Made by a program: the position numbers and the translations under genes. The notes beneath the pieces are model-generated. The model saw nothing but the letters and a program-made list of their open reading frames with translations, had not been told where the DNA came from and ran no database searches. 64,000 nucleotides of DNA from a virus: the IMG/VR virus record IMGVR_UViG_3300050821_003950, positions 31,608 through 95,607 of that record; one strand, given 5' to 3'. Positions 1 through 64,000 of this stretch are shown one piece after another; the first letter of the stretch is position 1; the number at the start of each line of letters is the position of its first letter.

Positions 1-16
1 ATTGGGGTAAGCCGTC

Positions 17-484
17 ATGAGCACGTGGGAAGAAGCCGCGGCCCGAGCGTTCGACGCGTCGCTTCCGACGGGCGTGGTCCCGCCCCCGGTCGACGAGCGG
101 CAGCGGGCGATCGACCGAGCGATCGCGACCGCGCCCCCCGAGGCCGACGACGCGCCGGCCGAACACGCCCCCCGCCCGCCGCTCATCGTCGTCGACCACT
201 TCAACCTGAACATGATCGACATGAGCGCCGACGGCGCGTGTCTGCTCGTGCAGCAACTCACACGCTCCGAGGCGATGAGCTTGGTTCGCAAGCACAACCC
301 GCCGATCGTCACCTTCAACGAGCGCGACCTCGGCGATCTCGAAAAGGACTTGCAGCTCGACCCTTTGCCACGCCCGAACCTGCGCTACGGGACCCGGCTC
401 CTCGTGCGGTCTGCCCCCCGTTGGAATGACGTCCGATGGTTCCTCGTCGAGTACAGCGCCGACGGTAACGGCGTCTGCCCCTGA
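17..484 (+). CDS. hypothetical protein
   Basis: 155-aa ORF with high-GC3 codon pattern; no recognisable motif. Confidence 0.6.
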   Translation: MSTWEEAAARAFDASLPTGVVPPPVDERQRAIDRAIATAPPEADDAPAEHAPRPPLIVVDHFNLNMIDMSADGACLLVQQLTRSEAMSLVRKHNPPIVTFNERDLGDLEKDLQLDPLPRPNLRYGTRLLVRSAPRWNDVRWFLVEYSADGNGVCP

Positions 485-529
485 CGCTTGAGATTGTTCG
501 GCGGTTCGGCGCGCGGTAGAGTCGAGGAG

Positions 530-769
530 ATGTCGACCGAGCCCGAGGCCGAAGGCGGTCATCTAGACGACTTGCCTCGTGAGGATCGGATCTACGCCGC
601 GCTCCTCAAGCTCTCGGCCGAGGTGCTCGACGTTCGAGCGATGCTCGTCCCCGTCAAGCGATGGGAGACGATCGCGATCATCGTCCTCTCTTCTTTCATC
701 GGCGGCGTCGTCACGAACATCGTCTTCTATCTCTTGGGACTCGGCACCGTCGTCGGTTTTCACCGATGA
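530..769 (+). CDS. small membrane protein (holin-like)
   Basis: ATG at 530 after GAGGAG; C-terminal hydrophobic stretch IAIIVLSSFIGGVVTNIVFYLLGLG. Confidence 0.55.
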   Translation: MSTEPEAEGGHLDDLPREDRIYAALLKLSAEVLDVRAMLVPVKRWETIAIIVLSSFIGGVVTNIVFYLLGLGTVVGFHR

Positions 770-785
770 AGAAGGGAGCGTCGTC

Positions 786-1181
786 ATGATCTGGGCTGCG
801 ATTGTCGTTTGGGCCATTCTCGCGGGAGCGCTCGCAGTGTTCGCGACGCATTGGGTGACGAAGCGCGATCAGGCGCGCAGGCTGCGAGCCTACAAAGAGA
901 TCCTCGACGAGAAGGGTGTCGCCGTGAAGCCGGGCGAGCCGATCAAGCGAGCGCTCCTCCGCGCGCGCCGGCAAGAGATCGGCGTCGTGTCGCGCCCCCC
1001 GCCCGACTTCGCACGCTCCGTCTTGCAGCGTCCCAAGAGCCGGCCGGACATTCAGCTCGACACGCGCCACGTCAGCGGGCACACGCCGGCATCGCATCCG
1101 GGCTTCGAGGCGGTGCGCCCGCGCGCGGGGCTGATCATGCCCCCGGCGATCCCGCGCCCGTCGACGCACCGCAAGGCGTGA
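786..1181 (+). CDS. single-TM basic membrane protein
   Basis: ATG 786 after GGGAG; N-terminal hydrophobic helix, then basic tail. Confidence 0.55.
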   Translation: MIWAAIVVWAILAGALAVFATHWVTKRDQARRLRAYKEILDEKGVAVKPGEPIKRALLRARRQEIGVVSRPPPDFARSVLQRPKSRPDIQLDTRHVSGHTPASHPGFEAVRPRAGLIMPPAIPRPSTHRKA

Positions 1182-1182
1182 C

Positions 1183-1545
1183 GTGCTGACCCGGATCGAG
1201 CCCGTCGTCTATCAGGGCGCGGTAGGCCCCGAGACGCTGCAAGTGCAGATCGCGCAGGGCGACGCGCTCGTCGATCTCACGACGGTCACGTCGGCGTCGC
1301 TGCTCGTGCAGCTTCCGAACGGGAAAGAGACGACGTGGACGGCCGTGATCGCCGCGGGTCCGATCCCGCCCGCGCCGACAACGACCCTCCTGACGCTCCT
1401 CCACGCCTTCGTGGCGGGCGACGTCGACGCGGTCGGTCCCTACGTGGCGGTCGCCGTCTTGAGCGTCCCCGGGGGCACCGTGAGGAGCAAGCCGCAGAGG
1501 TTCAAGGTCGTCGACAAATTCGCGATCGACCGCGTGTTCGACTGA
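1183..1545 (+). CDS. BppU-like small beta-sandwich virion protein
   Basis: vDLT...L.v..PnG...W.A...GDvD..G.Y pattern typical of phage BppU-N-like proteins. Confidence 0.5.
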   Translation: MLTRIEPVVYQGAVGPETLQVQIAQGDALVDLTTVTSASLLVQLPNGKETTWTAVIAAGPIPPAPTTTLLTLLHAFVAGDVDAVGPYVAVAVLSVPGGTVRSKPQRFKVVDKFAIDRVFD

Positions 1546-1550
1546 AGGTC

Positions 1551-1579
1551 TGTTCAATCTAGAAAGTCGCGGATAAGCT
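1551..1579 (+). promoter_or_regulatory. leaderless-type promoter
   Basis: TGTTCA-17-TAAGCT-6-ATG. Confidence 0.7.
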
Positions 1580-1585
1580 GCGCTC

Positions 1586-1927
1586 ATGGCAGTGACACCC
1601 GAGCCCGCGTCCCCGCCGAAGGCCGCTTCGTCGAAGCCGGTTCTTCCCTTCACGATGAAGATCCGAAGCGTGCGCCGCGGCCCGGTCGCGCTCGAAGTGG
1701 ACGCGGTCGTGACGGATGCCGAGGGTAAATCCGTCTCGTCCGAGTCGGTTACGATGCACCCCAAGGCGAACGCCGCGGCCGTGTGCGCGATGCTTCAGAA
1801 CCACGTGACGGTGCTCGCGCAGTCGATGCACCGTCGAGGGGTAGCGATCATGGCCGCGGCGAGCGGCGAGCCGGAAGACGACGGCGATCTCGTCGGTCAA
1901 GAGTTCGTCGGGAGCGTCGTCACATGA
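1586..1927 (+). CDS. hypothetical protein
   Basis: 113-aa ORF behind a leaderless-type promoter; stop overlaps next ATG. Confidence 0.65.
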   Translation: MAVTPEPASPPKAASSKPVLPFTMKIRSVRRGPVALEVDAVVTDAEGKSVSSESVTMHPKANAAAVCAMLQNHVTVLAQSMHRRGVAIMAAASGEPEDDGDLVGQEFVGSVVT

Positions 1928-2967
1928 GCACGAGACTGTTCGTCCCCGCCGAAAGGCGCATCCTTCGGGTCCCCGCTCGCTACCTCGCGCGCGAGGCGCT
2001 GCGAAGGATGAACGAAGAGGAGCGCCGACTTCCTCGTCGCGTGCGGCGCGATCGCGAGCGCTCGTGCGGTATGGCCGCGCGCCTCTTCGATCACGGACGC
2101 GACGGCTTCAACACGAAGCTCTTGAGCTGGACTGGCGACACGCAAAAGGCGCTCTTGCTCGACATGACCGTCGCCGGGACGTGGATGAAGCCGCTCACGG
2201 GCGGCGTCACGAACGCGAGCCCCGCCGTCTACACCATCGCGACGCACGGCTACTCGAACGGCGATCTCGTCGTGGTGACGGGTGTGCTCGGCAACCTCTC
2301 GGCGAATCAGACCGGACTCGTCACGAACGCGACGACGAACACGTTTCAGCTCACGACGCTCGAAGGTCAGGTCATCGCGGGCTCGGGCGCGTACATCTCG
2401 GGCGGCTACACGGTCAACCTGACGCAAGCGACGTTCGTGTCGGACGTGCTCGGCACTCGCGTCGGCGTCGACCCGACGATCGCGGGCACGACGTCGAGCA
2501 AGGGCGTCGCGAACGCGACGAGCCCCGTGACGTGGCTCACGGTCCCCGCGGGCAACCCTGCGCAGGCGGTGTGCCTGTACGATGCCGCGGGCGGCACGGA
2601 CGGAACGAACCGGCTCATCGGCTGGCAAGACGGAAAGATCAGGGTCATCACGGTCGGCGACTCGCCGTCGACGTCGACGTCGATCAAGTGCCAGCCTCTT
2701 CGCGCGCAGCTATGGGACGGCGTGACTGGTGTGGCGCCCGTGCTCTGGTTCTCGAACGGCTTCTCGGCGACGCTCAGTGCGGCGGCGAACCAAGGCGCGG
2801 ACTCGATCGCGGTCGTGTCGACGGGGCACGACATCCCCGACTTGCAGACGGCCGAGGGCATCGACTTCGGCGGCGGGCTCCCGGTCACGCCGTCGGGCGG
2901 AAACATCGCGTTCAACATCGGCGTGATCTACGCCCCGCTCTCGCCGACGGGTCTCTACGAGCTGTAA
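1924..2967 (+). CDS. putative virion/fibre-associated protein
   Basis: ATGA coupling; G/T/A-rich; TNASPAVYTIATHGYSNGD module and GLPVTPSGGNI end typical of phage structural proteins. Confidence 0.65.
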   Translation: MSTRLFVPAERRILRVPARYLAREALRRMNEEERRLPRRVRRDRERSCGMAARLFDHGRDGFNTKLLSWTGDTQKALLLDMTVAGTWMKPLTGGVTNASPAVYTIATHGYSNGDLVVVTGVLGNLSANQTGLVTNATTNTFQLTTLEGQVIAGSGAYISGGYTVNLTQATFVSDVLGTRVGVDPTIAGTTSSKGVANATSPVTWLTVPAGNPAQAVCLYDAAGGTDGTNRLIGWQDGKIRVITVGDSPSTSTSIKCQPLRAQLWDGVTGVAPVLWFSNGFSATLSAAANQGADSIAVVSTGHDIPDLQTAEGIDFGGGLPVTPSGGNIAFNIGVIYAPLSPTGLYEL

Positions 2968-2979
2968 GGTAGGGCTCTC

Positions 2980-3441
2980 GTGCCCACCCACGGCGACCGA
3001 GTCAAGGAAACCACTGCGACCGTAGGCACGGGTCCGTTCACGCTCGGCGGCGCGGTCGTCGGCTATCAGGCGCTCTCGAATTGCTTCGCCGATCAGGACA
3101 TCGGCTACTTCTGCGCGACCGACGGGACGAATTGGGAAGTCTTCCAGGGGACGTTCACCCTCGGATCGGACACGCTCTCGCGCGACACGGTCGTTGCTAG
3201 CTCGAACGCGGGAGCGCTCGTCAACTTCCCGGGACCGTCGACCACGGTGTTCAACACGTACCCGGCGACGGCCGCGACGGGCATGGTGAAGAGGTCGATC
3301 GCGACGCAGAGCACGAACCAACCGCAGAACGTGATCCGCATCGCGCAGGACGACAATATGCTGTTCTTTCAAGACCTCGTCATGAACGGCACGGCCGAGG
3401 TCGTAGCTTGGGGGTCTTCCGAGCTGGTAGGGTTGCACTGA
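2980..3441 (+). CDS. putative fibre adaptor/virion protein
   Basis: DRVKETT..GTG...LGGA..GY...WEV..GT.....LSR..V.ASSN.GA.VNF, a widespread phage fibre N-terminal pattern. Confidence 0.7.
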   Translation: MPTHGDRVKETTATVGTGPFTLGGAVVGYQALSNCFADQDIGYFCATDGTNWEVFQGTFTLGSDTLSRDTVVASSNAGALVNFPGPSTTVFNTYPATAATGMVKRSIATQSTNQPQNVIRIAQDDNMLFFQDLVMNGTAEVVAWGSSELVGLH

Positions 3442-5723
3442 TGGCACGAGCGACACTAGCGACTGAAGCGCGAGCGGCCGTCCCCACGCCGGGCGCGGGC
3501 TTCGAGCGACTCTTCTTCGACAGCACCTACGCGGGCGCCGATCCCGTCATCCGGTACATGAGCCCGGACGGGACGATCACGACGCCGGTTCTTCAGAAGG
3601 GTCGACTCTTCGTCAATCCGATCGTCGACTACGGTTGCAAGTTCGATCATCGAGTCGTCTTCGACGGCGCGACGACGGGCGGGACTGGAATCATCACGAG
3701 CCCGACGGCGAACTTCACGTCGGCGGACATCGGCAAGAGGATCGTTCTCACGGCAGCGGGGGCCGGCGCGTCGCCGAACATCGCGCCCTACGTCGGCACG
3801 ATCACGAGTCTCAACTCGAACTCGTCGGCGAACGTGACGCCGAACACGACGACGACAGCGGTGACGAAGGGTCTTCAGATCCACACCGACGATCTCACGG
3901 CGTGGACGAACCTGATCAACGACGTCAACAATTCGCCGTACCCCGGCGCCGTGATCCAGATGGAGGCCGCGCAGGTCAACGCTTTCGGGACGTCGGGCTT
4001 CACGAACCGATCGGGCGTCTCGGCGTTCCTTCCGCAGATCACGAAGCAAGTGCGGTTCGAGGGGATTTGCGGCGGCCACACGGCGGACATCGGCGACTAC
4101 ACGAAAGTCGGCGGCTCGTGCATCGCCTACGTCGGGACGACCGTGGACTCGGGCGTTCCCTTCGGCGCGCTCATGACGATCGCTCCCGCGGTCGGCGTCG
4201 CGAACCAAGCGCTCAAGCAAGTGACGGCGAACCACTTTTGGCTCGACTGCCGAAACGGCGACGGTCCCGCGGCCCTCAAGGGTTTGCGAATGGCGTCGTG
4301 TCACGGGTTCTCGTTCGACGACGTCTTCGTCATGGACTGCTCCGCGATCGCCTACCACTTCGGCGTCGTCGGCCCCGGGCTCGCGGTTCCGAACGCCGGA
4401 TCGCTCGGCGAGGCGAAGGACTGCACGCGCGGGATGGCGCGGAACATCAGCGCTCGCATCCTCGAAGCGCCGGCTCAAGGCGTGACGTCGGCTCCGACGA
4501 CGACGACCTCGGCGATCACGCTCTCGACGACGGGGCAGTCGCTTACGCTCGCGGCGGCGAACGGGCTAACGACGAGCGGATACATTTGGGTGATGACGAC
4601 GATCGGGATCCCGGTCCTCGTCAACTACACGGGCGGCGGCGGGACGACGACGCTCACCGGCTGCACGGTCGACGCGACGGACGCAGCGGCGGGCGTCTAC
4701 ACGACGGTCAGCGGATCGAATGTCGTGCAAGCCTTCCCCGGCAACGCGTGCGCTTTCATGTTCGACGGCGACACGACCGCGAACATGAATCTGAGCCATT
4801 TCGACGGCGTCATCATCTCGCATGGCTCGACGTGGGGACCGGCTGCGATCGAGTATCGCGACTGCGACTCGATCGACATGCAGAATCCCGTCATCAATGG
4901 CGGGAGCAACGCCGCGACGAACGCGATCAACCGGGTCACGAAGCCGGGCGTCCGACTGAACGGTCACTCGGTCACGACGCTCCACGCGCGGAACAATGTC
5001 TTCCACGGCGGCACCGCGGGCGCTGGCGGCGTGTCGAACATGGGCGTGAACAACGCGGGCGCGCTCTTGGCGATCCAAGCCCAAGCGAACTATTGGGAAG
5101 ATTACCAGATGGCGAATGGGGAGCCGCTCCCCACGGTCGAGGGGAACAGCTTCTTCTCGTGGAACCCGAACGGCGGTTTGTCGGTCGGCCCTCTCGGCGC
5201 GCCCGTGGGCGTAGCAACGGCGGGTCAAGCGATCGCCGCGGCGACGCTCTCGCTCATTACGGGGACGCTCATCGCGATCCCGCCGCAAGGGTTTCAGATC
5301 GGGATGACGCTCCGGTTCACGGTCCACGCGTCGAAGACGGCGGCGGGAGTGGCGGCGCGCACCTTCTTCATCCGTATCGGCACGACGGGGACGACGGCCG
5401 ACGCGGTCGTCGCCACCATCACGTCCGCGCTCGGCACGGCCGCGGCGGACAATGGCGTGTTCGTCTTCACGCTCACGATCGTCGGACCGCTCGGCGCCGC
5501 GTGCGCTGCGCTCGCCGAAATGTGGATGACTCACAATCTGGCCGCGACGGGATTCTGTACGCTCCCGAGCGAGGTGCTCGTGTCGGGCTCGGGCGTCGTC
5601 ATGGCGACGTTCAACTCGACGACGGCGCAGCAATTCATCAGTCTCTCGGTCACGACGGGCACGTCCGAGGCGCTGACGATCTGGCAAGCTTCGGTCGAGT
5701 GCGTGAAGCCCGCGAACCCGTGA
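3441..5723 (+). CDS. tail fibre/tailspike with probable beta-helix
   Basis: NPIVDYG..DDLTAW tailspike-type start; Gly/Thr/Ala/Asn-rich; TGATG coupling. Confidence 0.7.
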   Translation: MARATLATEARAAVPTPGAGFERLFFDSTYAGADPVIRYMSPDGTITTPVLQKGRLFVNPIVDYGCKFDHRVVFDGATTGGTGIITSPTANFTSADIGKRIVLTAAGAGASPNIAPYVGTITSLNSNSSANVTPNTTTTAVTKGLQIHTDDLTAWTNLINDVNNSPYPGAVIQMEAAQVNAFGTSGFTNRSGVSAFLPQITKQVRFEGICGGHTADIGDYTKVGGSCIAYVGTTVDSGVPFGALMTIAPAVGVANQALKQVTANHFWLDCRNGDGPAALKGLRMASCHGFSFDDVFVMDCSAIAYHFGVVGPGLAVPNAGSLGEAKDCTRGMARNISARILEAPAQGVTSAPTTTTSAITLSTTGQSLTLAAANGLTTSGYIWVMTTIGIPVLVNYTGGGGTTTLTGCTVDATDAAAGVYTTVSGSNVVQAFPGNACAFMFDGDTTANMNLSHFDGVIISHGSTWGPAAIEYRDCDSIDMQNPVINGGSNAATNAINRVTKPGVRLNGHSVTTLHARNNVFHGGTAGAGGVSNMGVNNAGALLAIQAQANYWEDYQMANGEPLPTVEGNSFFSWNPNGGLSVGPLGAPVGVATAGQAIAAATLSLITGTLIAIPPQGFQIGMTLRFTVHASKTAAGVAARTFFIRIGTTGTTADAVVATITSALGTAAADNGVFVFTLTIVGPLGAACAALAEMWMTHNLAATGFCTLPSEVLVSGSGVVMATFNSTTAQQFISLSVTTGTSEALTIWQASVECVKPANP

Positions 5724-5731
5724 GGTAGCTC

Positions 5732-8065
5732 GTGTTCGGCTTCGATGCCTTCGACGAAGATCCGTTTGACGGGCTCCCGGCGACAGGCGGAACGATCACG
5801 CTCTCGCCCGCGGGTATCGCGAGCGACGAGGCGATCTCACCCCTGGTCATGGCGCTCGTCTGCGCGCCCGCGGGCATCGACTCGGCCGAGAAGCTCGCTC
5901 CCGCGAACGTGGCCGATTTCCTCGCCTTCTATCCGATCTCAAGCGAAGAGAGGATCGGTGCGCCGAACATCGGGCCGACGCTCTCGATCTCGGGCATCGC
6001 GAGCGAAGAGAAGGCCGGCGCGGCGAACGTGGGGCCGTCGATCTTGCTCTCGGGCATCCCGACGGCCGAGACGATCAGTCCTTCGAGTCTGACGACGGCG
6101 CTGTCCCCGAGCGGCATCGCGAGCGACGAGAAATTCGGCGCGCCGAACATCGGCCCCGTTGTCACCGGGACGATTGCGAGCGACGAGAAGATCGCGGGTT
6201 CCTCTCTTTCTGATCTGCTCACCCCCGCGGGCATCGCGTCGAGCGAGACGTTCTCCCCTCCCGATGTCGGGCCAGTTCTCGCGCCCGCTGGCATCGCGTC
6301 GAGCGAAGCGCTCCCGCCTGCGGGCGTCTACAGCCCGATTACCGGGACGATCGCGAGCGACGAGGCGCTCGCTCCCGTCGACGTTGGACCGGCACTCTCT
6401 CCCGCGGGCATCGCGACTGCGGAGTCGGTCTCGCCCGAGACGAACACGATCTCGCTTTCGCCGAGCGGCATTGCGCCGGCAGAGGTGCTCGGTCCCGCGA
6501 ACTTGGGACCGGCGCTCTCGATTGCTGGCATCGCGAGCAGTGAAGCGGTCTCGCCCTCTGCGCTCACGGCGACGGGGACCATTCCAGGGATCGCGTCGAG
6601 CGAAGCGCTCTCTCCCGCGAAGGTGGGTCCTGTCATGAGCGGGACGATCGCGAGCAACGAATCGCAGAGCGCGCGAAACTCGCCCTCGGGTCTCACGACG
6701 ACGATCGCCCCTACGGGGATCGCGTCGGACGAAGCGGTTTCGCCCCCCGCGGGGACGCAGAGCTTGAACATCAGCGGCATCGACTCGGACGAGGCTCTCG
6801 CGCCCGCGATCGTGAGCCCGATCGTGAGCGGCACGATTGCGAGCGAAGAAATCATGAGCGCGTCGGCGCTGACGGCAATCGTGGCTCTCCCCGGGATCCC
6901 GAGCGGCGAAGTGTTTTCGCCCCCGAACATCGGTCCCGTCGTCACCGGGACGATTGCGAGCGACGAGAAGCTAGGCCCGTCGACGTTGGGCCCGGTCATC
7001 GCTCCCGCGGGCATTGCCTCGGCCGAGTCGCACGCGCCCCCGGACGTCGGCCCTGTCATCGCTCCCGCGGGGATCTCGACGGCCGAAGCGGTCTCGCCCC
7101 CGGCGCTCACGTCTACGCTCTCGCCGAGCGGTATTGCGCCGGCCGAGGTGTTCGGTCCGCAGATGACGCTTAGGGTGGCGACGCTCACCGGAATTTCGAG
7201 CGACGAGAAGCTCGGCAGCGTGACGGAGACGACGACGATCGCCCCCGCTGGCGTCGCATCGAGCGAAGCGGTCTCGCCCCCGGCGCTCACAATGACGGCG
7301 ACTCTTCCCGGTATCGCATCGAGCGAAGCTCTGTCTGGCGCGACCGTCTACAAGCCGATCACCGGGACGATCGCGAGCGACGAGGCGTTCGCGCCCGTGC
7401 GCTCGACCTTCACGCTCGCGCCGAGCGGCATCGCGTCGGCCGAGGCCGTCGGGACGTCGAACGTCGGTCCTGCGCTCGCGCCCGCGGGCATCGCTTCGGC
7501 CGAGGCGCTCGTGTCCGCGCAGCTCAGCATGACGATCGCTCCCGCGGGCATCGCCGCGGGCGAGGCGATCGCGGCTCCCCGGGCGACCGTGTTCATCTCG
7601 CCGGCCGGCATCGGGACCGGGGAAGCTTTCCCGGGGGTGCTCGTCTACTGGCCCCTCGGCGGCACGATCGCGAGCGACGAGGTCATCGGCGGCGGCGGTA
7701 GGTTCACGGTCGAGTATCTGATCATCTACACATTCCGGGTGCGCCTCGACGCGCCGATCTTCGCGCTCCCCCTCGTCGCTCCCCGGGTGCTCGCGGCGCT
7801 CGAAGCCCCCGTAGCGGACCCGCCCGTCGACGCGCCTGTCCTGCGCGCGACGGTCGACGCTCCCGGGGTTGAGGTAACTCTCGCGCAGGCCCGGATCATG
7901 GCCGCCGTCGAGTCAGGCGGCCCGCTGACGACCTCGCTCGAAGCGTTCGACGCCTTGCCCGTCGAGCTTGGCGCGCCCCTTCTGAGGGCGACGGTTCACG
8001 ACGCTCCCGCGGTCATCGAGACCGAGCTGTCATCGCCCCCGGCCCTCGTCACCGAGATCGAGTAG
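5732..8065 (+). CDS. repeat-rich fibre-like protein
   Basis: MFGFDAF start; about 30 copies of an 18-19-aa G(I/T)(A/P)SxE(A/K) repeat. Confidence 0.75.
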   Translation: MFGFDAFDEDPFDGLPATGGTITLSPAGIASDEAISPLVMALVCAPAGIDSAEKLAPANVADFLAFYPISSEERIGAPNIGPTLSISGIASEEKAGAANVGPSILLSGIPTAETISPSSLTTALSPSGIASDEKFGAPNIGPVVTGTIASDEKIAGSSLSDLLTPAGIASSETFSPPDVGPVLAPAGIASSEALPPAGVYSPITGTIASDEALAPVDVGPALSPAGIATAESVSPETNTISLSPSGIAPAEVLGPANLGPALSIAGIASSEAVSPSALTATGTIPGIASSEALSPAKVGPVMSGTIASNESQSARNSPSGLTTTIAPTGIASDEAVSPPAGTQSLNISGIDSDEALAPAIVSPIVSGTIASEEIMSASALTAIVALPGIPSGEVFSPPNIGPVVTGTIASDEKLGPSTLGPVIAPAGIASAESHAPPDVGPVIAPAGISTAEAVSPPALTSTLSPSGIAPAEVFGPQMTLRVATLTGISSDEKLGSVTETTTIAPAGVASSEAVSPPALTMTATLPGIASSEALSGATVYKPITGTIASDEAFAPVRSTFTLAPSGIASAEAVGTSNVGPALAPAGIASAEALVSAQLSMTIAPAGIAAGEAIAAPRATVFISPAGIGTGEAFPGVLVYWPLGGTIASDEVIGGGGRFTVEYLIIYTFRVRLDAPIFALPLVAPRVLAALEAPVADPPVDAPVLRATVDAPGVEVTLAQARIMAAVESGGPLTTSLEAFDALPVELGAPLLRATVHDAPAVIETELSSPPALVTEIE

Positions 8066-8344
8066 GATGGTCGCGGGCCGTCGGCGAGGTTGCGGTGACC
8101 GTCGAGGCGCGCGCTCTTTCGAGTCGCTGCGCGGCGCGGCGCCGGGCGATGTCGGCGGCCCGTTTGATCTCAGTGACGAGCGAATGACTCGGGAATGATA
8201 TTCGGCGGTTCTCTCGGTGGTTCGCGGGACGGCGCAGGAACATCCACACTTAGAATCGTAACTCTATGAAACTGCGTCTATGACAGTACCGGCTAGAACG
8301 TAGAAAGTGTTTGTATCGGGGGCCTTTTCGGTCTGGAACATTGC

Positions 8345-8407
8345 GGAGTCATTGGGGAGTCATTGGGATCTACTCACCGGGTGAGGATCATCCTCACCGA
8401 GTGAGGA
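8345..8407. repeat. tandem GGAGTCATTGG repeat plus double palindrome
   Basis: GGAGTCATTGG x2 (8345-8366); TACTCACCGGGTGAGGA (8371-8387) and TCCTCACCGAGTGAGGA (8391-8407). Confidence 0.75.
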
Positions 8408-8409
8408 CT

Positions 8410-8706
8410 TCAGTTCGCGAGCCGACGTCGGAGAGCATCGGCCTTCGCCTGCGCGCTCGCGTCGCCGTGCTGCACGCCCCAAGCGGCGAGCGCTTGGCAG
8501 AGCGCGGACTCGGCGGTCACGGCGCGCACCTTCACGCGCTCGTTCCCTCCGTGGAGCGTGACGTAGAAGACCGTCAGCCCGTCGTCCGAGAAGCCGTGGC
8601 ATTCGAGGTGCGCGCAAGGCGGCTTCGGAACGCACGACGCCCACGGGAAGCGCCGCGCGAGCTTCGTGCACTCGTCGCCCGTCAACGTGTACGTGAGCGT
8701 CAGCAT
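8410..8706 (-). CDS. hypothetical protein coupled to the recombinase
   Basis: ATG overlaps the recombinase's last codon and stop (ATGCTGA). Confidence 0.55.
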
Positions 8707-9314
8707 GGGAGAGACCTTACCGCGAGAAAGACGTCCTCGTCGCTCGGGCTCGTGTAGATCATCGTCGAGTGGATCGACTTGTGGCGCGCGACGCGCTGCA
8801 CGAGTCGGATGTCCTTGGTCGCGCGGTAGAGGTTCGAGAGCGCGGTGTGACGGAGACAGTGGAAGTGCAGCTTTCTCTCGAAGCGCGCCTCGACTTGCCA
8901 GTGACGGAAAATCTGGCGCAGTCGGCGCGGCGTGAGGTGCCCGCCTTGCCGCGAGTGAAAGAGCGCGCCCGCGTCTTCGATCGGGTCGCCCTCGCTCCGT
9001 TTCCAGCGCAGGAACTTTTCGAGCTTGTAGCGTAGGGCGTCGGGCAAGATCGTTTCCTGCGAGGCGAAGTCGAGGTTCGAGCGTTTGAAGACGCGGAGCG
9101 GGAAGCGGCGGCGGATGTTTCCCTTCTCGTCGCGAACGTCGCCGACGGAGAGCGCCGCGATCTCGTGCTCGCGCAGCCCCGTCCCGAGCGCGACCGAGAA
9201 GATGACATGATCGCGGAAGCCGTCTTTGTGCTCGCCCGTCGTCTTGAGGAGCGCGACCTGTTCGTCGTGCGTGAGCGTGTTCGGTGGTTTTCGGATCGAG
9301 TCGACGTAGCTCAT
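8700..9314 (-). CDS. tyrosine recombinase, catalytic domain only
   Basis: R (TGLREHE), K (VFKR), HxxR (HCLRH), H (ARHKS), Y (TMIYT); 204 aa with no N-terminal binding domain; SD AAAGGA. Confidence 0.92.
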
Positions 9315-9324
9315 CGGGGTCCTT

Positions 9325-9702
9325 TCAGCACGGCAGTTTTCGGACAGCGTTCACGAGTTCATCGGACTCGAAGACGACGCGCGACTTCAGCGTCACTCGG
9401 ATCGGGTTCGCTCGGCCCTGATTGAGCAGCTTCTCGCCGCGTCTACGGTACGATTTGATCTTCGCTCTTTCGATCCGGCAACCGTCGTGGACGTTGTCGG
9501 CGTGTCCGATGGCGCGAATGATGGGTCGAAGCCCGTGTGCGGCAAGCTCTCTGAACCATCTTTCGAGAGCCCGCGTCGACGAGGCGAGGTGTCCGTAGAG
9601 CCGATCTTTTAGACTGCGCGCGGTACAGCCGACGTAGCGCACGCGTCGCGTTCTCGGGTCAACGAGTACGTAGATCGTGACGTCGTATGTCATCACTGGC
9701 AA
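9325..9702 (-). CDS. GIY-YIG family endonuclease
   Basis: IYVLVDPR...YVG.T...RL..H...E...I......LLN signature. Confidence 0.85.
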
Positions 9703-9770
9703 TGTATCAAAGCGGAAACTGAAGTCAAGCGGCGTGCACGACGAACGCGCTTGGGATAGGCTGCGAAGCG

Positions 9771-11252
9771 ATGGAGCAGACGCAAGCGGTCGCCGACCCG
9801 GCGCGGCGCATTCAGACGCTCATCGTCGTGAAGCGGACCGAGGCCGAGTTTCAGGATTGGATTGCGACCGAGCCCGGGTTCTTGACGACCTTCGGGTCCT
9901 ACGACGAGGAGCCGATTCAGCTCGAACCCTATCAGCTCGCCTTCATGAGCTGCGACGCGCCCTTCCGCAGCGTCGAGAAGTCGCGGCAAGTCGGCTACTC
10001 GTGGATGTTCGCGGGCGAGACGCTCGCGCGCTCGCACCTTCGCGATCAGTACACGGGGATCTTCGTCTCGTACAATCTCGCCGACGCGAAGGAGAAGATC
10101 GCCTACGTGCAGCAAATGCACGAAGAGCTTCCTCTCGAATTTCAGAAGAAGAAGGTCACCGACTCGAAGCTAGAGATCGCGTTCCAATCGAACGGCGCGC
10201 ACCGTCGCGTCTCGCGCATCATCTCGAACCCGAGCAAGGCGCCCCGAGGAAAGAAGGGCGACATCTATCTCGACGAGCTGGCGCACTGCTCCAACGACAA
10301 GGAAATCTACAAGGGCTCGACTGCGCTGATCATCCGTGCGACTGGCTCTCAGCTCACCGTGTGCTCGTCGCCGCTCGGCCGCCGCGGCGTGTTCTGGGAG
10401 ATCGCGCGCCAAGAGATCAAGCCCTATCCCGGCTACTGGCGGCAAGCGGTGCCGTGGTGGCTCTGCTCGATCATGTGCAAGGACATCGTCCTCGCCTCGC
10501 GCGAAGCGCCGAAGATGCAGACGGCCGATCGTGTCGCGCGCTTCGGCACGAAGAAGATCAAAGACCAGTTCGAGGCGCTGCTCATCGAGGACTTTCAGGA
10601 AGAGTTCGAGTGCGTCTACTCCGACGAGACGCTGACCTTCTTCCCCTACGAGCTGATCATCCCGTGCACCGATCCCGATGCCGAGCTTTGCGAAGACTTC
10701 GCCGACGTGAGGAAGAAGGCGAAGGGTCGGCTCGTGGCCGCCTACGACGTCGGCCGCAAGCGAGACCGATCCGAGCTGACGATCTGGGACGATCGCGACT
10801 ACGAGATCGAGATGATGCTCGCGCGCACTTACGAGCGCACTCCGTTCGCCGATCAGAAGAACGACCTCATCGCCATGATGACGATCCTCCCGATCGCGCG
10901 GCTCTCGATCGACAACACCGGGATCGGAATGAATTTGGCCGAGGACGTCGAGGCCGAGTTCCCCGCCGCGGTCGTGCGCGAGGACTTCACGTCGGCGGTC
11001 AAAGAGGTGTGGTGCACCGACTTCAAGATCGGCTTGCAGAAGAAGCGGATCAAGATGCCGCGCGAGCGCGACCTCATCGCGCAGATCCATTCGATCAAGA
11101 AGAACGTCACGCCGGGCGGCCGAGTGACCTTCGACGCCGAGCGCGACGCGAAGGGGCACGCGGATAAGTTCTGGTCCTGCGCGATGGCGTGCCGTAAAGA
11201 GAGGGGCGAGCTGCAAGTCGAGAGCAGTGTTCGCGCGCGCGTGTTCGGATGA
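9771..11252 (+). CDS. terL: terminase large subunit
   Basis: Walker A KSRQVGYS, Walker B IYLDE, FQEEFEC, nuclease YDVGRKRD and HADKFWS. Confidence 0.93.
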   Translation: MEQTQAVADPARRIQTLIVVKRTEAEFQDWIATEPGFLTTFGSYDEEPIQLEPYQLAFMSCDAPFRSVEKSRQVGYSWMFAGETLARSHLRDQYTGIFVSYNLADAKEKIAYVQQMHEELPLEFQKKKVTDSKLEIAFQSNGAHRRVSRIISNPSKAPRGKKGDIYLDELAHCSNDKEIYKGSTALIIRATGSQLTVCSSPLGRRGVFWEIARQEIKPYPGYWRQAVPWWLCSIMCKDIVLASREAPKMQTADRVARFGTKKIKDQFEALLIEDFQEEFECVYSDETLTFFPYELIIPCTDPDAELCEDFADVRKKAKGRLVAAYDVGRKRDRSELTIWDDRDYEIEMMLARTYERTPFADQKNDLIAMMTILPIARLSIDNTGIGMNLAEDVEAEFPAAVVREDFTSAVKEVWCTDFKIGLQKKRIKMPRERDLIAQIHSIKKNVTPGGRVTFDAERDAKGHADKFWSCAMACRKERGELQVESSVRARVFG

Positions 11253-11467
11253 GTGCTAACGCCCCCAAGCTCGCCGCGGCTCGGCAGTCGGAGCCCGAGA
11301 CCGAAGAGGTCATCGATCGCAAGCGGGCCGAGGGGCTCGCGCGCGTGGGTCGGCTCATCGCGCGGTTGCAGTCGAGCGGCTACTACGGCAAGGTGACCGT
11401 CTCGATGCAGAACGGCAAGGTCGTCGAGGTGCGGACTGAACAAGTGCTCGGGCTCGCCGATTTCTAG
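11249..11467 (+). CDS. small DUF2292/YezD-like protein
   Basis: YGKVTVSMQNGKVVEVRTEQ pattern; ATGA overlap with terL. Confidence 0.6.
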   Translation: MSANAPKLAAARQSEPETEEVIDRKRAEGLARVGRLIARLQSSGYYGKVTVSMQNGKVVEVRTEQVLGLADF

Positions 11468-11473
11468 GATAGG

Positions 11474-11803
11474 ATGGGCGCGATGGGACCGCAGACTTGG
11501 ACCGTGAAGCTCTTCGAGGCGCGCACGTCCGTCGAGTTCTCGAAGACGAAGAAGGCGGCCGATCCGATCGAGACCTTCGGCGTGTCGGCGGCCGGGTCCG
11601 ATGCAGCGAAAGCCGCGGCGCGGTCGTGGCTCAAGTCACGCGGTCACACGGTGCGGACGATCGGCGTGTCGGCGTCGAAGGACGATAAGCGAACCCTGAT
11701 CGTCTACGTGAAAGCCGGCTCGGGTTCGGAGTCGCGCGCGTTCCTGGCCGCGCAGGCGGCGAAGAGAGTACCCCACGGACTGCCCCCGAAGAGGACCGCA
11801 TGA
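11474..11803 (+). CDS. hypothetical protein
   Basis: operon position and codon bias. Confidence 0.6.
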   Translation: MGAMGPQTWTVKLFEARTSVEFSKTKKAADPIETFGVSAAGSDAAKAAARSWLKSRGHTVRTIGVSASKDDKRTLIVYVKAGSGSESRAFLAAQAAKRVPHGLPPKRTA

Positions 11804-12198
11804 AACGACAGTCGCAGCAAATCGCGCCGCTCCCGAACATCGCCTACAACGCGGGCGGCGGGACGATCAACGCGCCCGCGGCGGGCTCGACGAGCACACC
11901 TCTCGACGTCAGCCCCGGGCGTGACGGGTTCTCGTTGCAGGTCGAGGCGCCCGGCGCGTCTTCGACGTTCGCCGTCGACGGCTCGCTCGACGAGGGCAAG
12001 ACGTGGGTGGATCTCTCGTCGTCGATGACGAATCTCGGCGCGGCCGACGCGGTCATCACGCCACCCATCGCCGCGGCGGGCATCTACCAGTTCCCGCACA
12101 ACTTCCCCGGTATGGCGCGAGTGCGATGCCTCGTCGTCACGGGCAGTACGCCGGGCAGCGCGTATCTGAGCTTCCAAGACTCGCGAGTCTCTCAGTAA
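11800..12198 (+). CDS. hypothetical virion protein
   Basis: ATGA coupling; beta-rich vdGSlD.G..W pattern. Confidence 0.65.
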   Translation: MKRQSQQIAPLPNIAYNAGGGTINAPAAGSTSTPLDVSPGRDGFSLQVEAPGASSTFAVDGSLDEGKTWVDLSSSMTNLGAADAVITPPIAAAGIYQFPHNFPGMARVRCLVVTGSTPGSAYLSFQDSRVSQ

Positions 12199-12207
12199 AG
12201 GCCGCAC

Positions 12208-14175
12208 GTGGCGGCTCGCACCTCGCTCCCGAACGCGCGCGAAGTCTCCAAGGGCTTCGACGCGATGGTCGCCGACGTCCACGCGCGCGTGATCGAAGCT
12301 CGCACGCTCACGACGGCGGACGCGATCATGCACGGCGCGACGGGGCCGATGGTCGTCGCGAAGGCGGGCGGCATCGGCGAGCCCGACGAGAGCACGGGAA
12401 CGAACCAAGTCACCCGCGACGACTACGCGACCGCGTTCACGAACCTCGGCGCGATCGACCCGGTCTACGACCCCGAGATGCTCGCGCTGCTCTTCGAGCA
12501 TTCGAACAGCCTTCGGCAGAACGTCGACTCTTACGCGGTGAACATCGAAGGCTTCGGTCATCGCTTCGACCCGCTCTTCGACCTCTCGGCCAAGAACATC
12601 GATCAGCGACTCGGCGACGCAATCTTCACCGATCGTCAGCGCGCGCTCGACGAGGCGGCCGAGCCGACGGACGCGAAGTACCCGACGCCCGAAGAGATCG
12701 CCGAGAAGAAGAAGGAGATCGAACGCATCATGCGGATGGAGAAAATCCGCCTGACGCACTTCTTCGAGTATTGCTCGCCCGACACGAGCTTCGTCACCCT
12801 GCGCAAAAAGACGCGTCAGGATCTCGAAGTGATGGGGAACGCCTATTGGGAGATCCTCCGCAACCGCGGCGGGCAGATCGTTCAGTTCGTCTACATGGCG
12901 GGCTTCACGATGCGACTGCTCCCGCTCGACATGGATCCCGTCGTCGTCTCGCACAAGATCCGCGTGAGCGATCTTTCCTTCGACGAGGTCACCTATTCGA
13001 CGCGGCTTCGCCGCTACGTGCAGGTCGTCGAGGGGCGCGCGGTCTTCTTCAAAGAGCTGGGCGATCCGCGCATCATCTCGTCGCAGAGCGGCGCCGTGTT
13101 CAACGATCTTGATCAGCTCGCGCGCATCGAGCCGAATGTGCGGCCCGCGAACGAGCTTCTGCACTTTCGGATTCACTCGCCTCGCTCGCCCTACGGCGTG
13201 CCGCGATGGATCGGCAACCTTCTCGCGGTCATCGGCTCGCGCCAAGCCGAAGAGGTGAACTTCAACTACTTCGAGAACAAGAGCGTCCCGCCGCTCGCGA
13301 TCCTCGTCTCGGGCGGGCGCATGTCGCAGTCGTCCGTCGACCGCGTGACCGACTACATCGAGGCGAACCTCAAGGGGAAGCGCAACTTCCACAAGATCCT
13401 AGTTCTCGAAGCCGAGGCGGCGACGGGCGGCAAGGCGAGCGACGCGAACACCGCGAAGATGAAGATCGCGATCCAACCGCTCACCGGGGCGCAGCACACC
13501 GACGCGCTCTTTCAGAATTACGACGAGCGGAACATCGACAAGGTCGGGCAGAGCTTCCGACTCCCGCGCATGCTCCGCGGCGACATCCGAGACTTCAACC
13601 GCTCGACGGCGGACGCCGCGCTCGTGTTCGCCGAGATGCAGGTCTTCGAGCCCGAGCGTCAAGAGTTCGACTTCATCCTGAACCGCAAGATCCTCTCAAT
13701 GATCGGCGTCCGATTCTGGCGGCTCGTCTCGCTCGCGCCCGTGATGCGCGACCCGGTCGCCATGGCGGCGATCCTGAAAGACCTCGCGAACGCGGGCGTG
13801 CTCATGCCCGAGGAGTCGCGCGAGCTGGCGGGCGACGTCTTCAATCGCGAGTTCAAGCATCTCGGCGCGGACTGGACGAAGCAACCGATCGCGCTCAGCG
13901 TGGCGGGCGTGCCCGTGCAGCGCGAAGGCGTGACGCCCGAGCCTACGGGACCGAGAGAGCCGACCGACGAGCAAGGATGGGGCGAAGACGAGATCGCGCC
14001 CGATCTGCACGAGGGGCAAGGCATCGAAGCGCGACTTCGTAAGAGCTTCAAGGGCGCGCGTCTGCGCGAGGTGCGAAAGCTCCTCGCGATGCGAAAGGCG
14101 CTCAAGCTCGTCGCGCACGACGAGTGGATCGCTCGGCTCACGGCGGAAGCCAAGAGCGACGCTGCCGCGGAGTAA
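12208..14175 (+). CDS. portal protein (PBSX-like)
   Basis: DLEVMGNAYWE, ANELLHF, YGVPRW, NYFEN..VP, FNRSTA motifs; position after terL. Confidence 0.92.
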   Translation: MAARTSLPNAREVSKGFDAMVADVHARVIEARTLTTADAIMHGATGPMVVAKAGGIGEPDESTGTNQVTRDDYATAFTNLGAIDPVYDPEMLALLFEHSNSLRQNVDSYAVNIEGFGHRFDPLFDLSAKNIDQRLGDAIFTDRQRALDEAAEPTDAKYPTPEEIAEKKKEIERIMRMEKIRLTHFFEYCSPDTSFVTLRKKTRQDLEVMGNAYWEILRNRGGQIVQFVYMAGFTMRLLPLDMDPVVVSHKIRVSDLSFDEVTYSTRLRRYVQVVEGRAVFFKELGDPRIISSQSGAVFNDLDQLARIEPNVRPANELLHFRIHSPRSPYGVPRWIGNLLAVIGSRQAEEVNFNYFENKSVPPLAILVSGGRMSQSSVDRVTDYIEANLKGKRNFHKILVLEAEAATGGKASDANTAKMKIAIQPLTGAQHTDALFQNYDERNIDKVGQSFRLPRMLRGDIRDFNRSTADAALVFAEMQVFEPERQEFDFILNRKILSMIGVRFWRLVSLAPVMRDPVAMAAILKDLANAGVLMPEESRELAGDVFNREFKHLGADWTKQPIALSVAGVPVQREGVTPEPTGPREPTDEQGWGEDEIAPDLHEGQGIEARLRKSFKGARLREVRKLLAMRKALKLVAHDEWIARLTAEAKSDAAAE

Positions 14176-14179
14176 GCCC

Positions 14180-14452
14180 GTGCGCGTCAAGCGCTGCTAC
14201 ATGAAGTGCGCGCTCCGTCTCGCCGCGTGCGAGGTGAAGCGGATCCCGGTGAAGAACCTGCTCATCTTGAGCGGCTACTACGTCGGATGTCCCGCGTGCG
14301 GACGATCGATGACGGTCTCGACGACGCGCGCGCCCATCGTTGAAGAGGGGCTCGACCCGGGCGAGACGCCGCTCTTGTCGCTCGGCCCCGTTCCGTGCGA
14401 ATCGTGCGGAGTCGTGTTCAAGATCCTCCGAGACGAGGTGTCCCTTGTTTGA
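14180..14452 (+). CDS. zinc-finger protein
   Basis: CPACG and CESCG pairs. Confidence 0.6.
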   Translation: MRVKRCYMKCALRLAACEVKRIPVKNLLILSGYYVGCPACGRSMTVSTTRAPIVEEGLDPGETPLLSLGPVPCESCGVVFKILRDEVSLV

Positions 14453-17400
14453 GCTGTACGACGAGGGCGTCGTCGCGATCGACTACATCTTGAAGGACGC
14501 GCTTCACTACGAGGTCAGGAAGGCGCTCGACCCGCTGAACGCGCACCACTTCGAGATCCTGACGAAGTCGATCGCGCAGTCACTCAAGGGCCACGTGATC
14601 CCCGTCGAGGACGGCGCGCTCAAGAAGGCGATGAACGTGCTCGATGCGAAGTGGACCGAGATGACGCCCGCGGCGCGCGGCAAGCTGCTCGGCGTCGCGT
14701 CGAGCTACCTCGGCGCTCCGGTCGCGCACGCGGTCATGCCGAAGATCGAACAGACGCTCAAGTTCGCCGGGAAGGATCTCGTCGAGGACACGAAGAAGAG
14801 TTCGATCCACACCTACGATCTCAAGATTTCGCCGAGCCTGACCGCGCACGACGATCTCACGTTGTCGAGCCTGATCACCTCGAACGGCAACTACATCCGA
14901 GATCAGTACGGCAAGCGCTCCGAAGCGTTCAGCTTGAAGGCGAAGGGCGTCGTCGCGAACGGGATCTCGAAGGGGCTCGGTTCGTCCGACATCACCGAGG
15001 ATCTCGTCAAAGAGCTGGGCGACGCGCAGCGCGGGCGCGGCTATTGGGACATGATCGCGATGGTGTTCGCGAACCGCGCGCGGACGACGACGCAACTGCT
15101 CTCGTATCATGAGGCGGGGATCACCTCGTACCTATGGGAGAGCGTGCTCGACGAGGCGACGAGCGATCAGTGTCGCTTCATGCACGGCCGTCGGTTCAGC
15201 ATGAAGAAGGCGGTCGCCTCGATCGACAAGGTCGACGCGCTCAAGAACCCGGAAGAGATCGAACAGATTCAACCGTTCCTCTCGGTCGGCAACCATCCTG
15301 ACGGCGGTAAGGGCATCTACTACGACCGCGGCAACGGCGGCGGGCGCGCGTTCGTGACGCAGATCACGAGCAGCGCCGTCGGCTTCAAAGACGACACCGG
15401 AAGCTACTCGCACATGGGGACGGACGAGTCGCTCGAAGATCAAGGGCTGCACATGCCGCCGATCCACGGACGGTGCCGTTCGACGGTCATCCCGACCGAG
15501 AGCGCGACGTCGCCGGGCGGCGCTCCCCCCGAGCCCGTCGAGGAGCCCGCGGCGCCCCCGCCCCCGCCGAAACTCTCGGGCGGTGCGAAGAAAGCGGCAG
15601 CTCTCGCGCAGCTCGCCGACGTGAATCAAGGCGGCGAGGTCGACTCGTCGAAGTTCTTCGCGAATCACTCCGACGAGATCGACTACCTCGATCACCCGAT
15701 CTTCTCGGTCAATAGCAAGGCGAATTGGGAAGCGAACAAGGTCTCGAAGAAGCCGAACATCGACGACCTCACCTCGACGACGCCGAGCTTCGACGCCGAC
15801 AAGGTCGAGACGTACATCAAAAAGCCGACCGCGCTCGACAAGGCGAAGAAGCCGCAGGTCGTCAAATTCAAGGGGCAGTTCTTGATCCTGTCCGGGCACG
15901 AGCAGATCGCCGCGCAAAAGCTGATGGGGCAGAAGAAGGCTTACGTCGACTTCGTCGACCTCGACAAGCCGACGAAGTCGGGGCTCGTCGTCTCGCCCGT
16001 GGAGCCCGAGCCCCCCGAGACTTCGCTCGCGCACGTCATCACGCCCGTCGAGCCCGAGCCCCCCGCTCCTCCCCCGCCGCTCGCGCCCGCGCTCGTGCAC
16101 ACGAACCCGAGGGCAGCGGACCCCGAGTACCTGCGCGCCGAGGGCGTGAACATCTTGGGAGAGAAGACCGGCGACGCACGCGGCTCGAACAAGGGCGGCT
16201 TCTACACCGGCAAGGACGGCGTCGCGCGCTACGTGAAGTTCTACGAGGACCACTCGCAGGCGTGGAGCGAGCATCTCGCGAACTCGATCTATGCCGACCT
16301 CGGCCACGCGGCGCCCGAGTCGACGGTGTTCGAGCACGACGGAAAGATCGGCTACGCGTCCGAGATCGTCGCGGGCAAGACGTTGAAGGAAGCGATGAAG
16401 GGGACCGCTGCCGAAACGGTGAAGTACGCGAAAAAGATCATGAGCGGGTTCGCCGCGGACGTCCTCGTCGGAAATTGGGACGTCGTCGGGCTCGACTACG
16501 ACAACGTCATGGTGACGAACGCGGGGCAAGTGCTGCGCATCGACAACGGCGGATCGTTCCTCATGCGCGCGAAGGCGGGACGAAAGCCCCCGGGCGTGCT
16601 GAACGACATCACCGAGTGGGACAAGTTCATCGACGCCGGGGTGAACCCTTCCTACTCGACGGTCGCCGGGTTCGCGGGCGTGCACGCCGCGGGCGAGTTC
16701 ACCGACGAGATGAAGAAGCAAGTCATCGCCGAGATCGGGAAGATCATGGCGCTGCGCGACGCGCACGGCGGGTGGAAAGGCTACGTCGAGAACGTGGCTC
16801 CCGGGATCCCGTGGGCCGACAAGAACCTGATCGTCACCATGCTCGAATCGCGAACGAACCGACTTGAGATCAAGGCCGAGGAGTTGAAGCGGCCCGCGCC
16901 GGCCGATCGCGAGCAACCGATCATCGGTCATCTTCCCGTCAAGAAACTTCCGCCCGGTCGGATGCCGATGCCGCTCCCCGAAGGGCACACGGACAGTTAC
17001 AAATGGGACGAGATCGCGCGCTCGCGTTTTCGCGGTGCCCCCGGTCAGGACGGCGTCACGGTGTTCACCGGGAACACCTACGGGATGATCCGAGCCCACG
17101 AGCAAGGGCACGAGAAGTTCGAGGGGTCGTCGATCACTAGCTCAGCGAAGAAGGCGGCGAGCGACATCGAGAAATTCTTCAAGGCTGCGAAGCCGTCGCC
17201 GGGCACCACGGTCTACCGCGGGATCCATAACAAGAAGCTCTACGAGAACGGCCGCGAGATCGAGACGCTCTCGAACGAGAAGATGCAGGCGCTCCTCGAT
17301 CGAGAGTTCGTCGAGATGTCGGCGACGTCGTCGACGTCGTGGTCGCCGTCGACCGCGTTCAGCTTCGGGAACATCGACGAGTCGTCGGGCGGCTACGATA

Positions 17401-17657
17401 GCAAGATGAACCGCGTCCTCTTCGTCATGAAGCAAAAGTCGGGCGTGTGCGTGAAGCCGATCTCGCGGTCGGACAGCGAGAATGAGTTCCTTCTCAAGCA
17501 GGGGACGACGTTCAAGATCACCGATCGCTATCGGATCCCGAATCAGAAAAACGTGCTCGTGATCGAGTGCGAGGAAGTGCCCAAGAAACAGCCCGAGCCG
17601 AAGACGTGGAAGCGGTATGACGCCACTGGCACACGAGGCGAAGAAGGGTTACAATAG
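14445..17657 (+). CDS. MuF (SPP1 gp7-like) head protein fused to ParB-like, kinase-like and ADP-ribosyltransferase domains
   Basis: TTG after GAGGTG; WESVLDEATSDQC..MHG and PPIHGRCRS (MuF); YVK/EHLA/NWDV/DN/RIDNG (kinase-like); VYRG/SSTS/ENE (ART). Confidence 0.88.
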   Translation: MFELYDEGVVAIDYILKDALHYEVRKALDPLNAHHFEILTKSIAQSLKGHVIPVEDGALKKAMNVLDAKWTEMTPAARGKLLGVASSYLGAPVAHAVMPKIEQTLKFAGKDLVEDTKKSSIHTYDLKISPSLTAHDDLTLSSLITSNGNYIRDQYGKRSEAFSLKAKGVVANGISKGLGSSDITEDLVKELGDAQRGRGYWDMIAMVFANRARTTTQLLSYHEAGITSYLWESVLDEATSDQCRFMHGRRFSMKKAVASIDKVDALKNPEEIEQIQPFLSVGNHPDGGKGIYYDRGNGGGRAFVTQITSSAVGFKDDTGSYSHMGTDESLEDQGLHMPPIHGRCRSTVIPTESATSPGGAPPEPVEEPAAPPPPPKLSGGAKKAAALAQLADVNQGGEVDSSKFFANHSDEIDYLDHPIFSVNSKANWEANKVSKKPNIDDLTSTTPSFDADKVETYIKKPTALDKAKKPQVVKFKGQFLILSGHEQIAAQKLMGQKKAYVDFVDLDKPTKSGLVVSPVEPEPPETSLAHVITPVEPEPPAPPPPLAPALVHTNPRAADPEYLRAEGVNILGEKTGDARGSNKGGFYTGKDGVARYVKFYEDHSQAWSEHLANSIYADLGHAAPESTVFEHDGKIGYASEIVAGKTLKEAMKGTAAETVKYAKKIMSGFAADVLVGNWDVVGLDYDNVMVTNAGQVLRIDNGGSFLMRAKAGRKPPGVLNDITEWDKFIDAGVNPSYSTVAGFAGVHAAGEFTDEMKKQVIAEIGKIMALRDAHGGWKGYVENVAPGIPWADKNLIVTMLESRTNRLEIKAEELKRPAPADREQPIIGHLPVKKLPPGRMPMPLPEGHTDSYKWDEIARSRFRGAPGQDGVTVFTGNTYGMIRAHEQGHEKFEGSSITSSAKKAASDIEKFFKAAKPSPGTTVYRGIHNKKLYENGREIETLSNEKMQALLDREFVEMSATSSTSWSPSTAFSFGNIDESSGGYDSKMNRVLFVMKQKSGVCVKPISRSDSENEFLLKQGTTFKITDRYRIPNQKNVLVIECEEVPKKQPEPKTWKRYDATGTRGEEGLQ

Positions 17658-17661
17658 AGAC

Positions 17662-17880
17662 ATGACCACTAGGAGCGACGAGACGGCCGACGGCTACAAG
17701 CTCCCGAGGTACGGCAAGCTTCGCGGGAAGCGTGTGCTCCTCAAGGACGCGCCTGACCGGCTCTCGGCGAGCGATCTCGGCGAGGTGACGGCGATGGTCG
17801 ACGGGAAGAGGATCCGACCTTGGCGTTTCTCGTCTGACGGCTCCGAGGTCAAGGTTCTCGACGACCGGGTCCTGATCTGA
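17662..17880 (+). CDS. small protein after MuF-ART, candidate immunity protein
   Basis: ATG 6 nt after TACAAT; position only, no motif. Confidence 0.45.
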   Translation: MTTRSDETADGYKLPRYGKLRGKRVLLKDAPDRLSASDLGEVTAMVDGKRIRPWRFSSDGSEVKVLDDRVLI

Positions 17881-17901
17881 AAGTAAAGCGGTAGCTCGGG
17901 C

Positions 17902-17930
17902 TGTTCAATCGCCCGGGAGCGGGATAGGCT
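17902..17930 (+). promoter_or_regulatory. leaderless-type promoter
   Basis: TGTTCA-17-TAGGCT-7-ATG. Confidence 0.7.
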
Positions 17931-17937
17931 CCCCTGC

Positions 17938-18261
17938 ATGGCGTCGGTCGTCACGTCCACACCGGGCACGTTCGCGAAGCTCGTCGAAGAGGGACAGGTC
18001 GGTCGCGTCACGCTCGCGATCGAGGACGCGATCTCGAAGTCGTTCGAGACCCACCCGATGCGTCAGGGCGTCACGGGGATCACGTCCTCCGAGGTGAAGC
18101 GCCGGTTCGATCTATGCGCCTCGGTCTTCGTCGCGCTCCGCGGGGACATGAAGTGGAGCGTCGCGCGCGCGTGCGACCATCTCGCGCTCTACTTGAAGGA
18201 CGAGCTTGACGGCGTCGACTGGAAACCGAACGTCCGCAAGTGTTGGATGCCGGGGGACTGA
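17938..18261 (+). CDS. hypothetical protein
   Basis: leaderless-type promoter; codon bias. Confidence 0.65.
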   Translation: MASVVTSTPGTFAKLVEEGQVGRVTLAIEDAISKSFETHPMRQGVTGITSSEVKRRFDLCASVFVALRGDMKWSVARACDHLALYLKDELDGVDWKPNVRKCWMPGD

Positions 18262-18264
18262 GCG

Positions 18265-19350
18265 ATGGCCGAATGGTCGACCGCCTACGTGAACAACCTC
18301 CCCGACTCGTCGTTTCTCTTCATCGAGGGCGGCGGCGAGAAGGACGAAGAGGGCAAGACGAAGCCGCGCTCGCTTCGGCATCTCCCGTGGAAGGACGCCG
18401 ACGGTAAGGTCGACGACGCGCACGCGCACAACGCGCTTTCGAGAATCCCGCAGACGGACGGGCTCTCGGCTGATAGAAAGTCATCGCTACAGGACAAGGT
18501 TCGTCGAGCCCTCGGCATCGACACGGAGAAAGACATGAGCACGATCAAGGACACGCTGGCGAAGATCGAGACGCTTCTCGGTGCGACCGTGGGGCTGACG
18601 AAGTCGGTCGAGTTCACGCCGGCCGAGTTCGTCGTGTACGCGCACGAGCAGATCGCGAAGGCCGCGACCGAGAAGGGCGAGCAGTCGACCAAGCGACTGA
18701 AGGCGCTCTACAACGCGGTCGTCGTGTTCAAGGACAACTACGTCGACGGCGAGAGCGAGAGCGTGAAGGTTCCGATCACGTGGCCCGACACGACCGCGAT
18801 GGACGAGAAGTCGAATCAGCTCACCGATCCCGCGAAGTCGGTCACGCAACCGAAACAGACCGCGTTCGCGACTGGTTTCGTCGCGAAGGTCGACGCGCTC
18901 AAGAGTGCGATCGAAGAGCTGAAGGCGGCGGCGGTCGACGAGCCCGAGGACGAAGAGACCAAGGCCAAGAAGGCGGCCGAGGAAGAGGAAGACAAGAAGG
19001 CGCAGAAGGCGCTCGAAGACGCGGGGCTGACCGAGGCGGCGAAGCGCCTCTTCGCGAAGGCGAAGGGAAAGAAGGAGTGGGGCAGCGACGCCGCGGGGGC
19101 GAGTGCTCCCGAAGCCGCGGGTCCCGCCGCGCCGAAACCGCCGAAGAAGCCGACGCCCCCGGGCGAGTCGCCCGAGGCGACCGATACGAAGGCGAAGAAG
19201 GGCGACGAGGTCGTCACGAAGGGCATCGACGTCGCGCCGGACGGCACCGTGTGGCCGGGCGACTTGAACACGCCCGAGTTCGTGAAGGACGGCACGGTCC
19301 CCACGGCGAAATCGTTGGAGTGGGGTAGCGACACGCCGGCCGGCAAGTGA
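18265..19350 (+). CDS. scaffold-like head protein, partial paralogue of 23184..24251
   Basis: N-terminal NNLPDSSF...RHLP module; shared ETKAKKAA...AGLTEAAKRL and WP.D.N.P segments. Confidence 0.7.
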   Translation: MAEWSTAYVNNLPDSSFLFIEGGGEKDEEGKTKPRSLRHLPWKDADGKVDDAHAHNALSRIPQTDGLSADRKSSLQDKVRRALGIDTEKDMSTIKDTLAKIETLLGATVGLTKSVEFTPAEFVVYAHEQIAKAATEKGEQSTKRLKALYNAVVVFKDNYVDGESESVKVPITWPDTTAMDEKSNQLTDPAKSVTQPKQTAFATGFVAKVDALKSAIEELKAAAVDEPEDEETKAKKAAEEEEDKKAQKALEDAGLTEAAKRLFAKAKGKKEWGSDAAGASAPEAAGPAAPKPPKKPTPPGESPEATDTKAKKGDEVVTKGIDVAPDGTVWPGDLNTPEFVKDGTVPTAKSLEWGSDTPAGK

Positions 19351-19362
19351 TCGGGGGTCTTC

Positions 19363-22300
19363 ATGAAGGCCGACGACACGGCGACCCCGCGACGCCGCGG
19401 CGAGTCGGATCCTGAAGAGAGGATCGTCTCGCGCGAGAAGGACGAAGTCGGCGTCGAGAAAGTTCAGCCCGTCGGGATCTTCGGATACTCGGCGGGCAAG
19501 AGCTTGATCGCGAAGCGACTGGTCAAGCTCTTTCCCGCGCACGACACCTACGTCGAGCCGTTCGCGGGCTCGGCGGCGCTCTTCTTCGCGAAGACCGAGG
19601 CGCCCGTCGAGGTGCTGAACGATCAAGATGCCGACGTGATGTTCGCCTACAAGGCGATCCAGAAACTCTCGAAGGACGAGCTAGCGAAGTTCGCGTCGAA
19701 GGATTGGGGCGGCTCGCCCGAGCTGTTCAAGAAGCTCCAAGGAAGCGCACCGACCGACAAGCTCGATCGGCTGCACAAGTTCCTCTACGTGATGCACTTC
19801 ACGTTCGGGAAGAGGAAGAACGGGCTCTTTCGATCCGACGGCGTCGGACGCGTGTGCAAGGCGCCTGCGCGCGTCGCGAACCTGCAAGCTCGTCTGAAGC
19901 ACGCGAAGATTTTGTGCGGCGACTACGAGAAGGCGATCAAGGGCTACGACAGCAAGAGCGCCTTCCACTTCCTCGATCCTCCCTACGCGGGCTCGCATGC
20001 GTGGGGCGAGATCGGCGAGAAGGGATTCGACGAGGCGCGCTTCCGTAAGGTGCTCGAAGGGATCAAGGGACGGTTCCTTCTCACCTACGGCACGACGGGC
20101 AAGCTCGACACGTCGGGGTTCGAGGTCAAGAGGATGCGCCAAGTTCGCAACGTGCGCCGCGGGCTCGGCGACACGAACGGCAAGGCGAACCTGACGCACT
20201 TGATCGTCTCGAACTTCAAGGTCGCCGCGAAGTCGCTCGGCTCGGACGTCGAGCTGGACGACGTGATGCAGATCGTCGACGTCGGCCCCGAGGGCGAGCA
20301 CGTGATGATGACGGGATCGCAGACGACCGTGAGTGTCCCCGAGCAGCTCGCGCCTGCGCGCAAGTGGGAGCACGAGAACGACTTGCTCGCGTATCCCGCC
20401 GAGGTCGGCGCCGTGAAGAGCGACATCCGGCTTCGCTTCCTCGACAAGCGCGTCGAGATGGACTTCGTCGTCCCGATGAACGACACCACGATCGGGTGGA
20501 CGCTCGACGTGCAGCGCGCCGAGTTGAACCAACCGCCCGAGCTGGTCATCAAGAATTTCTCGTTCGAGGGGTCGCGGTTCTTTTGGCCGCTGACGAAGGG
20601 CGTGATCGCCTTCGAGACGCCGAGCGAATCGATCGCGACCGACGTTGCGAAGTTCGACGAGCCGCTCGTCGAGTTCGGACTTCAGACCGAGACGAGCCAC
20701 GAGTATTTCATCTCGAAGAGCGGCGAGTGCGCGGGACAGCTCACGCTCGGGCGCGACGCGGATCGGTTTCCTCCGCTCTTCGATACGCACCCTTGGCTCG
20801 CGACGTACATCGACACAAAATTCATCCCGAACGCCGTCCTCAAGGGCGCGCCGATGCCACCTGACGGCGTGAGCGCGCTTCCTCTCGTTCTCGAAAAAGC
20901 GATCCCGGTCGAGTTCCGATATTGGGAGAGGAAGGGCGACGAGGCGCGCGAGTGCCGCGATGCGCTCATCGCGTCCGGGTTCTTCGAGTCAACGATGATG
21001 GCCCCGGTCGACGGCGAGCTTGCCCCGGTCGTCGAGAGCTTCAAGCTGTTCGAGCCCGTCGAGACTGCCGAGCCCGTGAGTGAGTGGCCGCTCTACAAGG
21101 CCGCGTCGCTCCTCCGCGACGGCGAGTCGCTCGTCGAGGTGTTCTCGCCCGGCCCCGATGCGATCGCGAAAGCGGCGGGCTCGGGCCGAGTCGTCTACAT
21201 CGACGCGGGCGACGTGAACGACGGCGCGCTCGGTGTGCTCGCGAAGTCTCTCGGCACGTCGGCCGACGAGTACATCGTTACGTCCGTCGCGAGCAGCGAG
21301 GCGCACGCCGCGCTCGCGAAGCTCGGCCGCGTGTTCCAATTTCGTCCGGGCGAAGGAGTCGGCGCCGATGCCGTCAAACGTCTTTTCGTCGCAAGTTTCG
21401 GTGTTCGCGGGGACGATATTCTCTGGCTCGACAAGGGGGACGTCCCGAGTCCGACCTACCCTAACGATCCGCGTAAGCCGAAGCTTCGCGAATACACGAC
21501 CCCGAGCGATGACTCTCCCGACCTTGGAAAAGCTGACGGGAAACATCCTGGCGCACCGGCAGACGATGACACCGTCCGAAGTGTCGTGCATCTCGCGGAC
21601 ACGATCGGCGACAATCTTGCGCACGCGCGCGCGCACGTGGAGTCCGTCGTCACGTGCAAGGATCTAGACGCGGCACATTGGAACGGCTCGCACGCGGCGA
21701 AACATCTCGGCGAAGCGGCCGATCACGCGAAGCGGCTCGGCGAGCATATCAACAAACACCCCGAGATGGCCGCGGAGTGGCGGCGGCTCGGCTCGCTCGA
21801 TCCGTATCCGCTCCCGTCGACGGCGAAGTTCGCGCTCGCCTCGAAGGCGGCGAAAGAGAAGACGCCGCGCGGCATGCTCGAAGGCTTCGGCCCGCCGAAC
21901 GAGTGGAGCGGCTACATCGGCATGGCTCTCGGTCCCGAGCGACGCAAGACGCTCCGCGAGACGTGGGACGCGCTCACGGCCGAAGAGAAGGCGAAGGTGC
22001 AAGCCGCGTTTCAGGCGAGCTTCGAGAAAGCCGAGTTCAACAACCCCGACCCGGGCGGCCCCGGCGATCGCAAGCAACCGCGCGAGCTGGACAAGGGCAC
22101 GGGCGACGCGACGTTTCAGACGGGCGAAGCGGGACGGTTGCAGCCCGCGGTTCAATTCGATGTCGCCGGCAACCCGAAGGTGCGCGAGCGCGACCACGAG
22201 CGCTCACTGAAGATCGTCAAGGCTGACGACTCGGAAGAACACTACGTGCTCGGCATCGTGCTCGAACCCGACGTCGTCGACGCTCAGAAGGACATCTACT

Positions 22301-23031
22301 CGTCGACCGAGGTTCGCGACGCGTGCCACAAGTACATGAGCGAGTTTCAGAACAGCGGACTCATGCACAAGGAGATCGTGAACGGGAAGGTCGTGCTCCT
22401 AGAGTGCTATCTCGCACCGTGCGATTTCAGCGTCGGCGATCAGCACGTGAAAAAGGGGACGTGGATGCAAGCGGTCCGCGTGAAGGACGCGAAGCTTTGG
22501 GACGACGTGAAGAAGGGCGCGCTCACCGGCTTCTCGATCGGCGGCAGCGCGAACCGTCAGCCCGACCCGAAGGCGAACCGGAAGTATCTCGCGCGTAAAG
22601 AGAGCGCCGAGAAGAAGATCGCGTTCCAAGGGATCCCGATCCACGTCGACCGCCCGAAGGGCAGTGTTCAGATGGGCGTTGACGCGAAGGGCAACGAGTG
22701 GAAGCGCGAGTACAAAACCGACTACGGGTTCATCCCTCGCACGAAGGGCGGCGACGGTGAGGGGCTCGACGTCTTCGTCGGCCCGAACAACAATTCGCCG
22801 TTCGCCTATTGGGTGACGCAGCACAACGACGAGGGCGAGTTCGACGAGTACAAGCTGTTCCTCGGCTACGATTCGCAGGCGGAAGCGAAGAAGGCTTACG
22901 AGGATCACATTCCGAAGAAATACTTCGGCGGCATGCGCGAGGGGACGATCCATCAGATCAAAGCGCTCTTGAACCAAGAGCCGAAAGAGCCGCTCTCGAA
23001 GGCCGTCCGGCTCATGCTCGACGCCGGCTGA
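19363..23031 (+). CDS. fusion: Dam-like N6-adenine MTase + XkdF-like prohead protease + inorganic-pyrophosphatase-like domain
   Basis: YVEPFAGSAA and DPPY; GIVLEPDVVDAQKD...MH...W...GFSIGG; YGFIPRTKGGDGEGLDVFVG...DEYK. Confidence 0.85.
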   Translation: MKADDTATPRRRGESDPEERIVSREKDEVGVEKVQPVGIFGYSAGKSLIAKRLVKLFPAHDTYVEPFAGSAALFFAKTEAPVEVLNDQDADVMFAYKAIQKLSKDELAKFASKDWGGSPELFKKLQGSAPTDKLDRLHKFLYVMHFTFGKRKNGLFRSDGVGRVCKAPARVANLQARLKHAKILCGDYEKAIKGYDSKSAFHFLDPPYAGSHAWGEIGEKGFDEARFRKVLEGIKGRFLLTYGTTGKLDTSGFEVKRMRQVRNVRRGLGDTNGKANLTHLIVSNFKVAAKSLGSDVELDDVMQIVDVGPEGEHVMMTGSQTTVSVPEQLAPARKWEHENDLLAYPAEVGAVKSDIRLRFLDKRVEMDFVVPMNDTTIGWTLDVQRAELNQPPELVIKNFSFEGSRFFWPLTKGVIAFETPSESIATDVAKFDEPLVEFGLQTETSHEYFISKSGECAGQLTLGRDADRFPPLFDTHPWLATYIDTKFIPNAVLKGAPMPPDGVSALPLVLEKAIPVEFRYWERKGDEARECRDALIASGFFESTMMAPVDGELAPVVESFKLFEPVETAEPVSEWPLYKAASLLRDGESLVEVFSPGPDAIAKAAGSGRVVYIDAGDVNDGALGVLAKSLGTSADEYIVTSVASSEAHAALAKLGRVFQFRPGEGVGADAVKRLFVASFGVRGDDILWLDKGDVPSPTYPNDPRKPKLREYTTPSDDSPDLGKADGKHPGAPADDDTVRSVVHLADTIGDNLAHARAHVESVVTCKDLDAAHWNGSHAAKHLGEAADHAKRLGEHINKHPEMAAEWRRLGSLDPYPLPSTAKFALASKAAKEKTPRGMLEGFGPPNEWSGYIGMALGPERRKTLRETWDALTAEEKAKVQAAFQASFEKAEFNNPDPGGPGDRKQPRELDKGTGDATFQTGEAGRLQPAVQFDVAGNPKVRERDHERSLKIVKADDSEEHYVLGIVLEPDVVDAQKDIYSSTEVRDACHKYMSEFQNSGLMHKEIVNGKVVLLECYLAPCDFSVGDQHVKKGTWMQAVRVKDAKLWDDVKKGALTGFSIGGSANRQPDPKANRKYLARKESAEKKIAFQGIPIHVDRPKGSVQMGVDAKGNEWKREYKTDYGFIPRTKGGDGEGLDVFVGPNNNSPFAYWVTQHNDEGEFDEYKLFLGYDSQAEAKKAYEDHIPKKYFGGMREGTIHQIKALLNQEPKEPLSKAVRLMLDAG

Positions 23032-23041
23032 AATTCGAGGA

Positions 23042-23170
23042 TTGACACGGCGCGTCCGCGCCTGTCAGAATTGCGCACGTAGGCCGACCTTCGGGTCGCC
23101 GGGTTGCTGAGAGTTCTCATGCCCGGGACGGAAACGCAGCACGCGTTTCGGTTCCGGGCATTTTGCATTT
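23042..23170 (+). promoter_or_regulatory. sigma70-like promoter and structured leader of the scaffold/capsid operon
   Basis: TTGACA 23042-47, CAGAAT 23066-71; UUCG hairpin 23085-98; long hairpin 23119-61 followed by a T-run. Confidence 0.6.
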
Positions 23171-23183
23171 GAGGTCGCGAAAC

Positions 23184-24251
23184 ATGGCCGACGCAGCGGA
23201 AGGCGTTCATCGACTGAAAGACATCCTCGTCGAAGAGGTGTCTCTCGTCGATCGCGCCGCGAACAAGCGTCGGTTCCTAGTCGTCAAGCGTGAGGGTGGC
23301 GAGATGAGCGAGCTGCGTTCCAACGGTCGGGGCGGATTCACTCGGGTCATGAAGGCCGACGACACCGACGACGAAGAGACCAAGGCGCGCAAGGCGGCCG
23401 AGGAAGCCGAAAAGGCGAAGGGTAAGCCCTTCCCCGGCGCAGCGAAGCCGTTCGGCAAGCCCGGCGAGGGCGAGCCTCCGAAGAAGGACGACGAGGACGA
23501 TGAGGAGACGAAGGCGAAGAAGGCGGCCGAGAAGGAAGAGGACGAGAAGGCTTTGAAGGTTCTCGAAGCCGCGGGCCTCACCGAAGCCGCGAAGCGTCTC
23601 GGCAAGGCCGACCCGCAAGGGATGAAGCTCGCGAAGGAAGTGTCGAGTCTCGCCGACGCGCTCACGAAGGTCGCCGAGGATCTCAAGGGCGAGGAAGAGG
23701 ACGAGCCGTCCGACGTCCACATGAAGAAGATCCTCGCGGCCCACAAGAAGATGGGCGCCATGTGCGACAAGTACATGCGCAAGGTCGGCAAGGCGGCGAT
23801 CGAAAAGGTCGGCGCGAAGATGGCCGGCGCTCGGCTGAACGCGTTCAAGGAAGCGCTCGGCAACCTTCAGTCGATCCTCTCCGAGCTGATGGAGACGCCG
23901 GGGAGCGTGAAAGAGCACGCGGCCGACCCGGGCGATCCGACCATGCCCGCGAAGGGCTTCAAGGCTTCCAACCCGAGCGACGCGCCGACGAATGCGATGG
24001 GCGAGGCCGCGGTCAAGGCCATGCTCGAAAAGGTCATGAGCGACGTCGTCGAGCCGCTCGTCGAGGCGAACAAGAACCTCGTCGCTCGTCTCTCGAAGGT
24101 CGAGAAGGGCGTCGTCCCGAGCAACTCGATCCCGGTCGAGAAGCGCGGCGGCGGTCCACGCGGCGGTGCGGGGATCGCGTGGCCGATGGACATGAACGAG
24201 CCCGTGAAGGGCGACGTGAAAAAGAGCGAGAGCTTCTTCGACGTCGACTGA
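23184..24251 (+). CDS. capsid scaffold protein with protease-type N-terminal peptide
   Basis: RLKDILVEEVSLVDRAANKRRFLVVK, then charged helical body; precedes MCP. Confidence 0.75.
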   Translation: MADAAEGVHRLKDILVEEVSLVDRAANKRRFLVVKREGGEMSELRSNGRGGFTRVMKADDTDDEETKARKAAEEAEKAKGKPFPGAAKPFGKPGEGEPPKKDDEDDEETKAKKAAEKEEDEKALKVLEAAGLTEAAKRLGKADPQGMKLAKEVSSLADALTKVAEDLKGEEEDEPSDVHMKKILAAHKKMGAMCDKYMRKVGKAAIEKVGAKMAGARLNAFKEALGNLQSILSELMETPGSVKEHAADPGDPTMPAKGFKASNPSDAPTNAMGEAAVKAMLEKVMSDVVEPLVEANKNLVARLSKVEKGVVPSNSIPVEKRGGGPRGGAGIAWPMDMNEPVKGDVKKSESFFDVD

Positions 24252-24317
24252 TCGGCGAGCGACGAAGACACGAGATCCGAAACCGAGTCAGACGCGAGAG
24301 AACAGGGAGAGAGAACG

Positions 24318-25280
24318 ATGGGAACGGTTGCCGCTGGAATCCTCGACAACAACACGATTCTTCAGAAGGCGGATCTCGCGCTCTCGGACATCACGACCGA
24401 CGGCGGACTTTTGCAGCCTGCGCAGGCGCAGAAGTTCATGCGGATCCTCATCAAAGAGGCCGTCGTGATGAAGCTCGCCACGGTCGTCCCGATGCGCAGC
24501 CCGAAGCAGCTCATCGAGAAGATCCAGTTCGGCGAGCGCATCTTGCACGCCGGCACCGAGGCGACCGCGCTCGCCGTCGGGGACCGTTCGAAGCCCGACA
24601 CCGAAGAGGTCGAGCTGAACGCTCAGCTCTTCAAGGCCGAGGTGCGGTTGAACAACGAGGTGCTCGAAGACTCGATCGAGCGCGGCCAGCTTCGTCAGAC
24701 GATCATGCAGCTCATGGCCGAGCGCATCGCGACGGATATGGACGAGTGCATCGTCCAGTCGAACACCACGTCGACCGATCCGTTCCTCTCACGTCTGTCC
24801 GCGGGCGGGCTCTTTCAACAGAGCGTCTCGCAGGTCGTCGATCAGGCGACGACGTTCACGACGAAGCAGACGTTCCACACCATGATCAAGGCGATGCCTT
24901 CTCAGTTCCAGCGGAACAAGAAGGATCTTCGCTTCCTCACGTCGATCCAAAGCGAGCTGGACTACCGTGACTCGCTCGGTGAGCGCGCCACGATCGGCGG
25001 CGACAAGTGGACGACCGAGGACGTGCCCGTGCAGTACGGCGGGATCCCGCTCGTCGGCGTGCCGCTCTTCCCCGAGAACCTCGGCTCCGGTCTGAACACG
25101 ACCGACGTGATCCTGACCGACCCGAAGAACATCAACGTCGGGATCTGGCGCAACATCCGCGTCGAGACGGACAAGCTCGTGAGCGAGGGCGTCCTGATCA
25201 TCGTCGCGACGCTCCGCTTCGACATGAAGTACGCTCACGAGCCCGCGGTCGTGAAGTCGATCAACGTCCGCATCCAGTAA
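24318..25280 (+). CDS. major capsid protein (HK97 fold, XkdG-like)
   Basis: GGLLQPAQAQKF, EVLEDSIE, LTDPKN, RFD motifs; position. Confidence 0.92.
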   Translation: MGTVAAGILDNNTILQKADLALSDITTDGGLLQPAQAQKFMRILIKEAVVMKLATVVPMRSPKQLIEKIQFGERILHAGTEATALAVGDRSKPDTEEVELNAQLFKAEVRLNNEVLEDSIERGQLRQTIMQLMAERIATDMDECIVQSNTTSTDPFLSRLSAGGLFQQSVSQVVDQATTFTTKQTFHTMIKAMPSQFQRNKKDLRFLTSIQSELDYRDSLGERATIGGDKWTTEDVPVQYGGIPLVGVPLFPENLGSGLNTTDVILTDPKNINVGIWRNIRVETDKLVSEGVLIIVATLRFDMKYAHEPAVVKSINVRIQ

Positions 25281-25346
25281 CGCGGCCCTCGGCTGCGTCC
25301 CCCTCCACCGACGACCAACGACGAGAAGAAGTAGGGAGAAAAGATC

Positions 25347-26081
25347 ATGTCACTCGGCAAGCTCAGCAACGCATCGGCGGCGTCGGTCACGACCGGGGCG
25401 GCAACCTTCGACCTGCACTTGCTCGCGGGTGCAGAGCTGGATCTTCTCATCGACGGACCGCCCGTCGTCATCTCGCCGACGTACTCGCCGATCTACGGCG
25501 GGAATCTCGTCAGCGTGAAGATCAAGGCGGCCGACTACGCGAGCTTTGCGGCGGCGACGGCGGCCGAGCTGGTCGCGGTCCTGAATCGCGAGCTGGCCGC
25601 GCAGGCGGCAGCGGGTCAGCCCCCGGCCGCGGTCGCGTCGGGGACGTCGACCGTCTCGATCAAGTCGGTCAAGCTCGGACAGAACGCCACGTTGCAGATC
25701 CTTCCGTCGAGCACGCCGGCACTTCTGACGGCGCTCACGCTGACGGCGGGGCTCTACCTCGGGGCGGGGCTCCTCGGGGTCGGCGCGCAGGTCTCGCCGA
25801 TTTTCCACGACGTGATGAGCTTCGCTGGCGACAGCTCGTATCCGACGGGCGGATCGCTCGGGTTCGGCGCCGCGGTGAAGTCGTTTTTCGGCGACGGTCG
25901 GCAAGTGATCGCGGTTCTCGCGCTCGATTGCAACGGCTACATGATCGCCTACGTGCCCGCGACGGACGCGCTCAAGGTGTTCGACGGGGCCGACACGACG
26001 CCCGATGAGCCGCTCGACGAGGTCGACAACGGGACGAACCTCTCGGGGACGACGTTCAACGTCCTCGTGATCTCGGCCTAA
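25347..26081 (+). CDS. head decoration/virion protein
   Basis: follows MCP; SYPTGG...LKVF...EVDNGTNLS pattern. Confidence 0.6.
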   Translation: MSLGKLSNASAASVTTGAATFDLHLLAGAELDLLIDGPPVVISPTYSPIYGGNLVSVKIKAADYASFAAATAAELVAVLNRELAAQAAAGQPPAAVASGTSTVSIKSVKLGQNATLQILPSSTPALLTALTLTAGLYLGAGLLGVGAQVSPIFHDVMSFAGDSSYPTGGSLGFGAAVKSFFGDGRQVIAVLALDCNGYMIAYVPATDALKVFDGADTTPDEPLDEVDNGTNLSGTTFNVLVISA

Positions 26082-26129
26082 GCCGAGGCGCACGAGACAA
26101 GCGACAAGCGACGACGAGGAGCGATCATC

Positions 26130-26888
26130 ATGGGAACGAGCGTCAACGGAAAGCCGCCCTTCAGCCCGAGCGACGTGCAGCCGATCGCGGGCACGGACAC
26201 GTTCGGATCGGGCGGCAAGAACTTCGCTCCGAATCAGGGCAACCCGTCCGTCGGCGCGGTGCTGCTCGATCTGCTCAAGCGCATCGCTCGCCCGGTCGCG
26301 AACGTGGCCGCGCTGCAAGCCACGGTCGAAGCTGACCGCGCGGACGGGATGCAGATCGTCACGCTCGACACGTACACCCTTTGGGTGTGGAAGGACGCCG
26401 ACGCGACCGCGGCCGACGCGAACCATATCGAGCCGACCGACACGTCCGCGGGATCCGGTCTCGGTCGATGGGTGTCCATGGCGGTCAGCTCGGGTTCGGG
26501 TCAGGGCGAGGAGCAGCGCCTCACGATCGACGTTCCGCTCGCCACGATCCAGGCGCAGACGTCGGGCGTCGCCTTCAACCTCGGCGCCGCTCTCCCCGCG
26601 AACGCTCGCGTCTCGGGGACCGAGCTGAACGTGATCGCCACGGTCACGGGCGGCACGATCAGCGCGTGTCACTCGACCGTCCAAGGCGGCACGGACGCCG
26701 CGGGCTCACTGCAAGGCTCGACGGACGTGTTCACGGCGACGGGCACCTTCGACACGGCGGGATCGGATCCCTACGAGTCGCGAGGCGGTCAGCAACTCAA
26801 GATGACGCTCACGAGCGTCGGCGACACGCTCGCGCACGCGACGACCGGGCACCTCTCGGTCGACGTCTTCTACGCGATCGTTCCGTAA
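26130..26888 (+). CDS. virion (head fibre/decoration) protein
   Basis: SD GAGGAG; shares an ALxA...W...D...P.D...GRW module with 61438..62937. Confidence 0.6.
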   Translation: MGTSVNGKPPFSPSDVQPIAGTDTFGSGGKNFAPNQGNPSVGAVLLDLLKRIARPVANVAALQATVEADRADGMQIVTLDTYTLWVWKDADATAADANHIEPTDTSAGSGLGRWVSMAVSSGSGQGEEQRLTIDVPLATIQAQTSGVAFNLGAALPANARVSGTELNVIATVTGGTISACHSTVQGGTDAAGSLQGSTDVFTATGTFDTAGSDPYESRGGQQLKMTLTSVGDTLAHATTGHLSVDVFYAIVP

Positions 26889-26928
26889 CGGGATAGACAT
26901 CACCGTCACTCGTAGCTAGAGTGAGGGC

Positions 26929-27393
26929 ATGTCGACCCCCAAGCCCGCCGCGAAGACCGCCAAGCCGAACACGCGACTCGTTCGCCTCAAGCCCTACGAT
27001 CGACGTCGACGCCACGTGATGCGCGTCTACGTGCACGGACCCACGGGGAAGAAGTTCGAGGAGCGGAAAGGCTGGTACAAGGTCGATGCCTCGCTCGCGA
27101 AGTACCTCGGCACCGTGCAGCAAATCGAAGGCGACGAGGACGCTCCGTTCGCCTTCGACGTGTGCTCGGCCGAAGAGGCGAAACGGCTCGACGAGCGCGA
27201 GCGCAGGGTCCGCGTCAAGCGCGCGGAGTCCGACGAGGCGAACGACCTCACGACGGGCGACCTCCACGGCAACCGAAGGCACGCCGGCACGGCGCGCGAG
27301 GCGGCCGAGGATCGTTTCGCAGCTCGGCGCGGGCGGGAGCCCGTCCGGCGCGAGCGCTCGATGCGCGTCGCCGACGCGACCGACGGCGTCTAA
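26929..27393 (+). CDS. hypothetical protein
   Basis: TAGACA-17-TAGAGT promoter, ATG 6 nt later. Confidence 0.7.
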   Translation: MSTPKPAAKTAKPNTRLVRLKPYDRRRRHVMRVYVHGPTGKKFEERKGWYKVDASLAKYLGTVQQIEGDEDAPFAFDVCSAEEAKRLDERERRVRVKRAESDEANDLTTGDLHGNRRHAGTAREAAEDRFAARRGREPVRRERSMRVADATDGV

Positions 27394-27397
27394 CCTC

Positions 27398-27426
27398 TGT
27401 TCCGGGGAGGATCGCCGTCGTAGGAT
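27398..27426 (+). promoter_or_regulatory. leaderless-type promoter
   Basis: TGTTCC-17-TAGGAT-6-GTG. Confidence 0.65.
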
Positions 27427-27432
27427 AGGGGC

Positions 27433-28629
27433 GTGATCTCGCTCGTCCCCGGTCAGGTCTCGAATCCCGAGACGCCTGCGCTCGTCTTCATCTCGCAGGT
27501 CGTCGGGCAAGCCGTGCCCGCGTTCTCGCTTTCGTTTCGGATCCTCGACATCCACACGCCCGACCTCGAAGCGAACCCCGGGGTCCTCTTTGGGCCGCAT
27601 ACCGTCGACCTCGTCAACGACATCGTCGAAGCGAACACGAGCAACGGCTTCGTCCCCGGGATCGATCAGATGAACCCGACGGCGGGCTTCTACGCGGCCG
27701 ACTGGATGGTCCCGAGCGACTTGCCGCTCGGGAAGTACATGATCGAGTGGACCTACCTTCTGACGAACCCGACGTCGCAATCGCTCTCGTTCTCGAACAG
27801 CGAGAACCCGCCGAGCGGCGTCTTCCGAAAGGTGTTCGAGGTCGTCGCCGCGGGCTCGCTACAAACGAACCTCTCGCTCACGGCGTACAATTCGCCGCAA
27901 GCGCAATACTCGCTCGTGACCGATCTGCGGACCTTCCTCGACTGCGACACGAAGGATTTTTCGGACATCGCGCTCAAGAGGACGATCATCAAAGCGAGCG
28001 CGCTCATCGAGCGCGTGACCGGGCGCTACTTCGAGCCGCGCTTCACGACGCAGCGCCTCGGCGGCAACTCGTCGCGCAAGCTCGAACTCGGTCCCGCGAT
28101 CGTGAGCGTGTCGAGCGTAGGCATCGACACCGAGCCCACGCAATCGGGAGACCTCGTCGTCGAGCTGGACTTGCTGCGCATCTACAATCGACACCTCGCG
28201 CAAGGGATGATCGATCCTGACGACAGGGACAACCCGCTCCTAGAGTTCGTGCACTCGGACGACCTCTACGGGATCCGCTTCATCCCCTTCCGCGGGATCT
28301 CGCTCCGCTCGCTCGCGTGGCCGATCGGTGTTCAGAACATCCACGTCCGCGGCTTCTTCGGCTTCACGGATCCCGACGGCTCGCCGTGGGGAGAGACGCC
28401 CGAACCGATTCAGCACGTGTGCCGATTGATCTGCGCGCGCGAGGTCGGCAAGCCCGGCACCGACAAGCGCGAGGACGCTCAGTGGCGATGGCGTGTGAAG
28501 AGCGAGAAGACGCGCGAGGTCGAGATCCAGATGGTCGAGCCGCGCAAGTGGGGCGAATACTTCGGCGACCCCGAGATCGATTCGATCCTCTCGTCCTACT
28601 TGCGACCCCCGAGGATCGGTGCGGTATGA
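27433..28629 (+). CDS. head-tail connector/adaptor
   Basis: Y..v.DLR...AS..IER.TGR.F...GF...TP..I pattern; position. Confidence 0.7.
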   Translation: MISLVPGQVSNPETPALVFISQVVGQAVPAFSLSFRILDIHTPDLEANPGVLFGPHTVDLVNDIVEANTSNGFVPGIDQMNPTAGFYAADWMVPSDLPLGKYMIEWTYLLTNPTSQSLSFSNSENPPSGVFRKVFEVVAAGSLQTNLSLTAYNSPQAQYSLVTDLRTFLDCDTKDFSDIALKRTIIKASALIERVTGRYFEPRFTTQRLGGNSSRKLELGPAIVSVSSVGIDTEPTQSGDLVVELDLLRIYNRHLAQGMIDPDDRDNPLLEFVHSDDLYGIRFIPFRGISLRSLAWPIGVQNIHVRGFFGFTDPDGSPWGETPEPIQHVCRLICAREVGKPGTDKREDAQWRWRVKSEKTREVEIQMVEPRKWGEYFGDPEIDSILSSYLRPPRIGAV

Positions 28630-28877
28630 AGTCGCCCTTCCGTCTCCCGCGCGCCGAGAAGGTCTCGCGCGCGCATGCGCGCACGGACGCGCGCCGCGCC
28701 CGCGCCCGCGCTACGCGCAACGCGCGCAGGCGTGAGGCGCGCGCGCTCGCCCGCGCGAGTGCACCGATCAAGATCAAGAAGTCGCCCGAGGAGCGCCGCG
28801 AACACAAGCGCAAGGCCGATCGGGATCGGCTCGCGAAGAAGAGGGAGCGCCGCGCGCTCGCGTTCGAGGCGGCATGA
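28626..28877 (+). CDS. very basic Arg/Lys/Ala-rich small protein
   Basis: ATGA coupling at both ends fills the gap exactly. Confidence 0.55.
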   Translation: MKSPFRLPRAEKVSRAHARTDARRARARATRNARRREARALARASAPIKIKKSPEERREHKRKADRDRLAKKRERRALAFEAA

Positions 28878-29389
28878 GGCCGCGCTTGCATCACGCCTTT
28901 CTCGTCGAGGTGCGAATGCTCGACGCCGTCGCGACGCGCGCCGCACTCGAACAGTCGACCGACGTGCCCGAGATCACGAGCGGCTACGATGACGACTTCA
29001 AAGAGATCGTCGTCGTCTCGAACCCGACGCGCACGACCGAGCGGCAAGAACAGGATCCGATTTTGATCCCGTCGCAGATCGAGGACCCGACCTTCCGCGC
29101 GCTGATGCAGATGTCGGCCGGCAATATCCCCGACACGAAGCTAGAGCTTGTTTGGGCGCGCAAGGATTTGGAGTGTCTGTCCCTGATCGTCCCCGAGACG
29201 GGCGTACCCTTGATCCGCGTGAACGACCGCGTCGCCTCGATTCGCGATCGATGCGGGTCGCCCATCATGAGGATCTTCACGCCCCCGGGGCTCTACGTGA
29301 CCGACGTGCGGCCGACGTGGGGCATCGCGCAGCGCGGCGACCTCTTCATCGTCACGCTGGACGATCGCGAGCAAGGCGTGCAGCGCTGA
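28874..29389 (+). CDS. head closure/neck protein
   Basis: GYDDDFKE pattern; position in neck module. Confidence 0.6.
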   Translation: MRPRLHHAFLVEVRMLDAVATRAALEQSTDVPEITSGYDDDFKEIVVVSNPTRTTERQEQDPILIPSQIEDPTFRALMQMSAGNIPDTKLELVWARKDLECLSLIVPETGVPLIRVNDRVASIRDRCGSPIMRIFTPPGLYVTDVRPTWGIAQRGDLFIVTLDDREQGVQR

Positions 29390-30024
29390 TGCCTCTTGAG
29401 GGCGATTGGGACAAGGCCGAGAAGGCGCTCGACGGTCTCGGTCCCAAGTTCATGAAGGCGGTGCGGAAGGCGATGCTCGTCGAGGGGCAGACCTTGCGCG
29501 GCGAGGTCGTCAAGGGGCTCGACTCGCAGGCGCCCGCGGGGCAGAGCTTCACGCCGCTCTCTCAGATCACGCTCGCGATGCGACGCTTCGGCGATGCGCG
29601 AAACTCGTCGTTCAAGGGGAGCAAGGCGCTCATCCGTCGGGCCGACCTCCGCAACGGGATCGTGAGCGTGCAGAAGGGCGACGAAGTGTTTGTCGGCGTG
29701 CTCCGCACGGCGCACTCGAAGACGGGCGAGAGCCTCGTGAACATCGCCGAGGAGCACGAAAACGGAGTCGGCGCGATCGTGGTTCCGATCACGCCGAAGT
29801 CGAGTCGTTACTTTCACGCCGCGCTCGCGGCGGCCGGCATCGAGTCCCCGAAGAGCGATGCGACGGGCGGCGGCGTCGCGATCGCGATCATCCGAATCCC
29901 CGCGCGCCCGTTCCTCGGTCCCGTCTTCGAGAAATTCGCCAAGCCCGAGGACGTGCGCGCGCGCATGTATCACCGAATCTCTAACGAGCTGAACCTCGGG
30001 GGCGAGGGCGGCGGGCACGAGTAG
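29389..30024 (+). CDS. neck/tail completion protein (virion morphogenesis family)
   Basis: KALI...LRN.I, IA..HE.G, IPARPFL motifs. Confidence 0.8.
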   Translation: MPLEGDWDKAEKALDGLGPKFMKAVRKAMLVEGQTLRGEVVKGLDSQAPAGQSFTPLSQITLAMRRFGDARNSSFKGSKALIRRADLRNGIVSVQKGDEVFVGVLRTAHSKTGESLVNIAEEHENGVGAIVVPITPKSSRYFHAALAAAGIESPKSDATGGGVAIAIIRIPARPFLGPVFEKFAKPEDVRARMYHRISNELNLGGEGGGHE

Positions 30025-30409
30025 GCGGCGGGCGCTCGTCGGCGGCGACGTTCGATTGCAGCCCCTCGCGGAGCATGTGCCATACGTGCCCGTAGAGGTT
30101 CGCGCGCGCGACGCCTTGCGTGCGGTAGACCTCGTTCTTGAAGTTGTCGTATTCGAGATCGCCGGTCACGAAGACCGAGAGCGCGTGACCGATCGCGCGC
30201 CGCGTGGCGACGAAGCGAAAGCGGTAGTCGGCGTCTTCGGTCTCGACGATGGGGGACGGGGGCTGCACGTCGATGTCGCCGTTCGCGCCCTCGATGAAGC
30301 TCACGAAGTCGAGGGCATCCCGCGCGACCCGGGCGCGCACGAGGACAAAGTGTTTGTTCTCGCGGTGCGCGACGATGGAGAAAAAACCGAAGGGGGTGAG
30401 AAGCCACAA
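29981..30409 (-). CDS. conserved phage-type hypothetical protein
   Basis: TTG start MWLLTPFGFFSIV...VRAR...ADYRFR...Y.NFK. Confidence 0.7.
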   Translation of the reverse strand: MWLLTPFGFFSIVAHRENKHFVLVRARVARDALDFVSFIEGANGDIDVQPPSPIVETEDADYRFRFVATRRAIGHALSVFVTGDLEYDNFKNEVYRTQGVARANLYGHVWHMLREGLQSNVAADERPPPTRARRPRPRGSAR

Positions 30410-30413
30410 ATTG

Positions 30414-30590
30414 CTATCCAGCCTTTCGCCGTCGGGTTGCTCGATCGCGCTCGCAGGTACGGCAGAACCGCGAGCCGCGGTAGAATCTCGTGTTCGATTT
30501 CGTGAAGCGATGTCCGCGAAGGCAGGCAAGCGATCCGCTCACGTTGATCGGTCGTTGGATCTCGCCCGGCTTGAGGTGCGCCTTCCACAT
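30414..30590 (-). CDS. small zinc-binding protein (HNH-associated motif)
   Basis: CLRGHRFTKSNT...RFCRTC. Confidence 0.55.
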   Translation of the reverse strand: MWKAHLKPGEIQRPINVSGSLACLRGHRFTKSNTRFYRGSRFCRTCERDRATRRRKAG

Positions 30591-30592
30591 GA

Positions 30593-32179
30593 TCAGGACT
30601 CGACCTCGGCGTCCGTCTTGCGGCCGACGGGGAGGTAGGTCAGCGGCGCCGGCTTCGATTGGCCCTTGCCGTAGAGCAGCGAGGACACCGAGTGCTCGAT
30701 CTCGTCGGCGTTGAAGTCGTCCTGTTCGACCTCGTGCGCGTAGCGCGTGAAGGCGTTCACGACTGCGCCGCGCGAGATTTCCTTGTGACCGTGCGCCGCG
30801 TAGCTCGTGTCCGCTTCCCACATGGTCATGAGCTTGGGGATCGTCTCGTCGCGCCGGCCGCGCACGGGGACAAGCTCGCGCTCGATGATCGAGTTGAAGA
30901 TCCCGGGCATCAGCTCGGACACCTTCATCGGCATGTCGTCGGCGCTCACGCCCTCGAAGGGCTGCACGCGGTTGTCATCGGCGGCGTAGTTCCACGCGGT
31001 GAGGAAGTGCTCCAAGCGGCCGAGCGCGTCCTTCATCCCCTCGGCGAACCGAGTCGCGAGCGCCTCGACGGTGCCCGTGTGGCGCAGCCGGAAGAGCGGC
31101 GTCGACGCGCGGTCGATGATGATCAGGTTCAGGCAAAGGTTCTGAAAGACGAGCGCGTCGCCGACGAGCGAGCCCCCGCCCGTGTCGTCCGTGCGGACCC
31201 GGATGCCCGCCTTGAAGAACTCGCCCGCGACGTAGTCTTTCGGCTGGACGTTGGAGTGAAACTGCACGTCGAAGATCGCGCCGCGGCCGTCGTAGACGAT
31301 CCGGCACTTCGCGTCCCGAGGCATCGATCGGTCGAGCGCGCGCGCGACCATGTCGACGTCGAAGTTCGTGTAGCGCTTCGGCGAGACCACGCCGAAGACC
31401 TCGCGCGGCGTCGTCGAGCTGTTCGAGTCGCGCGTGCGCAGGCGCACCGCGCGCGGCTCCCATTTCGCGAGCGCGGCATCGTCGAGCCCGTTGCGCATCT
31501 TGATCTCGCTCTGCCCGAGCGCGGTCATCCAATGGTTCACGTTGATCGCGCGCAGCTCGGGCCAGCATTTCGTCAGGTAGGCCGCGCCCCCGATCCCCGA
31601 GTGGTAGCCTACGAGCGTCTCGAACGCGCGCTCGGTCACGCTGTAGCGCTTGTCCGGCAGCGCGAGCAGCCCGCCCTTGGTCATGCGGACCGCGGCGAGC
31701 GGCACGATCTCGTCGCTCCGCTTCTCGGCTTCGATCCTCGTGACGAAGTCGGCGCACGCGGGGCCGACCCCGGGGAGCGCGTCGTGTGCTGCGCGCGAGC
31801 GCGCGGCGTTCGCTACGCCCGTCGAGTTCACCATCGTCCCGCGGCGAAAGATCGTCGCCTTCGGGGCGAAGCCCGCGGCGACGGCGGCTTCGAGGTCGAC
31901 GATCGAGCGCGCCTCGCCGATGACGTCGTGCCCCTCGCGCTTCGGCTCGAACGTGGGCGTGCTCGGCGCGGCCGAGAGGACGATCGCGCTCGACGCCTTG
32001 TTCGGCGGCGCGAGGTTGTCGACCTTCGGCGTCCCGCCGTGCTTCGCGACGAGTTCGTCGGCGACGTCGGACCACGTTGCGAGCGTGGCCCATCGGGTCT
32101 CGCCCCCGAGGGCGATGCGAACGGTCATATCGGGGGACGGCGGCGTGTCTTCGATGCGTGCGGTGTTCTGAGCGGCCAT
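30593..32179 (-). CDS. DUF932-like protein
   Basis: GVVS..Y...D, G......G.GS......lC.N.....RH.G pattern. Confidence 0.7.
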   Translation of the reverse strand: MAAQNTARIEDTPPSPDMTVRIALGGETRWATLATWSDVADELVAKHGGTPKVDNLAPPNKASSAIVLSAAPSTPTFEPKREGHDVIGEARSIVDLEAAVAAGFAPKATIFRRGTMVNSTGVANAARSRAAHDALPGVGPACADFVTRIEAEKRSDEIVPLAAVRMTKGGLLALPDKRYSVTERAFETLVGYHSGIGGAAYLTKCWPELRAINVNHWMTALGQSEIKMRNGLDDAALAKWEPRAVRLRTRDSNSSTTPREVFGVVSPKRYTNFDVDMVARALDRSMPRDAKCRIVYDGRGAIFDVQFHSNVQPKDYVAGEFFKAGIRVRTDDTGGGSLVGDALVFQNLCLNLIIIDRASTPLFRLRHTGTVEALATRFAEGMKDALGRLEHFLTAWNYAADDNRVQPFEGVSADDMPMKVSELMPGIFNSIIERELVPVRGRRDETIPKLMTMWEADTSYAAHGHKEISRGAVVNAFTRYAHEVEQDDFNADEIEHSVSSLLYGKGQSKPAPLTYLPVGRKTDAEVES

Positions 32180-32223
32180 GGTGGCGATCCTTCCGGGGGC
32201 CTCGCGGCCCCCCGTGTGCGGTC

Positions 32224-32559
32224 CTAGAAGCTCGTGTAGAAGCCCGTGTGATTCGTGAAGACCCGGCGCAGGTCGTCGCAGTAGACGCCCTCGATCTCGG
32301 CGACGACGGCGACCTTGAAGCTCGGCGCGCGGCCGATCTTGAAGAACGCGACGGTGTAGGTGTCCGACCCGAGGTCGAGCGTCACGCGGACCCGGTTGAT
32401 CCCGTCCTTGGCGCCGCGGCCGATCGCGAAGGTGAGCGACGTCGAGTCGCCCATGAGGTTCTTGCAGCCCGTCATGGCCGAGAAGCGCGGCCCCCCGAGC
32501 TGAGCGAAAATGGTGTTAGCGACGGTCATGTCGGTCGAGCGGGTTTCGGTGGCGTTCAT
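32224..32559 (-). CDS. conserved phage hypothetical protein
   Basis: TI..QLGG.RF.AMTG...DTY.V.F...VY.D.L...F...TG. Confidence 0.75.
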   Translation of the reverse strand: MNATETRSTDMTVANTIFAQLGGPRFSAMTGCKNLMGDSTSLTFAIGRGAKDGINRVRVTLDLGSDTYTVAFFKIGRAPSFKVAVVAEIEGVYCDDLRRVFTNHTGFYTSF

Positions 32560-32570
32560 GCTGTCCTCTA

Positions 32571-32587
32571 TTGCAGGCGCTATGCCA
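32571..32587 (-). promoter_or_regulatory. sigma-54 (-24/-12) promoter 1
   Basis: TGGCATAGCGCCTGCAA, GG-N10-GC; ATG 14 nt from the -12 C. Confidence 0.75.
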
Positions 32588-32638
32588 GAACCGTCAGAGA
32601 CGCAATATCCACTACATGCAGCGGATCGGCCCTCGCGG

Positions 32639-32660
32639 ACCAGGACCGATCGATCATGGT
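32639..32660. promoter_or_regulatory. palindromic box B
   Basis: ACCAGGACCGATCGATCATGGT; identical at 34875-34896, variant at 33870-33891. Confidence 0.7.
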
Positions 32661-32695
32661 TTTTCGGCACTTCGTGAGATCCTCGATGTTTTCAC

Positions 32696-32713
32696 TATGA
32701 CACTTCCGTCATA
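32696..32713. promoter_or_regulatory. palindromic box A (TATGAC-N6-GTCATA)
   Basis: TATGACACTTCCGTCATA. Confidence 0.75.
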
Positions 32714-32746
32714 GGTCCGCAAGCCCTGCACGCCCCCCGGCCACCC

Positions 32747-33727
32747 TCAAACGAGGGTGGTAGTCGCCGGGGTCGGCCCCGCGGGCGCGTCAGCGGGGCT
32801 CGTAGGCGCCGCGTCGGGCCGTGACGAGGGGGGGCCGTTCTTGTAGCTGGACGACCCTTCGAGCTTCGCCATGAGCAGCTTGCGGGCCGTTTTGAACTCG
32901 TCGCCGATGAGCCCGAGGCGAAGAAGGAAGACGCGGAAGTCATACTTCGCGGTCGCCGGGTTGAAGGTGCGCTTCCGTGCCATGGCGCCCTTGGCGGTCA
33001 GCGCCTTGGTCGCGAGAGCAAGGCAAAGCTGGACGTTGCTCTTGACCTGCCCCGCGTGCAGCGTCCCCTCGAAGTAGCGGAACTCGACGGTCCCGCGGAA
33101 GAAGACCGAGTGCATGTTCAAGCCGTGGTAGCGGCTCTCGTGATAGTGCTGCCCCTGCGCGTAGGTCGACTCCGACCCGTACCACGCGCGGGAGAGTGCC
33201 TCGCGCGAGCCCGGCCGGCTCGAAGCCATGCGGCGGATGAAAGCCTCGTCGACCGGCTTCGTGTAGTGGCCGAGACGGGCCGATGCGACCCCGAGCGCGG
33301 CGACCATGAGCGGCTTCGCGAGCCGCACGAGCGCAGCGGCGTCAAAGCGGTCCGCGGGGGTCCCGACGTGGACGTGCATGCCGCACGAGTAGTTGACCTT
33401 GGCGCCCGCGGCGCGAAGGGCGCGCACGACGCCCTGAATCGACTCGAAGTCGGTCCACGTGCAGATGGGGGTGACGACCTCGCCCGAACCGCCCATGCCC
33501 GAGAGCGACGCGTCCGACATGACGATCCACTTGCGGCCGTCGGGCATCACGATCGCCGTCTTGTCGTAGTGTCCGCCCTCGTAGACCGAGCGACAACCGG
33601 GGAAGAAGACGTCGAGGGCGCGCTTGACGGCGTCCGCGAGGACCGCGCGGCTCACGCCGACAGTCTCAAGCTCCACGCCGAAGGTGAGGGTCTTCATCGT
33701 GTCGATCAGCTTTGCGTTCGGGTTCAT
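32747..33727 (-). CDS. putative amidoligase (COOH-NH2 ligase, Amidoligase_2 family)
   Basis: FGVELE, W....[26 protein letters not shown]. Confidence 0.9.
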
Positions 33728-33738
33728 GCCACCCTACC

Positions 33739-33755
33739 TTGCAGACCGTGTGCCA
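33739..33755 (-). promoter_or_regulatory. sigma-54 promoter 2
   Basis: TGGCACACGGTCTGCAA, GG-N10-GC; ATG 14 nt from the -12 C. Confidence 0.8.
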
Positions 33756-33824
33756 GAACTGGCAATCGTGGACGAACACGGAAACATCGAGGATTCCGCG
33801 GGTCTTTTTCTTCCGGTGTTCGTT

Positions 33825-33935
33825 ACGTATGACACCACTGTCATAGGCAACCAAGATCCGCGGACTTGTACCAGGACCGATCGGTCCGGGGGTCCGTTTT
33901 CTTCGAGAAAAACGTATGACACCACTGTCATAGGC
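33825..33935. repeat. box A - box B - box A array between divergent promoters
   Basis: 24-bp direct repeat ACGTATGACACCACTGTCATAGGC at 33825 and 33912, with box B centred between them. Confidence 0.85.
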
Positions 33936-34014
33936 TCACGATGCCCGGGGCATATTCGGACCACTTACGCACCATTATCCGCGAGTTTAGGTGATTATAG
34001 CGCTCTGCCACTAC

Positions 34015-34031
34015 TGGCACAAGCTCTGCAA
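34015..34031 (+). promoter_or_regulatory. sigma-54 promoter 3
   Basis: TGGCACAAGCTCTGCAA, GG-N10-GC. Confidence 0.8.
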
Positions 34032-34073
34032 TATGCTAGACTCACAAGACACGCAACCGAAAGGACCCCGACC

Positions 34074-34682
34074 ATGAGCTACGAGACCGCCCCCGCAACG
34101 CTCCTCATCGCCACCCACTGCGCCGTGTGCAACCGCGCGCTCGTCGACTCCGTCAGCGTCGAGGCGGGCATCGGCCCCGACTGCCGCGCGAAGCACGGCT
34201 ACGGGGAAGCGCAGGGCGCCCCCGACTACGCGAAGGCCGCGCGCACCCTCGCGACCGAGAACGCGGCGACCGCGGACGAGCTGGCCGCGTGGGTTCTCTT
34301 GGACGCGCAGAGCTTCGCGAACAAGCTCGTGCACCGCGTCGCCTGCGCGGCGACCGCGAACCGCCCCTCGACGCGCGGCGCCTGCATCGTCGCGATCGCG
34401 GCGCTCGGCTTCGACAAGCTCGCCCGGATCCTCGCCCGCGCGGCGAAGGGCATTTGCGTCGACGAGGTCGGCGGGATGCTCGTCGTCGTCTCCCCCTTCT
34501 CGCCGGCTTTCAACGACGCGGCCCGCAAGATCCCCGGGACCCGATGGGTCAAGAACGCCGACGGCAAGGGCGGCGCCCGCCACATTCCCGAGTCCTCGCG
34601 CGGCGCCCTCTGGGCGGCCCTGAAGACGAGCTACCCCAAGGGAACCCCGGTCTTCGGGACGAAGGGAACGACGGTCCTCTAG
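34074..34682 (+). CDS. DUF6011-like zinc-finger protein
   Basis: SD AAAGGA; CAVCNRALVD..S...GIGPDC. Confidence 0.75.
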   Translation: MSYETAPATLLIATHCAVCNRALVDSVSVEAGIGPDCRAKHGYGEAQGAPDYAKAARTLATENAATADELAAWVLLDAQSFANKLVHRVACAATANRPSTRGACIVAIAALGFDKLARILARAAKGICVDEVGGMLVVVSPFSPAFNDAARKIPGTRWVKNADGKGGARHIPESSRGALWAALKTSYPKGTPVFGTKGTTVL

Positions 34683-34821
34683 GGGGACCGCGGCCCCGCG
34701 GGCGCACTCCCGCGGGGCTGCGAGCGAGCATCGCGAGGCGTAGGACTCTCCCCGACCCACGGGGGCTCTGAACAACGGATGGGGGCCGGCTCGCGGTGCT
34801 CGCTCGCAGCGATTGCGTGCG

Positions 34822-34963
34822 TATGACACCACTGTCATAGGCAAAACATCGACGAATCACGAAGTCTCGAAAATACCAGGACCGATCGATCATGGTCCTC
34901 GGGCGCTTTGACGCGTATCTTCGCGTAACTTGGTCTATGCCAGTAGTGGCACACGCGGTGCAA
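34822..34963 (+). promoter_or_regulatory. box A + box B + sigma-54 promoter 4 cassette
   Basis: box A 34822-39, box B 34875-96, TGGCACACGCGGTGCAA 34947-63; inverted homologue of 32571-32713. Confidence 0.8.
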
Positions 34964-34975
34964 TAGAGGTTAGTC

Positions 34976-35242
34976 ATGAACGCCGAGCAAATCGCCAAGG
35001 TCTCTCAGGTCCGCAACGTCGTCGCCGCGCGCGGCGACTCCACGATGGTCTACGACGCCGCGTTGAACGGGCACCCCGTCGCCGTCGAGCGCGTCATGTT
35101 CGAGGTCTTCGGGCACGTGCCCGCCTACTTGCGCCCCCGCGCCCCGGTTGCGAACGCGCACCGCGGCGAGAGCCCGTGCGAGGTCTGCGGCGCCCCCGAC
35201 GGTTGCGCGCACGACGTCGGGTGCCCCGAGGTGCAGTCGTGA
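34976..35242 (+). CDS. hypothetical protein with C-terminal Cys/His cluster
   Basis: first gene after promoter 4; CEVC...C.H...C. Confidence 0.6.
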   Translation: MNAEQIAKVSQVRNVVAARGDSTMVYDAALNGHPVAVERVMFEVFGHVPAYLRPRAPVANAHRGESPCEVCGAPDGCAHDVGCPEVQS

Positions 35243-35460
35243 ACGCCCCCGGCATCGTGTGGGGCGTCTTCGACATGGTCGCCCGCGTCGACGTCGTCGT
35301 CTTTCTCGCCGAGGGCGACGCGATCGACTTCGCTCGCACGAGCAACGCGGGCGGCTCGGTCCCCCGGTTTCAGGTCGAGCGCGACGTCGCGGTCTTCCGG
35401 CACGCCCCCTCGTGGGCGCGCAAGCATGGCGCCTTTCGGTTCAGCGGGGGGCGGTCGTGA
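35239..35460 (+). CDS. hypothetical protein
   Basis: GTGA coupling, SD GAGGTG. Confidence 0.55.
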   Translation: MNAPGIVWGVFDMVARVDVVVFLAEGDAIDFARTSNAGGSVPRFQVERDVAVFRHAPSWARKHGAFRFSGGRS

Positions 35461-35711
35461 GCCGGCCGAGCCGCAAGCCCGAGACGCTGCTCGTCGACGG
35501 GCGGCCCTTCCGGCTCATCGCCGCGCGCGCCCCCGCGCCCCCCCGCGAGCGCGAGGAAGATCGCGCGCTCGAATACCTCGCCCGGCTCGGGCGGGTCGTC
35601 GTCGAGCCCGTCGAGGGCGGGTTCAAGGTCACGATCGCCGCGGGTTCGGTCTGCGGCCCCACGCTCGAAGAGGCGCTCATCGGCGCCGTGAAAAAGGAGA
35701 TGGATCCATGA
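35457..35711 (+). CDS. hypothetical protein
   Basis: GTGA coupling. Confidence 0.55.
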   Translation: MSRPSRKPETLLVDGRPFRLIAARAPAPPREREEDRALEYLARLGRVVVEPVEGGFKVTIAAGSVCGPTLEEALIGAVKKEMDP

Positions 35712-36379
35712 GCATCATCCACACAATCACGCTCGCGAACGAGCGACGCATGAGCGGCACCGTCTCGGCGACGCGCAAGTCAGAGAACCGCCGCTACGCC
35801 GCGTGCGTAACCGCGACGGCGACCGAAGAGACTGTTCGGATCGACGAGGCGTCGAAGGCCGCGGACGAGGCGAAGCTCGTCGAGCTGCGCGCAGCGCTGG
35901 CCGAGGCGGTCGCGCGGGTCGGCGTGAGCGAGGCGGACGCGCGCAAGTGGTACGAGGCCGCGGCGGCTCGATGGTACGACGGCGGCAGCGGCAAGGACGC
36001 GCAAGGCTTTCTCGCGACGGTCGAGCGTGTTCGCAAAGAGAAGGGGCTCGACGACTGGCGCAGCCGAAACGAGGTCGAGCGGCTCGCACGGATCGACTGC
36101 GCGGCGCGCGGCATCGAGGACCCCTACGCCAAGGGCGGCAAGTGGGACGTCGTGCACGCGGCCGACGAGGTCGAGCGACTCGATCGTGATCTGAAGCGAC
36201 GTCGCCCGATCGTCATCGGCGCCGAGGGCGTACTCGGATGGTGCGGCTCGGTCGCGCTCGCGCAGAAGGCGACGGGAGCCCGGACCGCGGCTTGGCACTC
36301 GGCGCGCGGCTACAAGATCACGATCCGAACCGACATCACGGTCCGCGAGACCGTGAAGCGCGCCCCGAAGAACCTATGA
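35708..36379 (+). CDS. hypothetical protein
   Basis: ATGA coupling, SD AAGGAG. Confidence 0.65.
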   Translation: MSIIHTITLANERRMSGTVSATRKSENRRYAACVTATATEETVRIDEASKAADEAKLVELRAALAEAVARVGVSEADARKWYEAAAARWYDGGSGKDAQGFLATVERVRKEKGLDDWRSRNEVERLARIDCAARGIEDPYAKGGKWDVVHAADEVERLDRDLKRRRPIVIGAEGVLGWCGSVALAQKATGARTAAWHSARGYKITIRTDITVRETVKRAPKNL

Positions 36380-36392
36380 CAGTGTTGACATA
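36375..36392. promoter_or_regulatory. box A copy overlapping a TTGACA -35
   Basis: TATGACAGTGTTGACATA, 16/18 to the reverse of the 33828 copy. Confidence 0.65.
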
Positions 36393-36423
36393 CGCGGCCC
36401 GAGGCCGCAGACTAGAGGACACC

Positions 36424-36696
36424 ATGAAGACACGATCGTTCAATCTTCCCGAGCCCGACCCCGCGATGAATCCGGTCCTGCACGCCATGGCGCGAGAGAT
36501 GGGCGGGCGCGTGATCCTGCAAGGCCCCGGCGCCGTCGGCTTCGGGCACTGACGAGCCGATGGTCGACGTCGGCAGCTACGACGAGATCCGCAAGGGGCA
36601 GGTCTGCGGCGGGCGCTTCCTGCTCTCGGTCTCGCACGAGCGCGTCCTCGTCGGCGTCGCTTCGAAAAGGACGGAAGGTTGGAGGTCGCATCATGA
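36424..36696 (+). pseudogene. possibly frameshifted small gene
   Basis: ORF 36424..36552 stops; coding-like codon bias continues in the +1 frame. Confidence 0.3.
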
Positions 36697-37154
36697 ACCG
36701 CGTCTTCGTCTACGGGACCCTTATGCGCGGGTTCGGCAATCATCGGCTGCTCTCGAACAGCATCTTCGTCCGCGAGGCGCGCACCGTGCCCATCTTCGAG
36801 ATGATCTCGCTCGGCGGCTTCCCCGCGATCCTCGCGGGCGGCAAGACGTCGATCGTCGGCGAGGTGTTCGACGTCGGACACGCGACGCTCGCGCAACTCG
36901 ATCGGCTCGAAGGTCACCCGCATTTCTACGAGCGCATGCTGATCGCGCTCGAAAGCGGCAATGAGCTGGACACGTGGAGCGGCGGGAAGGTCTACGCCTA
37001 CGTGCTCTCGCGCGGGCGCATGCGCTTCGGTCGAACCGACCCGGTCGTCGCGTCGGGCTCGTGGCGCGAGCACGTGCAGGCGGAAGAGGCGCGCGCGCAC
37101 GAAGACGACGAGCCCGAGGGGTGGTTCGCCGACGAGACCGAGGCGACGCCATGA
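36693..37154 (+). CDS. gamma-glutamylcyclotransferase (AIG2-like) 1
   Basis: VFVYGTL..G..NH, GEV, LD.LEGHP.FY.R. Confidence 0.9.
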   Translation: MNRVFVYGTLMRGFGNHRLLSNSIFVREARTVPIFEMISLGGFPAILAGGKTSIVGEVFDVGHATLAQLDRLEGHPHFYERMLIALESGNELDTWSGGKVYAYVLSRGRMRFGRTDPVVASGSWREHVQAEEARAHEDDEPEGWFADETEATP

Positions 37155-37459
37155 AACGGCGAACGCTCCGCGTGCAGCTCGTCGAGACGAAGCGGACTGA
37201 TCTCGTCTGCATCGGGTGCGGTCAGTTCCGAACGCAGTTCGCGATCGTCGTCACGGGCGAGAGCGACGAGCACGCGCAGGCGGGCGTCCACAAAGTGTGC
37301 ATCGGCTCGATCAAGGTCGGCGGCAAGCGGCCCGACGTCGAGCCCCCGCCCCCGCGTCCGACGCGACGCGCGCCGAAGAGGATCGATCGCCCCGTCGACG
37401 ACGTCGTCGCCCGACTCGCGGCCGAGGAAGACGCCTTGATCAAGGAGCTACAAGGATGA
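37151..37459 (+). CDS. small zinc-binding protein
   Basis: CIGC...HKVC; ATGA coupling. Confidence 0.55.
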   Translation: MKRRTLRVQLVETKRTDLVCIGCGQFRTQFAIVVTGESDEHAQAGVHKVCIGSIKVGGKRPDVEPPPPRPTRRAPKRIDRPVDDVVARLAAEEDALIKELQG

Positions 37460-37914
37460 GTCTCGTTTTCGCCTACGGCAGCAACTTGAACCGCGAACAG
37501 ATGCTCGCGCGCTGCCCCTCGTCTCGCATCGTCGTCGCGGCGACGCTGCACGGCGCAGCGCTCACGTTCGCCGGCTTCTCGGTTCGGTGGGGCGGCCCCG
37601 TCGCGACCTTCATCGGCCGGCGCAAGGCGACGCTCCCCGGTCTGCTCTACCGCGTCGACCCGATCGACCTCTGGCGCCTCGACGGCTACGAGGGCGCGCC
37701 GCACACCTACGCGCGCGTGCTCGTGAACGTCATCTCGGCCGAGACGAGGCGCGAGGCTCCCGCGATCGCGTACAAGCTCACGAGCGATTGGAACATGGGC
37801 GAGCTTCCCTCGATGGACTACCTCTGCACGATCGACCGCGCCTACCGCGACCTCGGCTTCGATCGGGGGCACCTCTTCCGCGCCGCGTTTCGTCAGCGCG
37901 CGCGCTCGGATTGA
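37456..37914 (+). CDS. gamma-glutamylcyclotransferase 2
   Basis: FAYGSNL...QM..RCP, LD.YEG, PS..YL..I...Y. Confidence 0.9.
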   Translation: MSLVFAYGSNLNREQMLARCPSSRIVVAATLHGAALTFAGFSVRWGGPVATFIGRRKATLPGLLYRVDPIDLWRLDGYEGAPHTYARVLVNVISAETRREAPAIAYKLTSDWNMGELPSMDYLCTIDRAYRDLGFDRGHLFRAAFRQRARSD

Positions 37915-37950
37915 CAGCTTGGACGATAATGTCATAGGTAAAGGAACCTC

Positions 37951-38370
37951 ATGTCCATCTCGAACCTCGGCGCTCTGATCGTCACGCACCCCGAAGACGC
38001 AAAAGAGCAAATCCTCGCGGCCGTACTGCGCGCGAAGGGAGATCGGAAGAAGGCCGCCGAGCTGCTCGCGACGACGCATCGATCGTTCTATCGCTTCGTC
38101 GAGAAGCTTCGCTTGTGGGACGAGATCGACAAGCTGATCAGCGAGAACGGCTTCCCGCAGATCCCCGGCCCGCCGCGCTCGGCCGAGAAGATCAAGAGCG
38201 CGATCGTGCTGATGAAGGGCGACCTCACGCGCGCGGCTCGCGTCCTCGAAGTGCGACCCGGCGCGCTCGAAGGTAGAATCCAAGAGCTGAACCTATGGGA
38301 CGAATTGAACGCCACGCTCAAGGCATCGAAGCTCAAGCCGCTCGAACGACCTCGTCAGCCTCGGGCCTAG
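37951..38370 (+). CDS. tandem Fis-type HTH protein
   Basis: two copies of I..A.....GD...AA..L.......(L/F)......L.LWDE; no AAA+ domain. Confidence 0.8.
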   Translation: MSISNLGALIVTHPEDAKEQILAAVLRAKGDRKKAAELLATTHRSFYRFVEKLRLWDEIDKLISENGFPQIPGPPRSAEKIKSAIVLMKGDLTRAARVLEVRPGALEGRIQELNLWDELNATLKASKLKPLERPRQPRA

Positions 38371-38636
38371 AGTCGGCTCGATGGTGGCGGGCTCGCGCGC
38401 GCGCGATCGTGGCGTGCACGCTCGACGGCTTCGAGGGTGAGCGCATTTTCGCGGCGCGCCTGCGCTACGAACTGCGCCGTGATTTTGCGCGGTACAAGCG
38501 GCGCAACGCGCCAGTCCACACGCGCACGATCTGGCGCCAGGTCATTGCGCGCGCGTGCGCGTGCAAGGGCATCCGGTCGATCACGGACAACCGCATGCGT
38601 CAGCTTCCGCTGTTCGAGCAAGGGCGAGCCGCGTAG
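38295..38636 (+). CDS. hypothetical basic protein (start uncertain)
   Basis: fills the gap before the tail genes; ends QLPLF. Confidence 0.35.
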   Translation: MGRIERHAQGIEAQAARTTSSASGLESARWWRARARAIVACTLDGFEGERIFAARLRYELRRDFARYKRRNAPVHTRTIWRQVIARACACKGIRSITDNRMRQLPLFEQGRAA

Positions 38637-38639
38637 ACT
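38611..38639 (+). promoter_or_regulatory. leaderless-type promoter
   Basis: TGTTCG-17-TAGACT-6-GTG. Confidence 0.65.
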
Positions 38640-38645
38640 CTGGGC

Positions 38646-39719
38646 GTGCCGACGCCCCCGCCGACCATCACGAGCATCACGCCCGCGATCGGGCTCGCCT
38701 CGGGCGACTCGCTCGTCTCGATCGTAGGGACGGGCTTCAACGTCCCCGTCGACGCTCCCGACACGAACAGCGACTACGACCCGCTCTCGCTCACGACGGC
38801 GACGCAAACCGTCCTCGTCTACTTCGACGGCGTGCTCGCCGAACAGGTTTGGGTTCGATCGTCGACGCTCATCGAGGCGCGCATCCCTCCCGGCAACGCG
38901 GGCAGTCCTTACGTCCCCCCGGGGCGGCAAGTGACGGTGATGCTCGTCAACGTCGCGCAGGGCACGATGACGCCGCTCGCAGGTCAGAGCGTCTCGGTGC
39001 CGAACGCGTTCACCTACGCGCTGCCGATCCTGACGAGCGAGTACGAGAGCGACCTCGCGCGCGCGATCCGAACGCTCTTGCAGCTCATGAAGGGACAGCT
39101 CCTCACGGTCGAAGTGAACTACGCCGTGCAGACCGATTACGACGCGAACACGGGCGACGAGCTACACGTGACGAAATTCGCGAAGCTCCCCGGCATCGTG
39201 ATCGTCGGTCCCGACATGCGCGAGAACCGCTTCTACTCGCAGAACGAACAGCCCGATTTCGACGACGGGACGATCTCGAAGCTCGACGGCGTATCGCCCG
39301 CGGGTTTCTTCGAGACGCGCGTACCGTACACGGTCGACCTCGTCTTCGACGTCATCGGCGCGAGCGACAATAAAGTCGAGCTGCTCAATCTCGAAGCGAA
39401 CTTCATCTCGTTCATGCACAAGAACAAATTCCTCTACATGAACCGCTCCGCGACCGACGCGTCGAAGGGCGAGATCCGATGGGAGATGGATTTCGAGCCG
39501 CACGGTCAGCCGAAGAACACGACGACGCCGAACAACTCCAACCTTCGATCGTGGGAAGCGAAGATCGTCGTGCGCGGCTTCGACATCGAGACGTTCTCGG
39601 GGCTCGCGACCGATGGTGCGCCAGATCCGGCAAGCCTCATCCCGGCGCACGCGATCGTCGAGCATGGACGGTACGCCGACGACGTCGTCGTGAAGGCCGA
39701 ACAGCTCGACGACGACTGA
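38646..39719 (+). CDS. IPT/TIG-domain tail terminator/completion protein
   Basis: PTITSITPA.G...G...V.I.GTGF; position before the sheath. Confidence 0.75.
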   Translation: MPTPPPTITSITPAIGLASGDSLVSIVGTGFNVPVDAPDTNSDYDPLSLTTATQTVLVYFDGVLAEQVWVRSSTLIEARIPPGNAGSPYVPPGRQVTVMLVNVAQGTMTPLAGQSVSVPNAFTYALPILTSEYESDLARAIRTLLQLMKGQLLTVEVNYAVQTDYDANTGDELHVTKFAKLPGIVIVGPDMRENRFYSQNEQPDFDDGTISKLDGVSPAGFFETRVPYTVDLVFDVIGASDNKVELLNLEANFISFMHKNKFLYMNRSATDASKGEIRWEMDFEPHGQPKNTTTPNNSNLRSWEAKIVVRGFDIETFSGLATDGAPDPASLIPAHAIVEHGRYADDVVVKAEQLDDD

Positions 39720-39723
39720 CCCC

Positions 39724-39752
39724 TGTTCATCGCGAAAGTTCGCGGATAAGCT
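39724..39752 (+). promoter_or_regulatory. leaderless-type promoter
   Basis: TGTTCA-17-TAAGCT-6-ATG; shares TCGCGGATAAGCTGCGCTCATG with the 1551 copy. Confidence 0.7.
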
Positions 39753-39758
39753 GCGCTC

Positions 39759-40169
39759 ATGACGGAAGACGCAGCCCCGGCGCAAGCCGATCAGGTTCTC
39801 GTTCGCAACACTTCCGGCCGCATGCTCACCCTCATCTTGACGGGCAAGCATCTCGCGGCAGCGGCGCCCGGGTCCCCTCACCGCTACAAGCCGGTGAAGC
39901 TCGTCACCGTGCACCACGCGAAGAGCGGCGCGCTCGCGATGCGCGTCCGTAAGACGCTCATGGCCGACGCGCTGCGCATCCCCGTGGGTCCCGACGTGCG
40001 AGTCGATCGCGCGGCGACCTACTGCGCCGAGTTCCGCAAAGCGATCGCGAACAAGAAGATTCGCGTCATGGCCGACCCGGCGCCCCCGGCGCCCCCGCCC
40101 GCGAAGCGAGAGCCGACGTGGGCAGAGCAGAAGGCCGCCGAAGCGGCGTCGAAGACGGCAGCGAAGTAA
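39759..40169 (+). CDS. hypothetical protein
   Basis: leaderless-type promoter; precedes the sheath. Confidence 0.65.
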   Translation: MTEDAAPAQADQVLVRNTSGRMLTLILTGKHLAAAAPGSPHRYKPVKLVTVHHAKSGALAMRVRKTLMADALRIPVGPDVRVDRAATYCAEFRKAIANKKIRVMADPAPPAPPPAKREPTWAEQKAAEAASKTAAK

Positions 40170-40194
40170 GACCCCAAAGGGAGCGCGCGCACCG

Positions 40195-42522
40195 ATGAGC
40201 AACAATCAGCTTCTCTCGTCCAAGATCGCCGTCATCGAAGTCCCGCCGCAGAACCCGGCGATTACCGGAACCTCCCTTTCCGACTGCGCCATGGAGGCCG
40301 TGTGCAAGCGCGGTCCCATGCCGGGCTCCGTCGGTAATTTCGCGAACAAGCTGACCGCGCCGACGCTCGTGACCGGCTTCGGCCAGTTCGCGAAAATCTT
40401 CGGCGGCTTCTCGTCGAACAGCGAAGGCGCGCTCGCCGCTCAGATGTTCTTCGACAACGGCGGGATCAATTTGTGGGTGAGCCGCGCGGTCCACTACACG
40501 ACTCCGACGAACCCCAATTCGCAGACGGCGACGACGGGCGAAGTCGTCTTGAAAACCGCCGTCCTCACCGCGCAGCCGGCCGTGATGAAGTCGCTCATCG
40601 CTGGCCCCTACAACCTCTCGCCCGGACAGACGCTACTCATCTCGCTCGACGGCGGCGCTCCGTCGACGACGACGTTCTCGGCAACCGCAGCGGTCGACAC
40701 GGGCTCGAACACGCAACCGTTCGCCCTGACCAACGGCGACACCTTCGTCCTCTCGATCGACGGGGAGCCGAACGTCACGGTCACGTTCCTCACGTCGGAG
40801 TTCGTCAGCATCGGCGCCGCGACGGCGGCCGAGGTCATCGCGGTCATCAATGCCGCGCTCGCCGCGGCGGGCTCGCCCGCAGTTGCGACCGTCAGCGCAG
40901 GCGCGGTCCGCATCACGACCACGACCGAAGGCACCGCGTCGTCGATTCAGATTTTCGCCGGGAACAACGGCTCGCACGCGAACACGATCCTCGGCTTCGT
41001 TGTCGGCACGACCTCGGGAACCGGCAACGTCGCGAACATCGCGACGACCACGGCGGCCGAGGTCGAGACCGCAATCGTCGCCACGATCGGCGGCGCGGTC
41101 ACGGGCTCCGTCGTCGGCGGCGCTCCCGAGATCACGACGGTCGCCACGGGTCCCGCGGTCTCACTCGAAACGACGGGCGGCACGGCGCAGGCGACGATCG
41201 GCTTCGCGCTCTCCGTCATCTACTCGGGCTCGGCGGCCGGCGCGATTCCTACGCTCGTCGTGCAGGGCAAGACGCCCGGGTCCTACGCGAACGCCGTGCA
41301 GCCTCAGATCACCGCGGCGACAAACGCCGTCACTGGTGACTTCAACCTGATCGTTCTCGAACAGGGTGCGGTCGTCGAGGTGTGGCCGAACCTCTCGATG
41401 ATCCCGACGGCCGCGAACTACGCGCCGCTCGTCGTCAACGACGTAAACCAAGGGAGCGACTACGTCTTCCTCACCGACGAGATGGCCGCGGTCGGCTTCC
41501 CGAGCAACGTCCCCGCGAACGGGACGTTCACGATGACGGGCGGCGGCGACGGGCTCGTCGGGCTCACGGACGCCGACTACACGGGCAACCCGGACTCGGG
41601 CAACGGTCCGACGGGCCTGCACACGTTCGATCAGACGCAAGTGATCCGCTTGCTCATCGTGCCCGGCGTGGCGACGCCCGCAGTGCACAACGGGATGCTG
41701 ACCTACTGCGAGGCGTTCCGCTTCGGCAGCATGTTCGCGATCCTCGATCCCCCGGCCGGCTTCACCGCGGCCGAGATGGTCACCTACGTCGTCACGACCG
41801 CCTTGCTCGAACAGTCGAGCGAGTTCGGCGCGATCTACTGGCCGCAGATCCAGATCGCCAACCCGGACACCACGGTCTACGGGACGGCGGCAGCGATCAC
41901 CGTGCCCCCCTCGGGCGCGATCGCCGGACGCTACGCAGCGAACGACGCGTCGAGCCCCGGGGGCATCTACGAGGCACCCGCGGGCATGGGGCAGTCACCC
42001 GCGAATGCCGGGTGGGGACAGCTCCTCGGCGCGCTCGGTCTCGAAACCAACGAGGTCATGGACGAGACGAAGCGCGACCTCATCTACCCCGAGCTGATCA
42101 ACCCGATCGTCGGTCTCACGGGGCTACCGATCCACATGGACGGCGCGAAGACGCTCCTCTCGACGGGCAACTTCCCGACGATCGGCGAGCGTCGAGGGAT
42201 CATCTACATCGAGCAGTCCCTCGAAATCGGGCTCGTGCCGTTCAAGCACCGCAAGATCAAGGCGTCGACCCTCGCGGCGCTCGGTCGTGCGATCAAGAGC
42301 TTCCTCACGATCCAGACGCGCAACGACGCGTTCGCTTCGGACGATCCGACCCAAGCCTTCTCGGTCGACACGGGCGCCGACATCAATACGCCCGCAGACG
42401 CGCAGGCGCTCGAAATGAACGCGACCATCGGCGTCGCCACGGCGAAGCCGGGCGAGTTCATCATCCTGCGCGTGGGTCAGGACACGTCGCTTCTACAGAC
42501 GCAGCTCGCGCAAGCGGCATAA
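40195..42522 (+). CDS. tail sheath protein
   Basis: FFDNGG...VSR, FAILDPP, YWP, VPPSG..AG, INPI, KPGEFI. Confidence 0.95.
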   Translation: MSNNQLLSSKIAVIEVPPQNPAITGTSLSDCAMEAVCKRGPMPGSVGNFANKLTAPTLVTGFGQFAKIFGGFSSNSEGALAAQMFFDNGGINLWVSRAVHYTTPTNPNSQTATTGEVVLKTAVLTAQPAVMKSLIAGPYNLSPGQTLLISLDGGAPSTTTFSATAAVDTGSNTQPFALTNGDTFVLSIDGEPNVTVTFLTSEFVSIGAATAAEVIAVINAALAAAGSPAVATVSAGAVRITTTTEGTASSIQIFAGNNGSHANTILGFVVGTTSGTGNVANIATTTAAEVETAIVATIGGAVTGSVVGGAPEITTVATGPAVSLETTGGTAQATIGFALSVIYSGSAAGAIPTLVVQGKTPGSYANAVQPQITAATNAVTGDFNLIVLEQGAVVEVWPNLSMIPTAANYAPLVVNDVNQGSDYVFLTDEMAAVGFPSNVPANGTFTMTGGGDGLVGLTDADYTGNPDSGNGPTGLHTFDQTQVIRLLIVPGVATPAVHNGMLTYCEAFRFGSMFAILDPPAGFTAAEMVTYVVTTALLEQSSEFGAIYWPQIQIANPDTTVYGTAAAITVPPSGAIAGRYAANDASSPGGIYEAPAGMGQSPANAGWGQLLGALGLETNEVMDETKRDLIYPELINPIVGLTGLPIHMDGAKTLLSTGNFPTIGERRGIIYIEQSLEIGLVPFKHRKIKASTLAALGRAIKSFLTIQTRNDAFASDDPTQAFSVDTGADINTPADAQALEMNATIGVATAKPGEFIILRVGQDTSLLQTQLAQAA

Positions 42523-42535
42523 GGAGAGGACCATC

Positions 42536-43000
42536 ATGGCGTTCGGCACCCCGAGGACGTTCCACAAGAAGTTCAAGTTCCTCTTCGAGATCGATCAGTT
42601 TTCCTTCTTCGGCTTTCAGAAGTGCTCCGAGCTGAGCGCGGAGATCGCGAAGATCGAATACTTCGAGGGCGGCGCGCTCCTCCCGAACAAGGATCTCGGT
42701 CGCATCACGGTCGCCGACATCACGATCGAGCGAGCCGCGACGGCCGACGGCGACCTATGGAACTGGTTCAAGCAGTGCGCGAACATGATCTCGCAGACGG
42801 GCTTGATCGCGAATCAGTACAAGCGCGACGGCGACCTCGTGCAGCTCGACCGCGACGGTTCCGAGCTTCGTCGCTGGACGACGACCGGGCTCGCGCCTAC
42901 GAAGTTCGTCGCGGGCGATTGGGACAACGAGGCCGACGAGAACGTGATCGAGAAGGCGACGCTGATGCTCGACACCTTCGACAAGACGTCGGGCCTGTAA
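42536..43000 (+). CDS. tail tube protein (T4 gp19-like)
   Basis: FQKCSEL......Y.EGG....K..G......IT.ER; follows the sheath. Confidence 0.92.
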   Translation: MAFGTPRTFHKKFKFLFEIDQFSFFGFQKCSELSAEIAKIEYFEGGALLPNKDLGRITVADITIERAATADGDLWNWFKQCANMISQTGLIANQYKRDGDLVQLDRDGSELRRWTTTGLAPTKFVAGDWDNEADENVIEKATLMLDTFDKTSGL

Positions 43001-43053
43001 AGCGAGCTTCCGCTTTCGTCACCGCTGACGAGCCTATGTCAGCACCGTCGATC

Positions 43054-43082
43054 TGTTCAAGTGGCTCCCGCAGTGGTAGCCC
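43054..43082 (+). promoter_or_regulatory. leaderless-type promoter
   Basis: TGTTCA-17-TAGCCC-6-ATG. Confidence 0.55.
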
Positions 43083-43088
43083 TTGGTC

Positions 43089-43937
43089 ATGAGCGTCAAA
43101 CTCCCCTCGGGAATGATCGGCGAAGTGCGCGGGCTGACCGGCAAGGACGGCCGCTACCTGACCAACGAGCAGAAGATCCGCGACAACGAGGTCGAGGGCT
43201 TCGTGCTCTCGAATTGCTGGGCGCGCACGCTCGACGAAGGCCCCTACCATCTCAAGGGCAGCGCGCCCGATTGGGACAACGCTCTGATCGGCGATCGCTT
43301 CTACGCGATGATCGCGATCCGCGAGGCGACCTACCCCGGCAAAGAGTATCCGCTCAAGCTGCAATGCGGACGCACGGGATGCCGGCGCAAGTTCGAGTGG
43401 GAGATCAGCTTGCAGAAATTGCTCGACGAGAAAACGAAGATGCTCGCCGAGGCCGACCGCGAGATTTTCGCGAAGGACAACCTCTTCGTCGAGAACCTTC
43501 CGCTCGTCACGCCCGCGAAGAAGTTCGTCTTCAAGCTCAAGACGGGCGGCGATGCGAAGCGGACGATGAAGTACATCGAGAGCAAGAAGTTCGGCACGAA
43601 GAAGATGCAAGAGCGGCAGAATCTCATGATCGATTCGCTCGCGAGCTACATCGTCGAGATCGAAGGCGTGGCCAAGAAGCGCGACGCGATCTTCGACTTC
43701 CTCGAAGAGTGCCCGCTCGGGACGATCGACGAGACGATGCCGCTCATTCAATCGCACGACTGCGGCGTGAACACGGACATCGACGTCGAGTGCCCGCACT
43801 GCCACGGGGGGATGATCGTCACCCTCCCTTTCGATCGGGCCTTCTTTCTTCCGTCTTCGGCGGCGGCGAAGTTCGAGGCCGCGTTGTCGAACACGGACAA
43901 GAAGGAGGAGGAGACGACGGACCCCCTGGCTTTGTAA
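43089..43937 (+). CDS. tail/baseplate assembly chaperone
   Basis: KLPSG, GDR......IR..TY, C...C and CPHC, LPF...FF.P; between tube and TMP. Confidence 0.75.
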   Translation: MSVKLPSGMIGEVRGLTGKDGRYLTNEQKIRDNEVEGFVLSNCWARTLDEGPYHLKGSAPDWDNALIGDRFYAMIAIREATYPGKEYPLKLQCGRTGCRRKFEWEISLQKLLDEKTKMLAEADREIFAKDNLFVENLPLVTPAKKFVFKLKTGGDAKRTMKYIESKKFGTKKMQERQNLMIDSLASYIVEIEGVAKKRDAIFDFLEECPLGTIDETMPLIQSHDCGVNTDIDVECPHCHGGMIVTLPFDRAFFLPSSAAAKFEAALSNTDKKEEETTDPLAL

Positions 43938-43990
43938 ACGACACCGTCGCGGGGCTCTTCGGTTCGCTCGACGCCGATACGTACCGGGAG

Positions 43991-44164
43991 ATGGTGTTCC
44001 GACTTTGCTACCATCAGCACGGCGGATCGGGGCTATCCTTCGACTACCGGGGCCTCATGGACATGCCGCTCGCTGATTTCGAGTTCTATCTCGACCGACT
44101 CGAAACCGAGCGGCAGAAGGAGCACGACGCGATCAAGGCCGCGAATCGGGTGAAGTCGCGATGA
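43991..44164 (+). CDS. small tail chaperone partner (possible frameshift extension)
   Basis: lm.MP....F pattern; ATGA-type coupling to TMP; -1 frame open across the upstream gene. Confidence 0.55.
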   Translation: MVFRLCYHQHGGSGLSFDYRGLMDMPLADFEFYLDRLETERQKEHDAIKAANRVKSR

Positions 44165-46557
44165 GCCTGAACAACATGGGTCTCGGCTTCACCTTCACCG
44201 CGAAGGACATGGCGACCTCGACGATGGATCACGTCGAGGGATCGTTTCACAAGATCACGCACGCCGCGCACGAGATGAGCGAGAACATCTCCAAGTCGTT
44301 CATGGCGTTCGGCGGCGCGAAGGAAGTGCTCGAAAAGGGGATGCAGGTCTTCGAGGCGTTCGAGCCTGCGATCAAAGACGCGCACGAGTTCGAGGCCGCG
44401 ATCGCGCTCGTCTCGACGCGCGTGAGCGAGGCGCAGTATCCGCACGAGCTACTCGCGAAGGACGTCACCGAGATCGGGATCAAGTTCGGCATGCTCCCGA
44501 CCGACGAGGCGAAGGTCTTCTACGACGCCGTCGCGAACGGCGCGGACGACTCCGCGAAGATGACGGGGCTCATGACCGCGGCGAACGAGCTGGCGACAGC
44601 GACGCAAGGCGATCTTCAACAGTCGATGTCGTCGACGGCCGAGCTGCTCAAGGTCTACGGGATCTCGTTCGAGGACGCGACCGAGGCGACCGATCGTCTC
44701 TTCGTCGCGTCGTCGAAGGTGCCCGGGGGCTTGCAGGGCATGGAGTCGATCCTCGATAAGATGGCCCCGGTTGCCAAGCAAGCGGGCGTCGGAATGGATC
44801 AGCTTCTCGGCTACGTCGAACAGCTCTCGGCCGCGGGCATCCAAGGTCGACCCGCGGTCGCCGGACTCAAAGCCGTGATCGACGCGATGATCACGCACGG
44901 TCCGAACATCCTCGCGCAGTCGGTCGGCAAGACGAACTTGCAGCTTCAGAAGATGTTCGGCTCGACCGAGGGCGCGACCGTCGCGATGGCTCTCATGCGC
45001 AACGGCGGCAGTGATCTCGCTGGCGTCATGGACGAGCTGGCGCACGCGCAGGGCAAGACGGCCGAGGCCGCCGAGAAGATGCTCGAAGCGCACCCCGAGA
45101 AGAAGTTCGCAGCGCTCTCGGCCGCGGCGTCGAAGATGATCGGCGAGGTGCTCTTGCCGCTCGAAGAGGGATTCTTCAAGGTCAAGAACGCCGTCCTCGA
45201 AGCCTTCCTCAAGATCCCGAAGCCGATCGTCACCGTCATCGTGAAGATCGCCGCAGCGCTCGCAGGGGCCGCGGGCGCGGCGCTCCTCGTCGCGGGGGCC
45301 GTCGCCTACGGCAGCGCAGCGATCTCGGCGCTCTCGGGAGTGTTCGCGGCGCTCTCCGAGGTCATGCTTCCCGTCATCGCCGTCGTCGGCGCGCTCGCGC
45401 TCGCGAGCTACGCGTTCACGAAGGCGTGGGAAACGAACTTCGGTGGGATTCGCGATTTCCTGCAACCGATCTTCGACAACGTGAAGATGATCTTCGTCTC
45501 GCTCTACGAGCTGTTCTCGGGCGGCGGCTTCACGGCTGACACGTACAAGAAGCTCGAAGAGCATTCGGGGATCAAGAACTTCGCGATCACCGTCTTCATG
45601 TGGGTCTCGCGCATCGAGAATTTCTTCGAGGGCCTGAAGACCGGGATCGAGGCGTCGCTGTCCAAGCTCGCGCCGACCTTCCACATGCTCGGCGAGTCGA
45701 TCACGCGCGTCGCGAATGCGTTCGGTTTGCTCCTCGGCGGCAAGGACTCGCCCGACGCGGCGGCGGCTAGCTTCGATCGTTTCGGCGAGGTCGGCGTCGC
45801 CGTCGCTACCGTCGTTGGGAACATTTTCAACTGGCTCGCGAATGTCGCCGCGATCGTGATGAGCGCGTGGCTCGACTACGTCTCGGGCGTCGTCTCGGGC
45901 TTTCAGACGTCGCTCGGTCCCGCGGTCGATCAGATGTCGACGGTGTTCGGCTTCCTCTGGGACCAGATCAAACAGCTACTCGTCACGCTCGGCATCATGA
46001 CCGAGAGCACGGTCAACGCGGGCTCGGGGTGGCAGACCTTCGGCAAGATCGTCGGCTTCGTCGGCGGCATCGTCGTCCAGATCGTCGGCGGGATCGTCGC
46101 CGTGATGGGCGGGCTCGTGTGGCTCATCGACAAGGTCGTGCAGGGGCTCAAGTTCATCCGGGGCGAGTCCCCCGCGGACGTCATGGCCCGCTTGCAGCGC
46201 GAGGACGCCGCGAAGACGGGCGCAGCGCCCCCGGGAAGCGCTACGACGCCGACGACGACCGTTAGCGCCCCCCCGGCGCTCGGGGCCGCTGGCGGGTCTC
46301 CTGGCCCCCGCTTTGGGGCGGCGGGACTCTCCCCGACGATGACGTCCCCGGCGCTCGCCTCGGCCGGCGCCCCCGGCGCAGCCCCCGACATGGGCGCCCT
46401 CACCGAACACCTCTCGAAGATCAGCAAGAACACCGAAGCGGGTCCGACGCTCACGGGGGTCGTAGTCGTCGACGGCGAGCAGCTCGCGAAGTTCACCGCG
46501 AAGCAAAACAAATCGTCGGCGCAGCGCAGCGGCGAGCCGTCGCCCGTGGAGACCTGA
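44161..46557 (+). CDS. tail tape measure protein
   Basis: TP901-type core, AWETNFGGIRD, hydrophobic repeats, VDGEQLA end. Confidence 0.92.
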   Translation: MSLNNMGLGFTFTAKDMATSTMDHVEGSFHKITHAAHEMSENISKSFMAFGGAKEVLEKGMQVFEAFEPAIKDAHEFEAAIALVSTRVSEAQYPHELLAKDVTEIGIKFGMLPTDEAKVFYDAVANGADDSAKMTGLMTAANELATATQGDLQQSMSSTAELLKVYGISFEDATEATDRLFVASSKVPGGLQGMESILDKMAPVAKQAGVGMDQLLGYVEQLSAAGIQGRPAVAGLKAVIDAMITHGPNILAQSVGKTNLQLQKMFGSTEGATVAMALMRNGGSDLAGVMDELAHAQGKTAEAAEKMLEAHPEKKFAALSAAASKMIGEVLLPLEEGFFKVKNAVLEAFLKIPKPIVTVIVKIAAALAGAAGAALLVAGAVAYGSAAISALSGVFAALSEVMLPVIAVVGALALASYAFTKAWETNFGGIRDFLQPIFDNVKMIFVSLYELFSGGGFTADTYKKLEEHSGIKNFAITVFMWVSRIENFFEGLKTGIEASLSKLAPTFHMLGESITRVANAFGLLLGGKDSPDAAAASFDRFGEVGVAVATVVGNIFNWLANVAAIVMSAWLDYVSGVVSGFQTSLGPAVDQMSTVFGFLWDQIKQLLVTLGIMTESTVNAGSGWQTFGKIVGFVGGIVVQIVGGIVAVMGGLVWLIDKVVQGLKFIRGESPADVMARLQREDAAKTGAAPPGSATTPTTTVSAPPALGAAGGSPGPRFGAAGLSPTMTSPALASAGAPGAAPDMGALTEHLSKISKNTEAGPTLTGVVVVDGEQLAKFTAKQNKSSAQRSGEPSPVET

Positions 46558-46559
46558 CC

Positions 46560-47144
46560 ATGTCGGCTTTCGGAGACTACGCGCCCGATCGGATGTCGCT
46601 CATGAACACGAGCACGGCCGTCTCGGTCGAGGCGCAGTTCAATCCGACGCAGCTCGACGAGGATCTCGCGGTCAACTGGAACAAGCTAGCGGTCCTCGGG
46701 CTCTCGCACATGCCGCTTCAGTATCAACAGACCGACAACCACGCGATGAGCTTCGAGCTGGCGTTCCGCGCGTGGGACAAGAACCCCACGTCGCGCTTGG
46801 CGGACATCCACTACAAGCGGCGCTTCCTTCTCTCGCTCTGCTACCCGTCGCGAAACTCGCCCGCTACGGTCGTCGGCGGCGCTCCTCCGCGCGTCCTGTT
46901 CGTGTGGCCGTCGAGCCTCGCGGGCGGCTTCGTCTCGCTGACGAGCGTGATCAAGAAGCTTCACCTCTCGCACACGTTCTTCAACCGAAAAGGAGACTCG
47001 GTCCACTTTTCGTGCAAGGTCGACCTCGAAGAGATTCGCGACTTCCGGCTCTACTCGGAAGACGTGCTCACGATGGGCACCGCGCGCAGCGGGCAGCTCG
47101 CCCCCGGACAGTCCACGGGCGGCGCGAGCGACGGGACCGGCTGA
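46560..47144 (+). CDS. tube initiator (CIS tube/P2 gpU-like)
   Basis: AQFNP..L, PP.VLFVW, F...G......v.LEE. Confidence 0.8.
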   Translation: MSAFGDYAPDRMSLMNTSTAVSVEAQFNPTQLDEDLAVNWNKLAVLGLSHMPLQYQQTDNHAMSFELAFRAWDKNPTSRLADIHYKRRFLLSLCYPSRNSPATVVGGAPPRVLFVWPSSLAGGFVSLTSVIKKLHLSHTFFNRKGDSVHFSCKVDLEEIRDFRLYSEDVLTMGTARSGQLAPGQSTGGASDGTG

Positions 47145-47491
47145 TGCCCCCGCAACTCTTCTCGCGGTTTCAATTCTGCGTCGGATACATCGATCCGGTG
47201 ACCGGGCTCTTGACGCTCACCGATCGCGACCCGTACCGCTTCGCCCCCTTCTCGGACAATATCCAACACGCCGTGAAGAGCGGCGACACGCTTTTCTCGA
47301 TCGCGAACCGCTACTACGCCGCGATGAAGCAAGCTCCGCAACTATGGTGGGTCATCGCCGACTTCCAACCCGAGCCCATCCTCGATCCGACGATCCAGCT
47401 TGAGATCGGGCGCGTGCTTCAGATTCCCTCACTCCAAACCTTGCAGACGGAGATTTTCGCGTCGACCCGTCAGCAAACCTCGGCGACGTGA
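47144..47491 (+). CDS. LysM/tail protein X-like baseplate protein
   Basis: H.VKSGDTLFSIA.RYY....LWW.IA...G..L.IP. Confidence 0.85.
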   Translation: MPPQLFSRFQFCVGYIDPVTGLLTLTDRDPYRFAPFSDNIQHAVKSGDTLFSIANRYYAAMKQAPQLWWVIADFQPEPILDPTIQLEIGRVLQIPSLQTLQTEIFASTRQQTSAT

Positions 47492-47495
47492 CCCC

Positions 47496-48941
47496 ATGGC
47501 GATCACTCGCGACGCGCCGGTCTACACGGTCAAGATCGGCTCGGTCATTCAGACCGCCACGCAAGGCGTAGCAGGATCCTCGACGTCGTCGGGCTCGTCT
47601 GCGGTGCGTCAGCCGACGAGCTTCACGAACACGACGAACACGGCCGGCGCGACTCCCGCGCCCACGGCGGCGGCGTGCGGCTACACCTTCACCTCGGTCC
47701 CCGTCGACGTCACCGAGCGCGTCGTCTCGCTAGAGTTCGACGAGGACGATCAGAAGATCGACGAGATGACGCTGACGCTGAACAACTTCGATCTCGCGCT
47801 CTTCGACGATCCGAATTGGAAGCAAGGCAACGGGCTCCTCGTCACGTGGGGCTACGCGGGCTTCCTTACGCCGACGCAGACGCTCGTGATTCAGAAAATC
47901 ACCGGCTCGATCGTGATGAAGGTCGTCGCGCACGCGATGAGCGCGACAATGAACAAGATCAAGCAGTCGCAGACCTTCGAGAACATGAAGCGGAGCGACA
48001 TCGTCTCGGCGATCGCGAAGGCGAACGGATTCGCGTCGAACGCGCAATTCGTCGACGACTCCGAGGTGATGATCTCGGCGACGCATCAGGCGCGCATGAC
48101 GGACTTCGAGTTCTTGCAGCATCTCGCCAAACGCGAAGGCTTCGTCTTCTACGTCGGTCCCGATGGGCTGCATTGGGAGCGGCGCAAGACGACGAGCGCG
48201 CCGACGCGCCGACTCATCTACTACGTCGACCCGGGCGCGGGAGACATCCTCACGTGGAACCTAGAGAACGACGTCACCGCTCTGCCCGGCGCGGTGCAAG
48301 CGGTCTGCCGCGATCCTCTTGAGAAGTCGACCATTCGCCAGATCGGCTCGAACACCGACACCGATCGAACCGACACGGCGCCCGAGGTCATCGCGAGCGT
48401 CTCGGCGCGAACGGGCGTCGTGAGCGTAGGCGCCCCCGGCGCCACGACGAGCCCGCCCGCAGTCCCCACGGCTTCGCCCGCGGTCACGCGGTTCAATGGC
48501 GTCGTCGTCGATCCCGCGACGCCCACGGCGGCGAGCGCGATCGTCCTCTCGAACGCTCCGAACGCGGCAGCGGCGAAGCGCGAGGCGGACGGGAAATACG
48601 TGAAGTCGCAGCAAGTCGCCGCGCATATCACGCTCGAATGCGTCGGCGACCCGACGGTCCGCGCGAAACAGATCCTCGACATCCAAGGGATCTCGAAGCG
48701 GCTCTCGGGGCTCTACTACTGCAAGAAGGCGAAGCACAAGGTCACCGCGAGCGGCTACACGATGTCGCTCGCGTGCGTGACGAACGGCTTGAACGGCGGC
48801 CCGGGGACGCAAGGTGTGAAGTCGGACAAGGCGGTCAACGAGAAGAGCCCGAAGGAGACCGATCAACTGAACCCCTACCAAGTCTCGGGACGGACCGGCG
48901 AGGTCACCTATCAGCCCGACGGCGGAAACACCGGCACATGA
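47496..48941 (+). CDS. baseplate hub (P2 gpD-like)
   Basis: TDFEFL..LA.REGF, GDP.v.A, SG.YY....H. Confidence 0.85.
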   Translation: MAITRDAPVYTVKIGSVIQTATQGVAGSSTSSGSSAVRQPTSFTNTTNTAGATPAPTAAACGYTFTSVPVDVTERVVSLEFDEDDQKIDEMTLTLNNFDLALFDDPNWKQGNGLLVTWGYAGFLTPTQTLVIQKITGSIVMKVVAHAMSATMNKIKQSQTFENMKRSDIVSAIAKANGFASNAQFVDDSEVMISATHQARMTDFEFLQHLAKREGFVFYVGPDGLHWERRKTTSAPTRRLIYYVDPGAGDILTWNLENDVTALPGAVQAVCRDPLEKSTIRQIGSNTDTDRTDTAPEVIASVSARTGVVSVGAPGATTSPPAVPTASPAVTRFNGVVVDPATPTAASAIVLSNAPNAAAAKREADGKYVKSQQVAAHITLECVGDPTVRAKQILDIQGISKRLSGLYYCKKAKHKVTASGYTMSLACVTNGLNGGPGTQGVKSDKAVNEKSPKETDQLNPYQVSGRTGEVTYQPDGGNTGT

Positions 48942-49549
48942 GCAACCACGAGAACGACCACGGAGACATTCGCTACTTCGCGATGTACGTCGGGACGGTC
49001 GTGTCGGCGGCCGACCCGCAAGCGCTCGGGCGCGTGCGCGTCACGATCCCCGGCTTGCTCGAAGGACAGTCGGGATGGTGCTTCCCGATGGGCATGCCGG
49101 GCGGCGGCGGCAAGGGCGTCGGGATGAAGATGGTCCCGCGCTCGGGCGCCGAGGTCGCGGTGTTCTTCAAGGGCGGCGATCCCGATTGCCCCTACTACAT
49201 GCCGGCGCAATGGGGCATGCCGGGCGGCGCGAGCGAGGCGCCGATCTGCGGCGAGAACTTTCCGACGTCGAGCACGGGCGTCACCGAGGGCGCCGAGAAG
49301 ATCGACGTCATCGAGACCGAGAAATACATCATCACGATCGACAACCGCGACGGCTCCGAGACGCTGCGCCTGAAGGACAAGAAGAACGGCGACATGATCG
49401 AGATGGACGGCACGGCCGCAACGGGACCGGGGATCACGATCTACGGGACCGCGGCGGTCTACATCAAAAGCGACGGCGCGTTCGTCGTCGATGCGCTCTC
49501 GTGCACGATCAACGGGCGCACGATGTCCGACGGCGATCAGCCGTTCTAG
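48938..49549 (+). CDS. baseplate spike (gpV/gp5 OB-fold)
   Basis: DP..LGRVRV..P, VP..GAEV.V.F.GGD...PY. Confidence 0.88.
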   Translation: MSNHENDHGDIRYFAMYVGTVVSAADPQALGRVRVTIPGLLEGQSGWCFPMGMPGGGGKGVGMKMVPRSGAEVAVFFKGGDPDCPYYMPAQWGMPGGASEAPICGENFPTSSTGVTEGAEKIDVIETEKYIITIDNRDGSETLRLKDKKNGDMIEMDGTAATGPGITIYGTAAVYIKSDGAFVVDALSCTINGRTMSDGDQPF

Positions 49550-49565
49550 GATCAGAAGGAACCTT

Positions 49566-50309
49566 ATGGCTCTCCCCGATCTGAACAACTTCTGCAACCC
49601 GCCCGCTCCGCAGACGTGCGCCCCCCTCTGCATCACCTTCCCGGGCGGCGCTCAATTCTGCGGCGTCGGCGGCACCACGCCCCCGGACTCTCTATCGTTC
49701 GCCGCGAGTGCCGTCGCGCAAGCGACCGTCGCGCTCGCTCCGCTGCAACCCGTCTTCGACGTGATCAACGTTCTCGTCGACCTCGTCGCGTGCGTGAAGG
49801 CGATCCCCGGCATCCTCGGGCCGCCCCCGAACCCCGGCAAGCTGATCGCGTGCTTCCCGAAGCTCGTCGACGACCTCGCGAAGCTGCTCGGAATCCTTCC
49901 GCCGCTCTCGGTGCCCGTCCTGATCGCGAGCATCCTCGAAGCGATCCTTTGCTTCCTCGAAGGACTGCGCGCCGTGATCATGAGCATCTTGAACAAGCTG
50001 ATCCGAATCCTCGCGGCGCTGCTCCGCGTCAAGGTGACGGGCTCGCTCGCGCTGCAAGTCGCCGTCGACTGCGAACAGCAAAACCTCGACGGCTTCCTCG
50101 CTTGGATCTCCACGCTCGTCGAGCCGATCACGTGTCTGCTCACCCTGATCAATGCGCTGCTCGGACTCATCGGCTTGCCCGAGCTGAACATCACGCTCTC
50201 GGTCGGCGTCGACGTGAGCGCGCTCGAAGCGATCCTGACCCCGATCGACGACATCATCGCGATCCTGAAGGCGCTCCTCGCCTCTTTGCCCGTCGGGGGG
50301 TCCTGCTAG
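49566..50309 (+). CDS. hydrophobic Cys/Pro-rich helical protein
   Basis: SD AAGGA; long Leu/Ile amphipathic helices. Confidence 0.65.
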   Translation: MALPDLNNFCNPPAPQTCAPLCITFPGGAQFCGVGGTTPPDSLSFAASAVAQATVALAPLQPVFDVINVLVDLVACVKAIPGILGPPPNPGKLIACFPKLVDDLAKLLGILPPLSVPVLIASILEAILCFLEGLRAVIMSILNKLIRILAALLRVKVTGSLALQVAVDCEQQNLDGFLAWISTLVEPITCLLTLINALLGLIGLPELNITLSVGVDVSALEAILTPIDDIIAILKALLASLPVGGSC

Positions 50310-50313
50310 GGCC

Positions 50314-50342
50314 TGTTCGAGCGCCTCGCATGCGGATAGGCT
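50314..50342 (+). promoter_or_regulatory. short-leader promoter
   Basis: TGTTCG-17-TAGGCT-9-ATG. Confidence 0.65.
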
Positions 50343-50351
50343 AGGGCCGTT

Positions 50352-50684
50352 ATGCCGGGTCCCCTCATCGAGAACCTCACCCCCGATCCGAGCGCGGGAC
50401 CCATCGGGCAAAACACGGCGATCAGCTTCGACGTCGTCGACGCGGCGGGCACCTTCACGGACATCCTCGTCCTCGTCTACTTCCCCGGGACGAACCTCGT
50501 CGAAGTGCCTTGGGACGGCGCGGCCTTCACGCCGTTCTACAATGCGCAATCGTCGATCGCGTCGGTCACCGACGGCCCGAACAGCGGCTACCACTTCGTC
50601 TTGAATCGCGCGGGCGGGTGGCCGGCTGCGCCGCAGCTCGTCGTCCACGCGATCGACACGTCGGGCAACGAGAACCCGCCATGA
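50352..50684 (+). CDS. small Ig-like virion protein
   Basis: promoter motif; beta-rich. Confidence 0.6.
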   Translation: MPGPLIENLTPDPSAGPIGQNTAISFDVVDAAGTFTDILVLVYFPGTNLVEVPWDGAAFTPFYNAQSSIASVTDGPNSGYHFVLNRAGGWPAAPQLVVHAIDTSGNENPP

Positions 50685-51223
50685 GCAACCCGCACCGCTA
50701 CACGTATCAGCTCACGCCCCGGGCGGCGCCCCCTCCGCTTCCGCCGAGCCCGATCGCGCTCATCTCGTCGAACATCTATAGCCCGACGGTCCCCGCCTTC
50801 CTCGGCTCGGGACTCATCCACCCTTTCATTCGCGATCAGAAAAACGACTTCGCGAACGACAATGGGCTGAACGTGATCAAGTCGTGCGTGAGCGAGATCC
50901 TCGGCACCTTCGCCGCGGACGATAGCGGCGTGATGCAAGGCGAGCTTGCGTGGCGTCCGTCGTTCGGCTCGCGCATCTACCTCTTGAAGCACAAGAAGGG
51001 GCCGCTGCTCATCGAGGCATCGCGTCACTACGCGACCGACGCGCTCGCGCGATGGGAGCCGCGCGTGACGAACCTGCGCGTGACCTCGGCCTTCTTCCCG
51101 TCTCAGCTCGCGCTCTACATCGACCTCATCTACGACGTGATCTCGAAGAACGTCCCCGGCAATCAAGTGATCTTCCAAGGCGTGGCCCAAAGAGTCGGCG
51201 TCCCGATGCAGGCGGCAGCATGA
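50681..51223 (+). CDS. baseplate wedge gp25/gpW
   Basis: IL.T..GE..WRP.FGS, AL.RWEPRV. Confidence 0.9.
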   Translation: MSNPHRYTYQLTPRAAPPPLPPSPIALISSNIYSPTVPAFLGSGLIHPFIRDQKNDFANDNGLNVIKSCVSEILGTFAADDSGVMQGELAWRPSFGSRIYLLKHKKGPLLIEASRHYATDALARWEPRVTNLRVTSAFFPSQLALYIDLIYDVISKNVPGNQVIFQGVAQRVGVPMQAAA

Positions 51224-52755
51224 GCAACGCGCCGATCCTTCCCGCGAGCCTCGACTACACCGACAAGGACTTCGCCTCGATCCGCCTTCGGCTGCAAGCG
51301 CTCATCCGATCGGTCTTCCCGACGTGGACGGATTTCAACGTCGCGAACTTCGGCGACATCCTCCTAGAGCTGTTCGCCTTCACGGGCGACATCCTCACCT
51401 ACTACCAGGACAACCAAGCGCGCGAGTCGCGGCTCGTCACGGCCGTTCAGCTTCAGAACGTGATCGCGCTCGCGCAGATGCTCGGCTACACCGTGCAAGG
51501 CGCCGAGGCCGCGCAGACGGAAGAGACGCTCACGCTCGCGTCCCCTCCGATCGGCACCGTGACGATCCCGAAGGGCTCCGTCATCCTGACGGCGAACATC
51601 ACCGGGACGGTTGCGTTTCAACTTCTTGCCGACGCCTTCTTCGCCGCGGGTCTGAACCCGCCGACGGTGAAGGTGCTCGTCGAGAACTCGACCGATCAGA
51701 CCGACACCTTCACCTCGAACGGACTGCCGAACCAAACCTTCGTCCTTTCGCAAGTGCCGTTCCTCGACACGAGCAACGGCGTCCCCATCACCACATTCAC
51801 CGCGGCGGACGGCGTCTACACCGAGGTCGTCAATTTTCTCGACTCGACCCCCACGGACAAACACTTCACGGTCTCGATCTCGGCGACGGGGCAAGCGACG
51901 ATCATGACGGGCGACGGGATCAACGGCTCGATCCCGAGCGGCGCGATCACCGTCGACTACCGCACGGGCGGCGGCAGCGCGGGCAATGTCGAGCCTACGA
52001 CCATCTCCCGAATGCAGGGGCAGTTCACCGACAGCCTCGGCAACCCGGTCGCGGTTTCAGCGACGAACGCGCAGCAAGCGCAAGGCGGGCTCGATCCGCA
52101 GACCGTCGCTCAGATCCAGGTTGCCGCTCCCGCGGGCCTGCGCTCGAACACTCGCAGCGTGTCGATCGACGACTTCGAGACGAACGCGCTCCGCGTCCCC
52201 GGCGCAGCTCGCGCGCTCATGGTGACCTCGAATCAGGATCCCGCGGTCGCCGAGAACACGGGCGACCTCTACATCGTCCCCGTCGGCGGCGGCGTCGCGG
52301 GCGTGGCTCTCTTGAACGCCGTCTTCACGATGGTCACCGTCACCTATCCCTCGACGCTCACCTTCAAGGTGAACACCTTCTCGGCGCGCTACCTCTCGGT
52401 GAATGTCTTCGCGCGCTTCTACAAGCAAAAGGGATTCACGGGCGCGCAGGTCGGCGCGAATCTCCGCGCGACCCTCGCGGCTTTCTTCGCCGTGCAGAAC
52501 GCCGACGGCACGCCGAACAAGAACGTCGACTTCGGCGCCAACCTCACCGACACGAACGGCAACCCAGCGCCGAGGATCTCGATCAACGGACTGATCGACG
52601 CGTGCGAGCAGACGACGGGCGTGAGTGAGATCGGCGGCAACCCGACCGACTTCCTCTTGAACAACGCGCACGGCGATCCGACGCTCACGCCCGAGCAGTT
52701 TCCGGCACTCGGAACCGTCACGCTCATCGACGGAGATACCGGGCTTGCCGTATGA
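51220..52755 (+). CDS. baseplate J-like wedge protein
   Basis: DYTDKDF.S, SNGLPNQTF, GDG.NG..P, GG..GNV, R.V...DFE. Confidence 0.9.
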   Translation: MSNAPILPASLDYTDKDFASIRLRLQALIRSVFPTWTDFNVANFGDILLELFAFTGDILTYYQDNQARESRLVTAVQLQNVIALAQMLGYTVQGAEAAQTEETLTLASPPIGTVTIPKGSVILTANITGTVAFQLLADAFFAAGLNPPTVKVLVENSTDQTDTFTSNGLPNQTFVLSQVPFLDTSNGVPITTFTAADGVYTEVVNFLDSTPTDKHFTVSISATGQATIMTGDGINGSIPSGAITVDYRTGGGSAGNVEPTTISRMQGQFTDSLGNPVAVSATNAQQAQGGLDPQTVAQIQVAAPAGLRSNTRSVSIDDFETNALRVPGAARALMVTSNQDPAVAENTGDLYIVPVGGGVAGVALLNAVFTMVTVTYPSTLTFKVNTFSARYLSVNVFARFYKQKGFTGAQVGANLRATLAAFFAVQNADGTPNKNVDFGANLTDTNGNPAPRISINGLIDACEQTTGVSEIGGNPTDFLLNNAHGDPTLTPEQFPALGTVTLIDGDTGLAV

Positions 52756-54365
52756 CGATCGCGAACCTGTCCTTCGAGACGCAAGGGCCGAACCCCGGCG
52801 ATGCCGCGCTATGGACGCGCTCGGTCTCGGTCCCCTTCATCTTTGAGGCGTTCGAGACGCCGCTCTTCGAGTCGCGCTTCGAGGGGTTCGAGAGGGGATG
52901 GGGCGTCGACGACTTCGTCGACTCGCTCATCGTGCCGACGAACGCGGCGGCGATGGACTTCGGAACCGAGCCCTCGGGCGGCGTGATCACGCCCTACGAC
53001 GGCTTCGAGCGCGGGTGGCGGCTTCCCAATTCGCACGGGCTCGCGATGAGCGGTCCGGGTCCCTACTTCGGCGCCGCGCCCCCCTTCAACGGCTACCCCT
53101 ACGGGCTCCGCGCGCCCTTCGCGCTCTTCAACGGCGCGACGCTGAACTTCACGATCACCGACGCGGACGGCGAAGCTACGGTCGTCGCGTGCGTCTTCTC
53201 AACGGGGCAGTTCGTCGACATCACGCACGCGCTCGCTACTGAAGTCGTCCACGCGATCAACGTCGCGATCGGAACCGCCTACGCGGGCTCGCCCGCGGCC
53301 GGATTCGCCTTCTACGACGCGTTCGGCCACGTCTTCATCCGAACCGTCGAGACGGGCGGCGCGACGGTTCAAGAGGGCGGCGCGACCGGGATCACTGCGG
53401 CGGTCGTCAGCAAAGTCGGGAGCGTCGTCACGCTCGACGGCTTCCCGAACTTGAACGACAGCTTCGTCGGGCTCCCCGTCGCTTTCACGGGCGCGTCGAG
53501 CCCGGGGAACAACGTCACGACGCCGATTGTGTCGGTCACGTACACGGGGCCGGGTCAGTGGTCGATGACGATCAGCAACGCGGGCGGCGTCGCGCCCGAC
53601 GCGAACAACGGCTCGATCGACTGGACGATCGCTCCCACGATTCCAAGCTCGGGCTGCGCGATCTTCGTGAACGGTTCGAGCACGTCGCTCGCCGCGCTCG
53701 GGTGGGAGCCCGGCAACTACGCGGGCGGCGTCGACGCGCAGCACCCCGGCGACGAGACGGCGATCTTCATCTTCGACAGCGCCGTTCAGGCGCTCTTCAG
53801 TGCCGTCGAGTTTCCGCCGCACGGGATCGCCTACGACGGCTTCGAGGCGGGATGGCCCGTCGCTCAGATCCCGTTCTATCTCGCGTGGTCGGCGGTCCCC
53901 GCGGCGACTGCACTCTTCGACAGTGGCTCGGTCGCCTACGAGAACTTCTCGGCGGGATGGGACAACGTCCCCTATCACACCGTCATGCCCGCGACGACGA
54001 CGATGCTCTTCCCGGGTCAATCGTTCCCGACGCAGCCCTACGAGAACTTCTTCGACTACTTCCCCGACGAGACCGTCGCGCCCGACTTCACGACGAGCAA
54101 GATCAACGACGTCGGAACGTCGCACGTGAACGGCGACGCGGTCACGATCTACGCGGGCGTCACGCCGCAAGGCAACGCTGGGCTCGTCCCGAGCGGTCTG
54201 AACCCGCTGATCACCTACTACGTCGTCAGCGCTACAGCGAACTCGTTCAAGCTCTCGCTCACGAGCGGCGGACCGGCCGTCGCGTTCACCGACAACGGGA
54301 CAGCGCCTTGCTTCATCAAGGCCGACCCTACGCAATACTGGACCCTAACGAACGTAGGAATTTGA
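52752..54365 (+). CDS. baseplate-associated virion protein
   Basis: ATGA coupling; NLSFE start; repeated (F/Y)(E/D)(G/N)FExGW. Confidence 0.7.
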   Translation: MTIANLSFETQGPNPGDAALWTRSVSVPFIFEAFETPLFESRFEGFERGWGVDDFVDSLIVPTNAAAMDFGTEPSGGVITPYDGFERGWRLPNSHGLAMSGPGPYFGAAPPFNGYPYGLRAPFALFNGATLNFTITDADGEATVVACVFSTGQFVDITHALATEVVHAINVAIGTAYAGSPAAGFAFYDAFGHVFIRTVETGGATVQEGGATGITAAVVSKVGSVVTLDGFPNLNDSFVGLPVAFTGASSPGNNVTTPIVSVTYTGPGQWSMTISNAGGVAPDANNGSIDWTIAPTIPSSGCAIFVNGSSTSLAALGWEPGNYAGGVDAQHPGDETAIFIFDSAVQALFSAVEFPPHGIAYDGFEAGWPVAQIPFYLAWSAVPAATALFDSGSVAYENFSAGWDNVPYHTVMPATTTMLFPGQSFPTQPYENFFDYFPDETVAPDFTTSKINDVGTSHVNGDAVTIYAGVTPQGNAGLVPSGLNPLITYYVVSATANSFKLSLTSGGPAVAFTDNGTAPCFIKADPTQYWTLTNVGI

Positions 54366-54374
54366 GGGCGCGCC

Positions 54375-55091
54375 ATGGCCGAAGCAGATTGGACATTTTT
54401 CTCGGACGGTCTCGACACGGCGAGCGTTCTTCGCGGCGTCACCTCGGGCGAGACTCCTCCCCCGGGCGGCGGCAGCTTCGTGTTCGGGATGAACTCGGTC
54501 GTGACGTCGGCCGGCGCGGTCGGGCTCTTCGCGGCTCAAGTGAACTTCGCGCCCATGGCGAAGGGCATGTCGATCAGCGCAGCGATCAAGCGCGGCGTGA
54601 GTGGCGGGCCTACGAATTTCTCACCCTTCATCTTCTGCGGCGCGCAGAACAACGTCCTCGGGTCGAGCCCGGGGACGAAAGGCTACATGCTCGGGCTCGC
54701 TGACGCGGACCCGCATTGGATCACGCTCGTCAAAGGACCGCTCGTCACCGGCACGCCGGGCGCGCAACCTCCGCAGTCGGGCGTCCTCGCGGTCGGCAAC
54801 GAGACGTTCTTGAACAACACATGGCTTCAGATCCGGCTCGACATGATCGTGAACACGAACGGCGACGTGATCCTTCAGATGTTTCGCAACGACCTTACCG
54901 TCGTCGGCGCATCGGTCCTCACGCCGACGTGGGAGCCACTGCCCGGCGCGGCGCAGTTCGTCGACGACGCGCTCGGCGTCAACTCTGGCTCGGCTCCGTT
55001 CACGAGCGGCTACGGCGGTTTCGGATTCGCGACCAAGGACGTCACGCGACGCAGCTACTTCGATCAGCTCGTCGTGTCGAGGCAACTATGA
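54375..55091 (+). CDS. virion protein (beta-sandwich/lectin-like)
   Basis: W...RLD and G..GF pattern; tail module. Confidence 0.65.
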   Translation: MAEADWTFFSDGLDTASVLRGVTSGETPPPGGGSFVFGMNSVVTSAGAVGLFAAQVNFAPMAKGMSISAAIKRGVSGGPTNFSPFIFCGAQNNVLGSSPGTKGYMLGLADADPHWITLVKGPLVTGTPGAQPPQSGVLAVGNETFLNNTWLQIRLDMIVNTNGDVILQMFRNDLTVVGASVLTPTWEPLPGAAQFVDDALGVNSGSAPFTSGYGGFGFATKDVTRRSYFDQLVVSRQL

Positions 55092-55474
55092 GCGTAGGAC
55101 TCGCTTCAACGCAAAACGGACCGACGAACCCGCTTCGGATCGGGAACGTCTACTTCAAACCGTCGGACTACAATCCCGGTTTCAAGGTCTTCTTTCGCGT
55201 CGTGCTCGAAACAACGGACCCCGGGCATCAGGCGAACATCGATCTCGTCGACGTGAACAACGTCCTCGGCAACGGTGCGGGCGCCGAGGTGCCCGGGTCT
55301 CTTCTTCAGACGACGAACACGACGGGGACGGATCTCGAAGTCGAGCTGAACGCCGCGGGCGGCAATCTCGAAACGCTGGGATCGAACATCATGCTTCTCG
55401 CGCGAATCTGGCTCACGACAACCCTTGCCGGACAGTCCGTGACGTGCAGTCACGCGGCTATCCTCGTGCAGTGA
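55088..55474 (+). CDS. hypothetical tail-module protein
   Basis: ATGA coupling. Confidence 0.6.
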   Translation: MSVGLASTQNGPTNPLRIGNVYFKPSDYNPGFKVFFRVVLETTDPGHQANIDLVDVNNVLGNGAGAEVPGSLLQTTNTTGTDLEVELNAAGGNLETLGSNIMLLARIWLTTTLAGQSVTCSHAAILVQ

Positions 55475-55478
55475 AGTC

Positions 55479-56933
55479 ATGGCTTGGACCTACGACGTCA
55501 ACAAGACCCCGGCGACGGGGGCCGACATTTGGATCGAGGTCATCACGACGCTGCTCTCGGTCGGGTGGACGCTCCCGCAGTGGAGTGACGCCACGAACGT
55601 CCATGTAGCGGGCGCGCCCGTCGCCGCGAACCTGAAGAACTATCAGTCGTGGTTTCGTCTTCGCTCGCCCGCAGATCCTACGACGGGCGCGCAGCGCGAG
55701 ATCGTCGTTCAGAATGGACAGGGCAGCGCGTCTTACCAATATTGGGCCATGAAGTATTCCGCCGCGGCGGGCTTCACGAGTACGACCATGATCGGCCAAG
55801 TGTCCTTGGTCAACGGGTCCACGACTGTCTACTTCCTCACCGACGGGAACGCGCAGTACCCCTATTACAATCTGCCCGCGAACAAATTCCTCGTCTTCGC
55901 GACGCAACCGACGGTCGCCTATCAACTGAACGGCGCGGGCGCCGTGAACACGACGCACGGAACGATGACGAGCGCGTACACGGGCGCTTCCGGCTTGTCG
56001 ACTTGCTCGCCCTACCATGTGATCAACGGCAACGCGACAGTGACCAACGGCTCGGCCGCGGTCACGTTCGCGAGCCCGCAGACGTTCCCCGTGGGCGCGG
56101 GTCTGATCTTCGCGGCGCAACCTACCGTCGTCTACTACGTGCAGACGGCGACCGTCGCGTCGACATCGGCCACGCTGACAACGATGTACGGCGGCACGGG
56201 CGGCACCGGGCTCGCTTACACAAACGTCTGTACCGCGTTGAACGTCCCCGTCGCGCTCGACGAGGTCATGTTCCCCGGCTTCTTCGCCTACGGGTGCCTC
56301 GGCGACGAGACTCGCGTGACGCTTCAGCCGTCGGCGATCTGGAATGCCGACGGCGGGATGCGCTTCCACATGGTCGCGGGCGACGCGACCGAAAATTACT
56401 CGTGGGAGTTCACGCTCACGACGAACACGACGACGAACATCGTCGCGTGCTTCGGGATGGACATCTTGACGCCGTGGGCGGGAGCGGCCGATCAGGACTG
56501 CGCGGTCTGCATCGGACAGTACAGCGGCAACTCGTGGAACGGCTACTCCGTCAGCTACTTGAACAATAGTGGCGCGTTCATTCACTCGGGCGGCGTGAAG
56601 GGGGCGCTCTATCAAACTTACTTCGCAGCGCCGATCACCTTCGGCCAAGCTCACATTTGCGCGCAGGGGTGGCAGTCGATGCCGGTCAACTCGTGGTCGG
56701 GAGAGAACCCGATCGCCACGCCGGTTTGGGTCTCGAATCAGAACACGGCTCCTCCCTACAATCACTCGTCGGGTGTCCGAGGATACAGTCAACTCATCCT
56801 CGCCGACCTGACCACGGGAGCGGGGAAGACGAACCTCGATCTCTTCAGTCTCGACGGCGGCGCACACTACGATCATATCTGGATCAACAACTCGCTTCTG
56901 CCATGGCCCTCGGGCGTGGCGGTCACGTTGTGA
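55479..56933 (+). CDS. putative receptor-binding protein, paralogue 1
   Basis: GW, WFRLRSP...RE, MKYS, GY, LPWP; internal duplicated insert. Confidence 0.65.
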   Translation: MAWTYDVNKTPATGADIWIEVITTLLSVGWTLPQWSDATNVHVAGAPVAANLKNYQSWFRLRSPADPTTGAQREIVVQNGQGSASYQYWAMKYSAAAGFTSTTMIGQVSLVNGSTTVYFLTDGNAQYPYYNLPANKFLVFATQPTVAYQLNGAGAVNTTHGTMTSAYTGASGLSTCSPYHVINGNATVTNGSAAVTFASPQTFPVGAGLIFAAQPTVVYYVQTATVASTSATLTTMYGGTGGTGLAYTNVCTALNVPVALDEVMFPGFFAYGCLGDETRVTLQPSAIWNADGGMRFHMVAGDATENYSWEFTLTTNTTTNIVACFGMDILTPWAGAADQDCAVCIGQYSGNSWNGYSVSYLNNSGAFIHSGGVKGALYQTYFAAPITFGQAHICAQGWQSMPVNSWSGENPIATPVWVSNQNTAPPYNHSSGVRGYSQLILADLTTGAGKTNLDLFSLDGGAHYDHIWINNSLLPWPSGVAVTL

Positions 56934-56943
56934 GGCGGCGCCC

Positions 56944-57900
56944 ATGAGCTACACGTTCCTCGTCAATCAGCGGCCGTCGACGGGCGGCGTTGCGATGTAT
57001 CTAATCCTCTCGAACTTCATCGCCGCGGCGTGGGTCGTCGAGTCGTCGAGCGACGGGACGACCTACAACTCGTCGGGCAATCAGATCACGGGCGGCGGCA
57101 CGGGCGCGCACGGCTTGGCGAATAACATGGCTTGGTTTCGCATTCGCGATCCGGGTGGCGTGCGCGAGTTCATCGTGCAGCGCGGGACGACGAACTTGCA
57201 GTGGGCGATCAAGTACAGCCCAGCCGCGCGCTTCACGGGTGGAGCGCCGACTGCAACCCAAGTTCCCACGGCGACCGACGAGGTCGCGATTTGGGGAAAC
57301 ATCACGGGCGCGACCCAAACCTACGCGGGTCTCTTCACGTCGGACGGAACGTACAACCTGCACATGGGGATGGGCGACGCGTCGGTTCATTACGCTTTCT
57401 GGGCGCAAGCGTTGATCCTCGGGACGACGTCGGGATCGGCGTTCGGTTCGTGGTGCATGGACTACGTGCTCAATTCCGACGTGGGCGATCTCGATCCGAC
57501 CGTCCACTTCGCGGGAGCGAACGCGCACGACTTTCAAACCGTCGGGCTCGGACTGAACGCGAACTGTTTCTTCACGTCGATCGTGTCGGCGAATTTTCTT
57601 CCGGTTCAGCTCGGCCCTTACAAGCCGAGCTACTTCGGGACGACGGCCGGTCAGATCATGGCGAACAACGAGTGGAACGGCTACTTCGACGTCCTCCCCG
57701 GAATGTGGTGGAGCCCGACCTACGGGTACAAGGGTTACAGTACACTCTTCACTCCGACGTCGAACACGCTCATGTATACGGGCGACACTGCGAGCGTAGG
57801 CAATCCTCCCGTGGCCGGAACCAAGGATCACATGGCGCAAGGTGAATGGAACAACTGTCTGCTCGTGCCCTGGCCCGCGGGCGTGGACGCGGCGAACTGA
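56944..57900 (+). CDS. putative receptor-binding protein, paralogue 2
   Basis: WFRIRDP..RE, IKYS, ATQVP.ATDEV, D.DP, KGYS.LF, VPWP. Confidence 0.65.
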   Translation: MSYTFLVNQRPSTGGVAMYLILSNFIAAAWVVESSSDGTTYNSSGNQITGGGTGAHGLANNMAWFRIRDPGGVREFIVQRGTTNLQWAIKYSPAARFTGGAPTATQVPTATDEVAIWGNITGATQTYAGLFTSDGTYNLHMGMGDASVHYAFWAQALILGTTSGSAFGSWCMDYVLNSDVGDLDPTVHFAGANAHDFQTVGLGLNANCFFTSIVSANFLPVQLGPYKPSYFGTTAGQIMANNEWNGYFDVLPGMWWSPTYGYKGYSTLFTPTSNTLMYTGDTASVGNPPVAGTKDHMAQGEWNNCLLVPWPAGVDAAN

Positions 57901-57909
57901 GGTGCGACC

Positions 57910-58926
57910 ATGAGCTTCTACGCTGCCGTCAATCAAAGAAGGATGACGAACGGTCAGGCGATCTTCGCTATTTTCCAAGCGTTCGCCGCGGCGGGATGGT
58001 TGATCCTCGGCTCGGGCGATGGGCTGCTCGGCTACAGCGGCACGGATGGATCGGCGCTCACGTGCGCTTTTCCTTTCGCGGTCGCGGGAAACATTTGGAA
58101 CACGGACGCGTGGTTTCGAGTCCAGTCTCCTCCCGTCAACGGGCAGCGGCGCGAGTTCGTTCTTCAGATCAGTAGCAGCTACTCGTCGATCCAAATGCGA
58201 ATGAAGTATTCGCCGAACCCGACGGGGGCGACGGGCTTCGTTGGCGGGAGCCCGAGCGCAACGCAAGTGCCGAGCGCGACCGATGAAGTGATCGTGTACG
58301 GCGGCGGGACGGACGCGGCGCCGACATTCAACACATGGGCGCAGTGGACAGACTACCAATTCCAGCAACACATTCTGTTCGATCAGGGTCCGCTCGGCTA
58401 CTCGTTCATCATCTATCAAGTGACCGTCTTCGGTCAGAACATGAGCAACAGTCTCGTGTGGGTCCTCGACGTCTTGCAGCAAGGGACGACGCAAGCGGGC
58501 GATCCTGATCCGTGTGTCATCTTCGTCCAGCCGGGGAACTTCGGCTCAAACCTGATGACGTCGAACTCCTACCCGAAAGGGTTCGTGGGCGGGCTCGCGC
58601 CGAGCAACTTCGTGAGCATGGATCTGACGGGGATGAATTTCAGTTCCGGCTATCCCCCTTTCAGCATCGCGGGCAGCGACGGCAACTCGAACAAGATGGC
58701 GGTCGTGACTCCGTTCTACGCTCTGCAACCTAGCTCGGCAGCGCAGCCCGGACCGTCGACGAAGGGTTACTCGTCTCTCTTCATGCTGATGCAAGGCAAC
58801 ACCGGGGGCGGCGTCGTCGTGCAGATCGATCCGAACGCCAAAGGAGACCATCTCAACATTTTGACGAACGACGATTTTCGGATCCTGGTCCCGTGGCCGT
58901 CGAACACGCCGTACCAGTGCGGGTAG
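57910..58926 (+). CDS. putative receptor-binding protein, paralogue 3
   Basis: WFRVQSP..RE, MKYS, ATQVP.ATDEV, DPDP, KGYS.LF, VPWP. Confidence 0.65.
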   Translation: MSFYAAVNQRRMTNGQAIFAIFQAFAAAGWLILGSGDGLLGYSGTDGSALTCAFPFAVAGNIWNTDAWFRVQSPPVNGQRREFVLQISSSYSSIQMRMKYSPNPTGATGFVGGSPSATQVPSATDEVIVYGGGTDAAPTFNTWAQWTDYQFQQHILFDQGPLGYSFIIYQVTVFGQNMSNSLVWVLDVLQQGTTQAGDPDPCVIFVQPGNFGSNLMTSNSYPKGFVGGLAPSNFVSMDLTGMNFSSGYPPFSIAGSDGNSNKMAVVTPFYALQPSSAAQPGPSTKGYSSLFMLMQGNTGGGVVVQIDPNAKGDHLNILTNDDFRILVPWPSNTPYQCG

Positions 58927-58938
58927 GAGAGAGAAGCT

Positions 58939-59172
58939 ATGGCGAGCTGGATCGGAGTGCTTTACGACCCGCCCTCGAAGGCGACGACGCAGATGTCCCA
59001 AGGACCGCTGAACGTCGCCCTCGCGACGCCCACGCTCGTCCCGCAGTACAAGATGACCGGCTGGTATCCGACGGGCGCGGTCTACGAGACTTGGACTTCG
59101 TACCGCTACCCGAACACGACACCCCCGAGCGGTCACGCGCTCACCGGCATCTCGTATGTCCAGGTTCAGTAA
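58939..59172 (+). CDS. small hypothetical protein
   Basis: SD AGGAGA; abuts the next gene. Confidence 0.6.
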   Translation: MASWIGVLYDPPSKATTQMSQGPLNVALATPTLVPQYKMTGWYPTGAVYETWTSYRYPNTTPPSGHALTGISYVQVQ

Positions 59173-61422
59173 ATGCCGCGCCCCATCGGCCCCATCGGAT
59201 CGTTCGGCGGTCACCTAGAGCTTCTCGGCAGCGGCCCCGCCCCGCCGACGGGGCTCGACGTGTTCGAGCACGACCCGGGCGTCGATGCGAGTCGGATCAT
59301 TCCGAGGGGCATCGTTCCCGCGGACGGGAGCTACGTCTTTTGCCTCGGGCACGATGAGCCCGGCTACACCGGGTTCGTTCAGCCCGGCGACTTCGTCGAT
59401 ATCGCGCAGACCGGCACCTTCCCCGCGGGCAACGTGTTCACGTTCCAAGCGGTCACGCGCGGCCCCGTCATCCCGCTTCCGCCCGGCTACGCGTGGATCG
59501 CCTCGGTCCTCATGGACGGAACCACGATCGGTTCGCGCACGCTCGCGCCCCTGAAGTTCCCCGACGACGACGCCGACAGCGACGACGTCCTAGAGCCGAC
59601 GTCGTGGGAATGGTACGTCGATCTCACCGGGATCACGGGCTCGCACAAGATTTCGTTCCGACTCACCTTCACGGGTCCGTCGCTGCCGACGCCCCCGCCC
59701 GAGGTGCGGCTTCCCGTTCTCGAAGTCGAGATCCCCGCCTTCTACGTCGACGATCTCGTCTTCTCGACCATCGCAGGATCGGGCGCGCCCTTCATCTCGA
59801 ACGAGGTGCCGACGGCGGGACAGGGCGAGGGCGTCGCCGGTCCCGCTCCGCTCGACACGACCGCGATCGACTTCGATCTCTTCGGGCTCGGCTCGCATAT
59901 CAATCTCGGATCGATCGCCGTCACGATCAACGGCACGCCCGCGATCGTGGGCGGCGCCATTCAATCCGGTTTCCACGGAAGCATCGGCGCGAGCGCCGAG
60001 ATCACGCACGTCACGATCGCGCCGAACATCTCGTTCGCGAGCAACTCGATCGTGACGGTCTCGGTCTCGGCCGCGAACCTCTCGCCGCACACGAACACGC
60101 GCACGTGGACCTTCCAAGTCGCCGACACGACCGCGCCCGTGATGTCGAGCATTCAAGCGCTCGCGACGCGGCAGCTTCGCATTACGTGGAGCAAGGTCGT
60201 CGACGCGGACGATCCGGTCGGCCCCCACGATGCGCTGAACCCGGCGCTCTACTACGTGCAGGCGGTTCAGCCCGAAAACCTGACGCCCGTGGTGACAGGC
60301 GGTCCCGTCGGTCCGCTCATCTACTCGCCCGCGCCCTACATCACCGTCGTCAGCGTCGCGGTCGTCCCGAGCGAGTCGTCGAGCGTCGTCGACATCTTCA
60401 CGAGCGACGAGCTGACTCCGGGGATCACCTATCTCGTCACCGAGGTCGGCGTCGCCGATCTCGCCGGCAACTTCGAGACGAGCGTGACGGCGACGACGTC
60501 GTTCGTTCCGCCCGTCCCCGTCGGCCGCGCGCTGAACCTCTATCGCCTCATGCCGCTCATGAACCGGCAAGAGGACGTGACGCAAGACCTCTTGCGGTTC
60601 CTGAACTGTCTCCAAGAGCCGACGGGGCTCTTGCTGCACGACGTCGACACGTGGACGAACATCTTCAACTTCAACCTCGCGGACGACGCGTTCCTCTCGG
60701 CGATCCTCGCCGACCTCGGCAACCCATTCCCCTTCGTGCTCTCGACCGAGAGCAAGCGGCAGCTCATCGCGATCCTCGTCGCGATCTACAAACAGAAGGG
60801 GACCGCGATCGGCATCATCAATGCGGTCCGCTTCTTCCTCGGGCTCACGATCACGATCGGCACCTACGACAGCTCGGGCGAGTGGATCCTCGGCGAGTCG
60901 ATCCTCGGCGAAGACCCGATCTCGTTCCCCGCGGGGAACAACGCGTCGATCACTCGGATCGGTCTCACGACTCAATACAGCGTGACCGGGCTCACCGGCA
61001 TCGACCCGAGCTTCACGGAGACGACGATCAAGTTCGAGGGCGCCGCGAACCTGAACTTCGACACGACCGTCGCGATCGCGACCGTGACGGGGCCGACCTC
61101 GCTGACCTTCTTCCTCGCGGGCGGCTACGCGAGCGACACGAACAACGGCTTCATCTCGTGGCAGGTCACCGACGACGCGAGCATCTTCACGGGGAGCGCC
61201 GTCCTCGGACCGGGCGGCAGCTATGCGCTCTACGCCTTCACGATCATCAGCTCGATCGCGCTCACCGCGGCGCAAGAGGAGCAGATCGAGTTCATCGCGA
61301 ACTACATGAAGCCCGCGCACACGCACCTCATCGGGATCGTTGTTCCAACGTCCCCGCCCACGTATGATCCCGTCGAGCTTGGCATCTCCGAGCTTGGCGA
61401 GGACTGGATCCTCCACGCCTAA
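59173..61422 (+). CDS. tail protein I-like (P2 gpI) wedge protein with Ig-like extensions
   Basis: DLLRFL, IYKQKGT..GI, YMKPAHTH. Confidence 0.85.
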   Translation: MPRPIGPIGSFGGHLELLGSGPAPPTGLDVFEHDPGVDASRIIPRGIVPADGSYVFCLGHDEPGYTGFVQPGDFVDIAQTGTFPAGNVFTFQAVTRGPVIPLPPGYAWIASVLMDGTTIGSRTLAPLKFPDDDADSDDVLEPTSWEWYVDLTGITGSHKISFRLTFTGPSLPTPPPEVRLPVLEVEIPAFYVDDLVFSTIAGSGAPFISNEVPTAGQGEGVAGPAPLDTTAIDFDLFGLGSHINLGSIAVTINGTPAIVGGAIQSGFHGSIGASAEITHVTIAPNISFASNSIVTVSVSAANLSPHTNTRTWTFQVADTTAPVMSSIQALATRQLRITWSKVVDADDPVGPHDALNPALYYVQAVQPENLTPVVTGGPVGPLIYSPAPYITVVSVAVVPSESSSVVDIFTSDELTPGITYLVTEVGVADLAGNFETSVTATTSFVPPVPVGRALNLYRLMPLMNRQEDVTQDLLRFLNCLQEPTGLLLHDVDTWTNIFNFNLADDAFLSAILADLGNPFPFVLSTESKRQLIAILVAIYKQKGTAIGIINAVRFFLGLTITIGTYDSSGEWILGESILGEDPISFPAGNNASITRIGLTTQYSVTGLTGIDPSFTETTIKFEGAANLNFDTTVAIATVTGPTSLTFFLAGGYASDTNNGFISWQVTDDASIFTGSAVLGPGGSYALYAFTIISSIALTAAQEEQIEFIANYMKPAHTHLIGIVVPTSPPTYDPVELGISELGEDWILHA

Positions 61423-61437
61423 CAGGGAAGCCCCGCC

Positions 61438-62937
61438 ATGCTGATCTACGACTGGTACTTCAAGCAAGCCGTCACCGAGGAGCAGATGAACGACGCCTTC
61501 GGCGCCGTGCAGTCCTCGATGCAGCTTCTCATGAGCGATCAGAATTTGATCGGCATCGCGCAAGGCGGCACCGTCACGCAAGACACCCCGAGCGCCGACC
61601 TCACCGTCGTCGTGGGCGGCCCGCTCTACGCCTACGATCAGCTCGGTCAGCGCATCTTCACGACCGGGACGGGGAACAACCCCGGGCTCGACTGCTCGCA
61701 GGATTCGAGTCACGTCACTACGGCGGTCGCGGGCGCGGGTAACGAGAAGTGGATCTCGATCTTCATCCTCTTCGAGCGCGTCCTGTCCGATCCCGTCATC
61801 GACGGTAACGGCGCGACGGTCTTCTACGTCAACTCTGAATCGTTCGAGTACCAAGTGCTCCAAGGCGCCGAGGCGCCGATCGGGACCGCGGTGCGCGTCG
61901 GGCTGATCAACCCCGGGCTTCTCGTCGCTGACCTTCATCGCGCGTTCGGGCAGACGACGTTTCAAAACTCGGACATCCTTCAGACCGGGACGAAGTTCGG
62001 GCAGACCGGACGCTTCCAGGTCACGTTCGACATCACGGGCTCGCCCTTCTCGCTCAGCGCCGGCACGCTCGGCCAAGCGATCACGGCGATGCTCGCGCAG
62101 TTGAACACGATCTCCGCGGCGACCCTCACGAACGGCGCCTCGCCCGGGACGCGCTTCTCGCTCTCGTCGGGCTCGGTCTCGTCGCAGCTCGACGCCCTGC
62201 AAGGCGGCATCGACACGATCATGACCGTCGGCGCGGACACGGTGAAGACCGTCGTGAACCTGACGGCGCTCCGCGCGATCACCGCCCCGAACCGTCTCGC
62301 GAACTCGGTCGTCAACGTGAACCTCTCGACGCCGAATAATCAACAGTACGCGCTTTATTTCTGGAACTCGGGCGACAACTCGACCGACGACGGGCTTACC
62401 GTGATCCTTCCCGCCGACACTCCCGCGTTCGGACGGTGGAACATCTCGTACCGCGGCGCGCTCGAAATTCCGGGCGGACTGCCGCAGCTCGATTCATTCG
62501 GCAAGGTCAAGCTTCTCGACACGCATTGGGCGATCGTCAGTGCCTTCTACGACCCGACGGCCGGGGGCGGCGCGTGGCAGTTCTCGGGCGTGCCCGGCGA
62601 CACGGCGTTTCACGTCGCCCCGGGCGGACCGATGACGACCATCGCGGGTCTGCTCACGACCGACAAGATCGCCGTCGAGATGATGTTCGACTACGCGTTC
62701 TCGACGGCGGGGACTTTCTTCACGATCAATTTCACGCAAAACGGGAGCCCTGTTGTCCCGCAGTGGACGTCCGACGTGCGTGCGGCACCGCTCGCGCAGA
62801 CGAACGGATACGTCCGTGCGATCTTCAGTGCGGTCGCCGGCTCGAACGCGATCCACTACGGCTACAATGCCGGCAACGCGTCGCAGAACCTCTTGATCAA
62901 CCCGCTCGACGGTCACGTCGTCGTCTACCGTCCCTGA
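61438..62937 (+). CDS. tail fibre (gpH position)
   Basis: YF.Q.VTE, AYDQ.GQRI; follows the gpI-like gene. Confidence 0.75.
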   Translation: MLIYDWYFKQAVTEEQMNDAFGAVQSSMQLLMSDQNLIGIAQGGTVTQDTPSADLTVVVGGPLYAYDQLGQRIFTTGTGNNPGLDCSQDSSHVTTAVAGAGNEKWISIFILFERVLSDPVIDGNGATVFYVNSESFEYQVLQGAEAPIGTAVRVGLINPGLLVADLHRAFGQTTFQNSDILQTGTKFGQTGRFQVTFDITGSPFSLSAGTLGQAITAMLAQLNTISAATLTNGASPGTRFSLSSGSVSSQLDALQGGIDTIMTVGADTVKTVVNLTALRAITAPNRLANSVVNVNLSTPNNQQYALYFWNSGDNSTDDGLTVILPADTPAFGRWNISYRGALEIPGGLPQLDSFGKVKLLDTHWAIVSAFYDPTAGGGAWQFSGVPGDTAFHVAPGGPMTTIAGLLTTDKIAVEMMFDYAFSTAGTFFTINFTQNGSPVVPQWTSDVRAAPLAQTNGYVRAIFSAVAGSNAIHYGYNAGNASQNLLINPLDGHVVVYRP

Positions 62938-63266
62938 TGACTCCGCGCGGCGAACAGGCGCTAGAGCGGCTCGCGCTCGCTCTCGAACGGCAGATCGATC
63001 AGCGGCTCGACGTCGACGTCGACCGGCTCAAGATCGAAGCCGTCCAGCTTCGCGCGGACCTGAACCACGTCGTCGAGGTCGTCGAGCGGCTCGAAGACGC
63101 GACCGAGAACACGAAGGACGTCTACGTCGACGACCTGAAGAAGAAGCTCAAGGAGCGCGACGAGAGCGGCGACAAGTGGGTCCGCTACGTCGTCGCGACC
63201 TTCGTGAGCCTCATCTTCATGAGCGGCTCGGCGTTCCTCGGGTGGCTCCTCGCGCACGCGCATTGA
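62937..63266 (+). CDS. coiled-coil + C-terminal TM protein (lysis accessory)
   Basis: TGATG coupling; heptad region, then hydrophobic helix. Confidence 0.6.
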   Translation: MTPRGEQALERLALALERQIDQRLDVDVDRLKIEAVQLRADLNHVVEVVERLEDATENTKDVYVDDLKKKLKERDESGDKWVRYVVATFVSLIFMSGSAFLGWLLAHAH

Positions 63267-63292
63267 CAGTGGTGTCCAAGCGCGGATAGCCT
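63262..63292 (+). promoter_or_regulatory. sigma70-like promoter overlapped by a box A copy
   Basis: TTGACA-18-TAGCCT; TGACAGTGGTGTC is a 13-bp exact match to box A. Confidence 0.6.
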
Positions 63293-63299
63293 TCCGCCC

Positions 63300-63959
63300 A
63301 TGACACCGACAACCATGATCATCGCGCTTCTGAGCGTGCTCGCCGGCTACATCTCGCAGGCGGTCAATACCGGATCCCTCTTCGGCGTGAAGACGCTCCC
63401 GAAGGCATGGCTCCCCTACCTGACCCTGATCGGCACCTTCCTCGCCGCATTCGTCGCGAGCATCTCGACGGCGTCGACCGTCAACGAAGCCGCATGGTTC
63501 GCCGCGCTCGTCGCCGGGCTGACCTCGCTCACCGGGACCGCCGTGGGCGTGACAGTGCATCAGCACATGAACGCGACCGTCAGTATCGCGATCCTGTTCG
63601 TCGCTTGCGCCGCGGCCCCGAGCGCCGCGTGCACGCCCGCCGAGATCAACACGCTGAACACGATCTTCACCGACGCGCAGACCGCTTGCATGGCGTTCGC
63701 GCTCGCGAGCGCAGCGATCCCGCCCGGGACGCCCGTGGCTCAAGTCGCGAACGACGTCAAAGCCGTGTGCGCTCTCGCCAACGTCGCCGAGAGCGACATC
63801 GAGACCGTGATCTCGGCCTTCATGCAGAACCAAGCGGCGACCGGAACGCAGCCCCCGCCCGGCTCGGTCTACAAGCCCCCGGCGCGCAAGACGTCGATGG
63901 TCGTCGTCCCTTTGTTCCCGCGCTGGGCGCTCCTCCCCCCGAGACGCTTCGCGGCCTGA
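63300..63959 (+). CDS. multi-TM holin-like protein with lipoprotein-like C-terminal half
   Basis: three hydrophobic helices, then ILFVACAAAPSAAC and a helical domain. Confidence 0.55.
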   Translation: MTPTTMIIALLSVLAGYISQAVNTGSLFGVKTLPKAWLPYLTLIGTFLAAFVASISTASTVNEAAWFAALVAGLTSLTGTAVGVTVHQHMNATVSIAILFVACAAAPSAACTPAEINTLNTIFTDAQTACMAFALASAAIPPGTPVAQVANDVKAVCALANVAESDIETVISAFMQNQAATGTQPPPGSVYKPPARKTSMVVVPLFPRWALLPPRRFAA

Positions 63960-64000
63960 CCTCGAACGGTCTCGCGGGCTACTTCGCCCCCTCGCCCCTC

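Follow-up and report, generated by a model that had tools for sequence, protein, structure and literature searches.

Putative host-activated sigma-54 promoters in an accessory island of an uncultured myxobacterial phage

Four promoters in an accessory island of an uncultured phage are probably of the sigma-54 class and fired by an enhancer-binding protein (EBP) of the bacterial host bound at an upstream palindrome, box A; the phage itself seems to be without an activator. The sigma-54 holoenzyme does not open DNA unaided and requires an AAA+ activator. As each promoter sits behind a site that adjoins a conserved activator gene in the host phylum, the island would probably be turned on by a signalling protein of the host, not by the phage. 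The DNA analysed here, the window, is a stretch of 64,000 nucleotides (positions 31,608 to 95,607 of the 95.6-kb virus record IMGVR_UViG_3300050821_003950, which is about 74% complete), and coordinates are counted from its first letter.

Promoter-like sites and upstream palindromes

Four exact matches to TGGCAY-N6-TGCAA occur in the window, each where the original prediction had placed it and far above chance: with one mismatch permitted, 0.42 matches are expected in shuffled DNA, and none of 100 shuffles reached four. These sites, S1 (32571..32587, minus strand, TGGCAT-N6-TGCAA), S2 (33739..33755, minus strand), S3 (34015..34031, plus strand) and S4 (34947..34963, plus strand; the last three all TGGCAC-N6-TGCAA), are each intergenic and oriented toward a gene start, and all read TGGCA(C/T)-N5-(C/G)TGCAA, with GG and GC exactly 10 nt apart as in the sigma-54 form TGGCAC-N5-TTGCW. 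Their sequences support an assignment as genuine sigma-54 (RpoN) -24/-12 promoters, with a predicted dependence on RpoN.

Box A (TATGAC-N6-GTCATA) has four exact copies, starting at 32696, 33828, 33915 and 34822; at a two-mismatch setting there are nine matches against 0.33 expected, and positions 36374 and 37918 hold weaker sites that resemble box A. Its centre is 119, 83, 93 and 118 bp from the GG of S1 to S4, respectively, which places a dyad-symmetric element within roughly 70-150 bp of each -24 element, as for an upstream activator site. A second element, box B (ACCAGGACCGATCG), has three exact copies, starting at 32639, 33870 and 34875. In the S1 cassette, box B (32639..32660) is an imperfect 22-bp palindrome with GATCGATC inside, and box A (32696..32713, TATGACACTTCCGTCATA) scores 21.4 bits on a matrix derived from host sites. 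The divergent enhancer region (33828..33932) holds box A (33828-33845), box B (33870-33891) and a second box A (33915-33932), both box A copies scoring 23.5 bits, and the enhancer of cassette 4 (34822..34896) comprises box A (34822-34839), a AAACATCGACGAATC element (34844-34858) and box B (34875-34896). Box A and box B are 55 bp apart in the two outer cassettes, where box B lies 63-64 bp from GG; in the divergent region box B is 43-44 bp from either box A. Our recount agrees with the positions and spacings first reported (83-119, 55, 63-64 and about 44 bp), and the cassettes are longer repeats than first described, with a conserved AAACATCGAGGAT element included. Three of the four -24 elements are overlapped by a TGCCA-N4-TGGCA palindrome (33751-33764 at S2); this palindrome and box B, both found in the present phage alone, probably bind a second protein. 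Within the full 95.6-kb record, the exact promoter, box A and box B motifs are confined to the island region.

At three of the four promoters the start codon lies close by: ATG 32559 begins 14 nt past the C of GC at S1, ATG 33727 14 nt past it at S2 and ATG 34976 15 nt past it at S4. An in-frame ATG or GTG at 14-15 nt recurs at 14 promoters in eight viral contigs (three of the four here, three of four in the 619-kb phage G001 and eight more elsewhere), and such spacing implies mRNAs that are leaderless or nearly so; the mRNAs from S1, S2 and S4 would be of this kind, given the transcription starts predicted from the -12 elements. A sigma-54 transcript would begin about 11-14 nt past the GC, with which the start-codon positions agree, if indirectly. 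S3 alone among the four has a leader; it is about 31 nt long and contains a GAAAGGA ribosome-binding site ahead of ATG 34074. Two observations bear on this layout. At S1 (AGAGGA), S4 (AGAGG) and S2 (GGTAGGG), a Shine-Dalgarno-like purine stretch lies between the ATG and the -12 element, and if these stretches were used, transcription would need a more upstream start. In the amidoligase behind S2 and the phrog_9437 protein behind S1, alignment with homologues begins only at residue 10-11, the site of a second Met, so the first ATG may not be the true start.

The accessory island and its phage

By sequence comparison, the record belongs to an uncultured temperate phage with a host in the phylum Myxococcota (myxobacteria): its large terminase is 55-57% identical to those of prophages in Myxococcota genomes, with which the genome is syntenic. 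The best large terminase match among cultured phages, from Brevibacillus phage Emery, is just 35% identical, so cultured relatives give no host inference; a search of Myxococcus phage Mx8 returned zero TGGCAY-N6-TGCA sites. Of the sequencing runs, none of RNA contains this DNA, and only two of DNA contain a small share of the sampled sequence words.

Homologues of the genes at about 28993-30021 and 38637-39716 are adjacent in four syntenic prophages (G284, G057, G394 and G214), and in G284 they are only about 66 bp apart. Since these prophages are without the stretch at about 30.0-38.6 kb, the promoters sit in an inserted accessory island of 8.6 kb (30025..38640). The island, a moron-type insertion, separates structural genes of a temperate Myxococcota phage and is furnished with its own four promoters and with hairpins. 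It encodes an amidoligase, two gamma-glutamyl cyclotransferases, a DUF6011 protein and small proteins that match no named function.

Behind S1 stands a 111-aa gene of unknown function (phrog_9437; 32224..32559, minus strand), whose match to the PHROG profile starts no earlier than residue 11, so its first ten residues may be an extension; together with the 528-aa phrog_1362 gene that follows it (30593-32179) it forms the probable S1 operon. S2 is the putative promoter of an Amidoligase_2 gene (32747..33727, minus strand; 326 aa; Pfam E=6e-46, phrog_2443 E=7e-70). This gene is widespread and uninformative on promoters; its relatives, in 80 viral loci at up to 50% identity, were considered as a guide and do not share the motifs. 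S3 precedes the DUF6011 gene (34074..34682, plus strand; 202 aa; Pfam E=8e-12), and a strong hairpin with 24-nt arms, 92% complementary (34717..34810), between this gene and cassette 4 is a likely terminator or insulator. Downstream of S4, codon-position GC profile, ORF starts and Pfam and PHROG matches delimit a plus-strand run (34976..37914) of genes at 34976-35242, 35239-35460, 35457-35711, 35708-36379, 36693-37154 (GGACT), 37151-37459 and 37456-37914 (GGACT), the last of these and the first GGACT gene being the two gamma-glutamyl cyclotransferases. The final island gene (37951..38370, plus strand) encodes a 139-aa protein that consists of two Fis/HTH_8-like repeats and lacks an ATPase domain; it matches HTH_8 weakly (E=9e-5) and is a candidate for binding to box B or box A.

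A conserved host gene beside box A

Box A matches a palindrome of Myxococcota genomes, consensus ATGACA-N4-TGTCAT, that lies directly 3' of a conserved, unnamed EBP gene with FHA, GAF, AAA+ and HTH_8 domains, with a sigma-54 promoter 43-88 nt further on. Of 401 Myxococcota genomes, 14 contain a perfect box A, versus none with a reversed control; in one of them (G325) it stands 58 nt past the stop of the FHA-GAF-Sigma54_activat-HTH_8 gene and 51 nt ahead of TGGCAC-N6-TGCAA. The EBP has a match at 48-84% identity in 229 of 301 genomes, a single one in all except one. Among the 30 best loci, 25 have a GACR-N4-YGTC palindrome within 200 nt past the EBP stop (an 11-fold enrichment), and a sigma-54 promoter is then present in 21 of the 30. 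Scored with the host-derived matrix, phage copies of box A reach 21-28 bits and the host sites 15-26 bits. At the one locus examined for it, a Ser/Thr kinase gene lies 5' of the EBP gene. Of two prophage-bearing genomes, G057 has box A-like sites, then GGCAC-N5-TTGC, 3' of its EBP orthologue, and G284 has no box A 3' of its best EBP match. No NCBIfam equivalog reaches its cut-off for the EBP, and the literature yielded no name for it or for its Myxococcus xanthus orthologue. We considered NmpR as the activator and rejected it because its site, GCGCA-N5-TGCGC (PMC11841059), differs from ATGACA-N4-TGTCAT. About 13 of the 16 perfect Myxococcota box A sites have no sigma-54 promoter nearby, and another protein could also read the palindrome. 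From this genomic context we infer that box A is the putative binding site of the conserved host EBP.

The island would then work as follows. Upstream of each promoter, at 83-119 bp, stand one or two strong box A copies, from which the host EBP, once active, would contact the promoters by looping and set off four units: phrog_9437 with phrog_1362, the amidoligase, the DUF6011 gene, and the run of small genes with the two gamma-glutamyl cyclotransferases. A second protein would act at box B and TGCCA-N4-TGGCA, the tandem-HTH protein of the island being the obvious candidate for box B. The original prediction, that the island is wired to a host EBP, gains support from four sides: the phage appears to lack an activator, the host phylum is Myxococcota, in which genomes that bear syntenic prophages have rpoN (Sigma54_DBD was found in five of five genomes checked, four of them with such prophages), the island is an insertion, and box A matches the host site. 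It had also noted no EBP gene in the window, and a domain search extends this to the whole record (95.6 kb, about 74% complete), in which neither Sigma54_activat (PF00158) nor Sigma54_DBD was found. PF00158 is likewise absent from G001 (92% complete) and, as is Sigma54_DBD, from G405 and G408, complete genomes with direct terminal repeats that carry the same promoter class, so that a phage-encoded sigma-54 activator system is not seen in any of the four.

A search beyond this genome found the design of box A plus promoter in no fewer than 10 further viral contigs, G001 and nine more; an initial scan of genome contigs for box A, a gap of 45-75 nt and a promoter had given only four matches, some of them probably chance. 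In G001, all seven box A copies and all four promoters fall inside 3.1 kb, with up to three box A copies per promoter.

These comparisons bear on who reads box A. That the promoters are sigma-54 promoters and box A is read by a phage factor, with the host EBP uninvolved, seems unlikely to us. The factor could be the tandem-HTH protein, which is encoded in the island, resembles the host EBP HTH weakly (31% identity over 32 aa) and has the weak site at 37918 just 5' of its gene; it could also be an activator that went unrecognised or, as the record is only about 74% complete, one that lies in the missing part of about 26%. However, the known sigma-54 activators all have an AAA+ domain, and we know of none without one. 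The tandem-HTH protein fails as a shared trans factor, since five further phages that have box A promoters contain no homologue of it (an HTH_8-like ORF in G001, tried as its counterpart, is unrelated), and the present phage and G001 have only two proteins in common, neither within the islands. Two complete phage genomes carry the promoters without PF00158, and box A is conserved beside the host EBP gene across the phylum.

More improbable still is that the motif is not sigma-54 at all and that transcription starts elsewhere, the motif being an operator, a phage-specific promoter or a sigma-70 promoter with TTGCCA/CTGCCA as -35 and TGCAAT as -10, 16 nt apart. A TGCCA does stand 16 nt 5' of TGCAAT/TGCAAG at S2-S4, and the Shine-Dalgarno-like runs between motif and ATG would fit a more upstream start. 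Yet the key -11 position of TGCAAT is occupied by G, the upstream TGCCA is absent in G001 and the other phages, and GG-N10-GC and TGGCA...TGCA are retained at all eight sites in the present phage and G001; moreover, in 21 of 30 genomes the equivalent motif lies 3' of the gene for the host EBP, and a phage-specific promoter would not be expected to be common to unrelated phages. Least probable of all is that the arrays are mainly decoys that titrate the host EBP and shut down its own operon, with promoter activation secondary: phage box A is stronger than most host sites and the G001 arrays run to three copies, but each array comes with a gene start and a sigma-54 promoter of correct spacing and orientation, neither of which a decoy needs, and the two roles are mutually compatible.

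Activation by the host EBP, if true, would mean that phages tie genes to one specific host EBP, under very tight control, since sigma-54 promoters are silent without an activator. The comparison also gives an unnamed conserved Myxococcota EBP a candidate site (ATGACA-N4-TGTCAT) and a target operon, and the common cis-motif could aid host assignment of uncultured phages, including the 619-kb phage. A wider reading, speculative and rather doubtful at present, is that many unrelated myxobacterial phages (65 kb to 619 kb) share one promoter class that copies the enhancer, sigma-54 promoter and leaderless start of one conserved host operon under a Ser/Thr-kinase-linked FHA-GAF activator; they would thus sense a signalling state of the host, perhaps an envelope or infection stress of their own making, and fire early or accessory genes without a phage factor, with the tandem-HTH protein and box B adding a phage-controlled brake in the present phage.

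Comparison with known systems

The original prediction knew of no described phage island of this design. There is a precedent for the promoter, and in that respect the design is not unique: Pseudomonas phage YuA has one sigma-54-like promoter, backed by mapped start sites and by promoter trapping (PMC10914365, citing Ceyssens et al. 2008), and likewise draws on the host RpoN holoenzyme. What stands is that the passage citing YuA mentions neither a cognate EBP nor an upstream activator site and describes no leaderless layout and no repeated cassettes; the host phylum also differs (PMC10914365).

The sites resemble classical sigma-54 promoters (glnAp2/NtrC, nifH/NifA and the NmpR regulon, the last a set of enhancer-dependent promoters in M. 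xanthus; PMC11841059) in having -24 GG and -12 GC 10 nt apart within TGGCAC-N5-xTGCA, dyad activator sites about 80-120 bp upstream, often paired, and an activator with an AAA+ domain and C-terminal HTH_8. They differ in that the promoters lie in a phage and the putative activator is encoded by the host only, is equipped with FHA and GAF input domains and reaches the cut-off of no named NCBIfam family; the site is not that of NmpR, and the predicted transcription start falls at the start codon, a pairing of enhancer-dependent promoters with leaderless starts that is little described.

Morons, as usually described, are accessory genes with their own promoter, of the sigma-70 type, and terminator between late genes. 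The present island is like them in its insertion between conserved structural genes, its own promoters and hairpins and its accessory enzymes, and unlike them in that four enhancer-dependent promoters would link its expression to one host signalling protein.

Sigma-54 promoter motifs in an inserted island

The four putative promoters of the form TGGCAY-N6-TGCAA named in the original prediction are exact and lie where it placed them, at 32587-32571 and 33755-33739 on the minus strand (S1 and S2) and at 34015-34031 and 34947-34963 on the plus strand (S3 and S4); with one mismatch allowed, 0.42 such sites are expected, and none of 100 dinucleotide-preserving shuffles reached four. Box A (TATGAC-N6-GTCATA) is present in four exact copies and a second palindrome, box B, in three (32639-32660, 33870-33891 and 34875-34896). 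The claimed spacings survived recounting: box A centres lie 119, 83, 93 and 118 bp from the promoter GG, the two outer cassettes (box A through promoter) have 55 bp between boxes A and B and 63-64 bp from box B to GG, and in the divergent region box B sits 43-44 bp from either box A. The window covers bases 31608-95607 of an IMG/VR virus record (95.6 kb, 65% GC, CheckV completeness 74%); across that whole record, the exact promoter, box A and box B motifs occur only within window positions 32571-34963.

The cassettes are longer repeats than first described; the outer pair are ~76% alike across 50 nt around box A. A conserved AAACATCGAGGAT element recurs among the cassettes. A TGCCA-N4-TGGCA palindrome that overlaps the -24 element at 33751-33764 (S2), 34006-34019 (S3) and 34938-34951 (S4), and is replaced by CTGACG at S1, could serve a dimeric repressor as an operator lying over the promoter. 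Because it contains GATCGATC or GATCGGTC, box B holds one or two Dam-type GATC sites, and binding there could be affected by methylation.

Among cultured phages the best match to the large terminase is only 35% identical; about a dozen of 401 Myxococcota genomes have matches of 55-57% identity. Prophages in four Myxococcota genomes (G284, G057, G394 and G214) are syntenic with the record in the modules for replication, head and tail. In all four, homologues of ~28993-30021 and ~38637-39716 adjoin each other; what separates them here, ~30025-~38640, is therefore an insertion peculiar to this phage, which bears out the proposed accessory island, and the sigma-54 motifs and box A are absent from these prophages. 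The island encodes a 528-aa phrog_1362 protein, a 111-aa phrog_9437 protein and an Amidoligase_2 enzyme on the minus strand, and on the plus strand a DUF6011 protein, several small genes without known function, two GGACT-family gamma-glutamyl cyclotransferases and a 139-aa tandem-HTH protein. It thus joins the amidoligase (32747-33727) with two AIG2/GGACT cyclotransferases (36693-37154 and 37456-37914), a combination suggestive of a system that both makes and breaks a modification of gamma-glutamyl or peptide-like type.

A host enhancer-binding protein as candidate reader of box A

The activator domain Sigma54_activat (PF00158), said to be lacking from the window, is absent from the entire record; Sigma54_DBD was likewise not found in these 95.6 kb, and a Sigma54_DBD gene is present in all five Myxococcota genomes tested. 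The last island gene (37951-38370, plus strand) encodes the tandem-HTH protein, with two Fis/HTH_8-like repeats, no ATPase and no counterpart in the other phages tested.

Of 401 Myxococcota genomes, 14 contain a perfect TATGACA-N4-TGTCATA and none contains the reversed control. In one of these bacteria (G325), a perfect box A lies 58 nt past the stop codon of a gene for a 617-aa enhancer-binding protein (EBP; domains FHA, GAF, Sigma54_activat, AAA_lid and HTH_8) and 51 nt ahead of TGGCACGTCTTCTGCAA, itself followed by a lipoprotein gene; the EBP gene has a Ser/Thr kinase gene on its upstream side. Full-length matches to this EBP, which reached no named NCBIfam equivalog, were found in 229 of 301 sampled Myxococcota genomes at 48-84% identity, as a single hit in all but one. 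Among the 30 best orthologous loci, which we inspected, 25 have a GACR-N4-YGTC palindrome within 200 nt past the EBP stop codon, in many cases overlapping that codon; the 6.2 kb after the stop contain 28 such sites and the other 134.5 kb 54, an 11-fold enrichment. In 21 of the loci a sigma-54 promoter comes 43-88 nt past the palindrome and is followed by a conserved lipoprotein gene.

The host consensus of box A is CCATGACATCGATGTCATGG. On the host-derived matrix, scores are 15-26 bits for host sites and 21-28 bits for the phage box A copies, and high scores in this record and in a second, 618.7-kb virus record (G001) are confined to the islands. Weak box A-like sites of ~16.5 bits occur ahead of the cyclotransferase genes, at 36374, and just ahead of the tandem-HTH gene, at 37918 (16.6 bits); the other box A-like sites considered, including the one at 17616, fall below 14 bits on this matrix. 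Of the genomes with syntenic prophages, G057 has an EBP orthologue followed by two box A-like sites sharing a GTCATAG flank and by GGCAC-N5-TTGC; no box A-like site was seen after the gene for the best EBP match in G284.

NmpR was rejected as the activator, its GCGCA-N5-TGCGC site (PMC11841059) being unlike box A. The tandem-HTH protein, 31% identical to the host EBP's HTH over 32 residues, might hypothetically pair with box B or compete at box A. Judged by its conserved position, box A is most probably the enhancer of the host EBP. The comparative evidence supports the predicted wiring of the promoters to a host EBP, and we regard as probable a combined explanation in which that protein would activate the sigma-54 promoters of an inserted island.

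Recurrence of the design and its start codons

G001 (92% complete, 58% GC), found by an IMG/VR scan for box A, has its seven box A copies and its four TGGCAC-N6-TGCA sites all inside 3.1 kb, and has only two proteins in common with this phage, neither from the islands. Two further viral scans, for ATGACA-N4-TGTCAT and then TGGCAC-N6-TGCA 40-101 nt downstream, returned nine more contigs with GC of 55-67% and, in one, 38%; by rough hand estimate, ~0.35 chance matches are expected per scan. G405 (90.3 kb, three promoters) and G408 (65.5 kb, two promoters) are the two complete genomes among them, both bounded by direct terminal repeats; PF00158 was not found in G001 or in either of these. Myxococcus phage Mx8 has no TGGCAY-N6-TGCA site. 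Box B, AAACATCGAGGAT and TGCCA-N4-TGGCA were not seen in G001, the amidoligase-related viral loci or the first box A-scan loci checked. Two promoter cassettes of the G001 island are separated by what resembles the 3' half of a tRNA, its T-arm being GGTTCGATTCC (L105:8440-8500).

Three Myxococcota loci (L178, L179 and L180, from G365, G370 and G310) share a conserved gene whose product starts MYRLKA, with a perfect box A ~50 nt ahead of it. This gene has GGAGAT as its ribosome-binding site and lacks a sigma-54 promoter, so the palindrome also serves outside a sigma-54 context. Low-GC Bdellovibrio-like genomes have a conserved box A, then TGGCACAAATAATGCA, then a small gene (L137:1459-1543 and L140:1799-1882), and as this arrangement is also seen in the 38%-GC viral contig (L228), the range of the activator site may reach past high-GC Myxococcota.

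The ATG follows the C of the -12 GC by 14 nt at S1 and S2 and by 15 nt at S4; S3 has a ~31-nt leader with a GAAAGGA ribosome-binding site. In G001 a GTG lies at 14 nt for three of four promoters, the fourth having a ~45-nt leader, and eight more promoters in other viral contigs have an offset of 14 or 15, usually in the context GC|ATGA. Lipoprotein starts at host loci are also near the promoter, at less regular distances. These offsets fit predicted transcripts beginning at the start codon or very shortly before it, with the caveats that purine-rich, Shine-Dalgarno-like runs separate the -12 element from the ATG at S1, S2 and S4, and that amidoligase and phrog_9437 homologues align only from residue 10-11, at a second Met. 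Before that Met, both the phrog_9437 protein and the amidoligase have a 10-residue N-terminal extension, MNxxxxxxxx (encoded at 32529-32559 and 33697-33727, respectively); the start codon may come with the promoter cassette, fused in frame to the gene.

Relation to known systems

Pseudomonas phage YuA (PMC10914365, citing Ceyssens et al. 2008) is a precedent for sigma-54 use by a phage, and the island shares the classical architecture of enhancer-dependent sigma-54 promoters. In the literature searched, no phage was found described as carrying an enhancer that belongs to a named host EBP. Our comparison adds a probably co-opted activator site other than NmpR's, a clear counterpart of that site on the host side and promoters confined to one inserted island.
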